Origin: a virus
Taxonomy: Duplodnaviria; Caudoviricetes
Reading direction: 5' to 3' (one strand)
Length of the DNA: 64,000 nucleotides
Virus record (IMG/VR): IMGVR_UViG_2061766007_000925
Coordinates: 6,821-70,820 of that record
The notes beneath the pieces are model-generated. The model saw only the letters and a list, made by a program, of their open reading frames with translations. It made no database searches and had not been told where the DNA came from. Of this stretch, positions 1-64,000 are shown one piece after another (position 1 is the stretch's first letter; the number at the start of each line of letters is the position of its first letter). A program made the position numbers and the translations under genes.

Positions 1-550
1 CCTTAACGTGCTGTCCCAAAATCCATCCTGTCTCATCACTGTGGGTCTTGATTTCCTCAAGCCAATTCCACTTAAGTCCGTTCACGCCACAAACGATGAG
101 GCAATGCTTATATCCACGCTGTGCCTTTTTAGCAACAGCAATATCAATAACCTGTTTGGTCTTTCCGAGACCCTGTTCATCACCGAGTAACCATCTGTTA
201 TGGGTCATTCCATAACGGAAGCCATCAACCTGATGATTGAAGGGGGAAGTCTTGAAGTTATAGTCAATCTTCTCTTCCTTGCTGAGGTCAGCGATAACCT
301 GAGGGTCAATCTCAAGTTCCACTTCGTACTTGCTGAAAGCATTGAACAGGGATGATAATGAGCTGAAGGGTACTTCCCATACCTTGCTAAGCGCTTCAGC
401 TTCCTCATGCCACATATTCACGCTGAAATGCCACATCTTACGGGGAAGCGCCTTAATGGTATCAATCAATGTCTGATTAAAAGGGAAGGAAATGAAAGCG
501 CTGATATCCTTGCCCCATGTTGTTGAATATCTTACCTTAATGCTTATCAT
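1..550 (-). CDS. SNF2-family helicase, N-terminal part (runs off left edge; missed by ORF track)
   Basis: Manual translation from ATG at 550 after a GGAG RBS: MISIKVRYSTTW...PFNHQVDGF...LLGDEQGLGKTKQVI...LIVCGVNGLKWNWLEEI. These are SNF2 motifs I and Ia. No stop before position 1. Confidence 0.9.
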   Translation of the reverse strand, partial: MISIKVRYSTTWGKDISAFISFPFNQTLIDTIKALPRKMWHFSVNMWHEEAEALSKVWEVPFSSLSSLFNAFSKYEVELEIDPQVIADLSKEEKIDYNFKTSPFNHQVDGFRYGMTHNRWLLGDEQGLGKTKQVIDIAVAKKAQRGYKHCLIVCGVNGLKWNWLEEIKTHSDETGWILGQHVK

Positions 551-601
551 AAGTGTTCTCCTTGTCTTTTCGTGTTCTGAGTTTTCTTAGGTTCTGAAAA
601 C

Positions 602-630
602 ATTATACACTAATGTTTAAAGATTGTCAA
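602..630 (-). promoter_or_regulatory. sigma-A/70 consensus promoter upstream of SNF2 gene
   Basis: TTGACA(630-625)-17 bp-TATAAT(607-602). Confidence 0.85.
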
Positions 631-860
631 CTATGTTTTTTACGAATTATCAAATTATTTAAGTCCACGCCTAAAATATCGGCTAAACGGGCTAAAGAGT
701 CCATATCAGGGATATGTCTCCCTGTCGCCCATCGACTTACAACAACAGGTGATACTCCCATCTCACGTGCAAGCTGTGCCTGAGAATATCCACTGTCTTT
801 GATAGCGTTATAGATTGCCAATCCTGTGTCGGGTCTGCTTATGTAAGCACCTTGTGTCAT
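627..860 (-). CDS. XRE-family HTH transcriptional regulator
   Basis: SQAQLAREMGVSPVVVSRWATGRHIPDMDSLARLADILGV is a classic HTH_3 pattern. Confidence 0.9.
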   Translation of the reverse strand: MTQGAYISRPDTGLAIYNAIKDSGYSQAQLAREMGVSPVVVSRWATGRHIPDMDSLARLADILGVDLNNLIIRKKHS

Positions 861-1489
861 GCCTTCTTATCTCCCTTCGGTCTGTCATCAAAATCAGGCT
901 TGTTGATAAGTGTCCAAGCAAGCCCAAATAAGTTCCAAAGTACAGCCCTGTCATGAGGCTCATCTTCCCATCCGTCATACCACTTCAGTAAGTGGCGAAC
1001 ACAACTGTCGATATAACAGTGTGCAGGAATGCCCTTCTCCCAATTCCTCTCGGCGTACTTCTTTGCCCCTTCTTCATAGTGTTTTGCGAGCTCAAGAATA
1101 GCAAGTCCATCCTGTTCTCCATACACAAGACGGACGAAAGAGTTCGCTGCCTGTAGGACGGGCTCTAAGAAGTCGTCATCCTTTCTCTGAAGCACGAAGT
1201 CGAGGGAGTGGAGAATGTTGGTTACCACAATAGCCTTGTCCTTGTTCGTGTTCTCGCTGTTAATGCGCATATTGAAGTACATCGAAATGACATTAAGAGG
1301 GAGAAGGTCACATCTTCCCTTTCCCTCGGCAATGTCCCTGACAGCACCACTATCAAATTCCCGTCTCTCACCACTATCGAGGATAGCTTTCTTTAGCGCC
1401 CTGGTATCTTCATACTCTTTGATAGCATTCTTACGGGCTTCCTCAAACGCCTCATCATAAGGACGCACATTAAGCTCTTTCTGTTCCAT
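857..1489 (-). CDS. dATP/dGTP diphosphohydrolase-like (DUF5664-type) protein
   Basis: REFDSGAVRD..GKGRCDLLP and HYEEGAKKYAERNWEKGIP..YIDSCVRHL..W..G..DEPH motifs. Confidence 0.8.
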   Translation of the reverse strand: MEQKELNVRPYDEAFEEARKNAIKEYEDTRALKKAILDSGERREFDSGAVRDIAEGKGRCDLLPLNVISMYFNMRINSENTNKDKAIVVTNILHSLDFVLQRKDDDFLEPVLQAANSFVRLVYGEQDGLAILELAKHYEEGAKKYAERNWEKGIPAHCYIDSCVRHLLKWYDGWEDEPHDRAVLWNLFGLAWTLINKPDFDDRPKGDKKA

Positions 1490-3358
1490 TTTCCCTCTCC
1501 TCTTTTCTCTTGAAATAGGGACACTTCACTACTTTGTCAATGAAGTAATCCTCAAACTGATTGAATGGCATTCTGTTCTCCTTGGCACACACCTCGGCAT
1601 GAGGCTCTTTCCTGTAGTTCACACAATTAAGGCAATCATTTACAGGTATCATGCTCTCACCTCCCTGATAACGGGCTTGTCCGTCAACTCATACTCAAGC
1701 GTCTTGGGATTATAATGTGCCACCCAATCAGCAAACGCAAATCCGTGAAGCTGAAGGATAACAGCAAGCTCCTTTTCGTCCTTTGGGGGACGGGCATTCA
1801 GCTCCCTGATACACGCACATACGGCATTGGTGTCAATCTTGCCGTTGATGGGGGCTGCCCCGTGTAAAACTGTACTCGGCTTCGTCATCATAAATTAAAT
1901 GCTCCTTTCTTCTCGTTTGGTATAGCCTTTCTCATAGTGATAAACACTCCTGTTTCCTCATCGGTGGTGTGCAGCTCAACCTGTCTGACAGAGGCACTGT
2001 TGCCAAGAGGGTCAAGAAGATTACCGAGCTGAGCTCCGTCATCCGTGAACGGATAGCACTTTCGCATATCTTCAACGATTTCCTTGAACTGTGCTATCGT
2101 CATGCCGTATGTTATTGTCATGATTTCATCGCCTCTCTTCCTTCGTTAATAGTTTTAAGACACGTCTCGTGCTTCTCTCCTGTCATGATACTCTCGAACA
2201 CATCGTAGTAGGGACATTCGGCATTGTAGCACTCCCCGAACGCTTCCTCATCGAACGCTGCCTGAACTATCCTGTCATTGAACTTCTTCGCCGGATAGTG
2301 TGTTATTGTCTTTCGATACGGACACTTCACGATACGCACCCCCTCCTACCATGTCCTTACTTAACATTATACCAAGCCCTGTCCTTCGGGCAAGATAATC
2401 GTTAATCTCTCTTGTCTGTCGTATCTGTGCTTTGGAGCACATCTTAGAGCAATACTTGTCCCTACGGCACTTGTTGCACTGTCCATCCAAGAGCCACTGT
2501 TCTGTCTCAGCTATCTTGTTCATCCGTCAAACCTCCATTTATCAGCGCCATTTACAGGTCGGACTACCTTTATCATACCCCTGACATCATAGCCACAGTG
2601 CTCAGGATTAGGTTCAGCGCTGAGTACAAGATAGGGAGCAAGGTGGTCAGCAAGTGCTGATACCATTTGTCGAACAGCAAACTCACTCGCTGCTTTCTCT
2701 CCGAGCATTTGTATGTGAGCCCCGTTAATAAACACCTTTGCGCCAAGGGTCTGTACGGGGTTCGTGTAGGTCTCAATCCGTACCGGCTGGTCCCAAGGTA
2801 CTATTTCATGCTGATAGTGTGTGCCACAATATTCTCAAGTCATCGTGCGTGGGTCAACTGTACCACCACAACACTTACAAATGTATGCTTCCATCTTTGC
2901 TCTCCTCCTTTGGAACTTCCTTGATAATAGGACAGTTGGGAAGCCGTCCTGTTACTTCAAACTTCACCATCTCTCCCAAACACTGACAATCCCCCTCATC
3001 GCTTAGGCAAGGACAATCCCAACAGGACTTAGGCATTGGTATGTCAATCAGTACCATCGACGTTGCCTCCCTTCACACATCGGGTGTAGCTCTCTTTCAT
3101 CAGCACGGCATATTCCTCAGCGTGTTCCTTCTGAAAACAATCAAGTGCTCGGACTAACAGCCTCTTCGGAATACAGGACATCTCCGTGGGGAACATCTTA
3201 CCCAAATAACCCTGAAAAGTCGTGAAGATAAAGTCGTCCACCGTCTCGGCTCTCTCCACGGCTATCTTATATAGCATTTCCTGTATTTCTGAACCTGTGT
3301 CAGGGATAGCGCCCTTCTTAAATCCCTCTTTAATGGTCATAGGTTTATCCATCAGCAC
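1470..3358 (-). CDS. run of small hypothetical early ORFs (1470-1652, 1649-1891, 1888-2121, 2118-2339, 2275-2523, 2520-2735, 2875-3057, 3044-3358), several Cys-rich
   Basis: Tightly overlapping ATGA junctions, GGAG RBSs, CxxC motifs; no recognisable family. Confidence 0.65.
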
Positions 3359-3558
3359 ACCCCCGTCTTTCGTAATTGGTCAAAATCATCCTGAGCATGG
3401 CTCACGTGGTCGGGACAATTCTTGCAAATCTCGTCAGGCTCGTCGGTCATCATGTTTTGCCATCCGAGACAATAAATGTACTTCTTTCCGTTGAACGTAA
3501 ATTCATGGGAAGGGTGTCCCCTTCCCTCTTTAATCGGGCATTTACTTACGTGAACCAT
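3352..3558 (-). CDS. hypothetical Cys/His-rich protein
   Basis: ORF with RBS in the minus-strand gene run. Confidence 0.6.
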   Translation of the reverse strand: MVHVSKCPIKEGRGHPSHEFTFNGKKYIYCLGWQNMMTDEPDEICKNCPDHVSHAQDDFDQLRKTGVC

Positions 3559-3655
3559 CTTTTAGCCTCCTGTACTCACTGAAGAGATAGCCTGTTGCCA
3601 CCCCGACAGCGAAGATTACCAATTCAAACAGCACTACTAACACTACCATACCCAT
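3542..3655 (-). CDS. 37-aa single-pass membrane peptide (not in ORF track)
   Basis: GGAGG RBS; MGMVVLVVLFELVIFAVGVATGYLFSEYRRLKDGSRK; first ORF after the 3701-3729 promoter. Confidence 0.6.
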   Translation of the reverse strand: MGMVVLVVLFELVIFAVGVATGYLFSEYRRLKDGSRK

Positions 3656-3700
3656 AAGTTGTCCTCCTTAACGTGATGTGGTGTTTTTGTTTACAAGAAC

Positions 3701-3729
3701 ATTATATACTATGTTTATATTCTTGTCAA
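3701..3729 (-). promoter_or_regulatory. sigma-A promoter with AAACAT-N8-ATGTT operator
   Basis: TTGACA-17-TATAAT; TAAACATAGTATATAATGTT. Confidence 0.85.
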
Positions 3730-3737
3730 CACCCTTT

Positions 3738-4088
3738 TTAATCTTTTTCACTTTTTATCGGAAGATGAGGAAGCGCATGATAATGAGTTATCTTGTCTTT
3801 CCATTCCCAAAAGTAATAAGTCTCGTTCGGTGCGCCTGCCCCGATAAATAACTCAATATGCCGGCAATCATCATGAAATCGTCCCTTTATGGGGGTAAGA
3901 TATCCTGTTACAGCAAACAGGTAAAAGTAGTGGTCTTCAAGTTCTGTATCTTCTGTGACCTCAATCCACCCGTCATCCTCTTTTTCCCCATCGTCATCCA
4001 TCTTCAGGGATTGAAACAGCAACACATAGAATGTTCCGAATGCTCCACCCAAGATAGCTCCGATAACGAACCAAAGTCCTCCGCTCAT
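3738..4088 (-). CDS. membrane-anchored DUF551-like protein
   Basis: N-terminal hydrophobic helix; GWIEV...ITHYHALPHLP ending. Confidence 0.55.
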   Translation of the reverse strand: MSGGLWFVIGAILGGAFGTFYVLLFQSLKMDDDGEKEDDGWIEVTEDTELEDHYFYLFAVTGYLTPIKGRFHDDCRHIELFIGAGAPNETYYFWEWKDKITHYHALPHLPIKSEKD

Positions 4089-4255
4089 GTAGTTCTCCTC
4101 TCAAATTTCTTGCATTTGTCCCGACAATCCACTAACTTATTGTGAAGAGTGCACAGCTTATCCCACGTATGCACTGTCTTGTCAAAGTGAACGCAATTCT
4201 CACACTTTATATAAGACGCATTAGGATTTATCGGAGCTTTGTTCAACTTTGTCAT
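4085..4255 (-). CDS. 56-aa Cys-rich protein (not in ORF track)
   Basis: MTKLNKAPINPNASYIKCENCVHF...CTLH...CRDKCKKF. Confidence 0.55.
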   Translation of the reverse strand: MTKLNKAPINPNASYIKCENCVHFDKTVHTWDKLCTLHNKLVDCRDKCKKFERRTT

Positions 4256-4562
4256 ACCATTTCATCCTCACTCTCGCTCGGAACTTCGCCCACCACACAA
4301 TCCACTTGACCTTCCACTTTGGTATTCCATCGGTCAGCCACGACGAAAGCTTTGCTGAGTCGATTTTATCTTGTAGGCTCATTCCTTATCCCCACTTTCT
4401 GCCTTAATCAATTCCCATATTTTCTTAACTGTCTCGTCACTTACCCTGTGAAGTTTACTTGCCACAGCAAGTTTATCACCGTCAGTATGGATAAAACTAT
4501 GAATAGAGTTTTTACTACCTCTTTTCATTTCTTCATCTACTGACCATATCGCTATATAGTGT

Positions 4563-4844
4563 TTATCCATCTTCTTCCTCACTTTCTGCCTTGTACTTGT
4601 CGATAATGCCATGTACCGCCCATTTACTTACATGGATTGTCTTATCCATTTCGTAATCGGGATTCAAATCTGGCAATTTATTTATCTCTGCCCTTATCTC
4701 GTCAAGTACCGAATCAAGCGGTTTGCCGTTTGCAATTACTTCATAAAAGTTTCTTCTTAATGTCTTATCATCACAAGATGGTAGACAATGCTTTTTTGCA
4801 ATATAAATATAATCTTGATTAGGTATCTCAATCAGCAGTTTCAT
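4563..4844 (-). CDS. hypothetical protein (start MKLLIEIP)
   Basis: GAAGGAGAGAGCGAATG RBS/start junction. Confidence 0.6.
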   Translation of the reverse strand: MKLLIEIPNQDYIYIAKKHCLPSCDDKTLRRNFYEVIANGKPLDSVLDEIRAEINKLPDLNPDYEMDKTIHVSKWAVHGIIDKYKAESEEEDG

Positions 4845-5212
4845 TCGCTCTCTCCTTCCTTGTACGGCATAGGTAAAGGCATCCATGCGGTTACTTCTTC
4901 ATGTATAAATCCATGATATTCGTCATACCATCCTGTATTATCTGGACAAGTCTTATCCTCCTTATAATATCCTAAAAGATATGATGAGTAGTCATTGTTC
5001 CATATCAATACAGTGTTTCTATTTTCGGGCAACCTTTCGCTGACGGGTATCCACCTAAACGCATCTGCTTTACCCTTGTTGTATATGCGCTTTTGTTCCT
5101 CTCTAAACTCTTTATCCACAAGACAGAAGTGATGATAGCCATTCCCGTATTCATCAGGGTTCATTACGGGTTCATCCTCTATCGGGTTTCCACAATACTT
5201 ACAGATACTCAT
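4841..5212 (-). CDS. DUF551-like protein (start MSICKYC)
   Basis: RWIPVSERLP...VTAWMPLPMPY signature. Confidence 0.75.
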   Translation of the reverse strand: MSICKYCGNPIEDEPVMNPDEYGNGYHHFCLVDKEFREEQKRIYNKGKADAFRWIPVSERLPENRNTVLIWNNDYSSYLLGYYKEDKTCPDNTGWYDEYHGFIHEEVTAWMPLPMPYKEGESE

Positions 5213-5643
5213 TCGCTCTCTCCTTCCATCTTTGCACCGCAGTTCGGACAGTAATTCGATTTGAACACGCCGACCTTCTCGCCGCATTTGTCGCAAGCGT
5301 ACTTCTTTGTGCCTTCCCATTCGCCGTGCAATACTTGAACAATTTTCCACTTCCCCGTCTTCTGCTTCGGAGTGACGGGTGGTAAATCCGATATCGCGTT
5401 GTAACCATCGCATCTTGAACACTTCCCTCCGTTCTGATGAATAGAACACGCATAACAGAGTGCTTTCAATGCCGCTTCTCTGTTCACCGAATCCTCGCAA
5501 GGCTCGGCTTTGAGTGCGGCGATTGCCATGTCAAAAGCATCTACTATTTCTTGATACTCATCTGTCGAATAATCATATTCATCATCTGATTTGTAGTTGT
5601 CTTGAACTCCTTTTAATATCTCTATCGCTTCTTCATTCATCAT
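5209..5643 (-). CDS. zinc-ribbon hypothetical protein
   Basis: KYACDKCG...SNYCPNCGAKM C-terminal Zn ribbon. Confidence 0.7.
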   Translation of the reverse strand: MMNEEAIEILKGVQDNYKSDDEYDYSTDEYQEIVDAFDMAIAALKAEPCEDSVNREAALKALCYACSIHQNGGKCSRCDGYNAISDLPPVTPKQKTGKWKIVQVLHGEWEGTKKYACDKCGEKVGVFKSNYCPNCGAKMEGESE

Positions 5644-6894
5644 TCACTCACCCCCATGCAATAAAATTGTGTTTTCATTTACCTTTCCAATCTTGCTTTC
5701 GTTTCCATCATACCCATCTTTCCACGGGCTTTCCGTAGTATCTAGTATTACGACGGGTACACATGTCAACCGCTGAAACATACTTCTAGGCTTTGAAAAC
5801 CTTTTGCAATAATCGATTGCATCGTCTTTATCAACAACAATTCCGAGCGGATTATTGTTGTAAGCTGCATAAATTAAATAAGCTTTACCCATTTCCATTC
5901 ACCTGCCTTTCAATGCCTGCCAATTCTTCAATCCATTTCAATTTAACTCGCCTATCATACAATCTGCACAATATCACAAGTTTTTTTTCGGTCATTCCTA
6001 GTGTTTTATATTTCTTATATATGCGAAAGAAATTTCGTGTTTTAGCCACTCACTCATCTCCTTTCGTTGCGGTCTGCTTCGGAACATCCCAATCTTTTCC
6101 AAATTCTTCTTCCATCTTATCAAGCAACGTTTGCTTTCCATCTTCCGTTGCAGGAATGATTGTCGGCACTTCTTCCATTACTTTAAATACTTCGTTGAGT
6201 TTGCTTTCTAAAATATTTGCATCAATCAATCTTCCGTGGTGTTCGGGAAGTGGTGTGCCTGCTGCAACAGCGTTAAGGATGTTATTTATCAAAGTCTTCC
6301 CACTCCTTTGACTAAGGATAATATGGTAAGTCTTCAGCATTTCAAGAGCACTCTCAGGTAGATTAACCAATATTTGCATTCTTACCCTCGCTTTCCATCC
6401 TAAGTTTCTTTGCACGTAATACCTCTCTGTCGGTTTCTTTAACATCCCGACCATCACAGCACTTAACGCACTGTACTCGCCACTTGGTGCTTTTGTTCTT
6501 TTTGCGTTTCTCAAAGAAACCAAATCCCACGGGCACATAACAACCACATTTATAGCAATAACCAGGATATCTATTTCTCATTATCTACCTCCTGATAAGG
6601 TTCAGGTAAAACCATCCATGCGATTATGCCGTCTTCATTGGGCTTTTCCTTGTTACAGACTCGGCACACAACCTCGTTCTCCTCATAGTACCCTCTCTCT
6701 TTGCTCCACTTCGGTACTTTAACAGTTAAAAGCACCTTCTTGTAGGGAGGAGGTGTCTGCTCCGTTGTGGGTGTCCATTTCAATTCGTCCATTGTCTTGT
6801 CCTCCTTAATAAAAGTAATGATGTTCGCCGTCGAAAAATCCGTCATACACGAGATTTTTTCTATGCCAACTATGTCCACTATTATAGCTCTCAT
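5644..6894 (-). CDS. small hypothetical ORFs (5644-5898, 6050-6379, 6363-6581 Zn-finger, 6571-6894 DUF551-like)
   Basis: RBSs and overlapping junctions; CYKC/CVKC motifs; IIAWMVLPEPY. Confidence 0.6.
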
Positions 6895-7396
6895 CTGAAC
6901 AGAACCACAAGTAATTATGGGTCTTTCCCCACTTCAAAACTCTATCCACAGCGTGTCGTGTACTGTCTGTTATAGCTACTGTGTAATAGCGTCCGTCACC
7001 GAGAGGAGTGAATTGCCAAACTCCGTTGTTATGCTGAAATACCACGCCCTTTATGGTATCTGGCCAGCTCTTGCTCTCCATCCTTGCGATGATACAGCTC
7101 GCTACGTTCATCTTCTGAGTGATTGTCCCACCTGTTGCCTCAGCTTCGACTATCCTGAAGAGGATTTCCTTCTCTTCATCGGCTATGATATAGTCATAGT
7201 GGAACATCATGTAAGCCTGATAGTAAAGGCGCAAGTAAGGCTCTTTAGGGAGCTCATTCTTGTATGCGCATTCCATCATGTAACTGAACCCACCGAGTGC
7301 TTCATCCCCCATCAGCATACCACCTTGGGTGTAGCTGACCTTGGCGACAGCAAGCATGAACAGTGTGAGTAAAGCTATCTGTAAATATCTCTTCAT
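6806..7396 (-). CDS. SleB/Hydrolase_2-family cell wall hydrolase with signal peptide
   Basis: Start MKRYLQIALLTLFMLAVA; LFRIVEAEA.G.....NVASCIIARM....WPDTIKGVVFQ.....QFTP. Confidence 0.85.
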   Translation of the reverse strand: MKRYLQIALLTLFMLAVAKVSYTQGGMLMGDEALGGFSYMMECAYKNELPKEPYLRLYYQAYMMFHYDYIIADEEKEILFRIVEAEATGGTITQKMNVASCIIARMESKSWPDTIKGVVFQHNNGVWQFTPLGDGRYYTVAITDSTRHAVDRVLKWGKTHNYLWFCSDESYNSGHSWHRKNLVYDGFFDGEHHYFY

Positions 7397-7409
7397 CTCT
7401 TTATCCCCC

Positions 7410-8058
7410 TTATTCATCATCCCCGACGATTTCCTTGAAGTGGTCAAGCACAAACTCCTTGAAGTCTCCGTCAGGAAGATTGGTGACCTGATTGAAGAAC
7501 AGCTCCTTTGCAAGCGCTGTCTCCCACTCCTCATACGCACTTGCTGTCATGAGCTCCTTCAGTTTGCTCTCCTGTCTCTGACACACAAGCTGAAGCTGGT
7601 CTATCATAGCGCCCTGTGCCTCTATAACCTCGATAACCTCTTTTCCCGATATAACCTTTACTTCTTTACCCTCTCTTGCCATTTCTCTCTTCCTCCTTCT
7701 TCTTGGATATGATTTCGACTACTCTCCCTTGCTCATCACGGACTACCACGTAGTCCTGTATCTCAAGCCTGAGAATTTCCTCGTCTGAGATATCAATAGT
7801 CTTTCCGTCTTCAGCGACACGCATTTGTTAAATCCTCCTTTAACTATTTATAAATACAGTGGTCTTGACTTCTCTAGTGTCGAAGCTGATACTCTCGCCT
7901 TCCTCCGTGGTAAGTCTCACCCTGTTATTCTCAACGTACTCGACCTTCTCTACGTTGTCAATCTGTGCCAACTTCCTGTTGGTCTTTTTGCTGTAAACGA
8001 ATGCTTTCATACGTCCTCCTGTGAAGTGATTGCCGACTTGATAATCCATCCTGTCCAT
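7410..8058 (-). CDS. hypothetical proteins (7410-7682, about 7666-7824, 7840-about 8010)
   Basis: RBS-preceded ORFs in the minus-strand gene run. Confidence 0.55.
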
Positions 8059-8585
8059 GTGAGGTTCTGTAACTTCTCCTTGATGGTGTCAACATCATCA
8101 ATCGCTACCCCGACAAAGCCTATCTTTGCCATGCACTCTGGACCGATACCATAGTGACGGCTTATAGGATTGGTAAGCTCACGACCACATCTCATGCAGC
8201 AAATTTCAGGCTTGCCTACTCCGTGGAGCTCCATCTTGACCATTCCCTTAGTCTCCTGTAAGACCTTGCCTGTCATTGTCCTGAGGGGCATGGGATTGTT
8301 GTTGTTCCACTTCTCCATGAAGTCAAATCCAACGCTTGCCGGCTCGGTCATGTACTTCTTGACAGTAATCTTAATCTCACCTGTCGGTGTCTCATAGGAG
8401 CTCTTTCTAGGGAGCTCAGGGCGAGCCTCAGGACGGCGCTCTATGGGTTTCTGAGCAAGGGGGTGTAACTTTATAAGTATCTCACCCTGACCCGCCTTAA
8501 TCTGGCTCACAGCGGTTTCTATGCTGTCATATACCTGTCCGTCTATTTCAGCCGTGCCTGTCCAACCTTTTAATGCTTCCCACAT
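8007..8585 (-). CDS. DUF6011-like zinc-binding protein
   Basis: CMRCGRELTNPISRHYGIGPECMAK. Confidence 0.75.
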   Translation of the reverse strand: MWEALKGWTGTAEIDGQVYDSIETAVSQIKAGQGEILIKLHPLAQKPIERRPEARPELPRKSSYETPTGEIKITVKKYMTEPASVGFDFMEKWNNNNPMPLRTMTGKVLQETKGMVKMELHGVGKPEICCMRCGRELTNPISRHYGIGPECMAKIGFVGVAIDDVDTIKEKLQNLTWTGWIIKSAITSQEDV

Positions 8586-8626
8586 TTTTCTACCTCCGAA
8601 TTAACAATCTTGTTTATTATGTAAAC

Positions 8627-8655
8627 ATTATATACTATCTTTTCTATCCTGTCAA
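8627..8655 (-). promoter_or_regulatory. sigma-A promoter
   Basis: TTGACA-17-TATAAT followed by GTTTA. Confidence 0.85.
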
Positions 8656-8673
8656 GAGGTTTTTTGAAACGTT

Positions 8674-9057
8674 TTAAACTTTCAGTTTCAGTTTGCCGTA
8701 GCCTCGACCACCACGGCGTATGCCTCTATCAACCTCTCGGTCAATATAGTCTTGGTAATCTTTTAAGATACTTGTGGGAATGTCTAAGCCGTATTCCTTG
8801 CACTTCTCTATCGCCCACATTGTCGCATAATACTCTTCTTCAGCCCTTCTCATAGTGGCTTTTGTGGTCTCAATATGACCGACCTCATGTAATAAGGTAA
8901 AGGTAGACTGTATGCTGTTGCACTGTTTCCACTTGCACACTCTTCTTATCTTTACGTGAGCGTGTGTTCTGCTCCAGTCATCCTTGCACTTAGTTCCGTC
9001 ACAGATGTCAACTCTGTATTTCTTGATAATCTCGTTCTGTATCTCTTTGTATGTCAT
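8674..9057 (-). CDS. HExxH zinc-metallopeptidase-like protein
   Basis: TLLHEVGHIE...RAEEEYYATMWA (HExxH plus downstream E). Confidence 0.6.
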   Translation of the reverse strand: MTYKEIQNEIIKKYRVDICDGTKCKDDWSRTHAHVKIRRVCKWKQCNSIQSTFTLLHEVGHIETTKATMRRAEEEYYATMWAIEKCKEYGLDIPTSILKDYQDYIDREVDRGIRRGGRGYGKLKLKV

Positions 9058-9059
9058 GG

Positions 9060-9764
9060 TCAGTCCTCCTTATAAACGTCTGTAATATCCTTGTTCTCAC
9101 AACCCATATACTCTTTACAGAGCCTTCTCGCCTCACGCTTGTTGTGTGCTGAGCATCTGTATCTAAAATGAATGCCGAAAGCCGTGTAAACTACGCAATA
9201 CTTGCTCATTTGTTATATCCCCTTTCATAGAATGTCACTATAGTGTCATCATCTGAGTTCCAACAGTCACTCTTAAGTAAGTGCACAATCAGTGCCTCAT
9301 GAATTTCAAGGCCGCACACCACAGCGTCCACTGGAACGACCTTTTCAATAATGCTGTTATGCTCTGTAAGCATTGACTTGCTGTTCGTAGTTCGGAGCGT
9401 TCTAATGAATGTATGGTCTGACCTCATGGGAGAGGTAATTATTTCCCAATCACCCTCATCCTTATGCTTGTTCAAAAAATCGTAAATGTATTTGTCATGT
9501 GCTGTCATGTCCTTGTCCTCCTTAATCCACCCAACTGTCAATGTACTGCTTTGCCTCTGCAAGGCTGTCAAAGCAGTGGCTAAACGGAATGCCGTCCTCA
9601 TCATAAACAAAGTATTCGTCAGTTCCGTCAACTCTGATACCCGTTGCTACGTTTACGCACCATGCGTGCTCAATGTCGTAGCACCTATAGGTGATGAACT
9701 CATGGTCTGTAACTGTCTCTTCCTTAAGAATGTTTGCCATTGTCTGTGCGAATGTGCTCATCAT
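9060..9764 (-). CDS. three small early ORFs (9060-9209, 9206-about 9508, 9522-9764)
   Basis: GGAGG RBSs downstream of the 9818-9846 promoter. Confidence 0.6.
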
Positions 9765-9817
9765 AATTGTTTTCCTCCGTAAATTTTGTGAGTTGTCTTG
9801 TTCCTTTTGACACTTAT

Positions 9818-9846
9818 ATATTAACACGGGTGTTAAGACTTGTCAA
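9818..9846 (-). promoter_or_regulatory. sigma-A promoter with TTAACA-N4-TGTTAA palindrome
   Basis: TTGACA-17-TAATAT; ttaacacgggtgttaa overlaps the spacer and -10. Confidence 0.75.
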
Positions 9847-9867
9847 ACATATTTTTGAAAATTTTTC

Positions 9868-9902
9868 AAAAAAAAATAAGACCCACCCCAAAAGGGTGAG
9901 CC
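9868..9902 (-). terminator. intrinsic terminator
   Basis: GCTCACCC-TTTTG-GGGTGGGT hairpin followed by CTTATTTTTTTTT. Confidence 0.75.
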
Positions 9903-9910
9903 TAAAAGCC

Positions 9911-10474
9911 TTATTTGCCGTAGCATTCATGGATTTTGCACTCATACTTGTCATGCAAGTGGTGCTGTTCCTCTATCATAGCAGTTAAATCATAATCCAT
10001 GTGCTCTTTGTTCAGATGGTATTTCTTTGCCTTCTTCAGTTCCTTGGCGACATCGCACACCAGCTCTTCTACGAACAGGGCGCTTTCAACATCACCGAGT
10101 TCTCTAAGCATCTTGGCTGACTCCTCATAGAGGCGTTTGGTCTCAGTCTCGTGTTCAATCCACGTAGTAAGCCCGTCCTTGACGGCTTCCTTTAAGGTCT
10201 GAGGGTCAACGTCCTGTCTAACGTGAGTGTACCACGCATCGGGAACTACACTCTCTTTTGGCTGCTCATCGTCCTGAATGAGTTGGTCATAGATGTGTAA
10301 GAACTTCGACCTCAGCTTCCGGTACTCTCTCGACTCTGATATCATCCTGTACTCGTGGCACTTGGCATATCCGTCGAGGGAAAGGAACTTATAATAGTCA
10401 ACCATGTCTGAGTGGAGCATTATGCCTGAGAGCATCCTATGGGAGAGTGACTTATAGATTTCCTTTACTGTCAT
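9911..10474 (-). CDS. ferritin-like four-helix-bundle protein (putative)
   Basis: Helical, with paired H/E clusters (HSDM, CHEY, EHETETK, ELKKAKKYH). Confidence 0.5.
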   Translation of the reverse strand: MTVKEIYKSLSHRMLSGIMLHSDMVDYYKFLSLDGYAKCHEYRMISESREYRKLRSKFLHIYDQLIQDDEQPKESVVPDAWYTHVRQDVDPQTLKEAVKDGLTTWIEHETETKRLYEESAKMLRELGDVESALFVEELVCDVAKELKKAKKYHLNKEHMDYDLTAMIEEQHHLHDKYECKIHECYGK

Positions 10475-10713
10475 TTGAAAACTTCCTCCAATATCTTATT
10501 CATATTGTCAATTTTCGCATCTTGGCTCTTCAGGTGTCGGTGGATTTCATCAACGACCTCTTTCAGCTTAGCGTCAAGCACTTGTGTCTGATTATCGAGG
10601 TTCTCCTGACTAATGTTCAGGTCAAGGTTCTGTAATCCGATACAGAACCCCATGAGCCCGATTATGTCAAGGAACGTCCACTCACCCCCGACACCTGAAC
10701 CTAAGCCACTCAT
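10471..10713 (-). CDS. hypothetical coiled-coil protein with hydrophobic N-terminus
   Basis: ORF track; ATGA coupling. Confidence 0.7.
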   Translation of the reverse strand: MSGLGSGVGGEWTFLDIIGLMGFCIGLQNLDLNISQENLDNQTQVLDAKLKEVVDEIHRHLKSQDAKIDNMNKILEEVFK

Positions 10714-11363
10714 TTACTGTACACCGCTGCTGCCGTCGGCACTGTTACGGGAGGGAAGTAGCCAGCGTCAAAGCTCCATGAAGTAGGGAACTTCATAATG
10801 CCACAGGTTGCCTGGGCGAGCTGAAGCTGAGATACCTGAGCCTGTAACGACTCAATCTTGTTCTGTGCAATCATATCCTTTACAGATTGTATCTGTGCCG
10901 TGATATTTGCGTTGGTGGCGGCGTCTCTCATTGCGCCGTCATAATTGGTCTGCTGAATGAGCTGTTTGGTAGAGCAGCAACACTCGTTCTGATTTGCGAG
11001 AGCGTTTGCCTGTCCAACAGCGAGGGCTGCGATGTCCCTTGCCGTCTCGTTGTAGAGACCTTGCATAGCCATGAGGTTATCATGGAATACCTGATTGGTC
11101 GCCGCTACCGATTGAGCTGTGCCAGCGTTTACAGCCGAGAGAATGTCTCTGGTCTGTGCCTGAAGGTTCTGATTATCAAAACCTCTGTTTACATCAGCCT
11201 GAAGAGCGTTGGTGTTTCCGTTACCACCCCAACCACCCCCGAAACCTCCGTTTGCGAGAATGAGAAGGGCGAAAATCCAAAGAAACGCATTGCCGTCGCC
11301 AAAGCCGTTGTTGGTGAGCATTGCAACATCACTTGCGGAAAGTCCGCTTCCGTCCATTGCCAT
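10710..11363 (-). CDS. Gly-rich membrane/coiled-coil phage protein of unknown function
   Basis: FLWIFALLILANGGFGGGWGG; NECCC; AQNKIESLQAQVSQLQL, a pattern recurrent in gut phages. Confidence 0.75.
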   Translation of the reverse strand: MAMDGSGLSASDVAMLTNNGFGDGNAFLWIFALLILANGGFGGGWGGNGNTNALQADVNRGFDNQNLQAQTRDILSAVNAGTAQSVAATNQVFHDNLMAMQGLYNETARDIAALAVGQANALANQNECCCSTKQLIQQTNYDGAMRDAATNANITAQIQSVKDMIAQNKIESLQAQVSQLQLAQATCGIMKFPTSWSFDAGYFPPVTVPTAAAVYSK

Positions 11364-11453
11364 AATGTTTTTCCTCCTATGAGTTATTTTAGGTTAGCGA
11401 CCCGTTGAGTGGGTCGGACTATATAAATCCACGTTGCGCACCATGGAGTTATA

Positions 11454-11663
11454 TCAACGTAATTGGGAAAGGATTGTCTCGGGGTCTACACCCTTTTGCC
11501 TTGCGAGATTATAAAACAGGTCTTTGGGATTAGCCCCGTGCTGTATCATATCCATAAGTGGTCTGAGCTTAGGATTGCTTTGAAGTAGCTTGTTTATCAT
11601 AACCTGAGGATTGATGGGTGGGGTTGCCTGAGGGCTGTTTAGCTGTTGGTACAGTGTGTTCAT
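11454..11663 (-). CDS. hypothetical Q/P-rich protein
   Basis: GGAG RBS; NPKDLFYNLARQKGVDP. Confidence 0.7.
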   Translation of the reverse strand: MNTLYQQLNSPQATPPINPQVMINKLLQSNPKLRPLMDMIQHGANPKDLFYNLARQKGVDPETILSQLR

Positions 11664-11982
11664 TTGACTTACTCCTTTCGTTTAATATCGCTTCGAGTTC
11701 TGACCTTGTTATGTACTCCGACATATCGGGAAGAGGTTTTACAGGTTCGTCTACTTCTTCCTGATACTTAAACTTCCTGAGCGTACAGCGTCCTATATCA
11801 TCGCATATCTTGATATAGAACACGTCATTAACTTCGCTGTCCATCAGGATTACATTTTCACGGGGAGTGAGCGTAAACGCTTTTGCGCCCTCTATCCCCT
11901 GTACCCAATTTATGCTGTTTCCTGTTGGTCTTGCGAGGAACGGGTTGGAGTACGGATAAGGATTTGTCAACGGGTTCATCAT
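11569..11982 (-). CDS. hypothetical protein
   Basis: GGAGG RBS; INWVQGIEGAKAF...ILMDSE..VFYIK. Confidence 0.75.
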   Translation of the reverse strand: MMNPLTNPYPYSNPFLARPTGNSINWVQGIEGAKAFTLTPRENVILMDSEVNDVFYIKICDDIGRCTLRKFKYQEEVDEPVKPLPDMSEYITRSELEAILNERSKSNEHTVPTAKQPSGNPTHQSSGYDKQATSKQS

Positions 11983-12109
11983 AGTTACCTCCTAAAAGAT
12001 AGAAGGCATGAGCTGACGAACAGTGCTTGTCTTCCATGAGCATAGCAAGAGCACCTGATATATCCGTCATATTCATACCTCCTTCGTGTTTGATGAACTT
12101 ATGATATAA

Positions 12110-12144
12110 CAAAAAGGAAACCCCAACTTGTGAGATTTCCTTTA
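12110..12144 (-). terminator. intrinsic terminator after lysis module
   Basis: AAGGAAATCTC-ACAAGTT-GGGGTTTCCTT-TTTG. Confidence 0.7.
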
Positions 12145-12171
12145 AGAAAGGACTATGAAATTGTAATAAAA

Positions 12172-12933
12172 TCACACTAAAGGTATAAACTTCACTCGTG
12201 CCCCCTCTGAGGAACAAGCGTATGCACACTCCATATTCCTCTTAACGAACACTTCCTTGGAGTGAATGTCTATGTGGGGTCTCTTCTCAAATTCAAAGAA
12301 GAGCTGACCACTTGCCCCGAACAATTTCACCTTCGCAAAATCCTCGGCGCTGTCAAACTCCAACATCAGGTAGCCGTCGGAAGGGAAGATAAATTTGTTC
12401 TGTTCCGTGTAGTCGCCGTCGATGGTAAGAACGCTTCCAAAGTCATTGTTCTCGGTATCGGGTTTGTTATCCCAATACTCCATGTCCTTGTCCGTAATTG
12501 ACATTGTGGCGAATGGCAACTTGGATATCGCTGTAATACCATCTCCGTACTTCACTCTCGGAATGTTCACTCCGTTTTCAGTACGATAGTCGGCGTAGAT
12601 ATATTCAGTGCCTTTTGTGGAAATAGCGTCAGGTGTTCTCGCCCATTCTTCCATGGTACGATAGACACGACTCGGACAATGAACGCATCCCTCATCAGCC
12701 GTCTTCTGAAGGAGCACCTGTCTCGCCTCTTCGTCAAGGACAGTGGTTATCTTTGCCCTTATCCGTCTCATTGTAACAGCTACGGAAGACTCCGACATAC
12801 ACAACCTTACCGATAACTGAACATCCGTACAGCCTTTGGCTTTCAGCTCAAAGCAGCGTCCCTCAATATCGGTGAAGTTGCACCTCTTTCGGAACATCTC
12901 TAATTCAGGCTCAGTAAAGTTGGATATTTTCAT
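12172..12933 (-). CDS. LuxR/sigma-region-4-like HTH fused to a fibre-type (Mtd-N/hyaluronidase-like) domain
   Basis: N-term KGCTDVQLSVRLCMSESSVAVTMRRI; central IYADY...RVKYGDGITAISKLPF. Confidence 0.55.
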   Translation of the reverse strand: MKISNFTEPELEMFRKRCNFTDIEGRCFELKAKGCTDVQLSVRLCMSESSVAVTMRRIRAKITTVLDEEARQVLLQKTADEGCVHCPSRVYRTMEEWARTPDAISTKGTEYIYADYRTENGVNIPRVKYGDGITAISKLPFATMSITDKDMEYWDNKPDTENNDFGSVLTIDGDYTEQNKFIFPSDGYLMLEFDSAEDFAKVKLFGASGQLFFEFEKRPHIDIHSKEVFVKRNMECAYACSSEGARVKFIPLV

Positions 12934-13713
12934 TTAGCCCTCCCATGCAAAGCCTAAAGCTAATGCTGTGTTCTTGCCTACCTTGCCGTCCACTGTAAGT
13001 CCGTTGTCTGTTTGGAAATTCCTGACGGCGATGTCGGTGTTCTTTCCGAAAACTCCATCAGCCGTTCCACAGTTGTACTTGCGCTTATTGAGCTCTTCCT
13101 GAGTAGCTTTTACGTCGTCGCCCTTCATCATGCTCTCAGGCACGTATTTCAGGACACGGGTAAGAACAGTGACATCCTTATCCTCAAACCAATCGAGGCG
13201 TCCTCCGATGACCCAGCCACCTTCAGATACCTTGCGCTTGATAACGCCTGCGTCTCTGCCTTTGCTCTCGACCACGAACCCGTCTCCCGTGTAGGTGCCA
13301 ACATGACCGGCTTCCTTCTTCTTGTCAAACACAAGGTCACCCATCTTCAGGTCAGACAGTGCAACAGGAGTTGACTTTGCCTGAAAGTCTCTTGCCCTGT
13401 AATCAGCCGTCTTGCTGATAATGCCGAGGTCTCTCATGACGCCGACGATAATGCCGGAGCAGTCTCCTGCACGGCTCTTCGACATATCCCAACCATTATC
13501 ATAGCACTTGCCGATATAGTTGAAATCACGCCGTGTATCACTGTCCCACAAAGGCTTTCCGTCCTTGCTCCTACGAGCATAGGTCTGTTCCATCTTGTGA
13601 ATTTGTCCGACAGTAAGGCTTTCGGTGAGCTCCCCGTTCGCTGTCCCAATATAGACGCCATGATTTTTCTCTACTTCGAGCATAGCGTCACAGAACTGTT
13701 TGCGTGTAGCCAT
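12934..13713 (-). CDS. endolysin: NlpC/P60 peptidase plus PG_binding_1
   Basis: GDCSG...GHVGTY...VVES catalytic motifs; C-term DGVFGKNTDIAVRNFQTDNGLTVDGKVG. Confidence 0.9.
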   Translation of the reverse strand: MATRKQFCDAMLEVEKNHGVYIGTANGELTESLTVGQIHKMEQTYARRSKDGKPLWDSDTRRDFNYIGKCYDNGWDMSKSRAGDCSGIIVGVMRDLGIISKTADYRARDFQAKSTPVALSDLKMGDLVFDKKKEAGHVGTYTGDGFVVESKGRDAGVIKRKVSEGGWVIGGRLDWFEDKDVTVLTRVLKYVPESMMKGDDVKATQEELNKRKYNCGTADGVFGKNTDIAVRNFQTDNGLTVDGKVGKNTALALGFAWEG

Positions 13714-13724
13714 CTCCTACCTCC

Positions 13725-13934
13725 TTACTTTTCGTCATCCACTTCGGGAAGTCCTGTAAGTGCGAGGAGCATCGCACAGATAAAACCGAACGCACCTGAC
13801 GAAATAACGCCGAGCCACTGTACGTCTCCGAGCACAACAGCACCCGTTCCGATGTAAGCAAGCGCTGCCTCACCGAAAGTTCTCGCAGCCCTGATGAGCG
13901 CTGCCTTAAACCACTTCTTGTACTTGTCTTTCAT
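13725..13934 (-). CDS. holin, r1t-like
   Basis: WFKAALIRAARTFGEAAL...LLALTGLPEV. Confidence 0.85.
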   Translation of the reverse strand: MKDKYKKWFKAALIRAARTFGEAALAYIGTGAVVLGDVQWLGVISSGAFGFICAMLLALTGLPEVDDEK

Positions 13935-13948
13935 GCTTTTACCTCCTG

Positions 13949-14245
13949 TTAAGATAAATCTTTTTCAAGGTCGTCCACTATACTTTTAACGCCGTCAGCC
14001 CATCCATCCCCTTCAAGGGACTTATAGGCATTATACATAGCGCAAAAGCTATCATAGTCATTCTTTGACACACGACCCTGAGCGATGAGGTCTTTCCCAT
14101 CTCGTTTCAGCGCTGAAAGAAGTAAGAGACGCATTCCTTCCTCGAATTTGTCTAATTTCTTCTTTCTGTCGCTCCTCATTTGAAAGAGACAGCTAATCAA
14201 TGTTGAAATCACGCCACTTCCTAATATCGCAACAACTATTTCCAC
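13949..14245 (-). CDS. holin-like single-TM protein (GTG start at 14245)
   Basis: GGAGG RBS; EIVVAILGSGVISTLI; YNAYKSLEGDG. Confidence 0.6.
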   Translation of the reverse strand: MEIVVAILGSGVISTLISCLFQMRSDRKKKLDKFEEGMRLLLLSALKRDGKDLIAQGRVSKNDYDSFCAMYNAYKSLEGDGWADGVKSIVDDLEKDLS

Positions 14246-14428
14246 AACGCTCACCTCCTGTCTGAACCTCCTGTCTTTTCTATACCCATAGTATAGCACA
14301 AGAGTTTAGAAAAAACTATCTGTTTTTTGTTAAATGTTCTTACAGTAAGAATATCGACGTTTTTAGTTAGTTGTTAAACAGACCAATAACGCTACGAACA
14401 CAAATTAATACAACCACATCCGATATCG

Positions 14429-14836
14429 TCAGGGCTTTGTGTACTGAATTGTTATATAGTAATCTGTTGAATTTTGGTAGAAACTACTGTCTTTGGGGTG
14501 TATTCTGATATCGTTTGTTATCGTATTATATCCAAGCTCTATAGTTAAGCCATTATCCCATGATGCAAAGGGGATGTGAAACGCATACTCATTCCACATA
14601 CAAATACCCCAAATATTAGCGACTTTATCCACTACTATATCTACCAAAAAAATGTTTTCACCCGTTTGTGGTAAACTTGCAAAGTAAAACGTCTTTTGAT
14701 AAAGAACTTTCCCGTCAACATACGTTCCAATAACTTGTTCATTCAGGCTATAAGACATTCCACTCCCACCACCACCGCCACCACCTTCCGATGTGCGATA
14801 TTTCCCTCCTTCATACTGAACATTTTTCCAAGTCAT
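14429..14836 (-). CDS. small tail-fibre-associated protein
   Basis: YSLNEQVIGTYVDGKVLYQKT...TDYYITIQYTK, a motif usually found at fibre C-termini. Confidence 0.6.
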   Translation of the reverse strand: MTWKNVQYEGGKYRTSEGGGGGGGSGMSYSLNEQVIGTYVDGKVLYQKTFYFASLPQTGENIFLVDIVVDKVANIWGICMWNEYAFHIPFASWDNGLTIELGYNTITNDIRIHPKDSSFYQNSTDYYITIQYTKP

Positions 14837-14851
14837 GTCTCATCCTCCAAG

Positions 14852-17800
14852 TCACGTTAATACATATTGCTTTTCATCTTTTGAGTAGAAAATCGTAGCT
14901 CCAAATTTCCAAATGTATTGTCCTGAAAACTCAGTAAGCCCTTCCCAAGTCTTTTCAGCCCACGTACTCGTTGATTTGTCAAGAACATATTGTGAGCTAC
15001 CAACAGAATAATAAACATTTCCATTAACTTCCCACACAGCAACTCCATTGAAATTTGTAAGCCCATTCCAAGTTTTTGCTGACCATGTGCTCGTAGACCT
15101 GTCAAGCACGTATTGTGATGAACCATTAGAATAATAAATATTCTCCTCGTCTGTCCAAACACTTTCACCTGTGAAATTGGTGAGTCCATTCCAAGTTTTT
15201 GCTGACCACGTACTTGTTGACTTATCAAGAACATACTGAGTGTTTCCTGAAGAGTAGTAGACAGTGCCATTATCCATCCAAATAAACGGAGCACTAAAAC
15301 TAGTCAGACCCACCCAAGTTTTTGTAGTCCATGTATTGCTATCCACATTAAACTGATACTGATTGGAAAGATAAGAAACATAAACATTTTCCCCATCCGT
15401 CCAAACGTATTGTCCCATAAAATTACCAAATGGAACGTTAAATGTCGCTGTTGAAATTTGATATGTCGCAGGGGTCAAAGCAAGATGTGCTGTTCCATCA
15501 CTATAGGCGAGTGACCCAGCCTTCCAAACAGATGAACCATCTATTCTTCCTTCAAATTCCCAATCTGTACGTGTCCACGTATCAGTGGCAGGGTTAAGCA
15601 CGTAACTATCAGAAAAAGGAGAACTAGACTGTGAGTAATAGTTGTTATAGATATTCGTACCATCACTCCAAATACCTGTACTTCCGGGGTTAAATCCATA
15701 CCAAACCTTCTGAACCCACGTGCTAGTAGAGCGATTAAGTACGTATTGTTCTGTGTTGTCCCTACGTGGTGAACAATATACTGTATCTCCGACTTTCCAA
15801 ATATAAGTTTTTGAAAACCGAGTTAATCCACTCCATGTTTTGAGTTCCCACGCCATCGAAGAAGAAGACTTATTTAAAACACCCTGCCAAGAACCGTCAG
15901 AATAATAAGTATTAATTCCATCCGTCCAAACATAGCGTCCTGAGAAATTTAACAGACTATAAGGACGTGCGATGATAATAGTTTCCCATCGCCCGGTGGA
16001 CTTATTTAACTTAATGGTGTCGGTTGGACCATTATTATAGAACATATCCTCTCCGTCAGTCCAAACGTCATTTCCATAATCAGGATAATAATTTCCTGCC
16101 CAAGTCTTTTGTGTCCATGTAGATGTTGCGGAATTAAGAGTGTACTGTTTAGTGGGACTTCCTCCTGAGTAATAAACAGTTGTTCCATCTGTCCATATAT
16201 AACTAACGTTAAATGAGGCGGGTAGTCCGTTCCATACTTTATTTTTCCAAATATGATTTACAGGGTCATATACATAATTCCACTTACCTGAACCCGAAGA
16301 CAAATATAAATTAACATTATCTGTCCAAACAGAGCTTCCGTAAAAATCTTGTACGCCCGACCAATTAGCAGGCTCCCAAACACCACGTAACCCGCCACTA
16401 ACTTGAACAGGAACTGTTTTAGTATACCTATAATGTTTAATGGGATTAAGTGTGTCATCTAAGGCTATGTGATACGGAAAAATACCATAATAATACAACT
16501 TTCCTGGAGAAGTGGTATTATCAGCTAACGCTGTATTCTTATAAGCATCACGGACAGTACTGTCCGCTATCAAGTCGCCATCCCATCTATGTTTAGGAGG
16601 GACATTTTCTTTTCTAACAACTACTGTACCTTCCCATTCACACGGAACAGGCTCTAATGTATCAATATTCTCAGGGTCTTCCCACTTCAAGTGAACAATG
16701 TTAGTATTCGAGTCAAACTCAGCTTCGAGTACATTCGGTTCATCGAGTAATCTAAACCCGATGTTACGAATAATCTCAACAAAATCCTCAGCGCTGGCGT
16801 ATTCGGCTAATTGTGTCACACCTCCGACAGAATTAATTTGATTATCTCCAACATGCCAATTATCATTGTGAACTTGATAATCAGGCTGGCGCCTATCTCC
16901 GTTTGCTGTGTAGGTGTCCTCAAAGCCTTGCAACCCTGTAAAACGACGCTCAAGGATATATGTCTTGAATGTCTTTACTGTAACATTGTCATCATCATCG
17001 TACTCGTTCCATTGAAGGGTAATATGGTCGCCTGCTTCAAGGCACAGGTTTCCGATACAGTTAATCTCACAACTACGATATCTTCTGTCCGTTATCGCCG
17101 CCCTGAGATTAGTCACAGCATCCTCAAAATCTTCTTGCCAATTAGCCCGATTTGAGTTGTTATAGAACACAAAGCTGTCAACAATAGTATAATTACTCGG
17201 ACGCCTATATGAAGATGTTCCGATTTTGGCAAGTTTGTTGTTGTTCCTGTCATAAACAATAACATATCCAATACCACGTGTGTTCCAATCCTGATACTGA
17301 ACAGGAGGAATTATCAACTCATCATCGATAATAGCGTCAGAAGGTGTTCCATATACGTCAAGACTCACATACACAAAAACACCCTGTCTGTCTATATGAC
17401 CAAACACCCCATTCAGCTCTAACAGATGTTGCATAAAGAAACTGAACGTTATTGTATCGCTTTCAATGCTCTTCTCAATGGCAAAGTCGTCGTTGACAAG
17501 CGTTGTGGTCTCCTGAGTGATAGTAAATTCAGAAGCATCCAGCGCAAGCCACTCAAACAAACTATCCCGTAAATCCTTTACAGTTAAGATAGTTTCTGTT
17601 GCATACACCTCGGAGTACCACTCGGTTATATCGTAGTCCTGAAGATAATAGAGTACATCATACGCCACAACTTCACGGGTGCTCCTGTCAACAGACAGAG
17701 CATCTTCATCCACAATATACACACCGACCTGAAACAACGTGTCACTATCCTCATTGAAGTACAGGTATATCGCTATCTCTACATCTTCCAAACTTGACAA

Positions 17801-18055
17801 ACCTTGTTTGGTATACATCGTGAACTGCACACGAGAAGACTCGCACTGTCCGAAAGACAGATTATCAAGAGAGCATACACTCTCCTCTATTGTCATCTCC
17901 TCAAGGGCGAGGTCTTCTTCGGTCAGCACAAAGTCAGCATTAGTTATCGTGGGCTCATCCCCCGAAACACCTGTCACAGTGGCGGAGGAATTGACGATGA
18001 CCCAATGCACACTTTCATGCTCATAAAACAACTCAGGGTAACTATAGTTTACCAT
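14852..18055 (-). CDS. tail tip/central fibre protein: hub-like N-terminus, FN3-like domain and tandem ~41-aa beta-propeller repeats
   Basis: Follows the Dit-like gene; VHLKWEDP...YYYGIFPY; repeated TWxGLTxFxGxxVWTDGxNIYYSxGxxQYVL. Confidence 0.8.
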   Translation of the reverse strand: MVNYSYPELFYEHESVHWVIVNSSATVTGVSGDEPTITNADFVLTEEDLALEEMTIEESVCSLDNLSFGQCESSRVQFTMYTKQGLSSLEDVEIAIYLYFNEDSDTLFQVGVYIVDEDALSVDRSTREVVAYDVLYYLQDYDITEWYSEVYATETILTVKDLRDSLFEWLALDASEFTITQETTTLVNDDFAIEKSIESDTITFSFFMQHLLELNGVFGHIDRQGVFVYVSLDVYGTPSDAIIDDELIIPPVQYQDWNTRGIGYVIVYDRNNNKLAKIGTSSYRRPSNYTIVDSFVFYNNSNRANWQEDFEDAVTNLRAAITDRRYRSCEINCIGNLCLEAGDHITLQWNEYDDDDNVTVKTFKTYILERRFTGLQGFEDTYTANGDRRQPDYQVHNDNWHVGDNQINSVGGVTQLAEYASAEDFVEIIRNIGFRLLDEPNVLEAEFDSNTNIVHLKWEDPENIDTLEPVPCEWEGTVVVRKENVPPKHRWDGDLIADSTVRDAYKNTALADNTTSPGKLYYYGIFPYHIALDDTLNPIKHYRYTKTVPVQVSGGLRGVWEPANWSGVQDFYGSSVWTDNVNLYLSSGSGKWNYVYDPVNHIWKNKVWNGLPASFNVSYIWTDGTTVYYSGGSPTKQYTLNSATSTWTQKTWAGNYYPDYGNDVWTDGEDMFYNNGPTDTIKLNKSTGRWETIIIARPYSLLNFSGRYVWTDGINTYYSDGSWQGVLNKSSSSMAWELKTWSGLTRFSKTYIWKVGDTVYCSPRRDNTEQYVLNRSTSTWVQKVWYGFNPGSTGIWSDGTNIYNNYYSQSSSPFSDSYVLNPATDTWTRTDWEFEGRIDGSSVWKAGSLAYSDGTAHLALTPATYQISTATFNVPFGNFMGQYVWTDGENVYVSYLSNQYQFNVDSNTWTTKTWVGLTSFSAPFIWMDNGTVYYSSGNTQYVLDKSTSTWSAKTWNGLTNFTGESVWTDEENIYYSNGSSQYVLDRSTSTWSAKTWNGLTNFNGVAVWEVNGNVYYSVGSSQYVLDKSTSTWAEKTWEGLTEFSGQYIWKFGATIFYSKDEKQYVLT
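14930..15330 (-). repeat. 123-bp period tandem coding repeats in the fibre C-terminus
   Basis: ccaagt(c/t)ttt...cca(c/t)gt(a/g)ct...tcaag(a/c)ac recurs near 14943, 15066 and 15189. Confidence 0.85.
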
Positions 18056-18064
18056 GTGCTCTCC

Positions 18065-18535
18065 TTAATATCCGATAAACTCTAAGTCATACGGCTCATA
18101 GTATATGGTGGTATTGTTCTCTATCTTACTAATCGTAGGCTGTGGGTCAGGAATATAAAAGAAGTCTTCCACATAGCCATTTTTCTCAGGAACGAATATG
18201 GATAACTTCAGTTTACGCTCCTTTCTAATTATATAGCGGTCTTCTAAGTTTGTAAATATTTCAGCAAACTGAGTATTGTTCAGCGCTCGGATTTGAATGG
18301 AGCAATGTGCCTTTTTCTTCGGAATTGTCTTACGAATTAAGTCACCCACACCATTTCTTGACGCATCAGCGTCCAAGACAGAGTACACAGCCACATAGGA
18401 CTTCTCAACTATGTACTCCATCGGAAAGATATAGTCATCTGTCTCATCAGACACGCTTCGTGACTTCGCCAGGTTGCTCTCATCGGGCAAACCTTTTACC
18501 TTTATCAGATATCCTCTATATCCTGCTACTGCCAT
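18065..18535 (-). CDS. distal tail (Dit)-like protein
   Basis: Directly after the tape measure; LDADASRNGVGDLIR...YEPYDLEFIGY. Confidence 0.65.
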   Translation of the reverse strand: MAVAGYRGYLIKVKGLPDESNLAKSRSVSDETDDYIFPMEYIVEKSYVAVYSVLDADASRNGVGDLIRKTIPKKKAHCSIQIRALNNTQFAEIFTNLEDRYIIRKERKLKLSIFVPEKNGYVEDFFYIPDPQPTISKIENNTTIYYEPYDLEFIGY

Positions 18536-21500
18536 TATGCACCTCCGAAAGCGTCAATATTTGTTTTTCGTTTAAATGCCTTTGCTTCCTGTCGTACCAC
18601 CTTAAACAATCTATTCGGGTCACCCTCAACCTTGAATGTCACGTTGATGTTCTGCTCACCGAGAACATTCCTCAACGCCTGTTCGATTGTAGACAGAGGA
18701 GATACAATCTCAGTCTCCTTGTTGTTATCACCGAGCATAGCAAGGAAGTTGGACATATTAGGAGGAATAACAGCTCCCTGAGCAAGACGGGGAATGGACA
18801 CTTCACTCATCTTGTTAATACTAAAACCGAGATAACGACCACCTATGCCAGGAACCCAATCAGGAATGTCAATGCACAAAGCATTCAACTTGTCTATCAT
18901 CCAGTTAAATCCTGATATAACTTTGTTAATCATAAACTCAATCGCAGACAAGAATGCGTTTATAGGCGATTTAACACCTTCCTTGATAGTATCCCATGCA
19001 CCGATAACAAAATCAGCGATTTTATCCCAAATATCCTTAATGTCCGTCTTAATATCGGTAAACTTCTCGATGATACTATCTTTCAGGTCAGTTACAGTTT
19101 CTTTAATCTTATCCCAAACAGCAACAAGTTTCTCCTTAGCCGCCGTAAACTTAGTCGTAATCGCCGTCCAAATATTAGAGATACCTGTCTTTAATGCTGT
19201 AAACGCACCTAATGCGCTAGTCTTAAGATTAACTGCCCCTGCTGTAATCCCATCCCAAATACCTAAGATGGTCTCCTTTACAGCCGTGAACTTCTCAACA
19301 ATCCTGTTCCAGGACTCACTGAAGAAGTCACCAATAGTGGAGAATATTCCCGTGAGAGTATCATACACAGCCGTACCTGTTACACTAAGTGTACGAACGA
19401 TTGACTCTCCAATGTCTTCAAATCCACCCTTTATACGCTCCCACAGAATTTCCCATATAAGACGACGCTTAATCCTCTTGAACGCCTTCGTCCAATTCTT
19501 CTTCTCTTTCAGGAAATCTGCGATAGCGCTAATAATCTCATCAAACGCATCAGAGTCGGAAAGTTTCTTCCAAATCTCCTTGAGTGCTCCAAGCAACTCA
19601 CGGGAAATCTTAGTAGCGTCCTCAGCAAGTTTAGCCCAATCAATATTAGAGATGAAGCTAATCAAGGAGTCTCCAACCTTATCCCACTCAATGTCCTGCA
19701 CAGCCTTTAACAGCATATCAGTGAGGTTTGTAGCGAGATTGCCAAGGGTCTTCCCTCTCTTAGCCCACTTATCAGCGTCTCCGAACAGTGTATTTATGCC
19801 CTCAGAAAGACTATCAGCCCATGTATCCCATGCAGCCATGTCGTTGAATGTGTCAAGTGCTCCAAAGATTGTATCGAGCACTCCTGATATCGTATTAGCA
19901 ACTAATGCGAAATTCTCAGGAGTGATAACCTCATTGAGAATACTTACAAGGTCGCCTACGAGCTTCTTTGCCGCCACCTGAACCTTTACCCAATTAATAT
20001 CTCCGAGTGCGCTCTCTAAGAACTCAGTTATCTTAGTACCGAACTCAGCTCCATCGAAATTATCTGTAAATCCGATAATGACATCAGCGAGCTCATTGAT
20101 TGAGCCTGAGAAAATATTACCAAGGTCGGTAAAATTAACAGTATCGGTTATTGACGAAATTCCGTCAGCGATTGTCTTACCAAGCTGTTTACCATCGAAC
20201 TTGTCTAAGAAATCGGTAGTGAACGTCGAGAAAGTGTTGATAATCTCACCAAACGTCCGTCCAAGGGAAGCACCAAGACCCTCAACACTCAGTAACCCAT
20301 TGAGGAAATCAGCAATACTCTTGCCTAATGCTGATGCCTTGCCAATAATGGTGTCCCAAGGAATATTGGTAAGGAAGTTTGTAATAGCCTGTCCCACCTT
20401 CTTACCAAGCCCCTCAAGGTCGTCAAACCAATTCGGTATTTCAGTCTCCTCTAAGTCAGCAAGCTCGAAGTCAACTGCTTTATCGTCATTGTTGAGAACA
20501 TTAAGTTTATCAAAGGAAGCAAGGCTCTTACTTGAGTTATCAATGCTCTTTGCGTAATCCTTCTGTATCCTGATTGCCTTAAGGAAGGTATTTGAACCCG
20601 TCAGTTTGGCAATCAACATACCAATGGTCGTAGTCATCTCAGCAAGCCTATTGGTTATACTCGTAATCAATGGTTCAAGCTGAACGAGGACAGGAGCAAT
20701 AGCCGTGGCAAGACTAGCCTTTAGATATGCCAAAGAGGATGTGATGTTAGACAACGCTGTATTCACATCGTTGACACCTAAATTCCACTTTGCCATCAAG
20801 TCAAGATTCTCCCGAATAATGCCCTTGAGAGACTTCAGCGCATCAACAAGTTTCTTAACAAGGCTTACGCTCGTAACAGGAATAAGCATTCCAAGTTTTC
20901 CTGCACTCTTGACCAACGATTTGATAAGAGCAAGCCCTGCCTTGGCTATCTTTTTTATTCCTGAGAGAATGAATTTTCCAAGAGACTCAAGAACCTTCTT
21001 TATTTGTTTAATCTCCTTGACAATGGCAACCACAGCCGCCACAGCCGCCGCCAACGCCGCCGTTATCACAGGGTGACTCAGCATTAGCTGACCAATCTTT
21101 TTAAACATGTCTCCGACCTGTTTCAAGCCCTCAAGTAACTGTTCTTTGGTAAGTTTTGTGACGCCCATTAAACCTTCAGACGCCATGGATACTCCCCATA
21201 TCATACGAGAGTTCACACCAGGAATAAGACGGCTTAAACCACGAACAGCTCTTGATACATCGTGAATACCCTTTGCCTGAGGAAGCTGTCCATCTGTATT
21301 TTGCTGTTTGGCATGTTTCGTCAGTTGCATTCCCTGTTTCACAATCAACAGGTGAAGTGCATCTGCCTGTTCTTTAATCTTAGCTGTAAGTTCATCATAC
21401 GTCTTGCCAGCCTCAATCATACGTGCGTCAAGCGCCGCTGTAAGCTGTTCTAAGTTAGCATACTCGGTATTAGGAAGACCAAGTGTTTTTGCAAGCTGTT

Positions 21501-22074
21501 CCTGTTCTGCCTCAAGCGCCACAACTGATTGATGATAAGCGTCTACGGCTTCAGACGCTTCTCTAAGTGTCATCGCTTGTCCGTCAAGATATACTGTGGT
21601 ATTCATAATCTCATCCTCGAACAACGCTAACGCTTCATTCAATGCGTCGATAGCTTCTTGGTCACCTTCTCGACCCTTGGCATACACATCGAGCATACTT
21701 ACTGTATCTCCCTGAAATTCGGCAGGGAACTGTGAGAGTGTATTTAAATACCACTCGTTATAATCAGGAGTCGGATTATATTTGGTCATTAACTCCTGAG
21801 ATACTTGCATCATTCTATCCTGGGCATCTTCGAGGGCGTCTACATTTACCGAATTTAGCTGATGCTGTAAGATGTTAATATTCTTACATGCCTCTTCAAT
21901 TACTTTGGACAATTTCTCCATCTGAATTTCTATATTCTGAAGAGCAGGAGACTCTTCTCCTGTACGAGCATCAAGCACTTTCTTGACTTCCTGTTGAAGC
22001 TCCTTCGCCTTAGCGAGAGCATCCTTAATATCCATATCAAGAGGAAGTGTAATGCCCCCTGTGGAATTAGCCAT
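18535..22074 (-). CDS. tape measure protein
   Basis: 1179 aa helical; SLASFDKLNVL; W-spaced repeats; C-term IPRLAQGAVIPPN..FLAMLGDN..ETEIVSPL. Confidence 0.92.
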   Translation of the reverse strand: MANSTGGITLPLDMDIKDALAKAKELQQEVKKVLDARTGEESPALQNIEIQMEKLSKVIEEACKNINILQHQLNSVNVDALEDAQDRMMQVSQELMTKYNPTPDYNEWYLNTLSQFPAEFQGDTVSMLDVYAKGREGDQEAIDALNEALALFEDEIMNTTVYLDGQAMTLREASEAVDAYHQSVVALEAEQEQLAKTLGLPNTEYANLEQLTAALDARMIEAGKTYDELTAKIKEQADALHLLIVKQGMQLTKHAKQQNTDGQLPQAKGIHDVSRAVRGLSRLIPGVNSRMIWGVSMASEGLMGVTKLTKEQLLEGLKQVGDMFKKIGQLMLSHPVITAALAAAVAAVVAIVKEIKQIKKVLESLGKFILSGIKKIAKAGLALIKSLVKSAGKLGMLIPVTSVSLVKKLVDALKSLKGIIRENLDLMAKWNLGVNDVNTALSNITSSLAYLKASLATAIAPVLVQLEPLITSITNRLAEMTTTIGMLIAKLTGSNTFLKAIRIQKDYAKSIDNSSKSLASFDKLNVLNNDDKAVDFELADLEETEIPNWFDDLEGLGKKVGQAITNFLTNIPWDTIIGKASALGKSIADFLNGLLSVEGLGASLGRTFGEIINTFSTFTTDFLDKFDGKQLGKTIADGISSITDTVNFTDLGNIFSGSINELADVIIGFTDNFDGAEFGTKITEFLESALGDINWVKVQVAAKKLVGDLVSILNEVITPENFALVANTISGVLDTIFGALDTFNDMAAWDTWADSLSEGINTLFGDADKWAKRGKTLGNLATNLTDMLLKAVQDIEWDKVGDSLISFISNIDWAKLAEDATKISRELLGALKEIWKKLSDSDAFDEIISAIADFLKEKKNWTKAFKRIKRRLIWEILWERIKGGFEDIGESIVRTLSVTGTAVYDTLTGIFSTIGDFFSESWNRIVEKFTAVKETILGIWDGITAGAVNLKTSALGAFTALKTGISNIWTAITTKFTAAKEKLVAVWDKIKETVTDLKDSIIEKFTDIKTDIKDIWDKIADFVIGAWDTIKEGVKSPINAFLSAIEFMINKVISGFNWMIDKLNALCIDIPDWVPGIGGRYLGFSINKMSEVSIPRLAQGAVIPPNMSNFLAMLGDNNKETEIVSPLSTIEQALRNVLGEQNINVTFKVEGDPNRLFKVVRQEAKAFKRKTNIDAFGGA

Positions 22075-22078
22075 TTAC

Positions 22079-22666
22079 TTATCCTCCGTTCCACAACTTG
22101 CTAATATAATCCTCGGCGTCCTTCTGCTCTTTACTACGCAAGTCAATGCTGAAGTATTCGGGATTATTATTCCTGAATTTCTTCTCGGCTGTGTCAAGTT
22201 TCTCACCACGGGCTATTTTATATCGGATAGATATAATAGTGGCGAGGGGACATTCCCCTATTGCCGAGTAGTAGGAGAGAAATGTCCACCAATGTAAATA
22301 GTCCAAGGCTCTCACCTCTTGTTTTGCCACATTATTGATAGCTGAACAGATGAGGTTAGAGTCCTTCTCCCAATCAATAAGTGTATATCCACCTGTGTTG
22401 CTTTTTGACATCTCCGTATCGTTGGCATTGAAGAAGTCCATCATGCCCTTCTGAAGCGTCGTCAACGTCTCCTTGTCACGTGGAATATCACTGATATCAT
22501 TAAAGTCTTCATAAAAAATAATCAATGTCACGAGCATACGCTCAATTTCGGAAAGTTCAGGGTCATTCATTGCCTTAAAACAATCAAGCACCATCCGAAA
22601 ATCACCCTTATTCCGGATGTCGAATGATGCCTGACTTGTTTGTATGGATGTAAGGAGCTCGTACAC
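22079..22666 (-). CDS. Gp15-like tail assembly protein (GTG start)
   Basis: IRNKGDFRMVL; DWEKDSNLICSAI; YLHWWTFLSYY (A118 Gp15-type). Confidence 0.85.
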   Translation of the reverse strand: MYELLTSIQTSQASFDIRNKGDFRMVLDCFKAMNDPELSEIERMLVTLIIFYEDFNDISDIPRDKETLTTLQKGMMDFFNANDTEMSKSNTGGYTLIDWEKDSNLICSAINNVAKQEVRALDYLHWWTFLSYYSAIGECPLATIISIRYKIARGEKLDTAEKKFRNNNPEYFSIDLRSKEQKDAEDYISKLWNGG

Positions 22667-23167
22667 TTACTTCTTCTTTCCACCCTTGGGTGTAGTGTAC
22701 TTCGCTGTATGCTGTTTCACACGACTCGCAATCAGCTTAGCTTCCTGATTGATATTGTCGGTATAGAGCTGTAAAAGGCTCTCGATAATGACCTCGTACC
22801 TGAACTTTCCGTCTTTAGGGTCGTACATTGTGCCACCCCGTCCGCAAACAGCACTGATGGGAGAGTCAAAGATAAAATCAAGACAGTCCCTCATGTGCTT
22901 ATCTGCTTCCATGAGCTTTTTCATCATGCTCTTGTCGTCCTCATCGTCGGGAATAGAAGTAACTACTTCCATCTCTTTCTCAAGGTCGGCAAGACCTTTT
23001 TCGTACCTTTCAAGAATACCAAGGTCTGATGTGTTCAGCTCGATAATCGAGTTGTTGTCTCCGTTAATGCGGAAGCGCTGTTTGGTTGCCGTATCAAGCT
23101 GAATATCGATAATACCTGCCTCTTTCGGCATATCCTTCTCTTTTAACTCTCCATTTAATAATGCCAT
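22667..23167 (-). CDS. tail assembly chaperone
   Basis: Between the major tail gene and the Gp15-like gene. Confidence 0.7.
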   Translation of the reverse strand: MALLNGELKEKDMPKEAGIIDIQLDTATKQRFRINGDNNSIIELNTSDLGILERYEKGLADLEKEMEVVTSIPDDEDDKSMMKKLMEADKHMRDCLDFIFDSPISAVCGRGGTMYDPKDGKFRYEVIIESLLQLYTDNINQEAKLIASRVKQHTAKYTTPKGGKKK

Positions 23168-23179
23168 GTTATCCTCCTA

Positions 23180-23728
23180 TTAGAGCGTGGTGTCCTGGGT
23201 GAACACGAAATCCGACGCAATCTTGTCAACTGTTCCCGTGGTAATCTTGTTCGAGAAGTGAACAGTGATAGGGAAGTTTACGTTTGCATCTCCACCCATG
23301 CTTTCATAGGTGATGGTGCAATCGTCATGACGCTCTGCTTCATACTGACCTGCTGCACCAACGAATGCCGTGATGATGTAGATTTTGAATGCACCCGTAA
23401 GCTCCGACAGCGCGTTCCTGCGTCTGATATCGTTCAGGAAAGCGCCGAGCCTTGAGCCACCGAGGATAAGGAACGGGTCGAATGCCTGGGTAGGCTGTGT
23501 CTTATTAACATCCGTATAGTTGTTACCAAGAATATCGGTACTTTCCTGAATATCAGGATTGAACTCGATACTTGAGTCCTCAGTACGTGCACCAAGAAGC
23601 TCTCTTACCTGTTCGGTTCCTGTAGTGCCGTCGAGCTTTTCCGTCCACTCAGCAACAGTTACAAGGAGCTTACGCTCGGCTCTCTGTCCCTGAGTAAGAT
23701 TGATTTGTTTAATTGCTGAACTAGGCAT
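23180..23728 (-). CDS. major tail tube protein
   Basis: Position; SSIEFNPDIQESTDILGNNY; GGDANVNFPITVHF. Confidence 0.8.
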   Translation of the reverse strand: MPSSAIKQINLTQGQRAERKLLVTVAEWTEKLDGTTGTEQVRELLGARTEDSSIEFNPDIQESTDILGNNYTDVNKTQPTQAFDPFLILGGSRLGAFLNDIRRRNALSELTGAFKIYIITAFVGAAGQYEAERHDDCTITYESMGGDANVNFPITVHFSNKITTGTVDKIASDFVFTQDTTL

Positions 23729-23745
23729 TTTCTTTCCTCCTTATG

Positions 23746-24228
23746 TTATTTCCAAAATGCGTTTGATTTGTCGAGGAAGTCAATCCGTATCGACATACTG
23801 TACTTTGCTAACGCTGGGGTTACCTGAGTGTCAATGCCATTAAGGTTAGGATTCTCGGTGATTGTTTCCATATTATCTATGATACAATCCTCTCCGAAAT
23901 CAGGGAAGTTTCTCAGCTTCGCCTGTTCATTTACCCAATCCATAATGCCTTGTACGTCGAGTAATTCCTCAACATTTTCGCTGACATATCCTTCTACCTT
24001 AGGAACAGGCTGATATGCTACTGAACGAAAGTCCACTATGGTAAAAGTATAACGCCTCATCACGCTGCCGTCAATGAAACGTTGATTTAATACCTTACTG
24101 TTGGCTTGTGTGATGATTTGCTTACTTGTGTCCTCAGCGTTCAAGAAATTGAAAAACAAAGGATTATCAGCTATCGTAGGGCATTGAAGTAAGAAATCAA
24201 TGATTGCTTGGTTCTTGTCCACAGTCAT
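23746..24228 (-). CDS. tail terminator/minor capsid-3-like protein
   Basis: Synteny in A118-like head-tail block. Confidence 0.65.
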   Translation of the reverse strand: MTVDKNQAIIDFLLQCPTIADNPLFFNFLNAEDTSKQIITQANSKVLNQRFIDGSVMRRYTFTIVDFRSVAYQPVPKVEGYVSENVEELLDVQGIMDWVNEQAKLRNFPDFGEDCIIDNMETITENPNLNGIDTQVTPALAKYSMSIRIDFLDKSNAFWK

Positions 24229-24594
24229 TTACTCTCCACCTTTCTTTAGTGCCCTCGTAATTATCTCACTTACTCTTGCAAGGAACTCTTCGCCGTGCTC
24301 AGACATCATCACCTCATTCCACCTTGCGGTTGCAAGAGGATGATATTCGGTCTTGTGGTTTATCTCTTCTCCGAAATACTGTCGTCTTGCGTAAGGTTGG
24401 GTGTAGGTCACTCCGTCTGGTCCGACATGAACCGTATTGGCAAGTGCTCCTGTATCGTAAGGAACATAGGGGTCACACATTTCAGCTAACACTTGGCTGA
24501 TTTCCTGTCTTACTTCGGGACTATCCACAACAGCCAACTTATTTGCAAGCAACTGATATAGATTGTAATTACCTCGAAGATGAAGACTTGACAT
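24229..24594 (-). CDS. minor capsid-2-like (neck) protein
   Basis: DPYVPYDTGALA...YTQPYARRQYFG...HPLATARW. Confidence 0.8.
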   Translation of the reverse strand: MSSLHLRGNYNLYQLLANKLAVVDSPEVRQEISQVLAEMCDPYVPYDTGALANTVHVGPDGVTYTQPYARRQYFGEEINHKTEYHPLATARWNEVMMSEHGEEFLARVSEIITRALKKGGE

Positions 24595-24595
24595 A

Positions 24596-25048
24596 TCATT
24601 TACCTCGTGCTAAGTAGTGCTCATTATTTCTCGCTACCCCCGTGTTATTTGACCATTCTGTTATTTCCATACAAGCCTGATATTGGCTGTAAAGTCCTAA
24701 CAGGTCGGATGAACGTTTGCCTTTTTCGTACTCATTGATGACAAACTCGCATTCACCCTTAACAATAATATCGCCCTGCGCCAAAGTGAAGTAGCTTGCC
24801 TTTTGCTCTGTAGTGAGAGCAATCCACTCTTGCTTCTCCATGAACGCTGGGTCTTTTGGAATACGGCAGATAATTGATTTGGAGTCTAACAGGGTGTCCC
24901 CAACCCGTACCTCAGCTCCGACTAACTTCCAAAAACAATCGGTCTTGACTGTCCTGAACCAACTGATTACGTTTGTTGTCGGGTCTGTGTACTTGTTGTA
25001 AATAGTAACTGTGTGTTCCCACCAAAGAGGATAACCAGGCTTACTCAT
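24596..25048 (-). CDS. head closure-like protein
   Basis: HTVTIYNK; FTLAQGDIIVKG; synteny. Confidence 0.7.
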   Translation of the reverse strand: MSKPGYPLWWEHTVTIYNKYTDPTTNVISWFRTVKTDCFWKLVGAEVRVGDTLLDSKSIICRIPKDPAFMEKQEWIALTTEQKASYFTLAQGDIIVKGECEFVINEYEKGKRSSDLLGLYSQYQACMEITEWSNNTGVARNNEHYLARGK

Positions 25049-25463
25049 CGGGATACACCCCCCGATATAACAGCTTGTGTCCTAACTCGTTCATGACGCC
25101 CTGAAGATACCTTTGTATAGCCGTCTCGCTGTCCGCCTTAATACTTTCCATCAGGTCGTGAGCGCTAAGGACATTATAGCTGATTGATACTCCGTCGTTC
25201 GATTGTGAGGCAATGGTCTTCCCAACACCCCCTGTTGAGCCTTCCTCTCCACCACTCTCATTCAACAGGTTATTCTTCATTAACGCAAGGTTGATGAGGT
25301 AGTACATGAGGCGTTTGAGCTCCACGGGGAACGTGGTGTCATTCTTCAACCGATTGAACGTGTACCAATTAACTAACGCTTCAGCTTCAAACTCCAAATT
25401 ATTAAAGGTGGTTTCGTCTAATGTTCCACCATAAGCCTGATACTCAGCGAATGTCAGATACAT
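25041..25463 (-). CDS. head-tail connector
   Basis: YLTFAEYQAYGG; IASQSNDGVSISY; LLYRGV. Confidence 0.8.
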   Translation of the reverse strand: MYLTFAEYQAYGGTLDETTFNNLEFEAEALVNWYTFNRLKNDTTFPVELKRLMYYLINLALMKNNLLNESGGEEGSTGGVGKTIASQSNDGVSISYNVLSAHDLMESIKADSETAIQRYLQGVMNELGHKLLYRGVYPDE

Positions 25464-25490
25464 AAGAGCCCACCACCTTTCGTAATCTTA

Positions 25491-25805
25491 TCATTCAGTA
25501 GCCGACTTACCCTTTTTCTTGGCTGTGCCTAAGGTTTCAGTGGGCTTTTCCTGAACAGGCTTTACCTGCTTGGTAGCCTTGAGTTCCTCTAACTCAGCTT
25601 CCAATGCGAGGATGGTAGCCTTCTGTTCCTGAATGAGTGCCGTGTGTTGCTTGTAAGCAAGTTTTAAGGTAGGTAAATCCGTAGGGATGGTATCTTGGAC
25701 AACCACCCCACGTTCATCAACTATCCTGTAACCCTGCTCTACGCAAGCCTGTATCATGGACTCATCAATCTCTTTGACTTTGTTACCTTTTTCTGCGTAA
25801 AGCAT
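25491..25805 (-). CDS. hypothetical head-associated protein
   Basis: Follows the capsid gene; coiled coil and basic tail. Confidence 0.6.
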   Translation of the reverse strand: MLYAEKGNKVKEIDESMIQACVEQGYRIVDERGVVVQDTIPTDLPTLKLAYKQHTALIQEQKATILALEAELEELKATKQVKPVQEKPTETLGTAKKKGKSATE

Positions 25806-25838
25806 ATTGTTCGCTCTCCTTTGTGTGTGCCGTTCTTA

Positions 25839-26756
25839 TCAGCCGGTAGTGGTGGTCGAACCATTGTCGGTGATGTTGAACTGAATAGCGCCAGCCTTCT
25901 TGTTGAGGATGAATACGTCCTCGAAGCTCTCCTCGAAGTAGATGTACTTACCCTCGGAACCAGCTGCAGGCTCGTCGAGCTTGGAGAAGGTGTAGCTTAC
26001 GGGTGTGATAACAGCCGTAGGATGGATTAACATCATGTTAATCTGGTCAGCGCTGAGTGCCGGTCTCCAACCCTGCGAGAAGTTGTACTTGGTCTTCATG
26101 AGAGGAGCTGCAACGCCGATAACCTCAACCTCGTCGAGTCTGTCAACGATACGATTGATGTTGGCGTTTCTGTCCTCAGCATTCAGGTTACGAACAACGC
26201 TCTGAGCCGACTTCAGGAGGTACTTAACCTCATTGGTGCAATAGAGGATACGTCCCTGAACAGGAACTCTCTCATTGTCCATGTTGAGCATGAGGTTATC
26301 AAATACCTGAAGAACTGTTGCCGAGGTAAGAGCTGTCTCATCAGGTGTGTTGCCGAGAGCAACCCAATCCTGATAAATCTTGGAAACGCAATAAGCGTCC
26401 ATCTCGGGGAACTTCTGCTCTTCGTTGAATACCTTTGTGATGTTCGCAATGGTAGTAACGAGGTTGGTCTGGTCGATATCCATGGGATGAACAAGGGTGC
26501 TCCACTTTCTCTGATTGGAAAGGGTCTTGGTCTCCCAAGCGTTATCGTAGTTACGCTGCGCCGTAGCGATGGTGTCTCTGTCGGAGTCAACACGACCTGT
26601 GGTGGAGATAGAAGGTATCTCAATGGTCTTTGCATTGACCCAACGATATCTGTTGTTGTTGGGTGTGTTATAGAGAGCGCCAAAATTCAGGACATAGGGG
26701 AATGCCTGTGAAAGAGCTCTCTGGTAATCTGTTGCATAATTCAGCGGATTAGGCAT
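25839..26756 (-). CDS. major capsid protein
   Basis: YRWVNAKTIEIPSIST.G..D; FNEEQKFPEMDAY; YFEESFEDVFILNKK. Confidence 0.9.
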   Translation of the reverse strand: MPNPLNYATDYQRALSQAFPYVLNFGALYNTPNNNRYRWVNAKTIEIPSISTTGRVDSDRDTIATAQRNYDNAWETKTLSNQRKWSTLVHPMDIDQTNLVTTIANITKVFNEEQKFPEMDAYCVSKIYQDWVALGNTPDETALTSATVLQVFDNLMLNMDNERVPVQGRILYCTNEVKYLLKSAQSVVRNLNAEDRNANINRIVDRLDEVEVIGVAAPLMKTKYNFSQGWRPALSADQINMMLIHPTAVITPVSYTFSKLDEPAAGSEGKYIYFEESFEDVFILNKKAGAIQFNITDNGSTTTTG

Positions 26757-26782
26757 GATAGTGTCTCCTTCTTATATAATTT

Positions 26783-27499
26783 TTAATGCGCCCTAACACC
26801 GGTGAAGTTGAACTGAAATCCTCCGTCCTTAGCGTCGGGAGCAGGTCCAGGTGTAGGGGCAACAATTTCAGGTACAACCATTGGAGGTGTTGTGGGTTGT
26901 TCAGGAGGGGTCGGCTCAGGCTCTTTCTCCACAATGAGAGCGTCGGCGTTCTCAGCGAAATACTTGTCAGCGAAATCGTCTCTTCCGAGGATTTTGCCGT
27001 CTTCCATCTGAAGACCACGCTCAATCATAGACTTAACAAAGTCTCTTCTCGCTGCCTGCGAGGAGAAATTCTTGGTCTGTGCGAACTCTTTAACAGCAAA
27101 CTCATACGCCTGAGCGTCCAACTTCGCCTGATAACTCTTAACGTCATCATCGTACTTGGACTTCATGGCTGACATCTGTGTGTTGAGCTCGGCTAATTTG
27201 GTGGCGTCCTGTCCAGCCTCTTCAAGTTGCTTTTGGAGATTGGCAAGGTCAGTATCACGAGTACCGATTGTGTCGTTCAGAGTCTTAATCTGTTCGTCAC
27301 GACCTGTAATCTCGGCAACCTTTGCTTCAATCTCAGTGTCTTTTGCCTTCAGGTCAGCGTCGTACTTTGACTTGCTGACATACTTTCCATCGGAAAGGTC
27401 AGCGAACTTAGCTCCACCTGCCTTTACAGCAGCCTCGAACTGTTCATAAGTAAGTGTTCCGCCCTCGGCGTTGTCGAAGATGTCTTTAATGTTCATGTT
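26783..27499 (-). CDS. capsid scaffold (Gp20-like)
   Basis: GKYVSKSKY; coiled coil; precedes capsid; GGAG RBS before MNIKD. Confidence 0.85.
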   Translation of the reverse strand, partial: NMNIKDIFDNAEGGTLTYEQFEAAVKAGGAKFADLSDGKYVSKSKYDADLKAKDTEIEAKVAEITGRDEQIKTLNDTIGTRDTDLANLQKQLEEAGQDATKLAELNTQMSAMKSKYDDDVKSYQAKLDAQAYEFAVKEFAQTKNFSSQAARRDFVKSMIERGLQMEDGKILGRDDFADKYFAENADALIVEKEPEPTPPEQPTTPPMVVPEIVAPTPGPAPDAKDGGFQFNFTGVRAH

Positions 27500-27692
27500 T
27501 TGTTCTCCTTTTGACAATCATTTATATCTGTTATTTGTAATTGCGGATTACAGTTTCCGCCTGATTGTGCCGTCTTTAAAGGTCTTCGGCAAGACCCGTG
27601 GAAGCCCTCAATAACACAGGTGGGGTCGCGGACCAGCTTCCCCACCCTGCATGGAGAGCAAAAGTAGACATAAATCCACTTCCACGTCAAAA

Positions 27693-27721
27693 ATTATATC
27701 ATAATTAAACATATAAGTAAA
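27693..27721 (-). promoter_or_regulatory. extended -10 promoter for scaffold/capsid operon
   Basis: TTTACT-17-TATAAT with TG at the extended -10. Confidence 0.6.
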
Positions 27722-27782
27722 TATTTAGCGATTAACAGCCGTGTTTATTATTATAGTAGATAATTTTTTTTTCAAAACCCCC

Positions 27783-27811
27783 TTGACAAATGAATAAACA
27801 TAGTATATAAT
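27783..27811 (+). promoter_or_regulatory. sigma-A promoter for the sole plus-strand gene, with operator
   Basis: TTGACA-17-TATAAT; TAAACAT-N8-ATGTTTA. Confidence 0.88.
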
Positions 27812-27860
27812 GTTTACATAAGATAAAGATAACACTTAAAACACTTTAAGGAGGCACGCT

Positions 27861-28223
27861 ATGGGACAGTGGTATGGAAACATAATCAATCGAATTGAGG
27901 AGAACAGGCACGTGGATAAGCCCATTGAGGTTGGAATGGGAATGACACAGTATCATTGGTCAGACAGAACAGCGTGGGAAGTCATCAAAGTCAAAGACCA
28001 GAGACACGTCACTGTAAGAGAACTCGATGCAAAATGTATCGGTGGTGCTTACAGCAATGAGTGGGAGCTCTCAAGCAACCCCAATGGTCGCATAATGGAG
28101 CTGGCAATGCGTGGCAAGTATTGGTACAACCTGTATAGAGACATGGGTGGCAAAATTTACCATTGGGAACGTATTAACGTATCTTTCGGACACGCTGATT
28201 ATTACTACGACTATTCATTCTGA
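27861..28223 (+). CDS. hypothetical protein (moron-like)
   Basis: Own promoter, AAGGAGG RBS; GMGMTQYHWSDRTAWEVI. Confidence 0.85.
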   Translation: MGQWYGNIINRIEENRHVDKPIEVGMGMTQYHWSDRTAWEVIKVKDQRHVTVRELDAKCIGGAYSNEWELSSNPNGRIMELAMRGKYWYNLYRDMGGKIYHWERINVSFGHADYYYDYSF

Positions 28224-28227
28224 GACC

Positions 28228-28256
28228 TTGACAAAAGAGACAAATTAAGTTATGAT
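28228..28256 (+). promoter_or_regulatory. sigma-A promoter with no downstream ORF
   Basis: TTGACA-17-TATGAT. Confidence 0.6.
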
Positions 28257-28302
28257 TTAATTACTCCCAAAGTAGAGCGCCCCGCTCGAAGCAAAAAGAC
28301 AC

Positions 28303-28335
28303 AAAAAGAGGAAGGTGATTAGCCTTCCTCTTTTT
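28303..28335. terminator. bidirectional intrinsic terminator at portal stop
   Basis: AAAAAGAGGAAGG-TGATTAG-CCTTCCTCTTTTT. Confidence 0.85.
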
Positions 28336-30160
28336 GTTGACTACCCTTTGACGGAGGTTGTTGTGTTGTCGGTTTCGGCGTTTGCTGTTCTTGTGATGGC
28401 TGTCCTTGTCCCTGTTCGTCGGGTGTGCCGGTGGGTTTACCCTCTCTGATGGCTTGACCCATTTGTGATGACATAGCCATGTTCTTTTCAATCGCCTGTT
28501 GGTTTTCGTCTTGGATTTTGTCAAGGGCAGTTTGTGCCTGTCTTTCGGTCTCTCCGAAGTACCACATACGGACTTCTCTCTTGCTGGTAAGACCTGCCTG
28601 TAAGAGCGTCATCCTCTTATTGAGCTCTGTGTCTATATCGACTAAAATGCTATCATCCCATGTGAACGATACATCATAGAGACCTATCTTCGAGGTATCA
28701 ACCTTGCCATTCTTCAGCACCACATCACCCACGATATTGTAGATGGTGCAATACACATCCATGGCATAGATACAGTCCTTAAGCGCCTTCTCCAACGCCT
28801 TCTGTATCTCAAGGTTGCTCGAATAACTACGCTGTTTGAGGATTTTCAGCTCGGTAGCCGTTCTTGCTTCTGAAGCTACCTCAGCCATTGTTCCCCTCGA
28901 CAATGCAACGACATCCTCAATCCTCATGAGGATATTGTTCAAGCCGTTAATCATGGAAGCGTCTCTGAGAGTCGGTGCATATTGCTGATAGGTGTTTGAC
29001 TCACCCAAATCCACAGGTCTATACAACCTCTTCTGAAGATGCCCCATGACAGTGTGGCTCTGACCTTTGAAGTCCTTTACATCAGTAAGGGCGTCTCGGT
29101 CAATGTCGATTGCAAGCTCGCCTCCTTCGTATTCCCACAACAGACGGGAATACTGTAAGTCGGCTTCCTTGATGAGGGATGTTGCCCTCGCAAATCCACT
29201 TATTCCCAACGGGGAATGAGGGTCTACTGTGTTTGCGTCAGGCATTTTAAAATAGCCAAACAAGAGCTTGTCTACGTTCTTGATGGTTACTTCCTTAGGT
29301 AAATTCTTCCACTCCGGTACACTTGATAACGGAACTTCCTTGCCAAGGCTTGTTACAGCACCCGTCATATAAGACCTGTTGGCGTCAGCGTTGTCCTCAA
29401 AAGCCTGATTGCTGATGATGACATTATTGCCGACCTTGCGATGGTACTCAAGTCGGGTGTAGAGCTTGTCCTTATCCGTCTTGGTCTGAACAAAAGCTAC
29501 CTCTGAGAGGTCTCCGTTACTATCAAAGGCGAACGGGAAAAAGCAATCAGCCTGAATGAAGTCATACCCAAACGAGTATTTATCCTCACCCTCGCCCTGT
29601 TGTTTTGAGTCCATTCCGGCTACGTCCTGTTGCTGGGACTTTATCACGTAAGGCTTGATGATAAGCGAACCTTTTGCGATACCAAACTCAAGCTGAGTGC
29701 GCAACTTCGGTATGAGCTTTTCGTGATACTCGCTGTTCATGAAGTTGGCTCTCTTCTCAGGGCTCTTCGGAACTTCCTGAACTATCGTCTTAGGCTCTCC
29801 ACTTGTCTGAACATTGCCAAACTCATCCGTGGTGGGAGGATAATAGTTAGGATTGTCTGTCTCCTGTGTCTCCTTTGGCGCTGTAATATCGGATTGGAGC
29901 TCAATAACAGCCATCCTCGCCTTCTCGCTTGCAATAAACGCAGGAAGACCGAGGGACACAACCTTTGTGGGGTCGCTGAAATCAGGCTCGTGTAACCATT
30001 CAGCCCTGTCCTCATACATTGCCGTCCACTCGTCGATAGCTGTAGCCATCTTGTTGCTCACGGCGGGCATGATATTAAGTGTCTGTTCTATTGTTGATTT
30101 TAACCCGACCATACGCCTGATTATCTCCTTTATTCTATTCCAAATGGTAGAGAATATCAT
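28319..30160 (-). CDS. portal protein (SPP1/A118-like)
   Basis: YTRLEYH; PLGISGFARA; LLWEYEGGELAIDID; TATELKI; FTWDDSILVD. Confidence 0.92.
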   Translation of the reverse strand: MIFSTIWNRIKEIIRRMVGLKSTIEQTLNIMPAVSNKMATAIDEWTAMYEDRAEWLHEPDFSDPTKVVSLGLPAFIASEKARMAVIELQSDITAPKETQETDNPNYYPPTTDEFGNVQTSGEPKTIVQEVPKSPEKRANFMNSEYHEKLIPKLRTQLEFGIAKGSLIIKPYVIKSQQQDVAGMDSKQQGEGEDKYSFGYDFIQADCFFPFAFDSNGDLSEVAFVQTKTDKDKLYTRLEYHRKVGNNVIISNQAFEDNADANRSYMTGAVTSLGKEVPLSSVPEWKNLPKEVTIKNVDKLLFGYFKMPDANTVDPHSPLGISGFARATSLIKEADLQYSRLLWEYEGGELAIDIDRDALTDVKDFKGQSHTVMGHLQKRLYRPVDLGESNTYQQYAPTLRDASMINGLNNILMRIEDVVALSRGTMAEVASEARTATELKILKQRSYSSNLEIQKALEKALKDCIYAMDVYCTIYNIVGDVVLKNGKVDTSKIGLYDVSFTWDDSILVDIDTELNKRMTLLQAGLTSKREVRMWYFGETERQAQTALDKIQDENQQAIEKNMAMSSQMGQAIREGKPTGTPDEQGQGQPSQEQQTPKPTTQQPPSKGSQQKEEG

Positions 30161-30191
30161 AACTTAACATTGCCCCCATTGTTCGTTATAC

Positions 30192-30225
30192 AAGGACTGC
30201 CCCTATCAACGATAAGGACAGCCCC
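30192..30225 (-). terminator. hairpin/terminator-like element between the 30232 ORF and portal
   Basis: GGGGCTGTCCTTA-TCGTTGA-TAGGGGCAGTCCT inverted repeat with G-U pairs. Confidence 0.45.
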
Positions 30226-30231
30226 ATTATC

Positions 30232-30432
30232 TTAAACTTCGTCTGAAACGTATAATGCGGGTGCAGCGTCTACGATTTCCTGAAGCTCTTCGTCGAGCTC
30301 TTCGTCCTCAGGGTCATCGATAATGTCCTGTGCGACTTTAGCCCCGAATACTTCCGTAAGTGCGTTCTTGGCGATTGCGTCAAGCCCGTCATCTTGGATT
30401 GTGATTACGTCATACTTTTCTTTCTGTGCCAT
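30232..30432 (-). CDS. small acidic protein
   Basis: GGGAGG RBS; DDPEDEELDEELQE. Confidence 0.7.
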   Translation of the reverse strand: MAQKEKYDVITIQDDGLDAIAKNALTEVFGAKVAQDIIDDPEDEELDEELQEIVDAAPALYVSDEV

Positions 30433-30453
30433 ACTTATCCCTCCATTGTGTTA

Positions 30454-31122
30454 TCAAATTTTCTTTGTAGCTGTGTACTTAATGCCCAGCTTAGCGAGAT
30501 GCTTCTTATACATTCTGTCGAACATCTGAACAGAATACTTACGTGCGAAGTTCTCAGCCTGTTTGGGTGTCAAAGGCTTCCTGTAAATGGTCTTGCCTGT
30601 TGCAGGATTTGTCAGCTTTACCTTTCCCTTGTTCGGTCCAGACTTCAGGGGTGTGGTCGCCTTCTTCAGCGCCGACTTGTATGACGCCTCAAAGTTCTTC
30701 TGTGCGAGCTTTTGGTTCTTGTTTACCCACTTGGACAGCTTCGCTCTGTCAACATTCTGTGTCGCCTGAACAGAGTAAAGGTATCCCTGTGAGGTAACCG
30801 CTCTGAGCTCGTTCAGCTTGGACTTAGCAAATACCTTGAGGTCAGCCATAGAAAGAGTTCCACCGAAAGCCTTATCAGGATGATAGTGGGTAAATGTACC
30901 ATCAACTGTTTTGAGCACACGGCTATCAACGGGAACGAAATGCTTCTCTCCACCATAACCGATGATGGGGTTGCCGTCCTTGTCATAAAGTGCGCCATGC
31001 TCAATGTCAGCCTTGACTTGCCCTGTACGGATTACATTTTCAAAATCGCTGACTCCACCCGTGATAGGCTCAAACTTGATTTTGCTCTTGTCATTAGTAA
31101 CAACAATACCTGATGAACCCAT
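30454..31122 (-). CDS. JAB/MPN-like metallopeptidase-domain protein
   Basis: EHGALYDKDG...FTHYHPDKAFGGTLSMADL (E..HxH..S..D); N-terminus MGSSG. Confidence 0.7.
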   Translation of the reverse strand: MGSSGIVVTNDKSKIKFEPITGGVSDFENVIRTGQVKADIEHGALYDKDGNPIIGYGGEKHFVPVDSRVLKTVDGTFTHYHPDKAFGGTLSMADLKVFAKSKLNELRAVTSQGYLYSVQATQNVDRAKLSKWVNKNQKLAQKNFEASYKSALKKATTPLKSGPNKGKVKLTNPATGKTIYRKPLTPKQAENFARKYSVQMFDRMYKKHLAKLGIKYTATKKI

Positions 31123-31219
31123 AATTACGCTCCTTTTCTTTAAAATTATTATGTAAATTCGTGAAAATCATGAAAATTCTTCCATTTTCACCAAATACAT
31201 CATACACTATTTTTGGGAG

Positions 31220-31879
31220 TTATTCAAGTCTTTTCCCCGTAATTTCCTGAGCGAGCGCCTGAACGATTTCATCATCCTCCCAATATTGAGCTCTTACCCA
31301 CACATCACGCACACGGGGTCCAGTTCCACCCCCGATGAGCTTATCTATGTGGTCAACAAGGTTAGGATTTATGTTCAGCGCCTTATCGTCACGATGAAAC
31401 TCCTTCAGCCATAACCTGAAAGCCCAATCATCATTCGCACCACCCTTCCAATGGTTCTCATAGACGGGATTTCCGATGATGAAGTCTCTCACCCATGTAG
31501 CGCTCTCCCGTGCATACTCATTAGGTATGCGAATACAAGGGAAGGAAAACCACATATCCTTTCGGTCAACTTCCCCCGTATGCCCTGGACCATCGTACAT
31601 TGCGCTACTAAAACCACAAACAAGCCCACTGTCAAATTGCTCAGTGCGCTCCTTAAAATCGTGACAAATACACACGTCATCCTGTAAGTGCCAAGTCCCT
31701 CCATCACCCTCACAGGTGAGGAAGGACTTCAGACAGCTTACGAGGTTACCCTCATGCTTGTCATCCATATATATATTTATATCATCTGAAGATATTCCCT
31801 GTTTCTTCATAGAAGGTAACAGGTAGTCCCTCACGTACCACATTCTTCGTGGTACGGCGTGTATCAGATATTTAGCCAT
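31220..31879 (-). CDS. GT-A-fold glycosyltransferase-like protein
   Basis: GTWHLQDDVCIC acidic motif; NDDWAF; NLVDHID. Confidence 0.6.
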   Translation of the reverse strand: MAKYLIHAVPRRMWYVRDYLLPSMKKQGISSDDINIYMDDKHEGNLVSCLKSFLTCEGDGGTWHLQDDVCICHDFKERTEQFDSGLVCGFSSAMYDGPGHTGEVDRKDMWFSFPCIRIPNEYARESATWVRDFIIGNPVYENHWKGGANDDWAFRLWLKEFHRDDKALNINPNLVDHIDKLIGGGTGPRVRDVWVRAQYWEDDEIVQALAQEITGKRLE

Positions 31880-31888
31880 TTTCTCCTC

Positions 31889-32182
31889 TTAGTCAGCGTA
31901 AACGCAATGTCTCCCTGTTTCAACACGACGAACAGCGACACGTTTCCACTCCCTCTTGTCATTGGAGACCTCAAGGAACTCATCACGATAGTAAACATCG
32001 TAGGTAGCACACATCTCATACTCTCTATCCGAGTAGTAGTAATGCTTCTCCATCTCGCATCTGAGGAAATTCCAAACGCCTAAAGTCTTAATCTTGTCAA
32101 CAATCTCTTCAAGAGTAAAACCCTCGCAAGGAGCAAAGCCCCTGTTCTTCATGATATCAACTGTAAGCTCATCTCTTGTCAT
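31889..32182 (-). CDS. hypothetical protein
   Basis: CAGGAGG RBS. Confidence 0.7.
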   Translation of the reverse strand: MTRDELTVDIMKNRGFAPCEGFTLEEIVDKIKTLGVWNFLRCEMEKHYYYSDREYEMCATYDVYYRDEFLEVSNDKREWKRVAVRRVETGRHCVYAD

Positions 32183-32199
32183 ATCCGTTTCCTCCTGTT

Positions 32200-32565
32200 C
32201 AAAGTGTTCTGAGTGTTAAAAGGCTGGGGCTGACTCGTTTCTCCCACTTTCCATCCCCACTGTGGGCTTTTCCTACTATTTGTTACACGGGTGACAGGTC
32301 TTGTATGGTGGCTCCGTTCCATACTCGAATTTACAGTCTTACTACCGCAACTTGTGCGTATCACCCCATCGTCACTTGCTCTGTGCTATGCGTTAGGGGG
32401 TTTGCATTCCTGCTCTGCGAGTCGTGGTCTCCGCATCCCCGTGGGTTTGGACTTTTCCTTGTCAGTTATCCACTCGTTGCTTGAGGGTCGGATTTTCCTT
32501 GTCCTTTTTACAAGTTTTGTCTTGGGTTTATTCTGGGCTTTTCCTTGCCCTGTTCTCTTGTTGTG
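32200..32565 (-). ncRNA. candidate structured RNA/long leader with repeated AAGGAAAA-loop hairpins
   Basis: Follows a consensus promoter; no RBS-supported ORF; four (C/T)A(A)GGAAAA repeats, three in clear short stems. Confidence 0.45.
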
Positions 32566-32570
32566 AGTAC

Positions 32571-32599
32571 ATCATAACATAGTATATAATGTTTGTCAA
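32571..32599 (-). promoter_or_regulatory. sigma-A promoter with inverted operator
   Basis: TTGACA-AACATTATATACTATGT-TATGAT. Confidence 0.82.
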
Positions 32600-32628
32600 T
32601 ACCTTTTTTAAAACTTTTTTATTTTTTT

Positions 32629-33231
32629 CTATCTCCCATGAATACGGGCGTCTATCTCAGTCTGACTTCCCACTCTCATATAATTATAATAGTACATCGG
32701 CATATCCCAATCAAGGAGTTTGGGCTGTTTACTCATAGCCATCCTGTGAAACGTTACGTCTGAAGACATTGTTTCTCCTGAGAAACGGCAATCCTTGACA
32801 AACTCCCGTCTCCAACATTTGCTCCATGTGGCAATCCAATGCTTTCCTGTCGGACGAAGAGGAGTAGCATATCCCTTCCCCTTAAATATGAAAGAGAAAC
32901 AGAGAACGTCAAGCCCAGGATTTTCCTTGAGCTTTTCATCAATCTGTTCAAGCACATACTCGTGTAACCACCAGTCGTCATCGTCCATGAACATGATATA
33001 CTCACCCTTGGCTCTCTCAAGCCCCCTGTTTCGGGTGAGACCATCTCTTCCAAAACCTACCCTCTCGGTTATTGCACCATACTCCTCAGCAATCTTCTGA
33101 GTATTGTCGGTACAACTGTCACAAATCACTATGAGCTCATAATCCTTAAAGGTCTGAGACTTGATACTGTCAAGCCCCTTCCTTATGAACTCAGCCGAGT
33201 TATGTGCCGGAATGATTATCGAGAAACGCAT
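32629..33231 (-). CDS. glycosyltransferase family 2
   Basis: FSIIIPAHNS...YELIVICDSCTD...RNRGLERAKGEYIMFMDDDDW. Confidence 0.92.
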   Translation of the reverse strand: MRFSIIIPAHNSAEFIRKGLDSIKSQTFKDYELIVICDSCTDNTQKIAEEYGAITERVGFGRDGLTRNRGLERAKGEYIMFMDDDDWWLHEYVLEQIDEKLKENPGLDVLCFSFIFKGKGYATPLRPTGKHWIATWSKCWRREFVKDCRFSGETMSSDVTFHRMAMSKQPKLLDWDMPMYYYNYMRVGSQTEIDARIHGR

Positions 33232-34138
33232 TGTAAAGCCCCCTTACTTCATTTGTATAATTTTCCTTATCCTTCTTAAGCAAAGCCCGATACAAGTCAA
33301 AATCTGCTCGGCAATCCCTATAATGGTCAAGAACATACTGTATCTTATAGATTGCGCCGTTTACAGACTCTTCCTTATACATATCAGGAATGCTGTTGTC
33401 CTCATAGTAACCTGCTGTTCCTGTTATACTCGTAAGAATACAGCATCCTTGGGTGACGGCTTCTCTCGGAAGTCTTTCCCTACCACTAAACACGCCAAAG
33501 TCTATATAGAGCTTGCTCTTCCTGAAAATATCTATCAATTCCTGTCGAGAATACCCTTCAAGAGCTTGAAATTTTATCCCAAGCTCGTTCCGGCATCTTC
33601 CCATCACAAGCTGTTGAAAGTAGGTCATCTTGACTGCGATGGGGTTATACAGAACCACATTCCCTCGCTCATTGTTATCCTCATAAGGTTCAAAGAAATC
33701 ATCGTTGAGACAATCGGAGATTTTAATAGGATTAACCTTGAGTACGTCCCTCAAATGCCACATGGCATACGCTGAGTTGGCTATGTGAATGGTGTCGGGG
33801 CGCTCTAAAAACCTGAGCTCCTTCTTCGGATTATGCCAATAATATACATCCACCCCTTGCCAATTCACAGCAACCTGTTTGTCGGCATATTGAGGTTCTA
33901 CTACCTGATTAGCCCAAATCTCAGGGAAAATCACCACCCCGTCGAAGTCCTTAGGCATTTCCGTGACATAATCACATTCGTACTTGGCGAATTCCTTAGG
34001 CTGAGGGTTGCTCTTCGAGGTAGTATAGAGCACCTTTGCATTTGCACCTACACGATTGAGATAGTGCACAAGATTGTGAATGCCCTCTGTTCCTCCTGTC
34101 GCCAAACCACCAGGACAAAGATGTAAAATATCCATATC
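33200..34138 (-). CDS. GT-B (family 4-like) glycosyltransferase (start MDILHL)
   Basis: CPGGLATGGTEGIH; IFPEIW; LYIDFGVFSGRERLPREAVTQGCCI. Confidence 0.8.
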   Translation of the reverse strand, partial: DMDILHLCPGGLATGGTEGIHNLVHYLNRVGANAKVLYTTSKSNPQPKEFAKYECDYVTEMPKDFDGVVIFPEIWANQVVEPQYADKQVAVNWQGVDVYYWHNPKKELRFLERPDTIHIANSAYAMWHLRDVLKVNPIKISDCLNDDFFEPYEDNNERGNVVLYNPIAVKMTYFQQLVMGRCRNELGIKFQALEGYSRQELIDIFRKSKLYIDFGVFSGRERLPREAVTQGCCILTSITGTAGYYEDNSIPDMYKEESVNGAIYKIQYVLDHYRDCRADFDLYRALLKKDKENYTNEVRGLYNAFLDNHSGT

Positions 34139-35453
34139 AATTTCCCTTTCTCGCCCAATACTTTTGAAGGCTGTAGCGGGTAGCGTCGATGCTGTGATTA
34201 TTCTTATCGGGATAAGCGCTGATAAAGTTTCCATCCTTATCCTGTTCATACTCGTAGGTGCTAAACTCAAAATACGTCTTAGGACACCTTACAGGGTCAA
34301 CATAAATATGATTTAAACCTTGCAACCATTTGATACCGTATCTTACACTTTCTGGACCTTTTTCAGCAGGTCTGATAAATGCCCCGTATGCCTTAAAGTC
34401 AGCTACCGATTTTTCCTCTGCGCTATCAGCAATTACCTGTTCCCGTCGGTCTACTAACTTAAGCTCATCATACAGCTCAGTAAACACCTCTTGATTCCTC
34501 TTTTTAAGAGTATCATATTCTGAGAAAATATACAAGTCAAGTGACTTGGGAACAAAGTGCATACGGACAAATCTGAACGGGTCTTTTGCGAATCCCCAGT
34601 CTATTCCATTGTATATATTATCAAAAGTAGTCCACATAGGAGCTTTACCCTGAGGAGTATCCACAAGCTGAGTCATATCCAAAGGCTCACAGTTAGGAAA
34701 TACATCGCCACCTGTTCCTATAGCGACACCGAGATACTCGTGAATATATGCACGGGGGTTTTTCTTCTTCAGGTCAAGAGCTTCCTCAACAAACTGTGTT
34801 CCTAACCAATCAAGGGGAACATCAAGGAAAGAGTTTCTTACCACAAGGGTACTTGAGCCCTTTCCCTCAAGCTCAGCTTCTCTTGCGTATTCGTTCGCCC
34901 AATTCAGCTTGCTTATCGGAGGGTTGAACGTTCTGAAATCCCAGAATAGCGAACCACCACGCATAGTCGATTGGAGTACCTTACGGATTTCATTCTCGCC
35001 TGAGAATTGGTCAAGCTCCTCCCACCATGTTATGCCAATGTACCCGAAGGGTAATTTAACGGACTTAACCTTGTTAGGGTCATCCATACCCATAAACAAA
35101 ATACGCTGTCCTGTCGGAAGATACACAATCGGCGTGGAGTATGTCTTAGGTATGTGGAATAGACTTTCCACTCCCAATTTATAGATACCCCACACCACCT
35201 GTGAATAAATGCTGTTCTGAATTGTATTACCTACCTTACGAAAACAGATTGCATGAATACCAGGATGGGTCATTATCAATAATGGAATGCAGATACCTCC
35301 GAAGAAGGAGGACTTGGTGCTGCCACGCCCTCCTGCTCCGACATAATGGGTATGCCTGTGTTGCATTACATCATCGAGAATGTCATCATACATGGGTATT
35401 ATGCAATCTCTTAACGGAATTTCAGGTAAACTGATTTGGGTTGTCATCTCCAT
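34137..35453 (-). CDS. terL: terminase large subunit (PBSX family)
   Basis: GGRGSTKS Walker A; WWEEL Walker B; TFNPP; GIDWGFAKDP; NHSIDATRY. Confidence 0.95.
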   Translation of the reverse strand: MEMTTQISLPEIPLRDCIIPMYDDILDDVMQHRHTHYVGAGGRGSTKSSFFGGICIPLLIMTHPGIHAICFRKVGNTIQNSIYSQVVWGIYKLGVESLFHIPKTYSTPIVYLPTGQRILFMGMDDPNKVKSVKLPFGYIGITWWEELDQFSGENEIRKVLQSTMRGGSLFWDFRTFNPPISKLNWANEYAREAELEGKGSSTLVVRNSFLDVPLDWLGTQFVEEALDLKKKNPRAYIHEYLGVAIGTGGDVFPNCEPLDMTQLVDTPQGKAPMWTTFDNIYNGIDWGFAKDPFRFVRMHFVPKSLDLYIFSEYDTLKKRNQEVFTELYDELKLVDRREQVIADSAEEKSVADFKAYGAFIRPAEKGPESVRYGIKWLQGLNHIYVDPVRCPKTYFEFSTYEYEQDKDGNFISAYPDKNNHSIDATRYSLQKYWARKGN

Positions 35454-35472
35454 GCTGAAACCACCTTATGCC

Positions 35473-35601
35473 TTAATAATCCTCACCAACAATCTCTCGG
35501 TACTGCTCTGCTGTGATTACGCCTTTCTTAACGTAAATTCTGAGCATAGCCTTTGTGATTCTTCCTTGCTGATATCTTTCAAGTAATACTTCAAAATTCA
35601 T
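35473..35601 (-). CDS. XkdX-family small protein (not in ORF track)
   Basis: GGAGG RBS; MNFEVLLERYQQGRITKAMLRIYVKKGVITAEQYREIVGEDY. Confidence 0.8.
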   Translation of the reverse strand: MNFEVLLERYQQGRITKAMLRIYVKKGVITAEQYREIVGEDY

Positions 35602-35614
35602 ATCTCGTCCTCCT

Positions 35615-35965
35615 TTACTCTACGTCGGGCATACTTAACACAACCAAGTCCTCAAGAGCATCAGCAATACGTGTCTGGTCAGAAACGCCCTCTTCCATGT
35701 TGTTCCTTGCGTCCTCAAACGCTTCAATAGCGTCAAGGCAGTCCTGCTGAGTAACGCATTCTGAGAAGTCACACCCCTGCTTCTCGTACATTTCCTTGAA
35801 CGATGTGTACTCCATACAGTAAGCGCCATTGATAGCACCACCACCTACAACAATATCAAGGATATTAGCCATCGGATAGCGCTCTATCCACTGTTCGGGT
35901 GTTAATACCTCACCTATGGGGGTAATTACCCTGTCTGTTTTGTTCCAAATTGCATAACGTGACAT
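35615..35965 (-). CDS. fibre-assembly chaperone-like protein preceding XkdX
   Basis: Position; C-term SDQTRIADALEDLV. Confidence 0.55.
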   Translation of the reverse strand: MSRYAIWNKTDRVITPIGEVLTPEQWIERYPMANILDIVVGGGAINGAYCMEYTSFKEMYEKQGCDFSECVTQQDCLDAIEAFEDARNNMEEGVSDQTRIADALEDLVVLSMPDVE

Positions 35966-35986
35966 AATTTATTTTCCTCCTTTATT

Positions 35987-37153
35987 TTATGCTACATCAG
36001 TTACTTCATATACATATACCGCGTCTGAATATGAAGACGTATTCTGACGCCCGCCAGCAACAAGAATTTTATTACCAACTGCTGCCGCAGATGAATTGTA
36101 AAGAACAGTGGGTAGACTTGAAACAGTGTGTGTAAACGAACTATCATAGATATCTAACGTGTCCTGATATACATTATTATTTATTGTACCGCCAGCAAAT
36201 ACTGCACAGCCATCTACTGAACAAGCAGGGAAAGTTGACCTTGCTACGCTAAGAGGTGACGGGTTACTACGGGTAAGAGAACTATTAAATACATCAACTG
36301 TATCAAATAGCTTAGTTCCGTTGGAGCCACCCCCAAACATAGCACAATCATTCAGCGTAGTACCTGGTGCAAACTTTACGTTATTAGTCAGTGTTATTGA
36401 CGTTGACACTTTTGACCCCGAAGTATCATAAACGTCTATTGTGGATACATACGTTGTTGCCGACGATGTTATATTTCTACCTCCAGCGATAAGCAAATAA
36501 TTTCCTGTTCGTGCTCCCCATGACGGATTGCGTGAATAAGATAGACTCGTCAAGCTAGTTACTGTCAACGAGGCATTCATACCATTTACCTGGTTGCGTT
36601 GTCTTACATTCCCACTATCATAATATGCTCCCCCACCAAATATTGCGAAAGAGCTTGACCCCACGCCTGCTGGCCACCAAGAATTAAACGTTAAAGAAAG
36701 AGCTGTTCGTGTTAATGAATTAGAAAAACAATCTACATCGTCATATACAAAAGAGCCTTTATGACCATTAACAAAAACAGCATAATCCCCCACAGAAGCA
36801 AATCCTACGTCAGTCCTTACCCTAGAAAGACTGAGTGACGCCGTGTGGGTGAGAGAGGCATTATACGCGTCTACCTTGTCATACACATTACTTGAACCCG
36901 CATCTCCACCAGCAAACAAAGCATAATCTGCCGTACTAGCCATTCCTGAGTCATGTCGAGCGACCTGTAAATTATCAGCTAACCCATAATAAGACACTTG
37001 TTTACTACCACTACTCCATCCCAGCCTTGCAAGTCCGTTAGGGTCACCCACATATACCTTCTTGATTTTCTTGGGAACATCATTTACGCCGATATACCCC
37101 TTTTTGCCATTTCGGGAAATGTTCTGTACCCCAAATCGTAAACCTTTTGGCAT
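35987..37153 (-). CDS. Kelch-like beta-propeller fibre/adhesin
   Basis: Six repeats of the type ALFAGG..s..VD.YN.SLT..sLS..R. Confidence 0.8.
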   Translation of the reverse strand: MPKGLRFGVQNISRNGKKGYIGVNDVPKKIKKVYVGDPNGLARLGWSSGSKQVSYYGLADNLQVARHDSGMASTADYALFAGGDAGSSNVYDKVDAYNASLTHTASLSLSRVRTDVGFASVGDYAVFVNGHKGSFVYDDVDCFSNSLTRTALSLTFNSWWPAGVGSSSFAIFGGGAYYDSGNVRQRNQVNGMNASLTVTSLTSLSYSRNPSWGARTGNYLLIAGGRNITSSATTYVSTIDVYDTSGSKVSTSITLTNNVKFAPGTTLNDCAMFGGGSNGTKLFDTVDVFNSSLTRSNPSPLSVARSTFPACSVDGCAVFAGGTINNNVYQDTLDIYDSSFTHTVSSLPTVLYNSSAAAVGNKILVAGGRQNTSSYSDAVYVYEVTDVA

Positions 37154-37165
37154 AACAGCACCTCC

Positions 37166-37564
37166 TTATGTCTCATACACGATATAAATATCGCCTGAAG
37201 GGAGTGCATCAACTCCAGGAGTCAAATCAGTCGTGCCTGCATATATGTTTCTTACCTGTTTATCGGCAAGATTAGCAACAGACGTTGCATTAGCGAGCAC
37301 CTTTCCACCGAGTGTTCCTGCTGTTACACCACTTGCCGGAACAGACCCCGCTCCGAACTCTCTCCATCTTCCTGTATCGATATCTACTACATTGCTCAAC
37401 TTCCATTGGTATGTCTTGTCCGTAGCGGCACAGTATGCCAAACAACCATCATACATGGTAGCGTCAGCGACAGCTTTCATATCAGCTAACGTAGCATATT
37501 TAAGCCTGTTATCTAAGGGCTTTGCGCCTTGATAACTAAAGTTATCACCTAATGTTAAACTCAT
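37166..37564 (-). CDS. fibre-associated protein
   Basis: PLDNRLKYATLADM...YDGCLAYCAATDKTYQW. Confidence 0.6.
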   Translation of the reverse strand: MSLTLGDNFSYQGAKPLDNRLKYATLADMKAVADATMYDGCLAYCAATDKTYQWKLSNVVDIDTGRWREFGAGSVPASGVTAGTLGGKVLANATSVANLADKQVRNIYAGTTDLTPGVDALPSGDIYIVYET

Positions 37565-37578
37565 AATCTATCGCCTCC

Positions 37579-38664
37579 TTACGCATAAACCTGTTTGAAC
37601 CCACTCGCTGTTACGAGGTCGGTCAATGTATAGACGTTGTAGCTCACATCGTCCACAGTAACGTTCGTCTTGGTATAGGAACTCAGATACTCGAAGTTGT
37701 TGGCGTCCTTGATGCTTGTAAGGTTTCCGAACGACGCAGGATAACAGTAACATGACCTCTGATTTGAGAGATTGAAGGTGGTTGTTAAAGCCTTTGTGTT
37801 CTTTACGTTCTTGGTGAGTGCGATAATGCCAGCCTTGTCGGTAGGAGCTGTTGCAACAGCGCCATAGTAAGAAGCCATTACGAAGGTGTACGTTGCGCTC
37901 TTCTCTACTGTTGCCGTAGTATTGTCAGACTTCTTATACTCAAGAATGCCCTTAACAGTTGTCGTGTCAGAGATAGCACTCATATCATACGTATATGTGT
38001 TTGTACCATCAACATACGCCTGGGTGTCGAGAAGCGTTGAGCCACTATAGAACTTGATAGATTGAGGTGTTCCTGTTCCCATGCCTGTAATGGTAAGGGT
38101 GAGTGTGGGTGTTACGGATGTTCCGATTTCCTTTACACCACTTCCACTTGCCGTAAAGGTTGTGGTAGGTGCAATCTCGGAAATGAGCAACTTCTGAACA
38201 AACTCGGTAAAGGTTGTGCCCTCGGCAAGTGTTGTTCCACTTGCGATTGCACCGACTGTCGTGTTGCTTGTCACGTCAGCCTCAAGAGAAGCATCCCCAC
38301 CCTGCACAGTTATCTTACCAGCATCCTGTGTAGTGTCGTCAGTGTAAGTAACGATAAGATGCTCCCGCTCGTCAACAGCAACAGACTTGATGCCCTTACC
38401 TGTGGGGCCAGCCGGACCTTCTGGACCTTGTGCTCCATCAGCACCATCCTGTCCATCTTGTCCATCAACACCATTCATCACATCCATCGTACCCGTGTGC
38501 TCAACGTCAGCATTGTCAACCCACAAGAAAGTGACTCTACTGCCCCCTGTGATTGCTGATATTGATTGAATCTGACAGGGTTTTCCTGCCACAGCTCCCA
38601 CACCTTCTACTGTCGCTTTAGTATAACCCATCGCAACAGCGAGTGTTTCAACGTTTATTGCCAT
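37579..38664 (-). CDS. collagen-repeat fibre protein
   Basis: GVDGQDGQDGADGAQGPEGPAGPTG; Thr-rich beta C-terminus. Confidence 0.8.
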   Translation of the reverse strand: MAINVETLAVAMGYTKATVEGVGAVAGKPCQIQSISAITGGSRVTFLWVDNADVEHTGTMDVMNGVDGQDGQDGADGAQGPEGPAGPTGKGIKSVAVDEREHLIVTYTDDTTQDAGKITVQGGDASLEADVTSNTTVGAIASGTTLAEGTTFTEFVQKLLISEIAPTTTFTASGSGVKEIGTSVTPTLTLTITGMGTGTPQSIKFYSGSTLLDTQAYVDGTNTYTYDMSAISDTTTVKGILEYKKSDNTTATVEKSATYTFVMASYYGAVATAPTDKAGIIALTKNVKNTKALTTTFNLSNQRSCYCYPASFGNLTSIKDANNFEYLSSYTKTNVTVDDVSYNVYTLTDLVTASGFKQVYA

Positions 38665-38677
38665 TCAAGTCACCTCC

Positions 38678-38902
38678 TTATCCTACCCAACTCCACGAGC
38701 CGTTTGATTTCATGAACGCAAGTTCTCCTGAGGCTGTCAGGACAGTACTGCTCGCCGCGATGTGCGCTCCCTCAGGTAATCCTATGATTGTGGGAGACCC
38801 ACTCATTTCACTCTTAGTGTCGGCAAAAAGACTTACTTTGTAGATATCGCCTGCACCTCTGTCATTATTCATTACCTTCTGAAGTTCCTGCACTATTACC
38901 AT
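38678..38902 (-). CDS. small virion-associated hypothetical protein
   Basis: LFADTKSEM; GELAFMKSNGSW. Confidence 0.6.
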   Translation of the reverse strand: MVIVQELQKVMNNDRGAGDIYKVSLFADTKSEMSGSPTIIGLPEGAHIAASSTVLTASGELAFMKSNGSWSWVG

Positions 38903-38933
38903 ATCTTACCTCCTTAAGATTGATTGTGTGGGA

Positions 38934-39542
38934 TTATGACTTGCTGTTGCCCTCATACTTCGCAATGTCCTCTTCCGTCATATCACCTTCTCCGAGTGCG
39001 TCCCTTACTGTCTTGGGTCGCTCACTTACTGAAGGTCTCGCCCAATCGACGACAATCTTTATCTCAGGCTGTTCGTTTCCTGCCAACCTCTGAGGTATGT
39101 CAATCTGTCTCTTGGCGAGCTCGACGGCTGCCTTCGTTCTCTCTGACAAAGGCGCTTCAAGTCCGAATTGGTCTTTTATCTCTCCACGCATGACAGCACT
39201 GAAGTAGTTCATTATCTCCGTGGCTGTCGCTATGCTTGCTTCCTTGGCTTCCTGTAGCCGATGGTTGATTTCCGAAGTTATGTAACTTTTGTTCAGCAGG
39301 TCTTGGGCTTTCTGTGCTGCTGCCGATGGACTTACATTTGGGTATGCCGTTAATACGGCTTGTCTTCCATTACCTGTTACACAATACTCATCTATGAACT
39401 TTGCTTCTTGGGGAGTAAGAGCGTGTCCTTCCCATGTACTGAATGATACTCTCTTTGCTTTTTGAGCACTTCGGGTATTGGTGGTCTTTTTCTTTTCCCC
39501 CGCCGTTTTTGGTGTCCTTGGTGTCTTTGCTTTCTCACTCAT
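38934..39542 (-). CDS. terS: terminase small subunit
   Basis: LTPQEAKFIDEY..TGNGRQA...AQDLLNK; IATATEIMNYFSAVMRGE; ERTKAAVELAK. Confidence 0.9.
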   Translation of the reverse strand: MSEKAKTPRTPKTAGEKKKTTNTRSAQKAKRVSFSTWEGHALTPQEAKFIDEYCVTGNGRQAVLTAYPNVSPSAAAQKAQDLLNKSYITSEINHRLQEAKEASIATATEIMNYFSAVMRGEIKDQFGLEAPLSERTKAAVELAKRQIDIPQRLAGNEQPEIKIVVDWARPSVSERPKTVRDALGEGDMTEEDIAKYEGNSKS

Positions 39543-39859
39543 TGTTCTCTTGCTCTCCTTGTCTTCTTGTTACTGTCCATATCGCTTCCCACGTCCGCCT
39601 ACTATGTAGATTTTCTCAAATTTGTAAAAATCAGCCACCCCCTCCCCCGTTTTCCGACAAGCCGTGCCTGTTTTCAAGGGGGTGGGGGTACTCTTAAAGG
39701 AGAAAGATGGGTAAGTCTTTGTTACCACCCCCACCCCGCCATACCCTACCCCTCTTCCCGTCGAGGGCTAAAGTCTCTCGCCCGTGGGGGTCTGATATTT
39801 GGGGTTCTTTCTGATGGGGGCTTAATGTCTTCTCAAGGTGTGGGGGTCTTGGGTCTCTC

Positions 39860-39997
39860 TTACTTGTTCCTCTTTACCCTCTTTACTAAGTCTCTTCCAG
39901 CCGTCTCGCCCTTCTTGGTTGTCTTGCCTTTAGACATCTCACTTGATTGCATTGTGAAACGCTTAGAGGCATTCTTGTCTAAGTCCTTTGTTGCCAT
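39860..39997 (-). CDS. 45-aa basic protein (not in ORF track)
   Basis: AGGAGG RBS; MATKDLDKNASKRFTMQSSEMSKGKTTKKGETAGRDLVKRVKRNK. Confidence 0.65.
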   Translation of the reverse strand: MATKDLDKNASKRFTMQSSEMSKGKTTKKGETAGRDLVKRVKRNK

Positions 39998-40009
39998 TGG
40001 TGTACCTCC

Positions 40010-40774
40010 TTAGATATAGCACTTGATGACTAATTGCTTGATTTTCTTTCCCGCCGCCTTGGAGTAATTCTCTTCCACACTGAACTCTCCTGTAAGGTTG
40101 TATTTTGAGCCCCTTGCTCCGATAATCTCGTGTTCGGGCTTGTTGTTTGTGACGATTGCCTTTGAGCCCTCTCTCATGACAAAATCGAGCCTTACAGGGG
40201 AACTATCATAGGTGGAGTGCTCAGGGAGATATGTGATTGAAGTATATCCGGGATGAGTGTAATCGGTCTCTTTCAGCCTTGTGATAAAATCCTGTTTCGC
40301 TACGCTGTCGCTCTGTAAGGTGTTCATAAGGGATTGGATATTAGAGTTGTTGATTGTATCCATTCCGAGCATACGCCCTAAAGTAGCTCCGTCGGCGTAT
40401 TTGTATCCCATAACAGCCTGTGAGAGTGGTTTCATGCCGTTGTCCATCTTGGATATATCATTCTGAATATCATACTTGTCATATCCCGCCGAGGTTGTCC
40501 ATGTGCTCTGAGGCGAGCCTACCTTGCCTGTGGCAAGGAAATAATTGATATCAAAGGATTTGGAACAGTTGACGTACATCTTCTCGTTTGAGCCCTTCGG
40601 GAGATTGTACTTTCCAGCTTCGTCTCCTGTCTGTCCCATTGCGCTCTGTAACGCCTTAACCTGTGCGTCCTGTTCGCTGTCGGTCATCTTGGTAAAATCG
40701 AGCCCTGTAATCTTCGGGGTCTCTTCCTTAGGGGGCAATTTAGCTACGCCCTTGGTTGCTCCTGTGCTTCCCAT
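40010..40774 (-). CDS. VIP2-like ADP-ribosyltransferase (variant)
   Basis: MDNGMKPLSQAVMGYKY; GYTSIT; NKPEHEIIGARGSKY (ExE); N-terminus MGSTG. Confidence 0.75.
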   Translation of the reverse strand: MGSTGATKGVAKLPPKEETPKITGLDFTKMTDSEQDAQVKALQSAMGQTGDEAGKYNLPKGSNEKMYVNCSKSFDINYFLATGKVGSPQSTWTTSAGYDKYDIQNDISKMDNGMKPLSQAVMGYKYADGATLGRMLGMDTINNSNIQSLMNTLQSDSVAKQDFITRLKETDYTHPGYTSITYLPEHSTYDSSPVRLDFVMREGSKAIVTNNKPEHEIIGARGSKYNLTGEFSVEENYSKAAGKKIKQLVIKCYI

Positions 40775-40789
40775 GTAATCGCCCTCCTA

Positions 40790-41530
40790 TCATGTGTTCT
40801 TCTTCTTGAACTTTTGGTCTTTCGCCTGACCTACCCACGTAGCTGTTACATGGACATATCCATCCTTACCCTTGTGAACACTATTCGGGTCAAACTTGAA
40901 GACAGAATTGCTATTGTGTAGGTACTCGCCCTCACCATCATTGCCTCCCTTATGAGAGACATATCCTCCGCCACCTTTGTTGGCAGGAGTTGTAATGTCA
41001 ATCCACACGCCATGTTTGTTGGCGTATGTTCCGATGGGAATAGTGGTTGAAGACAAGAAACCATTTACCTGTATCAATCCATCGGAAGTCTCATTCTTCA
41101 GGTAGCTCACAACCTGTTCGGGGGTCATGCTTTGATACTCGGAAGCACCGAAAATCTGAAAATCACACTGTCTTACTGTGTGGATTGCCTTGTGAAGCTC
41201 GAACTTATTCAGTGCCTCATACAGGTTGGCTGCTTTTTGCTTCATAGAAGCTGTCATCTGGTCCCACGGCGTCTTATACAGGTCATTGTTCATGTTGATA
41301 TATCCCGAACCTGTATAATAGTCGATTGCGCTCTCCTGTGCCGGTGTCAGACCTTTCTCCCACTCAGCCATATTTGACATCTTGGGATTATTGAACCACT
41401 TAACAGTGCTACTTACGTTACTTGTGAAGTTTGTTACGCCGTCTACAACCTGCTCTCCTGTGTCAGGTGCTTTGATATACTCAGATTCCTGTATCGGCTT
41501 AGCACTGATTTTCTTTCCTGAGCTTCCCAT
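40790..41530 (-). CDS. VIP2-like ADP-ribosyltransferase (R-S-ExE)
   Basis: AIDYYTGSGYINMN; HTVRQ; GFLSST; GEGEYL; N-terminus MGSSG. Confidence 0.85.
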   Translation of the reverse strand: MGSSGKKISAKPIQESEYIKAPDTGEQVVDGVTNFTSNVSSTVKWFNNPKMSNMAEWEKGLTPAQESAIDYYTGSGYINMNNDLYKTPWDQMTASMKQKAANLYEALNKFELHKAIHTVRQCDFQIFGASEYQSMTPEQVVSYLKNETSDGLIQVNGFLSSTTIPIGTYANKHGVWIDITTPANKGGGGYVSHKGGNDGEGEYLHNSNSVFKFDPNSVHKGKDGYVHVTATWVGQAKDQKFKKKNT

Positions 41531-41619
41531 GGTCTCCTCCTTATTTCTCCTTGGTAGGTTTGTTTACGAGCTCAATCTTGCCCTTAATAGGACACCCGAC
41601 AATCCCACACGTGAGCTTT

Positions 41620-42723
41620 TTATTCTCTTTCGGGGGCTGTCTTTTTACGTTCTTTTTTGGTGTTTTTGACATTACCTTGCTCCTCCTTTTCTCTCATCTT
41701 TTTCTTTATATCTTCCCACATAGGATTATCTGTGGGTAACTCCCATCCGTTTATCTCATACCACATATCTCGGAGATAAAGCAGTATTTGGATTTGCGAG
41801 GTTGACTTAAACAGCTCTACAGCTTGCGTCTTTTGTGTCCCCTCATCATAGACAGCCTGTTTCAACTGATAGATAGTCACGGGTCTGTCCTGTTGCTGTG
41901 AGTAGAACTGAGACGTGGAGTACAATATCTTGTACCCCTTGGCGTTGATTGCACTTTGCAATTTGTGTATGCTAACTGTATTACTTGCCATCTTTGAGTA
42001 TAGCACAGCCTGAGCGCTGTGTAAACCTCCTTTTCTATATGCACTTTAGGCACGGAGATTTCTCCCCGTGCCTGTTCGGACTTATTTAATTGTTTCAGGA
42101 TTTATCTCCTGAATAAGCGCTCATGAGGGGTCGTGCAATGTGCAAATCTATTTACAAGCACGGGCTCTTTGGTCTCCTTATCAAACGTCACCTTCAGAAC
42201 GTTATCGAAGTTTTCCTCAAGCGCTACTATAAGGTTATGTCGGGTCGTACATAAGTTTAACTCAAACCCTTCAAGAATGTCCGTAGTCCTTGCTGCAACC
42301 TTCTCATAAAGTCTGTTAGCTATTGTAAGTTTTCTAAGGGTCAGAAGTGTTTCACTCATTGTCATCTTTGCCATATCTCTCACCCCCTTAAAGACTATAG
42401 GTGAGAGAGGTTGAAGTCTCATCAATAAGCTCAAAGCTCTCACAGAAGTTGGTAGCCATCAGCTCACGGGCTCTTTCCTTACGCTCCTGAGTACCAAAGG
42501 TCATAACCTTAATTCCAACGTACTCTTCAGGATTGCTCGCTGTAATAAGCCTTACAGTGGTCATTCTTGCGTCGTCAAATGCTTTTCTTACGCAAGGAAG
42601 AATGTTTGCGAGCTTGCTCATCTTGGAAAGAATGATTGCCTTTTCTTCAGGGGTAACTGTCTTTGTGCTCTTCATTGTGGTGTCCTCCATGTGGTGTGTA
42701 TTTGTGTTCCTTACAATAAACAT
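41620..42723 (-). CDS. hypothetical proteins (41620-about 41991, 42102-42375, 42388-about 42690)
   Basis: RBS-preceded ORFs downstream of the 42722-42750 promoter. Confidence 0.6.
42048..42073 (-). terminator. hairpin, possible terminator
   Basis: AGGCACGG...CCGTGCCT inverted repeat; weak U-tract. Confidence 0.4.
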
Positions 42724-42750
42724 TATACACTACGTTTATGGAGAATGCAA
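42722..42750 (-). promoter_or_regulatory. sigma-A promoter with operator
   Basis: TTGCAT-17-TATAAT; TAAACGT-N8-ATGTTTA. Confidence 0.75.
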
Positions 42751-42782
42751 GCACTTTTTTGAAAATTTTCAAAAAAATTCAC

Positions 42783-42971
42783 TCAAAACAAAAGGTGCAT
42801 TTTAGGCTTGTCTGTTTGGCTCTTCTCCCAACAGGTTTTACCCATGCCACGCTTTCGGTTTTCAAGGCTCTTCAGCCTCTTCCCACATCGCAAACAATAC
42901 TTGTGGAGTTTTTCTTCTTTGGTCTTCTCATCTTCCATAGTCACGCACTCAATAGAGATATCATAGCGCAC
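42783..42971 (-). CDS. DUF6011-like zinc finger
   Basis: CLRCGKRLKS..NRKRGMGKTC. Confidence 0.7.
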   Translation of the reverse strand: MRYDISIECVTMEDEKTKEEKLHKYCLRCGKRLKSLENRKRGMGKTCWEKSQTDKPKMHLLF

Positions 42972-43927
42972 GGAACAGCGTACTCCTCTTCCACCTCTCC
43001 TGTTTTGATGCCCGTTTCGAGGCGCTTAATGTTCCTGAGCGCTTCCACTAATTCCCCTGTCTGATAGACACCTATCTTGTCTCTGACAAGGTTGATTTCC
43101 CATGTTGTAAGTCCTGTATTCTGAGCGATATCCTTGCTCTGACAAGATTGAACCTGTAACAATCGCCTTACACCCTGATATAGCACCAAAAGCAACCTTA
43201 GCGACGGCTCTCCGAGCTCTTTGCACTCTTCGAGTAGCTTAAAAGCGAGCTTAGGCTTACCTGACAAGATTGCGTCAACCCAGTGAAAGATTGCGTCGGT
43301 CGGTGGCTGATAGATTGTACCATCGTCCATAAGCGTATTAAACGCTTCTCCCGTTGTCGTAAGCTCAATGGAGCTGATTTCATCGGTAAATCCGATTGGT
43401 CTCTCATCATTTTTCGCCTCCACATACTGAGATATCTTATCGAGCTCATTCAGAATGCGCCCATAGTCCTTTTCGCACACCCTGATAAGCTCTTGGCAAT
43501 CCGTAGTAGACAAGGGAACTCTTGCCTTTATATGCTTGGTCAAAACAGGCTCAGATAACGGGTCAAACTGAAGTATCATATCCCGTCCTGAGAAGTAAGA
43601 ATAGAACTTCGAGCGCTTGTCCAACTTGGTCACGATGTAGACCAACGTGTTCTTCTCAAGCAAGCCCTCTATCTTCTCCCATGCTCCTTCGTTCTTTTGG
43701 AACTCAGGGTCATCCCGACAGACAAAGCAAAATGTCTTACCTAAAAGACCTGCTCCCTTGAACTTCAGCGCCTCAGCAACAGTGTCCACACGCTTGATTA
43801 CCTTATCAGCGCTCTCGGCTATCCGATTGATGTAAATGTTCTGTACCTCAATCTCTTCTCCCGAAAACACATATAGCGATTGTGTAGTGCCTTCTCGCAC
43901 TTGCTCTTTGATGGTAGCGTATGTCAT
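42941..43927 (-). CDS. holA: DNA polymerase III delta-like clamp-loader subunit
   Basis: SLYVFSGEEIEV; LDKRSKFY; LIRVCEKDYGRILNELDKI; AIFHWVDAIL. Confidence 0.85.
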   Translation of the reverse strand: MTYATIKEQVREGTTQSLYVFSGEEIEVQNIYINRIAESADKVIKRVDTVAEALKFKGAGLLGKTFCFVCRDDPEFQKNEGAWEKIEGLLEKNTLVYIVTKLDKRSKFYSYFSGRDMILQFDPLSEPVLTKHIKARVPLSTTDCQELIRVCEKDYGRILNELDKISQYVEAKNDERPIGFTDEISSIELTTTGEAFNTLMDDGTIYQPPTDAIFHWVDAILSGKPKLAFKLLEECKELGEPSLRLLLVLYQGVRRLLQVQSCQSKDIAQNTGLTTWEINLVRDKIGVYQTGELVEALRNIKRLETGIKTGEVEEEYAVPCAMISLLSA

Positions 43928-44124
43928 GTGGTCGCCTTTCTCTGAGGGTCAACCACCTTGCCACAACGAGGACAGTAGGCGTAGTCACAAATGTTCACCT
44001 TATTGCCTGTCTCACCGACAACAGCCTGACAAAAGCTCGTCTTCTTGCAATGTGGACAGATAAACTTTTGGTTCTTCGGGCGGTCATCATACCTTATCCA
44101 GTTACTCCTTAAAATGTCACTCAT
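43924..44124 (-). CDS. zinc-ribbon protein
   Basis: CPHC...YCPRCG. Confidence 0.65.
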   Translation of the reverse strand: MSDILRSNWIRYDDRPKNQKFICPHCKKTSFCQAVVGETGNKVNICDYAYCPRCGKVVDPQRKATT

Positions 44125-44147
44125 GCTCTCACCTTCCTTATGCTTAT

Positions 44148-44176
44148 ATTATATACTATTTTTACCGATTTTTCAA
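44148..44176 (-). promoter_or_regulatory. sigma-A promoter overlapping the MTase stop
   Basis: TTGAAA-17-TATAAT. Confidence 0.65.
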
Positions 44177-45129
44177 GTACCTTCGGTATATGCGCCGAAC
44201 TTCTCTTCAATGTTCTTCGGGTTACCCTTAAAGAACACAAGCACGTTTTGGTGATGTCTCCCTACCTTTCGGGATTGCTCGAAATACTTAGGACAACGCA
44301 CCCCAAGGCTCATTATCCTGTTCTCAAGTATCATCTCGTTATAGTACAGGAAACCAGCGTCCTGAAACGCTCTTATCGTGTCGGGGACAAATCCATACAT
44401 AATCCCCTTGTTATCCCGTATCTCCTCTACCACGATTACAGCAAAGGTGTCATCCTTCAATACGTTATAGCTCGCTGATATAATTGCTCTATATCTCTCC
44501 AAGAACTCCTGATACGTTCTCTGATTACTTAAATCCCGTCCGTCCTCTGAGTAAACTTCAAGATTGTAATACGGGGGACAAGCAAGAAACATATCAAAAG
44601 TATCATCAGCCAAAGCCATCGGAATGTAAGTATAGCTATCACCGCACTTCCACACGGGCGTCCCGAACAGCTCATCACCATAAATCTCAGATATCTTTTC
44701 CCAATTTTCGACGTTGGCTTCCACCTGTGTCGGGTTCAGGTCTACACCCAAGTAGTCCCTCCCAAGTATCGCTGAGACAGCTCCTCGAACGTGTCCTCCA
44801 GCAAAAGGGTCAAATATCAGGTCACCCTGTCGGCTAAACCACCTGACAAGTATCTCACATAAGAACGGGTCAAATGTACTGATATTCCCATTGCGCTCTA
44901 AGCCCTTATAGCCAGGGTCATAATCGAACTTGTTGATATACGGCGTATTCGACTTCGCCGTAATGTTCCTGACATTCTCAGCCCTGTTCTTCAGTATATG
45001 CTCCCACTCATTCCTCTTCTTCAGCCACTCACCCACCTGTGAGTCCAAGATGGAAAACGGGGGAACTAAATACCTTTCCCTTAACGATTTAACGGGCAAT
45101 TTTAATCTTTCTTGCGTAAATAAAGGCAT
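44173..45129 (-). CDS. amino-type (N6A/N4C) DNA methyltransferase-like protein
   Basis: IFDPFAGG motif I; GVDL; CPPYY motif IV; HQNVLVFFKG. Confidence 0.85.
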   Translation of the reverse strand: MPLFTQERLKLPVKSLRERYLVPPFSILDSQVGEWLKKRNEWEHILKNRAENVRNITAKSNTPYINKFDYDPGYKGLERNGNISTFDPFLCEILVRWFSRQGDLIFDPFAGGHVRGAVSAILGRDYLGVDLNPTQVEANVENWEKISEIYGDELFGTPVWKCGDSYTYIPMALADDTFDMFLACPPYYNLEVYSEDGRDLSNQRTYQEFLERYRAIISASYNVLKDDTFAVIVVEEIRDNKGIMYGFVPDTIRAFQDAGFLYYNEMILENRIMSLGVRCPKYFEQSRKVGRHHQNVLVFFKGNPKNIEEKFGAYTEGT

Positions 45130-46159
45130 CTTTCAATATCCCCCATGCTTTAGATTGTTCTATCGGATAGAACAGGTAAACACCCCACACGTACTCAATG
45201 CTGTGAGGAAAGTAGCCTGTCTCCTTCCATACTGTATGAATTAGCACCTCTATACAGTGCATATAATACTTCTCATCGTAGTCAAGCATTCCCTTGTCGG
45301 CAAAGTAGATATACTCAACAGCGCACTTCCAACAGCACCCACATCTGTTTGGCAACAGCTTCACCCCATAAGTGCTTTCAATGCGCTCCCTGTGTTTCGC
45401 CTTAAACCTATAGGTCATCACACATGATTGCGCTGTCTCAAGCAACTCTCTCTCACCCTCGAACAGCTCCAATGTGGACGACAAATTCATCAACGGAGTC
45501 TCCACCCTAACACTCGGTATGAACTTCCTGATTACCGACTTATACGCTTGCCACATCTCGATTGCATCGTCACCAGCTGTAGCGAACTCCAAGTCCTCAA
45601 TGGAAGCTGTATAGTAGTTACCCATGCCAAGCCTTGTACCTATCCCGTTTGATATCCCCCATTGAAGCGCCATATTTGCAATGATGATATTCTTCAGTGG
45701 ATGGTCGGGATATAAACTCTTGCCCTGTAACTTCACGTTCTGAACTATCAATGGAAGGTCAAGTGCCTTCGCCACGGCTTTTGCCGACTCAAGCTCCTGA
45801 GGAAAGAACTTATTCAACCCATGCACATGAAACAGATAGACATTAAAGCCTTTCTTCTTGAAGTATAGTGCTGTGGCTGTGCTGTCCTTTCCTCCTGAGA
45901 AACCGATGATTATATTCTTCTTCTTGCACTCGGCGTTGATTATCTCAGCGTCATATTCTCGGCTCGTGTAGGTCAGGTAGCGTTTGCATTCCCCATACTC
46001 GTTGAAGATATCCTCGAACATCTTCATCTCAGGAATGAAGCAATTACCAAAGCGTCTGTCCTCATCATCATTGTTTGATAGCTCCCTGTAAAGAGTCTCG
46101 AACTGAAAGAATATCGGGTGAATGTACGAATACATCCCCTCATGTACTATCGTTTGCAT
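45089..46159 (-). CDS. QueC-like PP-loop ATPase
   Basis: GFSGGKDS PP-loop; HPLKN; SC...CGCCWKC Zn site. Confidence 0.8.
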   Translation of the reverse strand: MQTIVHEGMYSYIHPIFFQFETLYRELSNNDDEDRRFGNCFIPEMKMFEDIFNEYGECKRYLTYTSREYDAEIINAECKKKNIIIGFSGGKDSTATALYFKKKGFNVYLFHVHGLNKFFPQELESAKAVAKALDLPLIVQNVKLQGKSLYPDHPLKNIIIANMALQWGISNGIGTRLGMGNYYTASIEDLEFATAGDDAIEMWQAYKSVIRKFIPSVRVETPLMNLSSTLELFEGERELLETAQSCVMTYRFKAKHRERIESTYGVKLLPNRCGCCWKCAVEYIYFADKGMLDYDEKYYMHCIEVLIHTVWKETGYFPHSIEYVWGVYLFYPIEQSKAWGILKDAFIYARKIKIAR

Positions 46160-46162
46160 ACT

Positions 46163-46954
46163 TTACACCTCATGATATCCGACTATCCATAAAAGGTCAC
46201 CCTCCTGAAGGAACTTTTTGCACTTCGCTTCATACACAGGGTCAAGAGGTACATCGCCAATGGACGTTTCCACTTTATCCCCATAACGCTGTGTAGGTGA
46301 GCCCTCAGTCCAAGGCACGAGCTCGTAGTTTATCGGGTTGAACAGGGGTCGATACTTACGAATAGTTTTTTCAGGATTGCCACCCGTGAGAACACCAAGC
46401 ACTTTCACATCAGTACGCCCAGCATTAACAAGACCTTGCATTATCCCACACAGCGTTATTCCGCCGCCTACCGGCACCACAATCCGCTTTACGTCCTCAG
46501 GTATATTAACTGTTTGGGATGCTACCACAAACACCGAGGAAGGCGCTTGTACGCCAAACGGGATTAAGGTCATACCGAATTGAGCCGCATAGTCTCTCGC
46601 CCGTTTCTTCAGCACCACCATGCGCCCATCAGGAATAGCGTGTATGTACGTGTGAGAATTTTCCCTCATCCTGTTAATTGTCGGAGTAGCCTGTCCCTCA
46701 GGAAGGAAGATATGGCACGTATAGCCAAGATACTCACACAGTTGGCTCACTATCTCACACTGTAAGCTGTCCCTTGAACCACAGGTGACAAAACACTTAT
46801 TATCATGGCGCTTCATGAGCTCGAATATGCACTCAGCCTTTCCACCTGAACAGCCACACACCTCAATCAGGTCATTTCTCTTCAGGTATATTCCGTCTAC
46901 TTTCTCTATCTTCGATATCATTCCATCCACGCCTTTCTGATATCCAGTAACCAA
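46163..46954 (-). CDS. PLP-dependent fold-type-II enzyme (D-cysteine desulfhydrase/ACC deaminase-like)
   Basis: IYLKRNDL..GCSGGKAE; IVVPVGGGITLCG; LDPVYEAK. Confidence 0.82.
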   Translation of the reverse strand: MVTGYQKGVDGMISKIEKVDGIYLKRNDLIEVCGCSGGKAECIFELMKRHDNKCFVTCGSRDSLQCEIVSQLCEYLGYTCHIFLPEGQATPTINRMRENSHTYIHAIPDGRMVVLKKRARDYAAQFGMTLIPFGVQAPSSVFVVASQTVNIPEDVKRIVVPVGGGITLCGIMQGLVNAGRTDVKVLGVLTGGNPEKTIRKYRPLFNPINYELVPWTEGSPTQRYGDKVETSIGDVPLDPVYEAKCKKFLQEGDLLWIVGYHEV

Positions 46955-47763
46955 TTATCAAAGGTCATCTGTTTGTTGATACCACCAACTGAAAGCTCCC
47001 TCAGGTACTTGCTCGTTATGTTTATGCCGGCGATATATTTTAAAGGTCTCCCAAGGTCAAGACGGGCAAGGCATTCAGCCCTAAAAGCCTTCCAAAACAA
47101 CGCAAGGTCATACTTGTCCTTATCCGTTGTTTCAAAAGGCAAATCATCATCCTTCTTTGTTGTTCCAAGGCACAGGTTTGCGCCTATCTTGAAAGAATTT
47201 GCTCCCGACACCTTCTCAATATTGTCCATTACAAGCAACAGGTACTTGTTGAACTTCTCAGGGTCATAAAGACAGAGAAGGTTGACATCCCCAGGAACAG
47301 CACAACACTTCTTGATAATATCCTCATCACCACCACGGGTTATGCGATGGTAATACTCAAGAACTTCCTCGCTCGTGTAGGTGTCCATATAGAACACTGT
47401 CGCCCTACTCTTGATGGTTGGAAGTGTGTTCTCTATCGTGCTCAGGGTCATGATAAAGTATGCGTTGTTAGGAGGCTCTTCCGTCACCTTCAGCATTGCG
47501 TTTTTCGCTGCAACTGACATATTATCAGCGTCGGCAAAGAGATAAACTGTCGGTGATACAACCTTATATGCCTGCTCAATTGCCTCTCTCACGCTATCCA
47601 CATCAGAACCCCAATCCTGACATATTCCAAGCGACCATAAGGAGTTTTGAACTATCGTCTGTCTTCCACTCCCCTTCTCGCCCACAAATATTGAGAACCG
47701 AGGGAAATTACCTGTCTCAAGTATCTCCCTCAGCCGTTCCTGTAGCTTCCTCTGTCCTATCAT
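46918..47763 (-). CDS. holB: DNA polymerase III delta-prime-like subunit
   Basis: GEKGSGRQT; ADNMSVAAKNAMLKVTEEPP; LPTIKSRA. Confidence 0.85.
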   Translation of the reverse strand: MIGQRKLQERLREILETGNFPRFSIFVGEKGSGRQTIVQNSLWSLGICQDWGSDVDSVREAIEQAYKVVSPTVYLFADADNMSVAAKNAMLKVTEEPPNNAYFIMTLSTIENTLPTIKSRATVFYMDTYTSEEVLEYYHRITRGGDEDIIKKCCAVPGDVNLLCLYDPEKFNKYLLLVMDNIEKVSGANSFKIGANLCLGTTKKDDDLPFETTDKDKYDLALFWKAFRAECLARLDLGRPLKYIAGINITSKYLRELSVGGINKQMTFDNWLLDIRKAWME

Positions 47764-47858
47764 TACTCTCCTCTTCTTTCTCAGGTGCGCCGCACATCAG
47801 GTCGCACAGCCACTCCTCATACGACATATTCTTCGGTGGGTAAAGCTCACATCCCATA

Positions 47859-48887
47859 TCACGCCTCCAAACAGAACTGAAACAGGTTTGCCTCTACCAT
47901 TGCCTTAGGGCTTGTGTCCCACTTGATATCAGCGTTCAGCTTTAACAGTACCTCAAGCAATGCCTGACATCTCACGAAGTAGCTGTCCTCTTTTTTGGAC
48001 AGCTCATCATGGTAGTAATTCGGGATTTGGGTAAGGTCAAGGCTTCCTGTAAGGAAATACTTGCAAAGGTCAAGGACAAACGACGTATAGTTTCTGACGA
48101 ACAGCTTTAAGTCCTTGCCCTGTCGGTGCAACTCCTCAATCTTCTCCATCATCCCACGGGTATCAGGAGCTACCAGGTCGTCGGTTAGGTGTAGCATTTC
48201 GTCATAATCAACTGTGCCGATTGCTGAAACGACATTCTGAACTGTGAGCTTAGGACTATATGCCAAACATTTGTCCATCATCGTGATTGCGTCACGCATT
48301 CCTCCGTCGGCTAACTTGGCTATATACTCGATAGCATCCATGTCCCATGATAAAGACTTATTCGTTGCCGACTCGCTTCCGAGGATATAGTGAAGTCTCA
48401 GCCCCACGCCCTTTTGGCTTATACGCTGAAAATCGTACCGCTGTACCCTCGAAAGAATTGTCTTTGGTATCTTCTGTGGGTCTGTGGTACAGAATATGAA
48501 TATGGCGGTCTCAGGCGGCTCCTCAAGCAACTTGAGCATTGCTTGCCACGCTGAGTTTGAGAGTGAGTGACACTCGTCAATGATATAGATACGATACTTA
48601 CTTCCGTCAAGGGTTGCCATACGGGATTGCTGAATAATTGTCCTAACGTCATTGACGCTGTTATTGCTAGCAGCGTCAATTTCGGTCGGTGTTCCTTTTC
48701 CATTGTTAATCTCGTTGGCGAATATCCTTGCCGTGGTAGTCTTTCCTGTTCCGGCTCCACCACAAAACAGGTAAGCGTGTTTGATTTCTCCACTCCTCAA
48801 CTGTTGTCTGAGAATGGTCTTGACACTTCCCTGTTCCGTCACATCCTCAAAGGTTGTGGGTCGGTACTTGACAGCAAGTGATTGCAT
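47859..48887 (-). CDS. dnaX: DNA polymerase III gamma/tau-like clamp-loader ATPase
   Basis: LAVKYRP; GGAGTGKTT; EIDAASNNSV; IIDECH; TILSRVQR; GGMRDA. Confidence 0.93.
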   Translation of the reverse strand: MQSLAVKYRPTTFEDVTEQGSVKTILRQQLRSGEIKHAYLFCGGAGTGKTTTARIFANEINNGKGTPTEIDAASNNSVNDVRTIIQQSRMATLDGSKYRIYIIDECHSLSNSAWQAMLKLLEEPPETAIFIFCTTDPQKIPKTILSRVQRYDFQRISQKGVGLRLHYILGSESATNKSLSWDMDAIEYIAKLADGGMRDAITMMDKCLAYSPKLTVQNVVSAIGTVDYDEMLHLTDDLVAPDTRGMMEKIEELHRQGKDLKLFVRNYTSFVLDLCKYFLTGSLDLTQIPNYYHDELSKKEDSYFVRCQALLEVLLKLNADIKWDTSPKAMVEANLFQFCLEA

Positions 48888-48898
48888 AGGCTACCCCC

Positions 48899-49126
48899 TT
48901 ACAGCTCTCCGATAAGTGTGTACTTGGCGAACGTGCCGGTAGTGCCGAACCTGTCAGTGAACTCGATGGTCTCTGTCTCGATATCGTAAGTTTTTCTCAG
49001 CGTAAATATAATCGCTGACAGCCTCGTTGCTCCGTAGGTCTGAATAGCTTCCCAGCTCGTAATGCTCCCGTGCTCTAACAGGTGCTTCTTTACCAACTGT
49101 GTCTTGTTAATCTGTGTTCGTGCCAT
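48899..49126 (-). CDS. winged-HTH small protein
   Basis: KHLLEHGSITSWEAIQTYGATRLSAIIFTLR. Confidence 0.75.
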   Translation of the reverse strand: MARTQINKTQLVKKHLLEHGSITSWEAIQTYGATRLSAIIFTLRKTYDIETETIEFTDRFGTTGTFAKYTLIGEL

Positions 49127-49454
49127 CTTCTAATGCCCTCCTCATGCGTAAAAATAGTTTTTCGTCTACCACGTAGTACCTGTCTCCGTTATCCCCGAAG
49201 TCAAAGCACAACGCATTGTATGATTTCCCCGTAGCGAATGCCTCATCCTTGTTCTTGGTGAGCCAATCCTTCTTCACGGAAAAACTCTCTCGTTGTGTAG
49301 TGGTGGTCTTGCATTCAATCAACCACTCAGGCGTCACCACATCACCTTTTACCCACGGCGTCGCTCCACTGTTAGGGGTTTGCTTGCCCCCAACAGCTTT
49401 TGCAACAGCCTTTTCCTGTTTGTTTGAATAGAACCTTGTCGGTCTGTTTGCCAT
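49107..49454 (-). CDS. PD-(D/E)XK nuclease, Holliday-junction-resolvase-like
   Basis: SGAT...GDV...LIECKT. Confidence 0.7.
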   Translation of the reverse strand: MANRPTRFYSNKQEKAVAKAVGGKQTPNSGATPWVKGDVVTPEWLIECKTTTTQRESFSVKKDWLTKNKDEAFATGKSYNALCFDFGDNGDRYYVVDEKLFLRMRRALEDGTNTD

Positions 49455-49457
49455 ATC

Positions 49458-49820
49458 TTAATACCCAAAATGTAAGCACACAAGGTTGTCCCACTCGTTC
49501 AGGTCAAAACCTTTCAGCATTCCTATCAGGGGAGTGTACCTTCTGTAATGCTCATTTGCCTCAGCCTTCTCAAGAGTTTCAAGTAAGGTGGGAACAGCAA
49601 TCTCCTTCATTACCTTTCCGTAGGCGTCGGTGAATACTTCATCGTGCTCTCCGAGAAAGATAAAAGCATCGGTCTCAGGGCTCTTGTCAATCACGCTCAG
49701 TACATCGTTTCCGACACAACTGAGGTCAAAGCTCGTTATTACCCTTGCAAACACACGCCCTGACTCTGAAATGAAATCATCGCACTTCTCAGCCACATAA
49801 ATTCTGCTCTCATAACCCAT
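49458..49820 (-). CDS. hypothetical protein
   Basis: GGAGG RBS; DAYG..MKEI; HYRR; HFGY end. Confidence 0.7.
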   Translation of the reverse strand: MGYESRIYVAEKCDDFISESGRVFARVITSFDLSCVGNDVLSVIDKSPETDAFIFLGEHDEVFTDAYGKVMKEIAVPTLLETLEKAEANEHYRRYTPLIGMLKGFDLNEWDNLVCLHFGY

Positions 49821-49879
49821 ATTCTTTTCCTCCTTGAGTGTTCTAAGTGTTTTAAGTGTTATTGCCTTTCGACAATATC

Positions 49880-49908
49880 ATCATAACATGGTATATAATG
49901 TTTGTCAA
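49880..49908 (-). promoter_or_regulatory. sigma-A promoter with inverted operator
   Basis: TTGACA-AACATTATATACCATGT-TATGAT, near-identical to 32571-32599. Confidence 0.82.
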
Positions 49909-49939
49909 GGGTTTTTGAAAAAATTTCAAACTTTTTTTT

Positions 49940-50974
49940 TCAATCGTCCTCGGTAATCTTGCTCTCAATGAAATCTTCAATCTTCTTCAGGACTTCTATG
50001 TTCGCCTCATCCTCTAAGTAAGCATATACCTTGGGCTGTCCCTGTAACTTGATAAGCTGTTCTCCTGTGGTCGGGTCAATGATAGCAAACCACGCTCCGG
50101 CTTGGTCAATTATGCCGTACTTGATGGCAACCTCTATCAGGTCTTTCAGGTAGTCAATACCTGTAAGGTAATTCAGGGTGTAAAATCCGGTGCGTCTTGT
50201 GGGTGGACAAGTCTTGTTCTTCTTCATAGAAACAAGCACATAATTGCCGGCAGGGTTCTCAGCCTGTCTTGTCAGGTCATTTCCCTTTTCATCAATGTAC
50301 TTACCCATCCTGAACTCAAACCTTGCCGAGCACAAGAACTTCCAACATTCTCCGCCTGGTGTAGTCATTCCTCCGTAAGGTGAGTTCATATCAGCCCTTT
50401 GCTGATTGAGACCGATAACTGTGGCGTTAAATTTGCTGCAAAACATCTCAGCCTTCTTACTGAAGTTCGTCAGCGCCATGGAGATACCACCATAGGTTTT
50501 CTCCTCGATGGACTTCTCGAATGCCTGATTTGACATCATAGCGCCGAGCGAATCAATAATTACAAGCCCTATCTCTCCTGTCTCAAGCAACTCAAGAATG
50601 ATATCGAAGATGGCTTCAGCTCCCTGTCCTTTCGGTTGGAGAAGGAAAAAGTCATCCCTGTCGAAGTCTACACCCAACTTGCGTCCCCACACCCTGTCGA
50701 GAGTGTTTTCAACGTCAGCATAAAGGACACCCTTTGCGCCCTCCATGTTCTGATAGTTCGCTACGATATCAAGCGCTGTCGTGGTCTTGCCCCCGTGGTT
50801 CTCCCCGTAAAACTCAATCAGCTTTCCCGTCGGGATGCCCCCGTAGGTCATATAGTTCAGCCTTGGACTCGTGAATGGTATTCTGTCATACTCGTACTTG
50901 GCAAGTCCCTTGGTCAGGATTGTGTCCTTGTACTTCTTGTTCATATCCTTCATCAGTTCTTCAACTTTAGACAT
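49940..50974 (-). CDS. recA: RecA-family recombinase
   Basis: GGIPTGKLIEFYGENHGGKTT; LVIIDSLGAM; LNQQR; TPGG. Confidence 0.93.
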   Translation of the reverse strand: MSKVEELMKDMNKKYKDTILTKGLAKYEYDRIPFTSPRLNYMTYGGIPTGKLIEFYGENHGGKTTTALDIVANYQNMEGAKGVLYADVENTLDRVWGRKLGVDFDRDDFFLLQPKGQGAEAIFDIILELLETGEIGLVIIDSLGAMMSNQAFEKSIEEKTYGGISMALTNFSKKAEMFCSKFNATVIGLNQQRADMNSPYGGMTTPGGECWKFLCSARFEFRMGKYIDEKGNDLTRQAENPAGNYVLVSMKKNKTCPPTRRTGFYTLNYLTGIDYLKDLIEVAIKYGIIDQAGAWFAIIDPTTGEQLIKLQGQPKVYAYLEDEANIEVLKKIEDFIESKITEDD

Positions 50975-50986
50975 TCAAGCACCCCC

Positions 50987-51265
50987 TTATTCCTGTGCAT
51001 TCTCAAGTGACGAAACAACCTCATCTAAATCACTACTGATATCCTCAAGGCTATCCACAGCCTGCTGAAGGTTCTCGCTCGCTTCTTCAGACGAATAGTA
51101 CCTGTCCGACCCCTGTAAGTTTTCAGGCGTACTCTCTCGGTACGAATCCTCGTCACTCATAATGTCGTCAACCTCGTCCTTCAGTTCGTCAAGGGTCTCC
51201 TTCAGGGTCTCAATCTTTTCGATTACGTCGGCAATCTGCTTTCTTCGCTCCTTATTCATTGTCAT
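50987..51265 (-). CDS. acidic coiled-coil hypothetical protein
   Basis: MNKERRKQI...PENLQGSDRY. Confidence 0.7.
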   Translation of the reverse strand: MTMNKERRKQIADVIEKIETLKETLDELKDEVDDIMSDEDSYRESTPENLQGSDRYYSSEEASENLQQAVDSLEDISSDLDEVVSSLENAQE

Positions 51266-51482
51266 CCTCCTTCAAAATAATCAGGTCATCCATCTTGCAC
51301 TTGCATATCTCAGCAATGCTGTAGGCTGTGTCAAACCTCGGCAACGTCTTCCCCTGAAACCAATAGTAAATGGTGGAGATGTCAAGGTTCAGCTCCCTAC
51401 TCAAGTCCTTAGGTGAAACTCCGGCGCTCTCGCATTGCTTCTTGATGTTCTCGCCTGTGGCTTTCATGTCAATCTTTCTCAA
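51252..51482 (-). CDS. XRE-family HTH regulator
   Basis: SPKDLSRELNLDISTIYYWFQGKTLP. Confidence 0.85.
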   Translation of the reverse strand: MRKIDMKATGENIKKQCESAGVSPKDLSRELNLDISTIYYWFQGKTLPRFDTAYSIAEICKCKMDDLIILKEDDNE

Positions 51483-52030
51483 TATTCATCCCTCCTACTC
51501 TCGCTTATCCCACTTGAAAGATGGGTCAACTGTTCCTCTTGCATTCTGTGAGACAGCACCTTCTTACAGCTTGATAAAAGCTCCTGAGCCGCGTCAACCT
51601 TTGCCTTCATGGTCTTGTATGCTCTTGAATAGCATACGTTTACCAACTGTTCATGCTGACTCTGTAACTCAGCCTGTGTGTTCTTATCGGCAACTGTTCC
51701 TGTGGCGTTGTTGTCTCTTGCCGTGTTATACATTTCCTTCCAAATCGCCTTGCTGATATCGTCCCTGACACCGAGCTGTTCACACATACCCGATGCAAAG
51801 TAAATGTCCGTGGACAAGTTCAAACAGAAGTCCTCAAGCTCCGCTGTTGTAGGGGGCTTCTCGCCGTCTCTCAGGCACTCAGCAATGAACCTCACATACT
51901 TGTCCAAATCCTTACAGTAAGGCTTGATAATGCCGTCCACAATCTCATCCACATTAACGGACGCCTTCTCCACCTTATTCTTGATGGTACTTACCACATC
52001 AGCCACTTTCTTGTCTATCTCGTATATCAT
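51479..52030 (-). CDS. UvsY-like recombination mediator (putative)
   Basis: Long helical protein between RecU and RecA. Confidence 0.45.
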   Translation of the reverse strand: MIYEIDKKVADVVSTIKNKVEKASVNVDEIVDGIIKPYCKDLDKYVRFIAECLRDGEKPPTTAELEDFCLNLSTDIYFASGMCEQLGVRDDISKAIWKEMYNTARDNNATGTVADKNTQAELQSQHEQLVNVCYSRAYKTMKAKVDAAQELLSSCKKVLSHRMQEEQLTHLSSGISESRRDEY

Positions 52031-52581
52031 TTGCTTACCTCCTGTAAAAAGCTCTCCATGTCATAGTCAAAGAATACTCTCTTCTTCATACCCGAAACAG
52101 CAATCGGTTGAACACATTTACCCACCTTGAGGTCATTGCCCATTATGACTTTGCTAAGATTAAAATCATATCGGATGCTTTTATAACCAAACTTTCTGGC
52201 GTCGGCTAAAAGCCCAATCGGGATAAACAAAGTCACATCGTGGTCAATCCACCAACACATTATTCCCGCTATAGCGCCGTCTATCTTGGATTTCTCAAGC
52301 AATCCCTCCCACTGTTTATCCGAGATATTCCCATAAAAGCCTTGGAGCTTTCCTCTCTTGTTGAGCTTGGGAACACTGTGGATGCTCAGGGTGTTCCCGT
52401 GTACCGACTTGCACTCGATATAATATATGCGAGGCTTTCGGTACACGATAAAGTCACACACGTTTGAGCTTCCGACGTAACCTGTCGTTTGGTCGTGTAG
52501 TCTGTCCACGCTCACGTTGGGAGTTTTCTCGAAGCACTCCTGAACGACATCCTCAAACTGTTTGCCTCTGTTTACAGCCAT
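52027..52581 (-). CDS. recU: RecU-like Holliday junction resolvase
   Basis: NRGKQFE; CDFI; YIECKS; ISDKQW. Confidence 0.8.
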   Translation of the reverse strand: MAVNRGKQFEDVVQECFEKTPNVSVDRLHDQTTGYVGSSNVCDFIVYRKPRIYYIECKSVHGNTLSIHSVPKLNKRGKLQGFYGNISDKQWEGLLEKSKIDGAIAGIMCWWIDHDVTLFIPIGLLADARKFGYKSIRYDFNLSKVIMGNDLKVGKCVQPIAVSGMKKRVFFDYDMESFLQEVSK

Positions 52582-53492
52582 TGTCTCATCCTCCTGAAGG
52601 TGTCCTGAAAGATGGTATAGTTGTCGCTTGCTCTCTTGGCGCTGTCAGCTGCGCAACTCCTGATAGCGAACACTACTCTCTCAAATGCCGGAAACTTCTC
52701 AAGCGCCTCTTTGAAGCACTTGCTGATAACCTCAGGGTCTTGTCCGAATGCACCACAACCCCATGCGCCTAATACGAGATTATCAACGCCTGCAAGGATA
52801 GCCGACTTGATAATCTGTTCCGTTCTCTGTCGGATAACCTCATACTCTTTCTCTCTCGACCTGATAAAGCACGAAGGAGCTGGACACGTGATGACATCCA
52901 TGGTGTAAGGCGTAACCTCACTGTAAGTGGTGTCATCCTTGAAGAATGTTACATCGACCGAATAGATAAGGTTATCAAGGTAAACCGAGTCAAACATCTT
53001 TCTTCCGTTTATGCCGAAAGAAGCAATATTGGCGTCGTAGTAATACTTCTTTGCCACATCCGTCGTGATGGATTGATACAGGTTGGAGCACCGACAAATG
53101 TTCTCTTCCTGTGTGGTAGCGCCTGTCTTGACAAGTCCACCAGGAACAAGGGCGTCAGCAAAGTTAAGGATAGCTGTTGTGCCACCATACTTCTTAACGA
53201 GCCTTCTTCCAGCCTCAACTGTACCCATCGGCTTTACCTCGACCTTCATGCGAGGGTTAGGAGTAAAGTCAATGTCATCCTCTCTGATAAGGTAGTCATA
53301 GACGAACGTACCTAAACCTGTGAGCCTGCGGGTCTGTATAGCAAAACGTCCTAAAGATTGCTTAACAGTGTCCTCAAACACGGCAACCTCAAAGTCATGC
53401 ACCCTGTGCGCCTTGGGAGCTGTTGTAAAATCCGTATAGTCCTTAAAACTCATATCAGTAATTTCCTTGATTGTCTTTTTCTTCTTTGCCAT
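52572..53492 (-). CDS. TIGR02452/DUF2263 bacterial PARG-type macrodomain
   Basis: AILNFADALVPGG..TGATTQEENICRCSNLY; VITCPAP; LVLGAWGCGAFG. Confidence 0.88.
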   Translation of the reverse strand: MAKKKKTIKEITDMSFKDYTDFTTAPKAHRVHDFEVAVFEDTVKQSLGRFAIQTRRLTGLGTFVYDYLIREDDIDFTPNPRMKVEVKPMGTVEAGRRLVKKYGGTTAILNFADALVPGGLVKTGATTQEENICRCSNLYQSITTDVAKKYYYDANIASFGINGRKMFDSVYLDNLIYSVDVTFFKDDTTYSEVTPYTMDVITCPAPSCFIRSREKEYEVIRQRTEQIIKSAILAGVDNLVLGAWGCGAFGQDPEVISKCFKEALEKFPAFERVVFAIRSCAADSAKRASDNYTIFQDTFRRMRQWL

Positions 53493-53538
53493 AGTTTTTG
53501 TCCTCCATGCGTGTTAGTAGTTTTTGTATTTCATAAAC

Positions 53539-53567
53539 ATTATATACTATGTTTATGCCTTTGTCAA
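53539..53567 (-). promoter_or_regulatory. sigma-A promoter with perfect operator
   Basis: TTGACA-17-TATAAT; TAAACAT-N8-ATGTTTA. Confidence 0.88.
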
Positions 53568-53575
53568 GCCCCCTT

Positions 53576-54385
53576 TCAAAATAATCCACCCCGACACGCC
53601 GACTTGTAATTACAGTATTCACACACTGATTTCGGTAAGTCTTCAGGTTTCGGGGGAACTTGGTGTTTGTCAATGTAAGCGTCACATTCTGATATCTTCC
53701 CGATGAGCTCTGTCTTCATCTCATCTGTGGGAGTGAACAGGAATGCTTTCATGTCGAGCATATCCCTGTTGATATAGACGAAGATTACGTCGGAGAGATT
53801 GAACGCCAAGCTGTAGGCTGTCGCCTGCATATAGTGCTTCGGGTCAACTCCCTTTCGGGTCATCCACTTGTTGATACTCTCGGTCTTGAGCTCAAGGATA
53901 TAATACTTGCCCTTATACCTGATAATGCCGTCACACAAGAAACTCATGCTCAGCTCATCGTGATACAGCTTAGTCTCATACTCGCCCTTCTCAAAGTCAG
54001 GCTCTTTGACTACCTTGACGCCCTTTATTTCCCGCTGTCTTACGAAGTCAGCCACATTGATATATTCACAATCAATGCCGTTGGTTGCCATGTCGATAAC
54101 AGCCTGTTGAACTCTCTCATGGATATCCGAACCTGAGTTACAAATTCCTATCAGCGTGTAGGAGGTGTACCCTTCATCCTGTTGTGCTCCTGTCCTCTGA
54201 TAGTACATATTCCTGATACAGTGCATTGACGACGGCTTATAAGTCTGAGAAGGCTTCCTCTCATTTGCCTTGTCCGTCAGCTCAATGCTTCTCTTTAAGT
54301 CCGATAAAAAGGATTGCTCTATCGGTATCTGAGTGTTTGCCTCCTGAATAAGTCGGCACACATTCTTCAAAGTGCTCCTTGCCAT
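53576..54385 (-). CDS. Cas4-like PD-(D/E)XK exonuclease with 4-Cys cluster (start MARSTL)
   Basis: PSSMHCIR; GSDIHE; CDG..ELKT; QATAY; CEYCNYKSAC. Confidence 0.85.
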   Translation of the reverse strand: MARSTLKNVCRLIQEANTQIPIEQSFLSDLKRSIELTDKANERKPSQTYKPSSMHCIRNMYYQRTGAQQDEGYTSYTLIGICNSGSDIHERVQQAVIDMATNGIDCEYINVADFVRQREIKGVKVVKEPDFEKGEYETKLYHDELSMSFLCDGIIRYKGKYYILELKTESINKWMTRKGVDPKHYMQATAYSLAFNLSDVIFVYINRDMLDMKAFLFTPTDEMKTELIGKISECDAYIDKHQVPPKPEDLPKSVCEYCNYKSACRGGLF

Positions 54386-54893
54386 TACTTCTCCCTCCTT
54401 AAATTGCAACAATCCCAAGGATTGCTGTTAAAGTGGCTCTTCCAATAGTGGTAAGCCTCTGTCTCATCCTCGCACACACTCATCTCTTTGAACCCCGTGA
54501 TGTTCTTAATGTAATCGAGCTTCTTTGTCAGGGGCAAGTGGGTGTAGCCACTCTGCTTCACTGTGTACTCGGAGTAGTCAATGTCGAACCATTGCTTAAT
54601 CCAAGAATTAACTCGTAAGAACTCAATCAGGATTTTGTCGCACTTCACCTTGTTGAGCACATCGAAATCAACATACTGAGGGATAAACGGGGATAATCGC
54701 AACTGTACGTCATACCCCAATGCTGATAACTTCTCAATCGCCTGAATGCGCTTGCTCGGAACTGTGGCGCTCTCATAGGTCAGAGATAAGTCATCATCCG
54801 TCGTGGTCACTGTAATCTGAATATGCGCAAGGTCTTTGTCCAAGACCTCAAGGTATTCATCAGATGCCACCATATCGCTCTTAGTGACAATTA
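54385..54893 (-). pseudogene. N-terminally truncated radical-SAM (spore photoproduct lyase-like) gene
   Basis: LIVTKSD..A..HIQITVTT...PSKRIQAIEKL..GYDVQLRLSPFIP is barrel-like; no CxxxCxxC motif; the only in-frame ATG lies inside the upstream gene. Confidence 0.65.
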
Positions 54894-55202
54894 GGAAAGC
54901 TCCTCGCCCTTGAGGTTGTTGCAAGCGTACTCATCAGCCTTGCCCCAAAGCTCCTCATAGACTTTAGCGAACTCCTCGTTGCCTTCCTCATGGTGCTGCC
55001 ACAACTTCCAATTCAGAACCATGACAAGCTCTGTCAGATATTTATAATTCTTCTTCCACCCATCAAATGCTCTCTTGTAGGTGTCCCTGATTGCCGACAC
55101 TCCGAAGTTATCGGCAATACTGAAATCTGTGAAAAACGTGGTTATCTGTTTGTAACCAAATGCAGCCTCGCTGTCAAAAACCTTTACTGAAATCTGAGAC
55201 AT
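54891..55202 (-). CDS. conserved phage protein, apparently C-terminally clipped
   Basis: TTFFTDFSIADNFGVSAIRDTYKRAF...TELVMVLNWKLWQH; ends GEELS*. Confidence 0.7.
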   Translation of the reverse strand: MSQISVKVFDSEAAFGYKQITTFFTDFSIADNFGVSAIRDTYKRAFDGWKKNYKYLTELVMVLNWKLWQHHEEGNEEFAKVYEELWGKADEYACNNLKGEELS

Positions 55203-55215
55203 TCTGTTCACCCCC

Positions 55216-55996
55216 TTACTCAAGCATAAAATCTATAAATCTGATTGCCTTGCTCTCACGGCACTCAACCGACTCACAGAGCTGAGATAAAACTCGCTCT
55301 TTTAATTCAAGAGCGGTCTCTTTCGAGTACTTCTGAAGACCCTTAACCCTTACGCATCTCCTGATGCAAACGTCCTTACTAAGATAGTTAGTGTAACGAT
55401 AGTAGTAAGCAACGCACTCGGTCAGGTTCATATCCTTAAGGATACCTTCAATAATGTCACGGATTGCTAAAGCCTTGTCATACATAGTTGTCATTTTGTT
55501 TCCTCCTGTGTTTTAAGTGTTTTAAGTGGTGTGTTCCTTGTTTCTGCTTATATATTAACGCATAATAGAATGTTTGTCAAGCATTTTTTTGAAAACTTTT
55601 CAAAAACAATTTGAGCGCCCCAAATGGAGCGCTCTGTAAGGGAAACATGGATATGGATTAGAAAAGGTTGTTAGTCTCTAAAAGGTCGTCATCCTCCCCC
55701 TGTTCAGGTTCAGACGTGACATCGAACTCTTTCCCGCTGAAGCCCGCAGGAAGAACGTAATCAGGCATGAAACGCATATCAACCTTATTAACATCTTCAA
55801 GGTTGATAGAAACATCGTGCTTGTCGGGAGTCTTAATCTCGACACGTGCGAACTCGTTCTTACCGAACGCTCTGATACGGGTCGCAACTCCCTCAGCATA
55901 TTCGATGTAAATAAGTTTTGAACCGATGCTCAGCTGGGAAGCATTGCTGATAGTGATGGTCTCGTTGTTGCTCTTAATGATGGAAATGTTTGTCAT
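55216..55996 (-). CDS. hypothetical proteins (55216-55494, 55658-55996)
   Basis: Each follows its own promoter and RBS. Confidence 0.7.
55552..55580 (-). promoter_or_regulatory. sigma-A promoter
   Basis: TTGACA-17-TAATAT. Confidence 0.75.
55613..55634 (-). terminator. hairpin terminator
   Basis: GAGCGCTCC-ATTT-GGGGCGCTC then AAATTGTTTTT. Confidence 0.5.
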
Positions 55997-56074
55997 AATT
56001 CTTGCCCTCCTGTTGGTAAGTTGTGATGGTTAATAGGTTCTTTAGTGCTTTAAGTGTTTCCCTTTCATGACCCT

Positions 56075-56103
56075 ATTATAACGCCATATAAAATATATGT
56101 CAA
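56075..56103 (-). promoter_or_regulatory. sigma-A promoter
   Basis: TTGACA-17-TATAAT. Confidence 0.82.
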
Positions 56104-56195
56104 GCACTTTTTTGAAAACTTTTCAAAAACAATTTTCTTCCATAAAAAGGGAGCGCCGAAACGCCCCCGAAAAGGAAACAAGAATTATGAAAAGG

Positions 56196-57281
56196 TCACT
56201 TTACAAGGCTCAGAACAGCCGTTACCTTACAAGCCTCATCCACGAACTTAATGGAGTTAGGCTCTCCGAAGTACAGGTCAACAGCGTCTCCTGTCTGTGC
56301 CTTTACCTGAGAAGACAGCATATAGAGATAAATGAAACAGGAAGTCTCAACCATGTTGTCCTTCTTAAGGTACTTAATTGTCTCCACACTGTCCGATTGC
56401 TTACTCGACAGCACAAGTCCGTCCTCTGTAAAGCTGATACCCACCTTGTCCTCATCAAAGTCCTTGACGAACAGGGAAAGTCTGTCCAAAGCCTGTAGGA
56501 GTTCCTGTTTCGGAACTTGGCACATACTAGGATAATCAGACTTCAGGTATCTGTTGATGTCGTCCACGTGGAACTCATCAATCCCCGGCATAGCATATCC
56601 TAACAGGCTGAGGTTTTCTCCGTCGAACACAAGGCGATTGCCTTTCTTATAGATGCTGATGGGAGTCTCACTTGTGTAAACACCAAGCATTTCCATCACT
56701 GCTGCGCTGACGAGAACGGGTGTAGTGACTACCTCCTTCTCGTAACAGCTTGCCGTGTTGGTATCGGTGGTCAGTGCTGTCTCACCCATATAGTAATTCA
56801 CATACTGAGGAATTTCAACTGTTAATGCGAGCGACGGCTTGAGCGACCTGAGAATGGTGCTGATATCCTGTGCTGTAATCTCACCTATCTTGTCATCATC
56901 GTAAAACGAGATATTGAACAGGGGGTCAGTGTACTCTACCACCTTACCTGTGCCGGCGTCAATCTCCATGGGGATTTTGTACGTTCCATTGCCCTTAATC
57001 TCAAGGAAGTTATCGGAAGCGTCAAGGGTTGTCACCTCGCTTGTGAGCTTAGAAATCAGCTTTACGAACTGATTTGCCTGAACAACAGCGTAAAAATCCT
57101 CGGCTTCCACGGGCTCATGCACGTACATGAAGTTATCGTAGTCAGTGGTTATCAGGGTAAGTGTTCCGTCCTGAACTTCCACGGCAATCATCTCGGTGAT
57201 GGGCTTGTTCCTGTCGTTACCCACTCCTTTGAATGCCTTTGACACCATCTCCTGAAGTTTGGTTGTTTTGATTTGTAGCAT
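56196..57281 (-). CDS. dnaN: DNA polymerase III beta-like sliding clamp
   Basis: 361 aa; LTLITTDYDNF; KQELLQALDRLSLF; three-domain clamp-like pattern. Confidence 0.75.
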   Translation of the reverse strand: MLQIKTTKLQEMVSKAFKGVGNDRNKPITEMIAVEVQDGTLTLITTDYDNFMYVHEPVEAEDFYAVVQANQFVKLISKLTSEVTTLDASDNFLEIKGNGTYKIPMEIDAGTGKVVEYTDPLFNISFYDDDKIGEITAQDISTILRSLKPSLALTVEIPQYVNYYMGETALTTDTNTASCYEKEVVTTPVLVSAAVMEMLGVYTSETPISIYKKGNRLVFDGENLSLLGYAMPGIDEFHVDDINRYLKSDYPSMCQVPKQELLQALDRLSLFVKDFDEDKVGISFTEDGLVLSSKQSDSVETIKYLKKDNMVETSCFIYLYMLSSQVKAQTGDAVDLYFGEPNSIKFVDEACKVTAVLSLVK

Positions 57282-57294
57282 TTTGTCATCCTCC

Positions 57295-57468
57295 TTAATG
57301 TTTACTCTTATCTCTCCAGTGCTGTGAGAAAAAGCTCGGTCTTCTTACCTTCATGGGTTTACCATCGTAATCCATGTGGTCAAATATGGTCTTGTTTGGC
57401 TGAACTATTCCTGCCTTCTCCATGTCAGCCTTTGCCACCTGTCTCTTCAGCTTTCTTAACGTTGCCAT
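57295..57468 (-). CDS. 57-aa basic protein (not in ORF track)
   Basis: GAAGGAG RBS; MATLRKLKRQVAKADMEKAG...SFFSQHWR. Confidence 0.6.
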   Translation of the reverse strand: MATLRKLKRQVAKADMEKAGIVQPNKTIFDHMDYDGKPMKVRRPSFFSQHWRDKSKH

Positions 57469-57470
57469 AT

Positions 57471-58349
57471 CTACTCCTTCTTATACCTGTCGCTGATTAT
57501 CATAGGAACAGCGTGTTTCCAATCGACATTGTGATGAAGACGGGCGTGATTGTTTCCGATAATCCCTATCTTCACAAACGACGGACAGCACATAACTGAG
57601 TAAAAGCTCTTGCGATATGTACCATCCCCCACGTAAGCCCCTGTAAGCCCGCTATCTCGGTCTTTCTGTTGGGTGTCTGTCTGATTGATACACACATCCA
57701 TGATAGTCGCAAATAAGTCCCCTCTCATCCCGCCTAAACAGTATGTGTTGACATCCTCATTCAGATATCCAACAAACGTAAAGGGACGCTCTGTGGAACA
57801 CAGGAAGGTATTCATTGCCTTTCTCATGTAACGGGCTTTGAAGTGTGAGCCGTCGATGCCCCCTAAAAAATCTCCGTTCTGTGCCATGCACAAGGTCTTC
57901 ATCGGAGGAATGCTGATATAGTAATCGAGCAAGCACCCAAATACCATATCAAGGTTGGTCGGGAACAGCGCTCTCAGGTGTCCGTCTTCCTCATACCTGA
58001 ACTGAAATTCATAGTAGTCATCGTCGAACTCCATGAAATAAGTGTAACCCAACTCACGTGCTTTTGTAAAGCAGGCATTTCGAGCGTACACAACTGTATT
58101 CGTCCTGTTCTCGCTATCCATTCTGTCGAAGGTCTTAGCCACCTCATCCTTATTGAAGGTAAGCACCTTGTCAAACCCGTACATCTTAACGTACTCAGGG
58201 TAGGTCTTGTCCTCATCGTCAAGGAGCACGAACCAATCCCCTGTATACCCGTACTTCTGTAGTGATTTAACTGTCAGTACATTCTCAGGGCTTCCGTGGC
58301 TGATAACGAAAATACAGAAGTCAGCTAAAGTCCTTTGCTCTCTTTGCAA
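57471..58349 (-). CDS. TAGT/GREB1-like GT-A glycosyltransferase
   Basis: FVISHG; VYARNACF; FMEFDDDY; GYLNEDVNTY; YRKSFYSVMC; RLHH. Confidence 0.75.
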   Translation of the reverse strand: MQREQRTLADFCIFVISHGSPENVLTVKSLQKYGYTGDWFVLLDDEDKTYPEYVKMYGFDKVLTFNKDEVAKTFDRMDSENRTNTVVYARNACFTKARELGYTYFMEFDDDYYEFQFRYEEDGHLRALFPTNLDMVFGCLLDYYISIPPMKTLCMAQNGDFLGGIDGSHFKARYMRKAMNTFLCSTERPFTFVGYLNEDVNTYCLGGMRGDLFATIMDVCINQTDTQQKDRDSGLTGAYVGDGTYRKSFYSVMCCPSFVKIGIIGNNHARLHHNVDWKHAVPMIISDRYKKE

Positions 58350-58737
58350 GGTTTCCGTCCCCCCTTATCTCGTTAAGCCGTCTTGACAGTTTCACGTACC
58401 CGTTGGCAATGGCGTCATCAATGTCTATCATCACCAATGCTGAATGCTCCATGAGCTCCTGTACCTTCTTGTCGGAGTGAGCGTAGTAATCGGCAATCGC
58501 TTCATAGTTGAACACGATATGTCGGCTCGCAGCAAGTTTCAGGAAGCTCTTCTCCTCAGGGGGTATGTCTGAAGCATCTATCTCCTGTATCAGAGACACA
58601 TACTTATGAGCGTCGTACAGGAAACGAAGGTCAGGCTTTTCCCCCTTGGGCTCATATTGAGGAATGTTTACGTTTCGGGAATACTTGACGCTACCTTTCA
58701 TAGCGTCATTCACTTTTCTTGCTTCAAATAAAGGCAC
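58321..58737 (-). CDS. conserved partner of TAGT-like glycosyltransferase
   Basis: AASRHIVFNYEAIADYYAH...ELMEHSALVMIDID.AI.NG. Confidence 0.65.
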   Translation of the reverse strand: MPLFEARKVNDAMKGSVKYSRNVNIPQYEPKGEKPDLRFLYDAHKYVSLIQEIDASDIPPEEKSFLKLAASRHIVFNYEAIADYYAHSDKKVQELMEHSALVMIDIDDAIANGYVKLSRRLNEIRGDGNLAKRAKDFS

Positions 58738-61140
58738 TTACTCCACCTCCAATTCAACACCATACCAAGCCTTTGACACCACCACATCACACTTAATCGG
58801 CATTTCGAGTATCTTCTCTGCTGCTCCACTCATGATACTTGCGAGCAATGTAGAACACTCCTTTGCATTCTCCTCAGGACACTCAGCTATAACCTCATCA
58901 TGAACGGGGATTAACAGTTTGAACCCCAATTCCTTCAGGCGCTCGCTTGAATAAAGGTCAATCATCGCCAACTTCGTCAGGTCAGCTGCGCTACCCTGTA
59001 TTCTTGCATTTACGCACTGTCTCTTCGTATCCTTTATTATGTTGATGTTGCTGATTATGTCTATGCCTTCAGCCTCGGCGTCTTGGAAAATCTTATTGCG
59101 TGTCTTGTAACGTGCGTTTTGCAATCTGTTCCAATACCTGTCGCAAATCTCATCAGGAACAGAGTTATCGTAAATTGTATCAAAGTCCAACGGGTCATCA
59201 TACGGATTAGTAAATCCCTTCGCCCATCTGAACTCGTAGTCAGGTAATTGTAATGCCGGAAGTCTTCTCTTCCGACCACACACTGTTGTAACATACCCAA
59301 CGTCAGCCGCCATATTCAAGCTGTCTTGCTCGAACTTCTTGATAGCAGGGAAGCCCTGAAATACGCTGTCCTTAATCGCCTGTGCTTCTTCCTCGGTGCA
59401 ATGGAGCTGTTCAGCAACACTTCCCGTGCTTCGTCCATAAAGAACTCCTAACAGGATGCTCTTTGCCTGAGACCTTCGAGCCTTTCCGTCAGCATAGGTA
59501 TCGTTCGTCCCATCAGCTATCTTATCGTAGTCATCGGGTGTAGCATAGTACCACTTGTCACCCTTCTGTTTGATGTACGAACCTTTCGGAAAATGCTCAA
59601 GGCACTCCTCGTAGGGAAGATTGAACGCCTTTGACGCTATCTCCGAATAAAGGTCTTTACCCTCCATGAAGGTGTCATACATCTGTGGGTCACCCTGTTT
59701 CTTGCATAACGCTGCCAAGCACTTAGGCTCTTGCTGTGAAAAGTCGGATGATAATAAGACATAGCCGTTTCTTGCTACGAACATCTTTCGGATGTCCTTA
59801 TTGTGCGACGGGATGTTCTGCAAGTTGGGATTACTACTCGAAAAGCGTCCCGTGTCAGCGCCGTACTGATTGAACTCACAATGAATGCGATTGTCGATTG
59901 CCTCGACACAATCAGGTAATTTGTCGATGTAGGTTCCCACCAGCTTCTCCAAAGCTCGGTACTCAAGGATTGCCTTGCATATCGGATGGTCAAGCGAACT
60001 CAGAACTTCTTCACCTGTGCCTCGAATGGGTTTCTTAGTTATCTTGTCCACTCCAGCGTCCAACTTAAGAACATCGTAGAGAAGTATGGCAAGCTGTTGA
60101 GGGCTTCCGAAGTTAATGGGGCTGTCCAATTTAACCTTAGGATGGAAGCTCTTATAAGCCTGTAACTCAGCCTCGTAGGGTTCTGTCAAACGCTGTAACG
60201 TTACTAAGCTCTCATCAAGCATTTTATGATACTTCTCGGCAAGCTCCTTATTGTATGCGTGGTCAAAGGCAACTCCTGTGGTCTCCATGTCCACCACGAC
60301 ATCCACTATCGGCATTTCGATATTCTGAAATACCCACGCTACCCCATTCATCCCGTTCCTTGCGTCTGCCGATTGTGTAGGGTCGTAGGTGAGGAACTTT
60401 CGTTGGAAGTCACAATATTCTGTGGTGATAACAGGGTCGTGTGCTGCGTACAGGTATGCCGTGTCAAGAGGAACGTGCGTAAACGGAACTTTCTTGAAAA
60501 GGTCATCATACGCAAATGCGTCACCCTTGCCGTCTAAGCAATACTTGTTATGAAGCTGTTTCAAGCCTCTCTGTCCCTCAGGCTCATTCTCATTCAGCAT
60601 TCTCGCCCCGATAGAAGCATCCCACGTACAATAGGTGCTCTTAACTCCGAACGCTCTCATGAACCTGATATCGAATGGCGCATTGAACATATCAATGTCG
60701 GGTTGGCTCTCTAAAAGCCACTCAAACTCCTTGATTACGATTTCAGGAGGGAGCTGTCCTGAGATTGGAACATCCGTGATGTAATTAACGTGGTTGATGG
60801 GAATATATACACCCTGTTCTCCATAGGTGTTGATACAGATACCTGCGATGATATTCCTGAACGGATTTAAGCCGTTCGTCTCGGTATCTATGGAAATGTA
60901 ATGGTTATCCTTGCAAGCCTTCAGGTATCGGTGTAGCTCTTCCTCGCCCATGATGAGCTTGTAAATGTCTCGGTACTGTCCTAAAGCACTGTCCACCACA
61001 TGAACTATGTTCTGTATTTGACTTACAAGACCCCCACCCCTTACGGAAGTGGGAGTCTTTTTCGCCTTGGACTTTGCCTTTTGAGCTACCAACTTATCCT
61101 GAGCTATGCCAGGTCGTGTGGGTATGTCAAATAAGGGCAT
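58738..61140 (-). CDS. polA: family A DNA polymerase with 3'-5' exonuclease
   Basis: IDTETNG; FNAPFD; YAAHD; TGRFSSSNPNLQNIP; DFSQQE; RSQAKSILLGVLYG; QGSAAD; PVHDE. Confidence 0.95.
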   Translation of the reverse strand: MPLFDIPTRPGIAQDKLVAQKAKSKAKKTPTSVRGGGLVSQIQNIVHVVDSALGQYRDIYKLIMGEEELHRYLKACKDNHYISIDTETNGLNPFRNIIAGICINTYGEQGVYIPINHVNYITDVPISGQLPPEIVIKEFEWLLESQPDIDMFNAPFDIRFMRAFGVKSTYCTWDASIGARMLNENEPEGQRGLKQLHNKYCLDGKGDAFAYDDLFKKVPFTHVPLDTAYLYAAHDPVITTEYCDFQRKFLTYDPTQSADARNGMNGVAWVFQNIEMPIVDVVVDMETTGVAFDHAYNKELAEKYHKMLDESLVTLQRLTEPYEAELQAYKSFHPKVKLDSPINFGSPQQLAILLYDVLKLDAGVDKITKKPIRGTGEEVLSSLDHPICKAILEYRALEKLVGTYIDKLPDCVEAIDNRIHCEFNQYGADTGRFSSSNPNLQNIPSHNKDIRKMFVARNGYVLLSSDFSQQEPKCLAALCKKQGDPQMYDTFMEGKDLYSEIASKAFNLPYEECLEHFPKGSYIKQKGDKWYYATPDDYDKIADGTNDTYADGKARRSQAKSILLGVLYGRSTGSVAEQLHCTEEEAQAIKDSVFQGFPAIKKFEQDSLNMAADVGYVTTVCGRKRRLPALQLPDYEFRWAKGFTNPYDDPLDFDTIYDNSVPDEICDRYWNRLQNARYKTRNKIFQDAEAEGIDIISNINIIKDTKRQCVNARIQGSAADLTKLAMIDLYSSERLKELGFKLLIPVHDEVIAECPEENAKECSTLLASIMSGAAEKILEMPIKCDVVVSKAWYGVELEVE

Positions 61141-61817
61141 TAGAATACCTCTCTTCTTGTCCCGTTGCCTGTGTTAGACGGAGTGCGTCTTGTGTCGTTT
61201 GAGGAAGCTCCCCCACCCCTACGGATTACGGGCTGAGATGCCTGAGGTCTTGCACCTTCTTCTCCGGGGAAGTAGCCGTCGTTCATGAAGCACTCAAGCT
61301 CATCGGCTGTCTTGTCAAGAACGTGTGTGCCGAGAACATCAGGAACTTCATCGAAGTCCTCAAGTGTGGCGTTGTCCTGACCTGTCTCGTAAATCTCGTA
61401 AGAAGTCTGCTGGTCTCCTGCTACGCCGTTTCTCTCAATCTCAAATGTGTGAGAAACGAGGTTAGGATAGCGGGAGCACATACTCGACAGCTTTGCACCG
61501 AACTTCTTGCCTCTCTCCCATGTCTGAATTTTGCCCTGGTCAATGTTGAACAGAGGGACGAAATACTTAACATAGGTCGGTAACTTGCCCTGACAGCAAG
61601 GACAAACATCAACAGGGTCTCCGTACTCTCTCAGACAGTTGACGTATCTCTTCTTGCCGTCGAGCTCAATCTCGTGAACAGCAAAACCTTCAACATCTTC
61701 AATCCCGTTGAACAGGAAGCGCACTCTTGCGACATCCTTATCATTCTTGAGGCTGAGATATCCAGCTCCACCCTGTCCGCCGTACTTAGCGGCGTCGTTT
61801 ACTCCAAATCTTGCCAT
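61140..61817 (-). CDS. single-stranded DNA-binding protein (gp32-like, Zn-binding)
   Basis: GGAGG RBS before MARFGV; VRFL; NCLR..DVCPCC; acidic C-terminal half. Confidence 0.7.
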   Translation of the reverse strand: MARFGVNDAAKYGGQGGAGYLSLKNDKDVARVRFLFNGIEDVEGFAVHEIELDGKKRYVNCLREYGDPVDVCPCCQGKLPTYVKYFVPLFNIDQGKIQTWERGKKFGAKLSSMCSRYPNLVSHTFEIERNGVAGDQQTSYEIYETGQDNATLEDFDEVPDVLGTHVLDKTADELECFMNDGYFPGEEGARPQASQPVIRRGGGASSNDTRRTPSNTGNGTRREVF

Positions 61818-61867
61818 AGTTTTTATCCTCCTAAAGGTTTTATAGTTTTCTCGGTGTGTAGCACCGA

Positions 61868-61940
61868 CAGCGCTTGGTGGATTTGAACCACCGAATAACA
61901 GAGTCAAAGTCTGTTGCCTTATCCACTTGGCGAAAGCGCT
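61868..61940 (-). tRNA. trnQ: tRNA-Gln(UUG), no encoded CCA
   Basis: AGCGCTT/AAGCGCT acceptor; GCCAAGTGGATAAGGC D-arm; ACAGA-CTTTGAC-TCTGT; GGTGG-TTCAAAT-CCACC. Confidence 0.95.
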
Positions 61941-61942
61941 AT

Positions 61943-62902
61943 TTATTTTAACACGCCATTGTCCTTGGCTGTCATATACAGGTTGCACCACTCAACAGCA
62001 GTTGCCGTGAACTTCGCATTGTCTGTCCACCACTCCTTCTTAGTCATGATGCACTTTCCTCGCTTGTCTATAAGGGCGATATTCTCAATGTTCTGTTCGT
62101 AAGGGTCATCTGTCAGAGAACAGGCGATATATCCCTTGGGAATAGCTCCGTAATGCTCTTCCCATATCTTGTCCTGTAAGGGTTTCCAAAAAGGCGCTTT
62201 TAGGTTATGTCCTAAGGTGTCTCTCGACCGACCCTGACACATCTGAACCTTTATGAAACACAGATTTCTCTGCCCGTTGTACCTGATTGTGCCTAAAGGT
62301 GACTCCTCGACCACTTTGCCCTTTTTAAACTGACCGACGTTGTGCCTATGCCTGTCATACGCTCTCAGTTTCAGTGTTCTGACACAGTAGGACGTGAGCG
62401 TTGCGTGTGACCTGTTTGTGTGAAAGTGTACGTTAAAATCTCGCACCAAATCGGCAAACACTTCATAGCTGTCATAGTTATCCAATAACCACTGAATCTG
62501 TTCATCTGTGTACGACGGCATAGATGCTTTGGTGACCAATGTGATGTTGTTCCTTGCTAAATAGGTGTTCATAGCGTCGAACGTTTTGGACTCATTAAAA
62601 ACAGCATTAAAGGTGGCAATGAAATGCTTTTTATCCCTGAAAATCCCTGACGCACAGTTATCGGCTATCCACTGTTTTTGTTTACCTGTCAGTGTTTGGT
62701 TGCTGTCTGTAGTCTCGCAATCGATATGTGAAATGCCGTGTCGGTACATATATCTAGTAAGGGCATCGGGCGAAATGGAAAGCGAAAACCTCTCGTTGAA
62801 GGTGTCAGCAAAAGACTTCACGCTCTTCCACTTCTTTGCCCGACAGTTACACTCCAACCACAATATCTCTTGTGAGGTGTAAGTGTGCCTGTCCATAATC
62901 AC
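61943..62902 (-). CDS. three helical repeats plus degenerate HNH_3-like domain
   Basis: YTSQEILWLE / LTGKQKQWIA / YTDEQIQWLL repeats; WKPLQDKIWEEHYGAIPKG...NIENIALI. Confidence 0.65.
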   Translation of the reverse strand: MIMDRHTYTSQEILWLECNCRAKKWKSVKSFADTFNERFSLSISPDALTRYMYRHGISHIDCETTDSNQTLTGKQKQWIADNCASGIFRDKKHFIATFNAVFNESKTFDAMNTYLARNNITLVTKASMPSYTDEQIQWLLDNYDSYEVFADLVRDFNVHFHTNRSHATLTSYCVRTLKLRAYDRHRHNVGQFKKGKVVEESPLGTIRYNGQRNLCFIKVQMCQGRSRDTLGHNLKAPFWKPLQDKIWEEHYGAIPKGYIACSLTDDPYEQNIENIALIDKRGKCIMTKKEWWTDNAKFTATAVEWCNLYMTAKDNGVLK

Positions 62903-63132
62903 TCACCTATCATGCCTGAAAGTACAGAGTGCTCAAGCGTCTTTGCCTGTGCGAGTGCCTTTTCGTACTCAAGAATGAGCTTGCCGTTGTTTATCATCTG
63001 TTTAGCGACTCCGATGACAATCTTGGTCTGTTCGTTCTCAATCTCACGCTGTTCCTGTGTGAGGTTATTGCTGAGGGTCACGTTGATTCTGTCACCCATT
63101 ACGTCATGAAGCTGTACTAATGTCATACCCAT
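62899..63132 (-). CDS. hypothetical protein coupled to the HNH-like gene
   Basis: AKQMINNGKLIL. Confidence 0.7.
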   Translation of the reverse strand: MGMTLVQLHDVMGDRINVTLSNNLTQEQREIENEQTKIVIGVAKQMINNGKLILEYEKALAQAKTLEHSVLSGMIGE

Positions 63133-63195
63133 ATTAAATTTCTCCTTCCGTTATCTAAGTTTGCAAAGTTTTTTGTTTTTGTAGGATGTGTGTCA

Positions 63196-63492
63196 TCAAA
63201 TTCTTGCCTCGACCAAATCCCTCACGCTCTGTACGACCTTTAACTGAACGTTATCGGCGTCTGTAAGCGTCTCCTTGGGAACGTAGTCGTATTTATCCCG
63301 ATACAGGGGGATAGTCTTCTCAGCGTCTTCCCAAAGAAGTTCTCCTGTATCGTAGTCCTTAGCCTGTGTGTCGTACTTGCCGACCATCTCAAATGAGCAA
63401 CGGATATCACGCTCAATCTCGTCGAGTGCTGCCAAAATCTTCTCAGTGATGTCAAGCTGTTTACGTCTTTTCTGAAGTAGTGAAAGTGCCAT
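63196..63492 (-). CDS. hypothetical protein (start MALSLL)
   Basis: AAGGAG RBS. Confidence 0.7.
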   Translation of the reverse strand: MALSLLQKRRKQLDITEKILAALDEIERDIRCSFEMVGKYDTQAKDYDTGELLWEDAEKTIPLYRDKYDYVPKETLTDADNVQLKVVQSVRDLVEARI

Positions 63493-63530
63493 AGTCGTTC
63501 TCTCCTTGTTATGTGGTGTAAGTTTTTCAC

Positions 63531-63562
63531 AAATTGGGGGAGGCAATTCCTGTCTCCCCCAC
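63531..63562 (-). terminator. hairpin terminator-like element
   Basis: GGGGGAGAC-AGGAATT-GCCTCCCCC then AATTT. Confidence 0.5.
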
Positions 63563-63591
63563 CTGTGGGAAGTCTATATTCAGAGCTCACC

Positions 63592-63879
63592 TCAGTCGGT
63601 AGTGACTGAGGTAATCTTGAACATCGTGTTGACCTGAGCCTTGCTGTACTTCTCGTACAAGCCGTCAGCCTTGAGTGCCTTGGTGTCAACAACCTTCTTC
63701 TCATAGCACTCGTAGAATACTCTGTGAATGCCTGTGTCAAGGCTGTCAACCTTACGCTCATCAAGTTCAGCCTTGAGGTCTGCCTTAGCGCTGTCGATGA
63801 GTGCCTTGAGCTCCTTAACCTGAGCCTCAAGAAGTTCGATTTCGGTAACCTTTGCATTAATCTGATTGTTGTTCATCAT
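63592..63879 (-). CDS. early coiled-coil hypothetical protein
   Basis: GGAGG RBS; DTKALKADGLYEKYSK. Confidence 0.75.
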   Translation of the reverse strand: MMNNNQINAKVTEIELLEAQVKELKALIDSAKADLKAELDERKVDSLDTGIHRVFYECYEKKVVDTKALKADGLYEKYSKAQVNTMFKITSVTTD

Positions 63880-63939
63880 TGTTTTTTCCTCCTGTTTTTT
63901 AAGTGTTGTGAGTTTGTTGTGTTCCTTTGTTGTGATTAT

Positions 63940-63968
63940 ATCTTAACACACTTGTTAATGGTTGTCAA
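63940..63968 (-). promoter_or_regulatory. sigma-A promoter with TTAACA-N4-TGTTAA palindrome
   Basis: TTGACA-17-TAAGAT; ttaacacacttgttaa. Confidence 0.75.
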
Positions 63969-64000
63969 CTACTTTTTTGAAAATTTTTCAATTTTTTTTT

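Follow-up and report, generated by a model that had tools for sequence, protein, structure and literature searches.

The question raised by this locus is why unrelated enzymes encoded in the packaging region of an uncultured phage's genome begin with the same few residues. The window, i.e. the whole stretch of DNA that was analysed, comprises 64,000 nucleotides of a 70,820-bp virus record that represents a complete genome. An M-G-S-[ST]-G start is common to three of its minus-strand ORFs, which encode one JAB/JAMM-fold protein and two C3-like ADP-ribosyltransferases (ARTs), all predicted to be single-domain proteins of 222-254 aa. These ORFs and the surrounding packaging and head genes are located as follows:

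30454-31122, minus strand: JAB/JAMM-fold protein, 222 aa, start MGSSG (tag codons 31108-31122)
40010-40774, minus strand: ART-2, C3-like ADP-ribosyltransferase, 254 aa, start MGSTG (tag codons 40760-40774)
40790-41530, minus strand: ART-1, ADP-ribosyltransferase, 246 aa, start MGSSG (tag codons 41516-41530)
38934-39542, minus strand: small terminase subunit (TerS), PF03592 at 4.2e-17
34137-35453, minus strand: large terminase subunit (TerL), PF04466 at 1.9e-32 and PF17288
28319-30160, minus strand: portal protein, phrog_533 at 2.6e-102 and PF05133
26783-27517, minus strand: scaffolding protein, PF06810 at 8.6e-15

The three starts had been described in a first-pass annotation, and ORFs, residues and codons were all recovered as first read (JAB, atg ggt tca tca ggt; ART-1, atg gga agc tca gga; ART-2, atg gga agc aca gga). 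Their placement in the packaging and head region agrees with the coordinates of TerS, TerL and the portal gene, and the statement that no other gene starts in this way holds for both the window and the complete 70.8-kb genome. Each tagged ORF has a Shine-Dalgarno-like site at its 5' side and at most one upstream in-frame start. Based on the genome's own amino-acid composition, 0.004 tagged starts are expected among 119 ORFs, and the pattern is not due to chance (Poisson P(>=3) ~1e-8). The sequence GS[ST]G occurs five times in the proteome, three times at residues 2-5.

ART-1 was matched to PF03496 at 9.6e-16 by profile search. ART-2 itself gave no Pfam match, while most of its homologues carry PF03496, and its AlphaFold (AF2) model (pLDDT 90.8, residues 3-16 below 50) was aligned by Foldseek with the C3-type ADP-ribosyltransferases Plx2a, Certhrax and C3bot (E 6e-10). 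The ART-2 alignment retains the Y-T-S and E-H-E motifs of the R-S-E class (Arg, Ser-Thr-Ser, Glu-x-Glu), with Lys instead of Arg at the motif position within the clade of the window protein. By sequence and modelled fold, both proteins are assigned to the R-S-E ADP-ribosyltransferases (PF03496, C3-like). The JAB protein was not matched by any Pfam profile. Its residues E41, H79, H81, S91 and D94, which correspond to the E..HxH..S..D site, are invariant across 36 sequences. The AF2 model (pLDDT 88.7) was placed with an exhaustive structural aligner, as Foldseek alone gave no placement, and the seven best structural matches, at modest Z scores of 5.2-6.8, were all JAMM/MPN+ or RadC proteins, including PfJAMM1 (top, Z 6.8), Sst2, Cap3, Rpn11, RadC and AfJAMM. 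The protein is thus predicted to carry a JAB/JAMM (MPN+) metal site on the corresponding fold. All three enzyme identities proposed at first reading were upheld, for ART-1 by PF03496, for ART-2 by fold and homologues and for the JAB protein by residues and structure.

Gly2 and Gly5 are kept in 96/116 homologues, down to ~35% identity, and residues 6-25 are free to vary. An MG start is found in 15/17 homologues of ART-1 and 51/54 of the JAB protein, with Gly at position 5 in 13/17 and 50/54, respectively; the entropy amounts to 0.4-1.1 bits at positions 2 and 5, compared with 1.8-3.4 bits at positions 6-12. Among 28 tagged genes, Ser3 is encoded 17 times by AGY and 8 times by TCN, and Gly by all four codons. 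This free codon variation rules out RNA-level selection as the cause of the tag; the use of both Ser codon families and all four Gly codons, with Gly2 and Gly5 held, bears out the selection at the protein level that had been suggested from the three genes. An N-myristoylation signal (M-G-x-x-x-[ST]) was rejected on account of position 6, where the window proteins have I, K or A and their families mostly I, K, A or N. Bacteria are not known to possess an N-myristoyltransferase of the eukaryotic type. In the ART-2 homologues, the tag is fixed N-terminally and followed by a linker of ~8 to 85 residues; residues 1-20 of ART-2 are disordered in the model and would form a tether. As judged from model and alignment, a targeting peptide on a tether would be laid out in this way. 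In the JAB family, a predicted beta-strand begins straight after the tag, without a tether.

A methionine that precedes glycine is removed by methionine aminopeptidase. A leader of the L27/Prp type (..LQ[LF]F) instead adjoins the glycines directly in a single close relative and in 16 distant JAB homologues. The close relative (L012:7985) carries a leader ending in LQLF immediately before G-S-T-G, and its homologue L013:8031 starts with MGSTG; likewise, P0091 shows a leader followed by GGRG, where P0094 starts with MGGRG. GG directly follows Q[LF][FL] in 16/16 leader-bearing distant JAB homologues. The known Prp cut falls after the Phe of the leader (PMC9405229). Because the leader adjoins the glycines, its predicted cleavage would reproduce the N-terminus generated by Met removal, and a free N-terminus of the tagged proteins is indicated by these sequences. 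The first-pass annotation had proposed a free-Gly tag that routes the enzymes into the capsid or marks them for modification; of this, the free N-terminus is backed by the leaders that adjoin the glycines in relatives. Neither the window, with its three tagged proteins, nor the rest of the genome contains the leader itself (MLxx(D/N)LQ(F/L)F).

The tagged genes are accompanied by the following small ORFs:

30232-30432, minus strand: acidic ORF, 66 aa, net charge -16, directly after the JAB gene
39860-39997, minus strand: basic ORF, 45 aa, net charge +9, directly after ART-2
41541-41672, minus strand: basic ORF, 43 aa, net charge +10, directly upstream of ART-1
41620-42006, minus strand: conserved gene, ~100-128 aa, phrog_33130 at 9e-13

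The first two had been noted previously and were confirmed. All 11 related loci examined have a small acidic ORF (net -5 to -18) behind the JAB gene, and most of these ORFs have a C-terminal motif in common. ORFs of 38-48 aa are located directly after tagged genes in loci L003, L010, L012 and L013, and small basic ORFs occupy the position before ART-1 in L006, L008 and L010. In each related locus, a gene of the 41620-42006 type stands before the tagged array, and its N-terminal motif was detected upstream of tagged genes in L003, L006, L008, L010 and L012-L015. Minus-strand positions 42025-41997 contain a promoter-like site, and we infer that the conserved gene may be a candidate late-operon regulator. 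DUF4417 is encoded directly upstream of a tagged JAB homologue in three distant contexts; it was dismissed as an obligatory partner, being absent from the window genome and close relatives.

MuF1 (PF04233) and MuF2 (PF06152) were searched for in the complete record and not found (MuF3 and MuF4 have no public profile), and no MuF gene follows the portal gene. The search for proteases covered the families Peptidase_S78, ClpP and Prp, none of which was detected in the complete 70.8-kb record, with positive controls. Family alignments contained no conserved cut site after the tag. The idea of a prohead-protease site at the tag was dropped, as there is neither a recognisable protease of these families nor a conserved site behind the tag.

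In related phages, the proteins of at least 10 BLAST clusters begin with the tag: two ART families, the JAB family and its paralogues, two ~275-aa families, a ParB-C-like protein, one ART singleton and three orphans. Across ~320 kb, made up of the window genome and three complete relatives, genuine tagged starts are confined to the segment that separates the last replication genes from the portal gene, and the tag is never found on structural or replication proteins. Enzymes encoded nearby in related phages begin with another, second N-terminal header, so that either label may lead elsewhere than to the capsid. The tag had initially been tied to MuF-less phages. This link fails, since a 38-kb siphophage with a canonical portal-MuF(PF04233)-scaffold module encodes an MGGRG-tagged JAB homologue just upstream of the terminase. 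The JAB gene and its small ORF form a fixed pre-terminase pair even in small MuF-bearing phages, so the JAB protein may be a morphogenetic or DNA-handling factor instead of swappable cargo. A tblastn comparison of the three window proteins and four distant tagged homologues with GenBank phages gave only weak, partial matches and no tagged homologue from a cultured phage, nor did the four distant homologues lead to a cultured phage with proteomics; a DNA search of the region against the same phages returned nothing. No prophage copy of the JAB family was detected in GTDB genomes. A codon-specific scan of IMG/VR for a Shine-Dalgarno site plus MGSTG yielded 35 matches, about half of them short chance ORFs, and is a weak guide to prevalence.

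T4 packages Alt and its internal proteins by means of an N-terminal targeting sequence. The tag described here may similarly be an N-terminal address label that loads accessory enzymes into the phage head for delivery with the DNA, a tentative reading to which we give a little less than an even chance. Virion cargo would agree with the confinement of the tag to accessory enzymes near the terminase and portal genes. MuF-fused ARTs have been proposed as such cargo (PMC5576092), and ART-2 is similar to the ART domain of one MuF2-ART fusion, that of Streptococcus phage Javan444. Briefly, host methionine aminopeptidase would strip the Met to leave a mature G-S-[ST]-G end with a free alpha-amine. 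Comparison with relatives, which would gain the same end through an L27-type leader cut by host Prp after ..LQ[LF]F, suggests that the free Gly-x-x-Gly end is the operative feature. A procapsid component, which might be the portal, the scaffold or the inner surface of the capsid, would then recognise the free end, which the ARTs would present on a flexible tether of variable length; portal and scaffold are candidate docking partners. ART-1, ART-2 and the JAB-fold enzyme would be enclosed in small numbers, leave the capsid together with the DNA and exert their activity in the next host ahead of phage gene expression, and the tiny charged ORFs might serve as cognate inhibitors or chaperones within the producing cell. 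In contrast to its T4 counterpart, the label is probably not cleaved off, because no prohead protease of the S78 or ClpP type was recognised in the genome. Against this reading, a specific docking signal would be expected to have more than four conserved residues, the JAB family lacks a tether and GGRG is internal in prophage Javan386. No description of this label was found in the literature searched, and within these limits the earlier claim that it is undescribed holds. In a broader form, which is possible but more probably wrong than right, free Gly-x-x-Gly (G-S-T-G/G-G-R-G) would be a general cargo-address code with which siphophages of Bacillota-type hosts load swappable effectors for co-injection, the same end being reached by Met removal, by host Prp acting on an L27-mimic leader and, perhaps, by cleavage at the K-GGxGSG headers of polyvalent proteins.

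A free N-terminal Gly would suit any reader of an alpha-amine and not the capsid alone. The end could thus be a site of N-terminal modification or of stability or inhibition control (acylation, conjugation to a carboxylate, a degradation or anti-degradation signal) on enzymes that act late in the producer cell and not in the virion. The small charged partner ORFs that tend to accompany tagged genes suggest activity control in the producer, and one tagged protein has the JAMM isopeptidase fold, the type of enzyme that reverses Gly-linked conjugates. However, none of the neighbouring genes was recognised as a transferase, ligase or ubiquitin-like gene, the tag is confined to genes within the packaging module and late-made ARTs would have little time for action in the producer, so that we regard this explanation as unlikely.

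The tag could also be an inherited module boundary, i.e. the downstream side of a hinge or cleavage site in an ancestral polyvalent or MuF-fused cargo, retained with little function of its own when the modules were split into separate genes. Distant JAB homologues are indeed embedded in proteins of up to 2455 aa, the K-G-G-x-G-S-G headers found before every module of P0133 and P0176, at a spacing of ~200 aa, resemble MGGRGS starts, and in prophage Javan386 GGRG is internal (residue 67), behind a 66-residue N-terminal segment. A relic should decay, yet Gly2 and Gly5 are held in >100 sequences in which the next 20 residues are randomised, and the leaders end exactly at the glycines in every leader-bearing distant homologue. 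Moreover, the motif is absent from the MuF2-ART junction of Streptococcus phage Javan444, whose ART domain is a weak match to ART-2. We consider such an origin improbable. Least of all would we expect the first codons to have been selected for translation initiation or efficient Met removal, and thus for expression level without any signal: Gly2 guarantees Met removal and small residues are common after the start, but the free codon variation excludes RNA-level selection, the abundant capsid, scaffold and portal proteins lack the tag, and neither the conservation of Gly5 nor the leader-cleaved variants would be explained.

If the tag is a loading signal, it would provide a sequence rule for the proteins injected before gene expression by Bacillota phages of gut and rumen, which would include anti-defence and host-takeover enzymes, mostly of unknown function, as well as a four-residue handle for placing chosen or foreign proteins in laboratory phage capsids. 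It would also imply that phages can swap a fused carrier (MuF) for a minimal peptide and borrow a host ribosomal-protein protease to expose it; with a general cargo code, phage-delivered effectors would become readable from sequence. Should the tag lead elsewhere than to the capsid, a strictly conserved free-Gly end on unrelated enzymes would still suggest an unknown reader of N-termini.

Among the closest known systems is the targeting sequence of the T4 internal proteins IPI-III and the ADP-ribosyltransferase Alt, which has ~10 residues and is removed by the prohead protease gp21. It too is a short N-terminal peptide common to unrelated proteins made with the head proteins, has an ART among its cargo and, as is proposed for the tag, serves delivery with the DNA; the same M-G-S-x-G start on JAB-fold, ART-fold and other proteins is a trait of this type. 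The window tag differs in that it consists of four conserved residues, apparently needs a free N-terminus and occurs in a genome with no recognised S78, ClpP or Prp protease. The term capsid targeting sequence (CTS) is used for the T4-type signal in PMC11690488. MuF polymorphic toxins and polyvalent proteins (PMC5576092, PMC5512222) resemble the present genes in having ART, JAB/RadC-like and ParB-like effectors beside portal and terminase genes; delivery with the DNA has been proposed for them and their small downstream ORFs are read as immunity proteins. In these proteins, the effector is covalently joined to its carrier, MuF or another virion domain, whereas the window enzymes are free-standing, with a four-residue label in place of the carrier, in a genome without MuF1 or MuF2. 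The label is not mentioned in either paper. Prp-processed leaders (pro-L27 of Bacillota and the capsid and scaffold proteins of S. aureus phage 80alpha; PMC9405229, PMC5744158) end in the same ..(N/D)LQ(F/L)F as those of the tagged proteins' relatives, whose glycines would be exposed by the known cut. The known substrates, in contrast, expose Ala-Ser or His-Lys-Lys and not Gly-x-x-Gly, and the window proteins are leaderless; a leader of this type on accessory enzymes is not described in the literature searched. The cargo-loading peptides of encapsulins, finally, are mostly C-terminal and follow other consensus sequences (PMC8346489). By analogy only, they resemble the tag as short, Gly-containing peptides on flexible tethers of variable length, carried by unrelated enzymes; those of encapsulins dock inside an HK97-fold shell.

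Nearly all genes of the window are carried on the minus strand, and the M-G-S-[ST]-G start noted in the first-pass annotation was recovered on three minus-strand ORFs with the codons quoted there, each preceded by a Shine-Dalgarno-like site. Screening of the whole 70,820-bp IMG/VR source record, of which the window covers 64 kb and which is complete by CheckV, yielded no further gene with this start, as had been claimed for the window's ORFs. From the composition of the proteome, 0.004 tagged starts are expected among 119 ORFs (P for three or more ~1e-8), and GS[ST]G occurs five times in it overall, three of these at residues 2-5.

Tagged genes and the conserved gene upstream of the ART pair
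30454-31122, minus strand: JAB/JAMM-fold protein, 222 aa, M-G-S-[ST]-G start
40010-40774, minus strand: ART-2, 254 aa, M-G-S-[ST]-G start
40790-41530, minus strand: ART-1, 246 aa, M-G-S-[ST]-G start
41620-42006, minus strand: conserved 128-aa gene, phrog_33130, after the replication genes

The labels 'JAB' and 'ART' are justified by profile matches, fold matches and invariant residues, including those of the metal site. ART-1 matches PF03496 (9.6e-16). ART-2 has no Pfam match of its own, most of its homologues do, and its AlphaFold model (pLDDT 90.8) resembles Plx2a, Certhrax and C3 exoenzymes (E 6e-10). The Y-T-S and E-H-E motifs are kept in the ART-2 alignment; the R-S-E triad has Lys for its Arg (G-Y-K-Y) in ART-2 and the 12 homologues nearest to it, and Arg in more distant ones. 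The JAB-fold protein gave no family match in profile searches, but residues E41, H79, H81, S91 and D94 are invariant across 36 sequences, and the seven best structural matches of its model (pLDDT 88.7) are to PfJAMM1, Sst2, Cap3, Rpn11, RadC and AfJAMM, with modest but consistent Z scores of 5.2-6.8.

On the minus strand, transcription proceeds from the replication genes, which end with clamp-loader subunits, a PP-loop/QueC-like gene and an N6/N4 methylase gene, through the phrog_33130 gene, a basic 43-aa ORF, ART-1, ART-2, a basic 45-aa ORF, TerS, collagen-like and kelch-repeat genes, TerL, glycosyltransferase genes, the JAB gene and an acidic 66-aa ORF to portal, scaffold and capsid. By this order, with TerS, TerL and portal as neighbours, all three tagged genes lie within the packaging/head zone as proposed, and the small charged ORFs described beside them were found (acidic after the JAB gene, basic after ART-2). 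Neither an S78 or ClpP prohead protease nor Prp was found in the genome. The packaging module is interrupted by inserted genes (31220-38902, minus strand): the TerS-TerL gap holds genes for collagen-like, 132-aa and kelch-repeat proteins together with an XkdX-like ORF, and the gap from TerL to JAB/portal two glycosyltransferase-like and two unknown genes. The PP-loop/QueC-like gene (PF06508, 2e-7) adjoins the DNA methylase-like gene (PF01555, 3e-16) at 44173-46159 on the minus strand, with a radical-SAM gene added in relatives; the pair, which closes the replication module, is a possible DNA-modification cassette. An extended -10 promoter-like site (42025-41997) precedes the phrog_33130 gene, a candidate late regulator, and in relatives the tagged array is always immediately preceded by a gene of this type (~100-128 aa).

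Conservation of the tag was assessed with 17, 54 and 45 homologues of the three proteins, retrieved from 5.8 billion proteins. An MG start is present in 105 of the 116 homologues, Gly occupies position 5 in 76-93% per family, and entropy is 0.4-1.1 bits at positions 2 and 5, compared with 1.8-3.4 bits at positions 6-12. In the ART-2 alignment, the tag is fixed at the N-terminus and followed by ~8 to 85 Gly/Ser/Thr/Pro-rich residues before the domain, a stretch that is disordered in the AlphaFold model. Among 28 non-identical tagged genes, both codon families are used for Ser3 (AGY 17, TCN 8) and all four codons for Gly. This variety bears out the proposed selection on the protein and rules out selection on RNA; an effect of the tag on expression only is extremely improbable.

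Methionine is removed when the next residue is glycine, and mature tagged proteins should therefore start G-S-x-G. The proposed free N-terminal glycine gained independent support from relatives whose leaders abut the glycines. At L012:7985, in a related phage, a nine-residue leader ending LQLF abuts G-S-T-G, and the homologue in relative L013 starts MGSTG; similarly, the ART-2 homologue P0091 carries a leader ending LQFF ahead of GGRG, and homologue P0094 starts MGGRG. A JAB-family profile run against 1.84 billion representatives gave 1118 matches. Among the 108 short JAB relatives of the top list, 47 start M-G-[GSAT]-x-G (30 of them MGGRG) and 16 have a leader with Q[LF][FL] at its end, with GG coming next in all 16. 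Such leaders fit the L27 cleavage motif known from the literature, MLxx(D/N)LQ(F/L)F, where the Prp cut falls behind the final Phe (PMC9405229). Since relatives show both MGGRG starts and leader-GG junctions, G-S-[ST]-G is, on these sequences, the local form of a broader G-[GS]-x-G end that apparently has to sit at a free N-terminus.

When ~20 kb flanking the JAB gene were taken from 15 related contigs and scanned for tagged starts, many further tagged proteins were found; phage L015 has five tagged starts. All-against-all BLAST resolved at least ten clusters: ART-1 type, ART-2 type, JAB type with paralogues, two families of ~275 aa, a ParB C-terminal domain protein (phrog_2579, 1e-15), an ART singleton (L015:13850, PF03496) and three orphans. 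One ~275-aa family, the one compared with the ESM Atlas, may be ART-like: its language-model features score 0.94, which is no more than a lead. When three complete relatives were scanned for the pattern, genuine tagged starts were confined to the interval between replication genes and portal, where one additional ART-like tagged gene was detected; two other matches were discounted, one as an internal site of a long ORF and one as a 10-codon ORF. The tag was never found on capsid, scaffold, portal, tail or replication proteins.

Many other unrelated proteins of the packaging zone in relatives L003, L006, L008, L010, L012, L013 and L014 start with a second header of ~20 residues (core W-I-T-V-N-G-x-H-I-P-I, variant W-I-T-x-x-G-R-H-x-F-I; examples at L010:4548-9289 and L008:13779-19142), two of them PF03496 ARTs. 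This header has no covering Pfam family and is absent from the window. Two classes of address label in a single phage would point to two destinations or readers. One relative also carries an intein (PF14890) in its large terminase (L010:12104-13807), with an HNH gene next, and several have a conserved 47-50-aa ORF starting M-P-V-[HR]-K-V-G-K-D just ahead of portal (L008:14753, L010:18163, L012:4812, L014:18417).

The tag had been linked to the absence of MuF. Neither MuF1 (PF04233) nor MuF2 (PF06152) was found in the window genome, but the link itself fails, because the 38-kb siphophage L023 carries both a MuF (PF04233) and an MGGRG-tagged JAB homologue. The gene order of L023, which rules it out, is ParB_N-DUF4417, MGGRG JAB homologue, 38-aa ORF, 129-aa ORF (possibly the small terminase subunit), TerL, portal, MuF, scaffold, capsid. 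In L018, L023 and L025, the JAB gene and small ORF directly follow a DUF4417 or ParB_N-DUF4417 gene ahead of terminase; DUF4417 is absent from the window genome, where the conserved pair of JAB-fold gene and small acidic ORF occupies 30232-31122 (minus strand). With the pair fixed ahead of terminase over great evolutionary distance, the JAB-fold protein may serve in morphogenesis or DNA handling instead of being a swappable effector.

In the reading with most support, the tag would be an address label for procapsid loading and co-ejection, to which we give slightly less than an even chance. It is favoured by the late-module position, the restriction to accessory enzymes, the tether architecture and precedents, namely the T4 targeting sequence, MuF fusions and encapsulin cargo peptides. 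The free glycine could instead have a reader unrelated to packaging, for example one that modifies the proteins or controls their stability in the cell that makes them, which is rather unlikely. The tag might also descend from a module boundary and have scarcely any function of its own. Such descent is conceivable because GGRG stands at residue 67, behind an extra N-terminal segment, in the JAB relative of prophage Javan386, and because other recurrent headers precede the JAB module in long, distant polyvalent relatives (P0133, P0176, P0137, P0154, P0238 and P0260), with K-G-G-x-G-S-G ahead of every module in P0133 and P0176; as an account of the tag, we consider it quite improbable. In polyvalent-like proteins, the K-G-G-x-G-S-G-[IH]-x-G-H header recurs as 4-5 repeats ~200 aa apart, and an F-N-P-Y-H-D-x-x-G-R-F header is found at N-termini and between modules.

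The tag is not mentioned in papers on polyvalent proteins (PMC5512222) and MuF toxins (PMC5576092) or in a Prp review (PMC9405229), nor was it found in further full-text literature, a coverage that excludes most subscription journals. As a proposed N-terminal label, predicted capsid loading through the tag resembles the known N-terminal targeting of phage internal proteins, but it would differ from it in its motif, which is new, minimal and dependent on a free end.

What the first reader, a model, noticed from the sequence alone, without database searches (positions are those of the whole stretch)
32200..32565. CsrB-like GGA-hairpin RNA behind its own promoter
Seen on the minus strand: GGGC-AAGGAAAA-GCCC (32535-32550), GGA-CAAGGAAAA-TCC (32490-32504), GAC-AAGGAAAA-GTC (about 32450-32463), GCA-GGAA-TGC (32404-32413), GTATGG-AACGGAGCCA-CCATAC (32303-32324) and TAGGAAAAGCCC (32264-32276). 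I count about 14 GGA triplets in ~370 nt. Sister promoters have only ~50-nt leaders. Established: CsrA/RsmA binds A(N)GGA in hairpin loops and is titrated by CsrB-type RNAs. In Firmicutes CsrA controls flagellin and is known to be antagonised by FliW protein rather than sRNA. Inference: a phage-encoded CsrA sponge or SD-decoy RNA.
Basis: partly seen in the sequence, partly recalled or inferred. Interest (0 to 1): 0.75.

Follow-up and report, generated by a model that had tools for sequence, protein, structure and literature searches.

The report
New folded leader RNA, rumen phages
The GGA-rich stretch is real and non-coding, but it is one copy of an undescribed, intricately folded RNA of about 240-260 bases that a few rumen phages place right behind strong promoters ahead of unrelated small genes; it is not built like a CsrB-type sponge, and its function is untested.

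Summary
The CsrB-like reading does not fit well. I found seven distinct homologous copies on six uncultured rumen-phage contigs. They form a new RNA family with two subtypes, and none of the three contigs tested has an Rfam match. The copies share an AAGGAAAA-loop hairpin (P1), a long-range helix CACGGG/CCCGUG, a hairpin with a CAAG-containing loop whose stem differs in nearly every copy, and invariant junctions. The window's subtype also has a GNRA (GGAA) hairpin and an H-type pseudoknot. Compensatory changes support about nine helices. The homologues carry only the chance number of GGA, and no terminator follows the element. It always runs from an extended -10 promoter into a Shine-Dalgarno site and an ORF, and the ORFs are unrelated. 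The window's first two "GGA hairpins" are 5' remnants of further copies. My best reading is a gene-independent, cis-acting structured leader on a mobile promoter cassette (0.5). Rivals are a trans-acting RNA or ribozyme (0.25) and CsrA capture through P1, which matches the CsrA SELEX core (0.12). The scan has noted analogous, different leader cassettes in other rumen phages. One unverified note may describe another copy.

The parts
32600..32628 (-). A/T-rich tract upstream of the -35 box (UP-element-like), shared with the sister promoter cassettes
   Evidence: Read; aligned with relatives.
32571..32599 (-). Sigma-70-type promoter TTGACA-17-TATGAT with an extended -10 TG. It is one of a family of near-identical promoter cassettes in this phage.
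   Evidence: 11 of 12 matches, TG present; copies at 49908, 55580 and elsewhere; conserved in relatives.
32519..32550 (-). hp1: the P1-type hairpin GGGC-AAGGAAAA-GCCC plus AAACCCAAG. It is a 5' remnant of an A-type element. In L145 the orthologous hairpin is the P1 of a complete copy.
32490..32504 (-). hp2: a second P1-type hairpin, GGA-CAAGGAAAA-TCC, followed by a degenerate (G)ACCC(U)CAAG. It is a second 5' remnant. Its 3' flank is complementary to the SD region, which was seen only in a fold prediction.
32224..32463 (-). Complete B-type copy of the new structured RNA. Features: P1 32463-32450; AAACC + P2 5' strand CACGGG 32448-32437; GNRA hairpin GCA-GGAA-UGC 32413-32404; V1 helix CCCC/GGGG within 32403-32363; hairpin Hd CGC-ACAAGUU-GCG 32358-32346; GUAAGAC 32342-32336; hairpin Hg 32324-32303; P2 3' strand CCCGUG + UAA 32293-32283; AAAUAGUA 32281-32274; H-type pseudoknot (CCCAC/GUGGG interleaved with UGGGG/CCCCA) 32267-32224.
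   Evidence: Homologues. Structure and covariation. Coordinates.
32197..32217 (-). A/C-rich 'standard' leader with a direct repeat of AACACU-like words. The same leader directly follows the sister promoters that lack the RNA.
32183..32196 (-). Shine-Dalgarno site AGGAGG (32196-32191) and the spacer before the start codon
31889..32182 (-). 97-aa ORF of unknown function, the first gene on the transcript. Its relatives elsewhere are not preceded by the RNA.

Best explanation
The stretch is the 5' untranslated leader of an accessory-gene transcript. Its core (32463-32224, minus strand) is one copy of a previously undescribed family of structured RNAs, about 240-290 nt long, carried by a few rumen siphophages of Firmicute-type hosts. 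Shown: the element is non-coding. It always sits directly behind a strong extended -10 sigma-70-type promoter, on the sense strand, and runs without a terminator into an A/C-rich leader, a Shine-Dalgarno site and an ORF. The ORFs and genome modules differ between copies. The fold has about nine helices, including a long-range closing helix, a GNRA hairpin and, in the window's subtype, an H-type pseudoknot, and it is kept by compensatory changes. The promoter-plus-RNA unit is an insertion into an otherwise contiguous glycosyltransferase operon. The first two 'GGA hairpins' are remnants of further copies. Inferred: the RNA acts in cis, as a gene-independent leader module, on the message it heads. 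The 5'-proximal purine-loop hairpin(s) and the compact domain could protect the 5' end and set mRNA stability or translation, or could couple expression to a host factor or ligand that recognises the invariant P1 loop and junctions. The RNA does not act as a multi-site CsrB-type sponge.
For: Seven distinct copies were found: the window (identical in L294 and L295), L145 (two in tandem), L146 (same as L147 and L148), L262, L282 and L348. Core identity is 58-79%. No frame stays open across copies; homologues have 2-7 stops in every frame. RNAalifold gives 47 pairs with 10 compensatory (B type) and 64 pairs with 12 compensatory (A type). Controls: 95.0% and 96.8% of cells are paired, against 28-46% when partners are slid, and 10 and 12 compensatory pairs against 0-3. 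Cross-subtype tests of helices: Hd stems are CGC/GCG, GGC/GCC, CCC/GGG, GCAC/GUGC, ACGC/GCGU, GGAC/GUCC and CUC/GAG. P2 is CACGGG/CCCGUG, changed to CACGGC/GCCGUG in L146. P1 is GAC/GUC, GGC/GCC or AAC/GUU. Pseudoknot stem 1 is CGCA/UGCG, CCAA/UUGG or CCCAC/GUGGG, and stem 2 is GGGGU/ACCCC, AGGGU/ACCCU or UGGGG/CCCCA. Many G-U pairs fit only the sense strand. Every locus scanned (window, L146, L262, L282, L348) has TTGACA-17-TAnnnT with an upstream TG, and there is no sense-strand terminator between RNA and ORF; the L145 promoter was read by eye. Downstream genes are unrelated: a 97/96-aa family, a 219-aa GT-like protein, a 61-aa zinc-ribbon protein, a 113-aa protein after a primase, and a 129-aa protein. 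Relatives have GT2 and the 219-aa gene abutting with no RNA. Homologues of the 97-aa protein elsewhere lack the RNA. The last 45 nt of the leader equal the whole leader of the sister promoters, so about 320 nt look inserted.
Against: There are only seven distinct copies, from related phages, and the structures were derived from the same sequences that were then counted, so the covariation statistics are weak by R-scape standards. Single-sequence folding energy is no better than shuffles (z = -1.2 and 0.0). I found no expression platform: no terminator, and no conserved anti-SD. Predicted SD accessibility ranges 0.22-0.57 in the RNA-bearing leaders against 0.50 and 0.73 in two short sister leaders, too few to be informative. 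A simple stabiliser would not need about 250 nt of conserved tertiary-looking structure. L145 carries two copies and no new ORF, which fits an RNA that is itself the cargo.
Confidence: 0.5

Rival explanations
1. The RNA itself is the cargo: a trans-acting, complex-folded ncRNA or ribozyme. It would be released from the 5' end of the transcript by processing, self-cleavage or partial termination, in the manner of other large 'ornate' phage RNAs, and would act on a host or phage target.
For: L145 carries the promoter plus two tandem copies and no added ORF. The element is large, has many helices and has invariant junction nucleotides. It is strongly U-poor (13-18% U), yet a U-rich tract follows the last helix in 4 of 7 copies. 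An unverified scan note describes an ORF-less promoter cassette that shares words with the A-type copy.
Against: No terminator is called after any copy. Apart from L145_A, which is followed by the second copy, every copy is followed within about 15-60 nt by an SD and an ORF on the same strand. There is no complementarity or target information. No self-cleaving ribozyme family of Rfam matches.
Confidence: 0.25
2. One reading: the P1-type hairpins bind host CsrA, or 30S subunits as an SD decoy. The leader would then titrate CsrA and change flagellin or other CsrA-controlled expression, or would itself be controlled by CsrA.
For: P1 has the form AC-AAGGA-AAA-GU on a 3-4-bp stem. This is the ACA...GGA core of the SELEX consensus, presented in a short hairpin loop closed by AC/GU, as described for high-affinity CsrA ligands (PMC7652899). 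The loop is invariant in 6 of 7 copies and ACGGAAAA in the seventh. Extra P1-like hairpins precede the element in 4 of 6 leaders. In the window, three hairpins lie 46 and 40 nt apart. The host is Firmicute-like (promoter and SD usage; closest cultured TerL in Clostridium perfringens phages). B. subtilis CsrA binds two GGA stem-loops in the hag leader (PMC13443453).
Against: Homologues carry only the chance number of GGA (6 per 255 nt). Each leader has 1-3 candidate sites, against 13-22 in CsrB/CsrC. The first hairpin of L282 has an AAGAGG loop without GGA, and hp1 and L145_A lack the ACA. The GGAA hairpin is a GNRA tetraloop, and the remaining GGA of the window are not conserved. There is no terminator. 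Most of the conserved sequence is a fold that has nothing to do with GGA display. No csrA gene is in the phage, and the host is unknown. AAGGA alone gives only a 5-nt match to an anti-SD.
Confidence: 0.12
3. A put-like or EAR-like processive antiterminator. The nascent promoter-proximal RNA would fold and modify the transcribing RNA polymerase, so that it reads through downstream terminators of the operon.
For: The element is always promoter-proximal, is independent of gene identity and acts on whatever lies downstream. Tandem copies occur. Other scan notes liken different phage leader knots to put RNAs (leads only).
Against: From my own knowledge, known RNA antiterminators are far smaller (about 70-120 nt) and simpler. 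No strong terminator lies between this promoter and the portal gene; only a weak terminator-like site sits at 32138-32122, and the first strong one is at 28337-28301. Sister promoters in the same phage manage without the RNA.
Confidence: 0.08
4. A non-functional relic: a decayed gene, or a DNA-level site such as a recombination or packaging signal, with chance GGA enrichment.
For: Minus-strand frame 0 has only one stop across the leader. The locus is recombinogenic and contains truncated copies.
Against: Frame 0 has no start codon. Homologues have 2-7 stops in every frame. Compensatory changes, including G-U pairs, preserve sense-strand helices across copies only 58-79% identical.
Confidence: 0.03

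Closest known systems
CsrB/CsrC/RsmY/RsmZ-type CsrA-sequestering sRNAs
   Same: Non-coding and transcribed from its own promoter. It carries hairpins that present A(N)GGA in the loop, and P1 matches the ACA-GGA core of the SELEX consensus.
   Different: There are only 1-3 such hairpins per leader, against 13-22 GGA motifs. GGA is not enriched in homologues. There is no terminator, so the RNA stays attached to an mRNA. Most of the element is a conserved long-range fold with a pseudoknot.
CsrA operator hairpins of the Bacillus subtilis hag (flagellin) leader
   Same: GGA-loop stem-loops in a 5' leader upstream of an SD in a Firmicute-type system (PMC13443453).
   Different: The hag leader is short, and its second site overlaps the SD. 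Here the hairpins lie 250-350 nt upstream of the SD and belong to a large conserved fold. Downstream genes are unrelated to flagella.
5' mRNA stabilisers of Firmicutes (STAB-SD of cryIIIA; polypurine stabiliser of phage SP82; 5'-terminal hairpins)
   Same: A purine-rich, SD-like word (AAGGA or AAGAGG) sits close to the predicted 5' end, and in L262, L282 and L348 lies in a hairpin starting at about +1 to +3. The effect would be independent of the gene. The literature was located (references to Agaisse & Lereclus 1996 and Hue et al. 1995).
   Different: Known stabilisers are short (one SD-like word or one hairpin). The SD match here is weak (5 nt). About 250 nt of conserved multi-helix structure is unexplained by this role.
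Structured cis-regulatory leaders and riboswitches (for example T-box and tandem riboswitches; the GP20-a motif RF02991, present in this same phage at 27599-27501)
   Same: 5'-proximal, same strand as the gene and within 60 nt of an SD. The fold is complex, with invariant junction nucleotides. A tandem arrangement occurs in L145.
   Different: No Rfam family matches. I found no terminator and no conserved SD-sequestering platform. Downstream genes share no function.
Large 'ornate' phage- or rumen-associated ncRNAs (ROOL, GOLLD; bioRxiv 10.1101/2024.12.08.627333, listed)
   Same: Large, many-helix RNAs of unknown function carried by phages, some from the rumen. They are accessory and patchily distributed.
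   Different: From my own knowledge, ROOL and GOLLD are about 500-800 nt, are stand-alone genes often near tRNAs, and are in Rfam. This element is about 240-290 nt, is always a leader, and does not match them.
PeSL (promoter-early stem-loop) mobile regulatory cassettes of T4-type phages (PMC2839356)
   Same: Repeated strong sigma-70-like promoter cassettes at module boundaries. Insertion, deletion and replacement polymorphism occurs at them: the GT2 and 219-aa genes abut in some relatives, and promoter + RNA (+ ORF) is inserted in others.
   Different: The PeSL stem-loop is a terminator. Here the promoter is followed by a large folded RNA that is read through into the next gene.

Membership tests
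CsrB/RsmZ-type CsrA sponge RNA | Many (about 9-22) GGA motifs, mostly in hairpin loops, repeated along the RNA | tested here: not met
   The window leader has 17 GGA, but only three sit in P1-type loops and one in a GNRA loop. Homologous copies have 6 per 255 nt, equal to the composition expectation. The CsrB/C number comes from the PMC6546359 abstract.
CsrB/RsmZ-type CsrA sponge RNA | Stand-alone sRNA gene: own promoter and own terminator, with no downstream cistron on the transcript | tested here: not met
   The promoter is present. No sense-strand terminator follows any copy, and an SD + ORF follows within 15-60 nt.
CsrB/RsmZ-type CsrA sponge RNA | Individual site resembles the CsrA consensus (ACA...GGA in the loop of a short hairpin) | tested here: met
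   P1 = AC-AAGGA-AAA-GU on a 3-4-bp stem in 5 of 7 copies. Variants are GCAAGGA (L145_A, hp1) and ACACGGA (L145_B). The consensus is from PMC7652899.
CsrB/RsmZ-type CsrA sponge RNA | Binds and titrates CsrA | not testable with these tools
   The host is unknown. No csrA gene is in the phage record.
Any described RNA family (Rfam 15, 4227 models, including riboswitches, ribozymes, RNase P, ROOL/GOLLD and group I introns) | Covariance-model match | tested here: not met
   The gathering-threshold scan of the whole window gives only tRNA and GP20-a elsewhere. Permissive scans (E up to 10) of the window copy, the L145 tandem and the L262 copy give only chance-level eukaryotic or viral hits.
Metabolite riboswitch (generic) | Conserved aptamer-like fold in a 5' leader | tested here: met
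   Multi-helix fold with compensatory changes and invariant junctions.
Metabolite riboswitch (generic) | Expression platform (terminator/antiterminator or SD sequestration) and a functionally coherent set of regulated genes | tested here: not met
   No terminators. Predicted SD accessibility is uninformative. Downstream genes are unrelated.
STAB-SD / 5'-terminal-hairpin mRNA stabiliser | SD-like word or hairpin within a few nt of the 5' end that blocks 5'-end-dependent decay | tested here: inconclusive
   The first P1-like hairpin starts about +1 to +3 from the predicted TSS in L262, L282 and L348, and about +14 in the window, L145 and L146. TSS positions are inferred from the -10 box only. 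AAGGA gives just a 5-nt anti-SD match.
PeSL-like mobile promoter cassette | Repeated strong promoter cassettes at which gene modules are inserted or replaced between close relatives | tested here: met
   Promoter copies in the same genome. The same promoter sits at the same locus in relatives with different cargo. GT2 and the 219-aa gene are contiguous in L239.
PeSL-like mobile promoter cassette | Stem-loop terminator as part of the cassette | tested here: inconclusive
   A strong terminator precedes the promoter in L262, but not at the window locus.

The most novel reading that the evidence does not exclude
The element is a new class of large functional RNA: a riboswitch for a global host signal, a ribozyme, or a structured scaffold that captures a host RNA-binding protein such as CsrA through its invariant AC-AAGGA-...-GU hairpin. 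Rumen phages would move it around on promoter cassettes to reprogramme expression of whatever accessory gene follows, or to act on the host directly.
Probability: 0.2. Interest if true: 0.8.

Novelty: new variant of a known kind. Interest (0 to 1): 0.55.

Why it matters
Large, many-helix RNAs with invariant junctions are rare, and in the past several have turned out to be riboswitches, ribozymes or RNP scaffolds. This one is absent from Rfam. I also did not find it in GenBank phages, in the pattern scans of IMG/VR, JGI metagenomes and GTDB representative genomes, or in the papers searched. It adds to a growing picture that phages carry portable "promoter + folded leader" modules acting independently of the gene they head. 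Its first hairpin carries the CsrA consensus core in a Firmicute-type setting, where no RNA antagonist of CsrA is known, so a cheap binding test is worthwhile. Practically, the finding corrects the annotation. The stretch is not a multi-site sponge, and only one of the three 'GGA hairpins' belongs to a complete element.

Tried and rejected
- **Rfam:** four scans gave nothing relevant.
- **GenBank phages (blastn):** no match for the window leader or the L145 tandem.
- **80 TerL-related IMG/VR loci:** only the promoter is conserved there, not the RNA.
- **80 loci found with the 219-aa protein profile:** none has the RNA.
- **Triple CAAGGAAAA pattern in IMG/VR:** only coding repeats were found.
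- **Over-specific core pattern:** zero hits in IMG/VR and in metagenomes. It would also have missed L262 and L282.
- **P1 + AAAYCCACGG pattern:** chance hits only in IMG/VR and in GTDB representative genomes. In metagenomes it gave two true copies, L262 and L282.
- **A broader pattern (GTAAGWC...CASCCGTGTAA...AAATA):** gave L348.
- **Coding hypothesis:** rejected.
- **DGR or retron template:** rejected. The record has no reverse transcriptase and no second copy of the sequence.
- **Phage-encoded CsrA:** none.
- **RNase P-like and group I-like resemblances:** GGAAAAGUC, AAACCCACG, GUAAG and AAAUAG words looked similar from memory. I rejected this because the GGAAAAG word is the loop of a covarying hairpin here and no covariance model matches.
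- **Link to the 97-aa gene family:** rejected. Three other family members have no room for the RNA upstream, and L349 and L350 were scanned and lack it.
- **SD-accessibility comparison:** uninformative.
- **Folding-energy z-scores:** uninformative.
- **Covariance model:** not built, because the forecast length of about 250 positions would exceed the calibration limit.
- **Pseudoknot counts:** MAFFT puts the window copy of the pseudoknot out of register. The pseudoknot pairs were therefore read directly from the sequences, not counted with the tool.

Full report
**Setting**

The window is 64 kb of a 70.8-kb IMG/VR virus record. Nearly all genes lie on the minus strand. Around the finding the order is:
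- large terminase, 35453-34137
- a 356-aa protein
- a family-2 glycosyltransferase, 33231-32629
- the finding
- a 97-aa ORF, 32182-31889
- a 219-aa protein, then a 222-aa protein
- the SPP1-type portal, 30160-28319

Identical DNA occurs in cow-rumen assemblies, and dozens of related phages come from rumen-type metagenomes. The closest cultured terminases (43% identity) belong to Clostridium perfringens phages. Promoters and ribosome-binding sites are of the Firmicute type.

All listed hairpins are at the stated coordinates.
Equal-sized windows on the same strand give 8.8 +/- 2.9, and shuffles give 9.7 +/- 2.5.
- The promoter is TTGACA-17-TATGAT with an extended -10 TG.
- Near-identical promoters at 49908 and 55580 have leaders of only about 50 nt.
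- The leader is A-rich and U-poor (38% A, 13% T).
- One frame has a single stop but no start codon.
- Folding energy alone is unremarkable.

**An inserted element**

The sister leaders consist of an A/C-rich repeat (AACACUU-like words) followed by the SD. The same motif forms the last 45 nt of this leader. About 320 nt therefore look inserted between a standard promoter and its standard leader.

In relatives the GT2 gene and the 219-aa gene abut with no spacer (L239). In other relatives the same promoter at the same locus heads quite different small ORFs behind short leaders.

**Homologues**

The leader body is absent from 80 terminase-related loci and from 80 loci carrying the 219-aa gene. 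It is also absent from GenBank phages. Contexts of close relatives of the 219-aa protein, and pattern scans, recovered these copies:

| Locus | Content |
|---|---|
| L145 | Two different copies in tandem and no 97-aa ORF |
| L146 (same as L147, L148) | One copy |
| L262 | One copy after tail genes and a terminator |
| L282 | One copy in a replication module after a primase |
| L348 | One copy ahead of a 129-aa ORF |

With the window that makes seven distinct copies of two subtypes. B comprises the window, L145_B, L282 and L348. A comprises L146, L145_A and L262. Core identity is 58-79%. Every frame of the homologues has several stops.

**The shared architecture**

In 5'-to-3' order:
- P1, a 3-4-bp hairpin with the loop AAGGAAAA
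- AAA(C/U)C
- the 5' strand of P2 (CACGGG)
- a variable domain
- hairpin Hd, with a CAAG-containing loop (ACAAGU in most copies)
- GUAAG(A/U)C
- a second hairpin region
- the 3' strand of P2 (CCCGUG), then UAA
- AAAUA(A)GUA
- a subtype-specific 3' domain

B copies add a GCA-GGAA-UGC hairpin (a GNRA tetraloop), a helix enclosing an internal domain, and an H-type pseudoknot at the 3' end. A copies add two hairpins around the P2 3' strand and end in a long imperfect hairpin.

**Evidence that this is RNA structure**

RNAalifold on each subtype gives 47 and 64 pairs, with 10 and 12 compensatory pairs. In the control counts 95.0% and 96.8% of cells pair, against 28-46% when the partners are slid by 1-3 columns. 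Compensatory pairs number 10 and 12, against 0-3.

More telling, helices proposed in one subtype hold in the other with different letters:

| Helix | Stems seen |
|---|---|
| Hd | CGC/GCG, GGC/GCC, CCC/GGG, GCAC/GUGC, ACGC/GCGU, GGAC/GUCC, CUC/GAG |
| P2 | CACGGG/CCCGUG everywhere, except L146 with CACGGC/GCCGUG |
| P1 | GAC/GUC, GGC/GCC or AAC/GUU |
| Pseudoknot stem 1 (B) | CGCA/UGCG, CCAA/UUGG, CCCAC/GUGGG |
| Pseudoknot stem 2 (B) | GGGGU/ACCCC, AGGGU/ACCCU, UGGGG/CCCCA |
| A-type terminal stem | AGGUGU/ACACCU or GAGAAC/GUUCUC |

The pseudoknot stems were read. Frequent G-U pairs fit only the gene-sense strand.

Caveats: there are seven related sequences, the structures were derived from the same data, and there is no thermodynamic signal.

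**What the 'GGA hairpins' are**

- The third hairpin (32463-32450) is P1 of the complete B-type copy.
- The first (32550-32535) is orthologous to the P1 of L145's A-type copy, but here the rest of that copy is missing.
- The second is another truncated 5' end. Each is followed by a version of AAACCCA(A/C)G, degenerate after the second.
- GCA-GGAA-UGC is a GNRA hairpin.
- The GGA in the 32324-32303 loop and at about 32270 are not conserved.
- Homologues have 6 GGA per 255 nt, the number their composition predicts.

So GGA enrichment is a property of this copy plus its remnants, not of the family.

**Comparison with CsrB-type RNAs**

The family fails the architectural criteria. It has few sites (1-3 per leader, against 13-22 in CsrB/CsrC) and no terminator, and it has a conserved global fold.

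P1 reads AC-AAGGA-AAA-GU on a short stem. That is the ACA-GGA core of the SELEX consensus RUACARGGAUGU, presented as in high-affinity ligands. Its loop is invariant in six of the seven copies (ACGGAAAA in L145_B). B. subtilis CsrA recognises GGA stem-loops in the hag leader and is known to be antagonised by FliW, not by an RNA. Binding therefore remains possible and is untested. Against it, the first hairpin of L282 has AAGAGG, and two P1 variants lack the ACA.

**Position and context**

Every scanned locus has TTGACA-17-TAnnnT with an upstream TG, and the L145 promoter reads the same way by eye. The first P1-type hairpin starts at about +1 to +14 from the predicted start site. No terminator separates the RNA from the following SD and ORF.

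Downstream ORFs are unrelated, and so are the genome modules: packaging/glycosyltransferase, replication, tail-distal and early-like. Other members of the 97-aa family have no such RNA upstream.

The phage has no reverse transcriptase and no csrA, and no second copy of the sequence.

**Interpretation**

Shown: this is a new structured RNA family, carried on promoter cassettes, co-transcribed with whatever gene follows, and gained and lost by recombination. The cassette behaviour resembles the PeSL cassettes of T4-type phages.

Inferred: the RNA acts in cis as a gene-independent leader module. It could set stability or translation, with a 5'-proximal purine-loop hairpin reminiscent of the Firmicute 5' stabilisers cited, or it could respond to a factor that reads the invariant loop and junctions. 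I give this 0.5.

The size and conservation of the fold, and the ORF-less tandem in L145, keep a trans-acting RNA or ribozyme alive at 0.25. The other odds are CsrA capture 0.12, put-like antitermination 0.08 and relic 0.03.

**Earlier scan notes**

The scan has recorded different promoter-plus-folded-leader cassettes in other rumen phages. One unverified note describes an ORF-less cassette sharing a few words with the A-type copy. These are leads only. They gave me the PeSL comparison, whose abstract I then read in the paper itself.

Noticed in passing
window 27501-27599 (-): GP20-a RNA motif (Rfam RF02991, 59 bits against a 47-bit threshold) directly upstream of the scaffold-like gene 27517-26783. 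This is a known phage cis-regulatory motif in the same genome.
   Followed up: no
window 49840-49870, 55500-55545, 27815-27850 (+ strand gene), 32197-32217: All copies of the strong promoter cassette are followed by the same A/C-rich leader, with a direct repeat of AACACUU(A/G)A-like words just before the SD. Relatives show variants (AACUCAAAACACUCA, CCUUAUAAACCUUAUAA). It may be a translation-enhancing or protein-binding leader.
   Followed up: partly
window 32480-32494 versus 32183-32196 (-): The 3' flank of hp2 (AUCCG-AC-CCUC) is complementary to the SD region (GAGG-AAA-CGGAU), and the two pair in the predicted MFE of the whole leader. L146 largely keeps the pairing (8 of 9 pairs). This could be long-range SD sequestration, but it rests on two related sequences only.
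   Followed up: partly
window 31220-34270 and loci L145, L146, L237, L239: The glycosyltransferase cluster between terminase and portal is highly variable between close relatives. GT2 and the 219-aa gene abut in L239. Extra ORFs lie between them in L237. An HNH endonuclease follows the terminase in L146. The 219-aa protein has more than 450 homologues, no Pfam match, and an invariant QDD motif (conserved HLQDDV context) that looks like a GT-A DxD site.
   Followed up: partly
window 61866-61941 (-): A single tRNA-Gln (anticodon UUG), overlapping predicted ORFs in the replication arm.
   Followed up: no
window 27660-27860: A divergent promoter region. A consensus TTGACA-17-TATAAT on the plus strand (27783-27811) drives the only sizeable plus-strand gene nearby (27861-28223). 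It sits back to back with minus-strand promoter-like sites upstream of GP20-a.
   Followed up: no
L145:3424-3982: An A-type and a B-type copy of the RNA lie in tandem, about 15 nt apart, directly upstream of the 219-aa gene with no intervening ORF. This is the only tandem arrangement seen.
   Followed up: yes
L282:2665-2702 (-) and L348:9515-9545 (+): Both leaders begin, at about +1 of the predicted transcript, with a stable hairpin whose loop is SD-like (AAGAGG in L282, AAGGAAAUAA in L348). About 70-110 nt of non-homologous sequence then precede the conserved element.
   Followed up: partly

Follow-up and report, generated by a model that had tools for sequence, protein, structure and literature searches.

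We propose that a PLP enzyme, a QueC-like PP-loop ATPase and a methyltransferase-fold (MTase) protein, encoded side by side within the clamp-loader operon of this phage, form a coupled, modular system for DNA-base hypermodification. We give this proposal about an even chance of being right; its chemistry, target base and order of steps are what we infer from sequence, structure models and gene context. The group placed on the DNA base is most likely a complex one and not a plain methyl. CheckV rates the 70,820-bp virus genome of the record as 100% complete, and the source of the cassette is a gut or rumen phage. The window, the whole stretch of DNA analyzed, is 64,000 nucleotides long and contains the following genes, all on the minus strand:

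47859..48887, minus: clamp-loader gamma/tau ATPase (PF13177, AAA, DNAX lid and gamma3 domains; phrog_5846, E 8e-87)
46918..47763, minus: clamp-loader delta-prime, the upstream neighbour (PF13177, DNA_pol3_delta2, E 6e-17; phrog_5846)
46163..46954 (likely start 46921), minus: PLP enzyme of the ACC-deaminase/D-cysteine-desulfhydrase family, a minimal form of 252-263 aa
45089..46159, minus: QueC-superfamily PP-loop ATPase, 356 aa, with an N-terminal extension of ~80 aa and a C-terminal helical extension
44173..45129, minus: N6/N4-type methyltransferase-fold transferase, 318 aa (PF01555)
43924..44124, minus: 66-aa zinc-ribbon ORF between the MTase and delta genes (weak Pfam zinc-ribbon matches)
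42941..43927, minus: clamp-loader delta, the downstream neighbour (PF21694, E 6e-14; phrog_20214, E 3e-45)

The three cassette genes are translationally coupled and located between delta-prime and delta. In the sequence, the likely ATG start of the PLP gene and the delta-prime stop overlap in the letters ATGA; the database lists the protein (P0105) with 252 aa. The PP-loop gene follows the PLP stop after a gap of 3 nt and overlaps the MTase gene by 41 nt. The open reading frames, their Pfam matches, the clamp-loader flanks, the gap and the overlaps bear out the tight linkage of the trio between holB and holA that a sequence-only reading had described. A homologue of the zinc-ribbon ORF occupies the equivalent position in another locus (L029). 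A nucleotide search with the 6-kb region gave no match among 50,697 phage records.

The MTase matches Pfam N6_N4_Mtase (PF01555) with 60.6 bits (cut-off 26.7), as well as phrog_12517 (E 6e-80) and phrog_498 (E 6e-69). Motif I (DPFAGG, residue 107) precedes motif IV (CPPY, residue 184), an order permuted with respect to the Pfam model. Within the family, motif IV reads CPPY (n = 110) or SPPY (n = 10), motif I reads DPFAGG (n = 107), and the acidic residue of motif II (GVDL, GIDL or GHEL) is conserved. The residues F86, P88, D107, G111, P185, P186, Y187, L190, E191, Y193, Y206 and K301 are invariant. Motif IV is of the (D/N/S)PP(Y/F) type with Cys replacing Ser, and most closely resembles the N4-cytosine type. 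The Pfam score and motifs I and IV agree with the amino-MTase fold assigned earlier, and the protein keeps an intact SAM-type cofactor site together with a C/SPPY loop of the kind that activates the exocyclic nitrogen of C or A. It begins with MPLF, and its stand-alone relatives begin with M[PQA]LF, which is possibly a clamp-binding peptide. MTases of other phages carry a ParB domain in place of this tag.

The PP-loop protein matches Pfam QueC/PP-loop with 31 bits (cut-off 22) over a stretch that spans the SGGKDS region. This motif (residues 88-93) is invariant across 26 relatives with identities down to 25%, as are E122, P154, K156, N157, D198, S245-C246, C273 and C276; C279 is retained by at least 90% of them. 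The AF2 model (pLDDT 91.4) aligns with QatC (9y01_B; Z 14.8, rmsd 4.8, 271 residues, N-terminal extension included), Cap9 (9nto_B; Z 14.7, rmsd 3.1, 176 residues) and QueC (3bl5; Z 14.1). TtuA comes next (Z 11.9), and LarE is a neighbour in the same range (Z about 11-12 for the two). Among the PADLOC models, QueC scores best (E 3e-8), and those for DndC (E 0.0088) and SspD (E 0.0039) match ~25 residues at the P-loop only. The four cysteines, C246-x26-C273-xx-C276-xx-C279, form a predicted zinc site; their spacing is a variant of the canonical C(x)8CxxCxxC of QueC, like the C(x)19CGxC of QatC. The protein is therefore closest to the carboxylate-adenylating QueC/QatC/Cap9 group, with a four-cysteine QueC-type site, and the earlier QueC-like assignment holds on Pfam, PADLOC and structural grounds alike.

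The likeness to QueC, QatC and Cap9 (PF06508) extends to the fold (Z 14-15), the SGGxDS loop, the four-cysteine site and the [V/H]Px[R/K]N loop, but not to the substrate pocket. Canonical QueC carries the substrate motifs YxQxHxxE, VPxRN and YPDC (PMC13329287). When these are placed by motif order and structural alignment range, not residue by residue, the phage family has hGLNKxxPxE at the first, with E122 alone retained, HPxKN at the second, with P154, K156 and N157 invariant, and GGDC at the third (AGDD in this phage's protein). The first and third motifs are thus missing, and the essential aromatics of the QueC/Cap9 deazaguanine pocket are absent from the family in the 26-relative alignment. 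The partners also differ, being a DNA MTase fold or an SplB-like radical-SAM enzyme and not queD/queE, QatA/B/D or a CD-NTase. In the published PF06508 survey, a methyltransferase link is never mentioned (the word occurs 0 times).

These comparisons bear on two other readings of the QueC-like enzyme. It could be a protein ligase that joins an acid, such as a carboxylic nucleobase, to a protein of the phage or its host, with this phage's MGSxG-tagged proteins or the ligase's own partner enzyme as candidate targets. The best structural matches favor such a role, since QatC and Cap9 both target protein N-termini (PMC13279940; PMC13329287). We nevertheless regard it as clearly unlikely: an N-terminal glycine is not conserved among the adjacent partners (M[PQA]LF or ParB stands at the start of the MTases, and the radical-SAM N-termini vary), the pocket aromatics of YxQxHxxE and YPDC are lost, no QatA/B/D or CD-NTase gene adjoins it in the loci examined, and its fusion into a DNA MTase fold points to a DNA-borne substrate. 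Alternatively, a remnant or host-dependent 7-deazaguanine pathway could use the enzyme to process CDG or preQ0 from the host, which would then be inserted into DNA. The Pfam QueC match is in line with this, and one source labels a relative 7-cyano-7-deazaguanine synthase. However, the canonical substrate motifs are lost, the gene is linked to an MTase or radical-SAM gene, and queD or queE was never seen in the loci examined. Moreover, FolE (PF01227), QueD (PF01242) and TGT/DpdA (PF01702) are without a match in the complete genome, QueE is absent, and the radical SAM model PF04055 reaches only 13.7 bits, under its cut-off. This extends the absence of folE, queD, queE and dpdA, reported earlier for the window, to the whole genome; it places the cassette outside the 7-deazaguanine pathway, which we rejected and consider extremely improbable even in the remnant form.

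The PLP protein matches Pfam PALP with 45 bits (cut-off 35); against TIGR01275 it scores 21.2 bits, far under the curated cut-off of 289.4. Its family profile finds ACC deaminase (1f2d, E 1e-11) and D-Cys desulfhydrase (4d8t, E 2e-10) in the PDB, and the best structural matches of the AF2 model (pLDDT 92.7) are 1j0a (Z 23.5) and 4d99 (Z 23.4). In the family alignment, K39, S63 and Y241-E242-x-K244 are invariant and fall in the GGNK, RQSNQ and DPVYEGK stretches of the alignment to 1f2d. We take K39, S63 and Y241-E242 to be the equivalents of K51, S78 and Y294-E295 of ACC deaminase, and the Tyr-Glu pair to be presumably of the ACC-deaminase and not the desulfhydrase form. The fold-type II fold, these residues and the PDB matches sustain the enzyme type proposed earlier, and the alignments place the protein as a distant, shortened branch of the ACC deaminase/D-cysteine desulfhydrase family. 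It shares the fold (Z 21-23.5), the Schiff-base Lys, the RQS-type Ser and the DPxYExK motif with these enzymes, but is ~80 residues shorter and usually occurs as a domain inside a DNA MTase. Free ACC or D-Cys is an unlikely substrate.

The distribution of the three families in other phages supports a functional unit. The PP-loop family comprises 288 clusters (50% identity, E ≤ 1e-30) among 1.84 billion representatives. Its 104 loci represent 85 clusters at 95% identity, and we counted the 44 with at least 1.2 kb on each side, taking an MTase as linked when it lay within 1.5 kb of the PP-loop gene (3 kb for the divergent form). The MTase family was the neighbour in 33, an SplB-like radical-SAM gene in 8 and neither in 4, two of which have a ParB protein downstream. 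A PLP gene was found in just 4 of the 44 (it is absent from about 90%), and a PP-loop gene in none of the 80 PLP loci from IMG/VR. In ~45 of these 80, the PLP domain is inserted into the MTase, splitting it into an N and a C half, and in ~20 more the MTase is adjacent; examples of the PLP-MTase link are Pam4 gp70 and P0093/94/98/100. The PLP-MTase genes have no conserved third partner, no neighbour family occurring in more than 8 of the 80 loci. The PLP enzyme is present on at least 134 viral contigs, and cultured carriers include phages of Staphylococcus, Mycobacterium, Microcystis and Pseudanabaena. Among those in culture, Alsa_1 has the trio, and mycobacteriophage Vincenzo, Pam4 and Mae-JY30 have the MTase with the PLP enzyme.

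Fusions are known for every pair among the three components. P0346 consists of the MTase N half, the PP-loop protein and the MTase C half, P0313 is a PP-loop and PLP fusion, and in L021 and L098 the PP-loop gene is located between the halves of a split MTase. Other domains are recruited as well: GNAT is fused to the PP-loop protein in P0257, a SET domain adjoins it in L014, and an Asp/Asn beta-hydroxylase-like domain lies within the MTase in P0093 and P0095. The accessory domains are inserted into one particular MTase loop, which appears to lie beside the cofactor site. The linkage of the cassette genes is far beyond chance. Co-occurrence elsewhere, which had been set as a check, was thus found, and the recurrence, fusion and mutual insertion of the genes substantiate their reading as a functional unit. 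Besides this phage, the full trio is found in Staphylococcus phage Alsa_1 and in L007, L027 and L098; it is a minority combination, and the two accessory enzymes may act independently. In a quick IQ-TREE tree of the MTases, PLP-linked and PP-loop-linked members are mixed, with 12 label changes each. A single transferase chemistry thus seems to work with both partners.

Some MTase family members stand alone, such as Listeria B054 gp77 and Enterococcus phiFL3A gp36, and gp11 of the haloarchaeal virus HCTV-2 has only another AdoMet-MTase gene after it. Plain methylation is therefore viable as the base activity. The MTase could be an ordinary m4C/m6A enzyme that transfers only methyl, with the PLP and PP-loop enzymes acting indirectly, in removing the inhibitory product SAH or in recycling or altering the SAM pool, or serving unrelated metabolism. 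Its cofactor and catalytic motifs are canonical save for Cys in place of Ser, Asp or Asn, and the amino-acid end of SAH could come within reach of a PLP site that lies next to the SAM pocket. However, product clearance does not account for the recruitment of GNAT, SET and Asp/Asn-hydroxylase-like domains to the same scaffold; such accessories act on an amine, a carboxyl or an adjacent C-H, none of which a methyl offers. It also leaves unexplained the equal pairing of the QueC-like enzyme with the SplB-like radical-SAM enzyme, which makes no SAH, and the insertion of whole enzymes into one MTase loop suggests a shared active-site region. We consider methylation alone rather unlikely.

A sulfur route was also weighed, in which a PLP desulfhydrase would release sulfide and the PP-loop enzyme would adenylate a base carbonyl or a carboxylate to make a thio-base or thiocarboxylate, as in DndA/DndC, TtuA and LarE. 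The PLP protein is equally close to D-cysteine desulfhydrase and ACC deaminase, four PP-loop cysteines are conserved, and TtuA and LarE are structural neighbours. Like DndA/DndC and SspA/SspD, the cassette co-encodes PLP and PP-loop enzymes that would act on DNA. But the PLP and PP-loop genes rarely occur together (4 of 44 and 0 of 80 loci), so delivery of sulfide to the PP-loop enzyme is not the logic that is conserved. The Tyr-Glu pair, presumably the ACC-deaminase form, and the cysteine pattern (C-x26-CxxCxxC), which is of the QueC/QatC zinc type, also stand against this very unlikely route. DndA differs in being a fold-type I desulfurase, and no DndB/D/E was found among the genes annotated around the cassette. 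Membership in Dnd/Ssp was rejected since the DndC and SspD models match at the P-loop only. The partner of the PLP enzyme is constantly the MTase and not the PP-loop enzyme, so the DndA/DndC-like sulfur relay of the sequence-only reading is not supported. That reading had envisaged a thio-, amido- or aminoacyl-modified base; the carboxylate-adenylating relatives and the partner counts favor the amido and aminoacyl options and disfavor the thio one.

Other substrate pathways were looked for in the complete genome. CmoA (TIGR00740) and C5-MTase (PF00145) gave no match, and there is no homologue of TET or of the thymidylate-synthase family. An hmC- or hmU-based pathway was rejected because the TET, thymidylate-synthase-family and C5-MTase genes are missing, and a Cx-SAM route as a general answer because CmoA is. 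To our knowledge, Staphylococcus and Mycobacterium hosts are not expected to make Cx-SAM. The lack of an alternative substrate pathway in the complete genome was counted in favor of a hypermodification module.

For such a module, we propose the following sequence of events. The transferase would ride behind the replication fork, via the M[PQA]LF tag or, in other phages, the ParB domain. The ParB fusions, the clamp-loader site, the tag and the SplB-like partner point to DNA as the substrate and fit the replication coupling suggested earlier. The transferase would then flip out C or A and transfer to the exocyclic nitrogen not the methyl but the part of SAM that bears the carboxyl and amine. The most economical candidate for this piece, and probably the correct one, is 3-amino-3-carboxypropyl (acp), with release of MTA. 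The closest structural relatives of the PP-loop protein activate a carboxylate by adenylation and then hand it over to an amine. We propose an amidating role, in which the QueC-like enzyme would adenylate the new carboxylate and form an amide with ammonia or another amine. The PLP enzyme would bind the alpha-amino-acid end, either aiding installation through gamma-replacement on SAM or tailoring the product later. The resulting bulky, charged adducts would block host nucleases. Counted against this scheme is the alternative radical-SAM partner, which is canonical and not a Dph2-type acp donor.

The nearest precedent is the CmoA/CmoX/CmoY system of Synechococcus phage S-B43, which produces 5-carboxymethylcytosine and its glycine amide (PMC12783734). 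There, CmoX, a C5-MTase homologue, puts a carboxymethyl on DNA cytosine, and CmoY, a homologue of asparagine synthetase that acts as an ATP-dependent amide ligase, subsequently forms the amide (PMC12783734). Both systems are phage-borne, have ParB-domain proteins as frequent neighbours and, as we propose here, combine an MTase-fold enzyme that installs a carboxyl handle with an ATP-dependent, AMP-forming amide ligase that extends it. In contrast to CmoX, which acts on C5 of cytosine, has an SPPC motif and needs Cx-SAM from the phage CmoA, the enzyme described here is of the N6/N4 type with CPPY, in a genome without CmoA or C5-MTase. The ligase belongs to the QueC clade and not to the asparagine-synthetase type, and the module here includes a PLP enzyme. 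Functional parallels also exist outside DNA. In wybutosine (TYW2, TYW4, TYW5), acp from SAM is added and then tailored by methyltransferases and a hydroxylase. In diphthamide (Dph1/2, Dph5, Dph6), the carboxylate of acp derived from SAM is amidated by Dph6, an adenine-nucleotide alpha-hydrolase (PMC3585130). Our hypothesis shares with them acp transfer followed by ATP-dependent amidation, amine methylation and hydroxylation, but their targets are a protein histidine or a tRNA base, their enzyme families are unrelated, and the proposed resemblance is functional only.

More tentatively, the cassette could belong to a phage toolkit for N-linked hypermodification of DNA of an amino-acid type, in which an N4/N6 MTase fold has been repurposed to place acp on C or A, with interchangeable tailoring enzymes: a QueC-like amidase/ligase, an ACC-deaminase-like PLP enzyme, GNAT, SET and an Asp/Asn-hydroxylase-like oxygenase. 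In this phage lineage, an orphan TET-associated glycosyltransferase may also take part. This would amount to diphthamide-like or wybutosine-like chemistry on DNA, with DNA as a third kind of substrate of the QueC fold beyond small molecules and proteins; we see it as a possibility that is less probable than the hypermodification system as such.

We found no published description of a PLP, PP-loop and N-MTase module, nor anything on ParB-MTase-ACC-deaminase fusions, Pam4 gp70, Alsa_1 or the mycobacteriophage 'carboxylate deaminase', in a search that covered few subscription journals and is weak evidence of novelty. The authors of the CmoX study did not find candidates for N6 or N4 carboxymethyltransferases (PMC12783734). 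If our proposal is true, the cassette would supply the N-linked counterpart sought in that work. The hypothesis is directly testable, since carriers of one, two or three components are in culture. Its confirmation would reveal an undescribed family of phage DNA hypermodifications at exocyclic nitrogens, spread across hundreds of viral lineages, and would bring a DNA-borne substrate within the range of the QueC fold. The enzymes would then offer a means of labelling DNA at specific sites. Whether phage DNA can be read by restriction enzymes, CRISPR nucleases and sequencing chemistries depends on such adducts.

Three genes lie tightly linked on the minus strand inside the clamp-loader operon, as proposed in the sequence-only reading; this arrangement is confirmed by the open reading frames, the Pfam and PHROGs assignments, and the delta-prime and delta genes on either side. 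Genes are oriented on the minus strand almost throughout the window, and CheckV rates the 70,820-bp IMG/VR virus record, of which the window covers 64 kb, as 100% complete. The features of this region are as follows:

47859-48887, minus strand: clamp-loader gamma/tau gene, upstream of the cassette (Pfam and PHROGs)
46918-47763, minus strand: clamp-loader delta-prime gene, upstream of the cassette (Pfam and PHROGs)
46163-46954, minus strand: PLP gene (Pfam PALP, above the curated cut-off; PHROGs 'threonine dehydratase'-like)
45089-46159, minus strand: PP-loop gene (Pfam QueC/PP-loop over the SGGKDS region, above the curated cut-off; PHROGs 'QueC-like')
44173-45129, minus strand: MTase gene (Pfam N6_N4_Mtase, above the curated cut-off; PHROGs 'DNA methyltransferase')
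43924-44124, minus strand: zinc-ribbon ORF of 66 aa, downstream of the cassette
42941-43927, minus strand: clamp-loader delta gene, downstream of the cassette (Pfam and PHROGs)

The probable start of the PLP gene is the ATG at 46921, which overlaps the delta-prime stop as ATGA and yields a 252-aa protein, as in the gene-caller output (P0105). Only 3 nt separate the PLP stop from the PP-loop start, and the PP-loop and MTase genes overlap by 41 nt, the same overlap as in the related locus L029. The three cassette genes are translationally coupled.

The best solved-structure matches of the PLP profile, which covers 27 relatives, are ACC deaminase (1f2d, E 1e-11) and D-cysteine desulfhydrase (4d8t, E 2e-10). 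The AF2 model (pLDDT 92.7) aligns with 1j0a (Z 23.5) and 4d99 (Z 23.4), ahead of other fold-type II enzymes (Z 19-20). Residues K39, S63, and Y241-E242-x-K244 are invariant in the family and fall, in the profile alignment, within the 1f2d segments GGNK, RQSNQ, and DPVYEGK. Presumably, K39, S63, and Y241-E242 correspond to K51, S78, and Y294-E295 of ACC deaminase. The window protein resembles ACC deaminase and D-cysteine desulfhydrase in fold and catalytic residues but differs in length, being approximately 80 residues shorter, and in its score, which lies far under the curated cut-off of that family.

The characterised enzymes QueC, QatC, and Cap9 adenylate a carboxylate and then form an amide. 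These are also the nearest structures to the model of the PP-loop protein (pLDDT 91.4): QatC (Z 14.8, with 271 residues aligned, N-terminal extension included), Cap9 (Z 14.7), and QueC (Z 14.1 and 13.4). Next come TtuA, LarE, ThiI, MnmA, and argininosuccinate synthase, with Z scores of 10-12. In 26 relatives, with identity down to 25%, the residues SGGKDS, E122, P154, K156, N157, D198, S245-C246, C273, and C276 are invariant, and C279 is conserved in at least 90%. Compared with the published QueC signature (PMC13329287), the family keeps the P-loop, the [V/H]Px[R/K]N loop, and the four-cysteine site, but not the YxQxHxxE and YPDC substrate motifs. The DndC and SspD models match the protein at the P-loop only. 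Because of this structural ranking and this pattern of kept and lost motifs, the PP-loop protein is best assigned to a clade of its own within the QueC superfamily. At 50% identity this clade comprises 288 clusters (E<=1e-30; 1.84 billion representatives searched), and it is almost restricted to viral and metagenomic DNA, with just three MAG contigs among 185,579 species genomes. A deazaguanine pathway is ruled out by the gene content of the complete genome, and we give it almost no credence.

Motif I (DPFAGG) of the MTase-fold protein comes ahead of motif IV, an order permuted relative to the Pfam model. Among 122 family members, DPFAGG occurs in 107, and motif IV reads CPPY in 110 and SPPY in 10. 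The family also keeps an acidic motif II, and another twelve residues are invariant. Since all of these elements are conserved, the cofactor site and the exocyclic-amine-activating loop look intact. We take Cys or Ser at the first position of motif IV to be closest to the N4-cytosine type.

The linkage of the three families extends beyond the window phage. We gathered 104 PP-loop loci from viral, metagenome, and genome collections, giving 85 clusters at 95% identity, and scored the 44 of these that have flanks of 1.2 kb or more on each side (search radius 1.5 kb, widened to 3 kb for the divergent MTase form). The MTase family lies nearby in 33 of the 44: alone in 28, with PLP in 4, and with a radical SAM protein in 1. 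Radical SAM alone is found in 7, and 4 have neither partner. Among these last four, one has a 1,647-aa ParB-bearing polyvalent protein directly downstream, and another a ParB-MTase at 2.4 kb. The radical SAM partner belongs to the PA0069/Rv2578c family, presumably a spore-photoproduct-lyase-like, DNA-acting branch. In L008 (6927-8072), L010 (6372-7523), and about 18 more loci, a SplB-like radical SAM protein of 360-380 aa replaces the MTase beside the PP-loop gene, often in the same clamp-loader slot; in L042 the PP-loop gene has both partners. In five loci (e.g., L064:5867-6853 and L084:4576-5952), the gene directly downstream of the PP-loop gene encodes a member of an unannotated family (328-458 aa) that has no Pfam hit; in L064 this gene sits between the PP-loop and MTase genes. 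In two termite-gut-type metagenome contigs, L069 (4968-10996) and L076, the PP-loop gene stands beside flagellar FliM/FliN genes; in L069 the next ORF after it exceeds 1,647 aa, has a ddrB-ParB domain, and resembles a mobile-element polyvalent protein.

On the PLP side, a profile search confirmed 134 viral loci, of which 80 were analysed. In about 45 of the 80 the PLP domain lies between the N and C halves of this MTase family, and in about 20 the MTase is adjacent. The other 15 show PLP alone. Cultured carriers include Pseudanabaena phage Pam4, whose gp70 consists of ParB, MTase N half, PLP, and MTase C half, as well as Microcystis phage Mae-JY30 and mycobacteriophage Vincenzo, with a gp1 and gp2 pair in which gp2 is annotated 'carboxylate deaminase'. 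AlanGrant is a second mycobacteriophage with MTase and PLP. No conserved third partner was found among the neighbours of the PLP-MTase loci. All three genes are present in the window, Staphylococcus phage Alsa_1, L007, L027, and L098. In Alsa_1 the PP-loop homologue (5269-5948) is split, with the SGGKDS region (5269-5364) in a different frame from 5313-5948, and the annotation of the record has two small hypothetical genes at this place. A frameshift, a pseudogene, or a sequencing error could account for the split. The Alsa_1 MTase is strongly divergent, with DPCCGW as motif I, SPPY as motif IV, and a long branch.

These distributions bear on a sulfur relay through the PLP and PP-loop enzymes. 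The two genes are rarely together (4 of 44 PP-loop loci and none of the 80 viral PLP loci), and the PP-loop cysteine pattern is of the QueC type. Such a relay is therefore very unlikely, and the Dnd-like sulfur route, one of the options first considered for the cassette, is not borne out.

Pairwise fusions were found in all combinations of the three proteins. In addition to the many MTases with inserted PLP, P0346 carries a PP-loop domain in the same MTase loop, and in P0313 PP-loop is fused to PLP. The MTase halves of L021 and of L098 are encoded by separate genes that flank the PP-loop gene, and the N half in L098 additionally has a fused PLP domain. Other domains join as well: in P0257 the PP-loop protein has a GNAT fusion, in L014 a SET domain accompanies the PP-loop/MTase scaffold, and in P0093 and P0095 the MTase contains an inserted oxygenase that is Asp/Asn beta-hydroxylase-like. 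In a quick tree of MTase C halves, the window protein falls in a well-supported clade of PP-loop-linked MTases (97% SH-aLRT, 24 rows). Outside it, PLP-linked and PP-loop-linked MTases intermix (12 label changes each; L003 and L020 are sisters), so the partners have swapped repeatedly on a single transferase family. Ligation of proteins by a QatC/Cap9-like enzyme would fit the PP-loop fold, but the partners have no N-terminal glycine motif and the domain can be fused into a DNA MTase, which makes this reading distinctly unlikely.

The cassette is a movable module, since its location varies. In 16 of the 44 PP-loop loci, not in all, it lies at the clamp loader. The delta-prime/delta slot contains PP-loop and MTase without PLP in L006, L029, and L040, and PP-loop with radical SAM in L008 and L010; the pair follows delta in L032, L039, L054, and L088 and lies beside terminase and portal genes in L004 and L014-L019. 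Stand-alone MTases start with M[PQA]LF in >30 loci, while other members have an N-terminal ParB domain instead. This tag is plausibly a clamp-docking (beta-clamp) peptide; the beta-clamp of the phage is encoded at 56196-57281. An MPLF start (M/V-P-L-F) is shared in the window by PolA (61140), the MTase (45129), and a 138-aa protein (58737).

From the observed folds, conserved catalytic residues, linkage, and fusions, we infer the following chemistry. The SAM site of the MTase is kept, including in forms with inserted domains; therefore, SAM or a close analogue is used. Plain methylation with helper enzymes would suit the family members that lack cassette partners, in Listeria B054, Enterococcus phiFL3A, and HCTV-2. 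The enzymes recruited to this scaffold, however, would all act on groups that a methyl adduct does not have: the QueC-like ligase on a carboxylate, the ACC-deaminase-like enzyme on a free alpha-amino acid, the GNAT and SET domains on amines, and the oxygenase on a C-H bond adjacent to a carboxyl or an amide. We regard plain methylation as unlikely. The complete genome encodes no donor-making enzyme in profile checks that included TET, thymidylate-synthase-family, and C5-MTase. SAM would be the sole universal donor with both an amine and a carboxylate, via its 3-amino-3-carboxypropyl (acp) group. Among MTase-fold enzymes, TYW2, spermidine synthase, and azetidine-carboxylate synthase attack SAM at its gamma-carbon, and ACC, the substrate of the nearest relatives of the PLP enzyme, is the cyclised acp part of SAM. 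We consider that the trio has about an even chance of making a non-methyl adduct on DNA; the specific scheme, in which acp is transferred and then amidated, is a more tentative possibility. Diphthamide synthesis follows the order of steps that we propose: acp is transferred from SAM, and Dph6, an adenine-nucleotide alpha-hydrolase, then amidates it (PMC3585130). Among DNA systems the nearest precedent is CmoX/CmoY, whose authors report no N6 or N4 counterpart (PMC12783734).

The window also encodes a TET-associated glycosyltransferase (TAGT; 57471-58349, minus strand; PF20691, E 3e-29), with the 138-aa protein upstream (58321-58737, minus strand). Its usual 5hmC substrate cannot be made, because TET/JBP, thymidylate-synthase-family, and C5-MTase genes are absent from the complete genome. 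TAGT is present in all three near-complete relatives that have the PP-loop gene with an MTase or radical SAM partner, and it might glycosylate the cassette product. The same phage carries a microbial-type PARG/macro-domain protein (52572-53492, minus strand; PF10021, E 4e-24) and an ADP-ribosyltransferase (40790-41530, minus strand; PF03496); the gene beside the latter (40010-40774, minus strand) has no Pfam hit.

The literature searched, including a survey of the entire QueC family from 2026, contains no description of a PLP, PP-loop, and MTase module, and that survey does not mention a methyltransferase link. The sequence-only reading had taken the cassette for a candidate new DNA-modification pathway. 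We propose that it would represent a kind of phage DNA hypermodification built on a transferase and an amide ligase, with a real chance of new chemistry.
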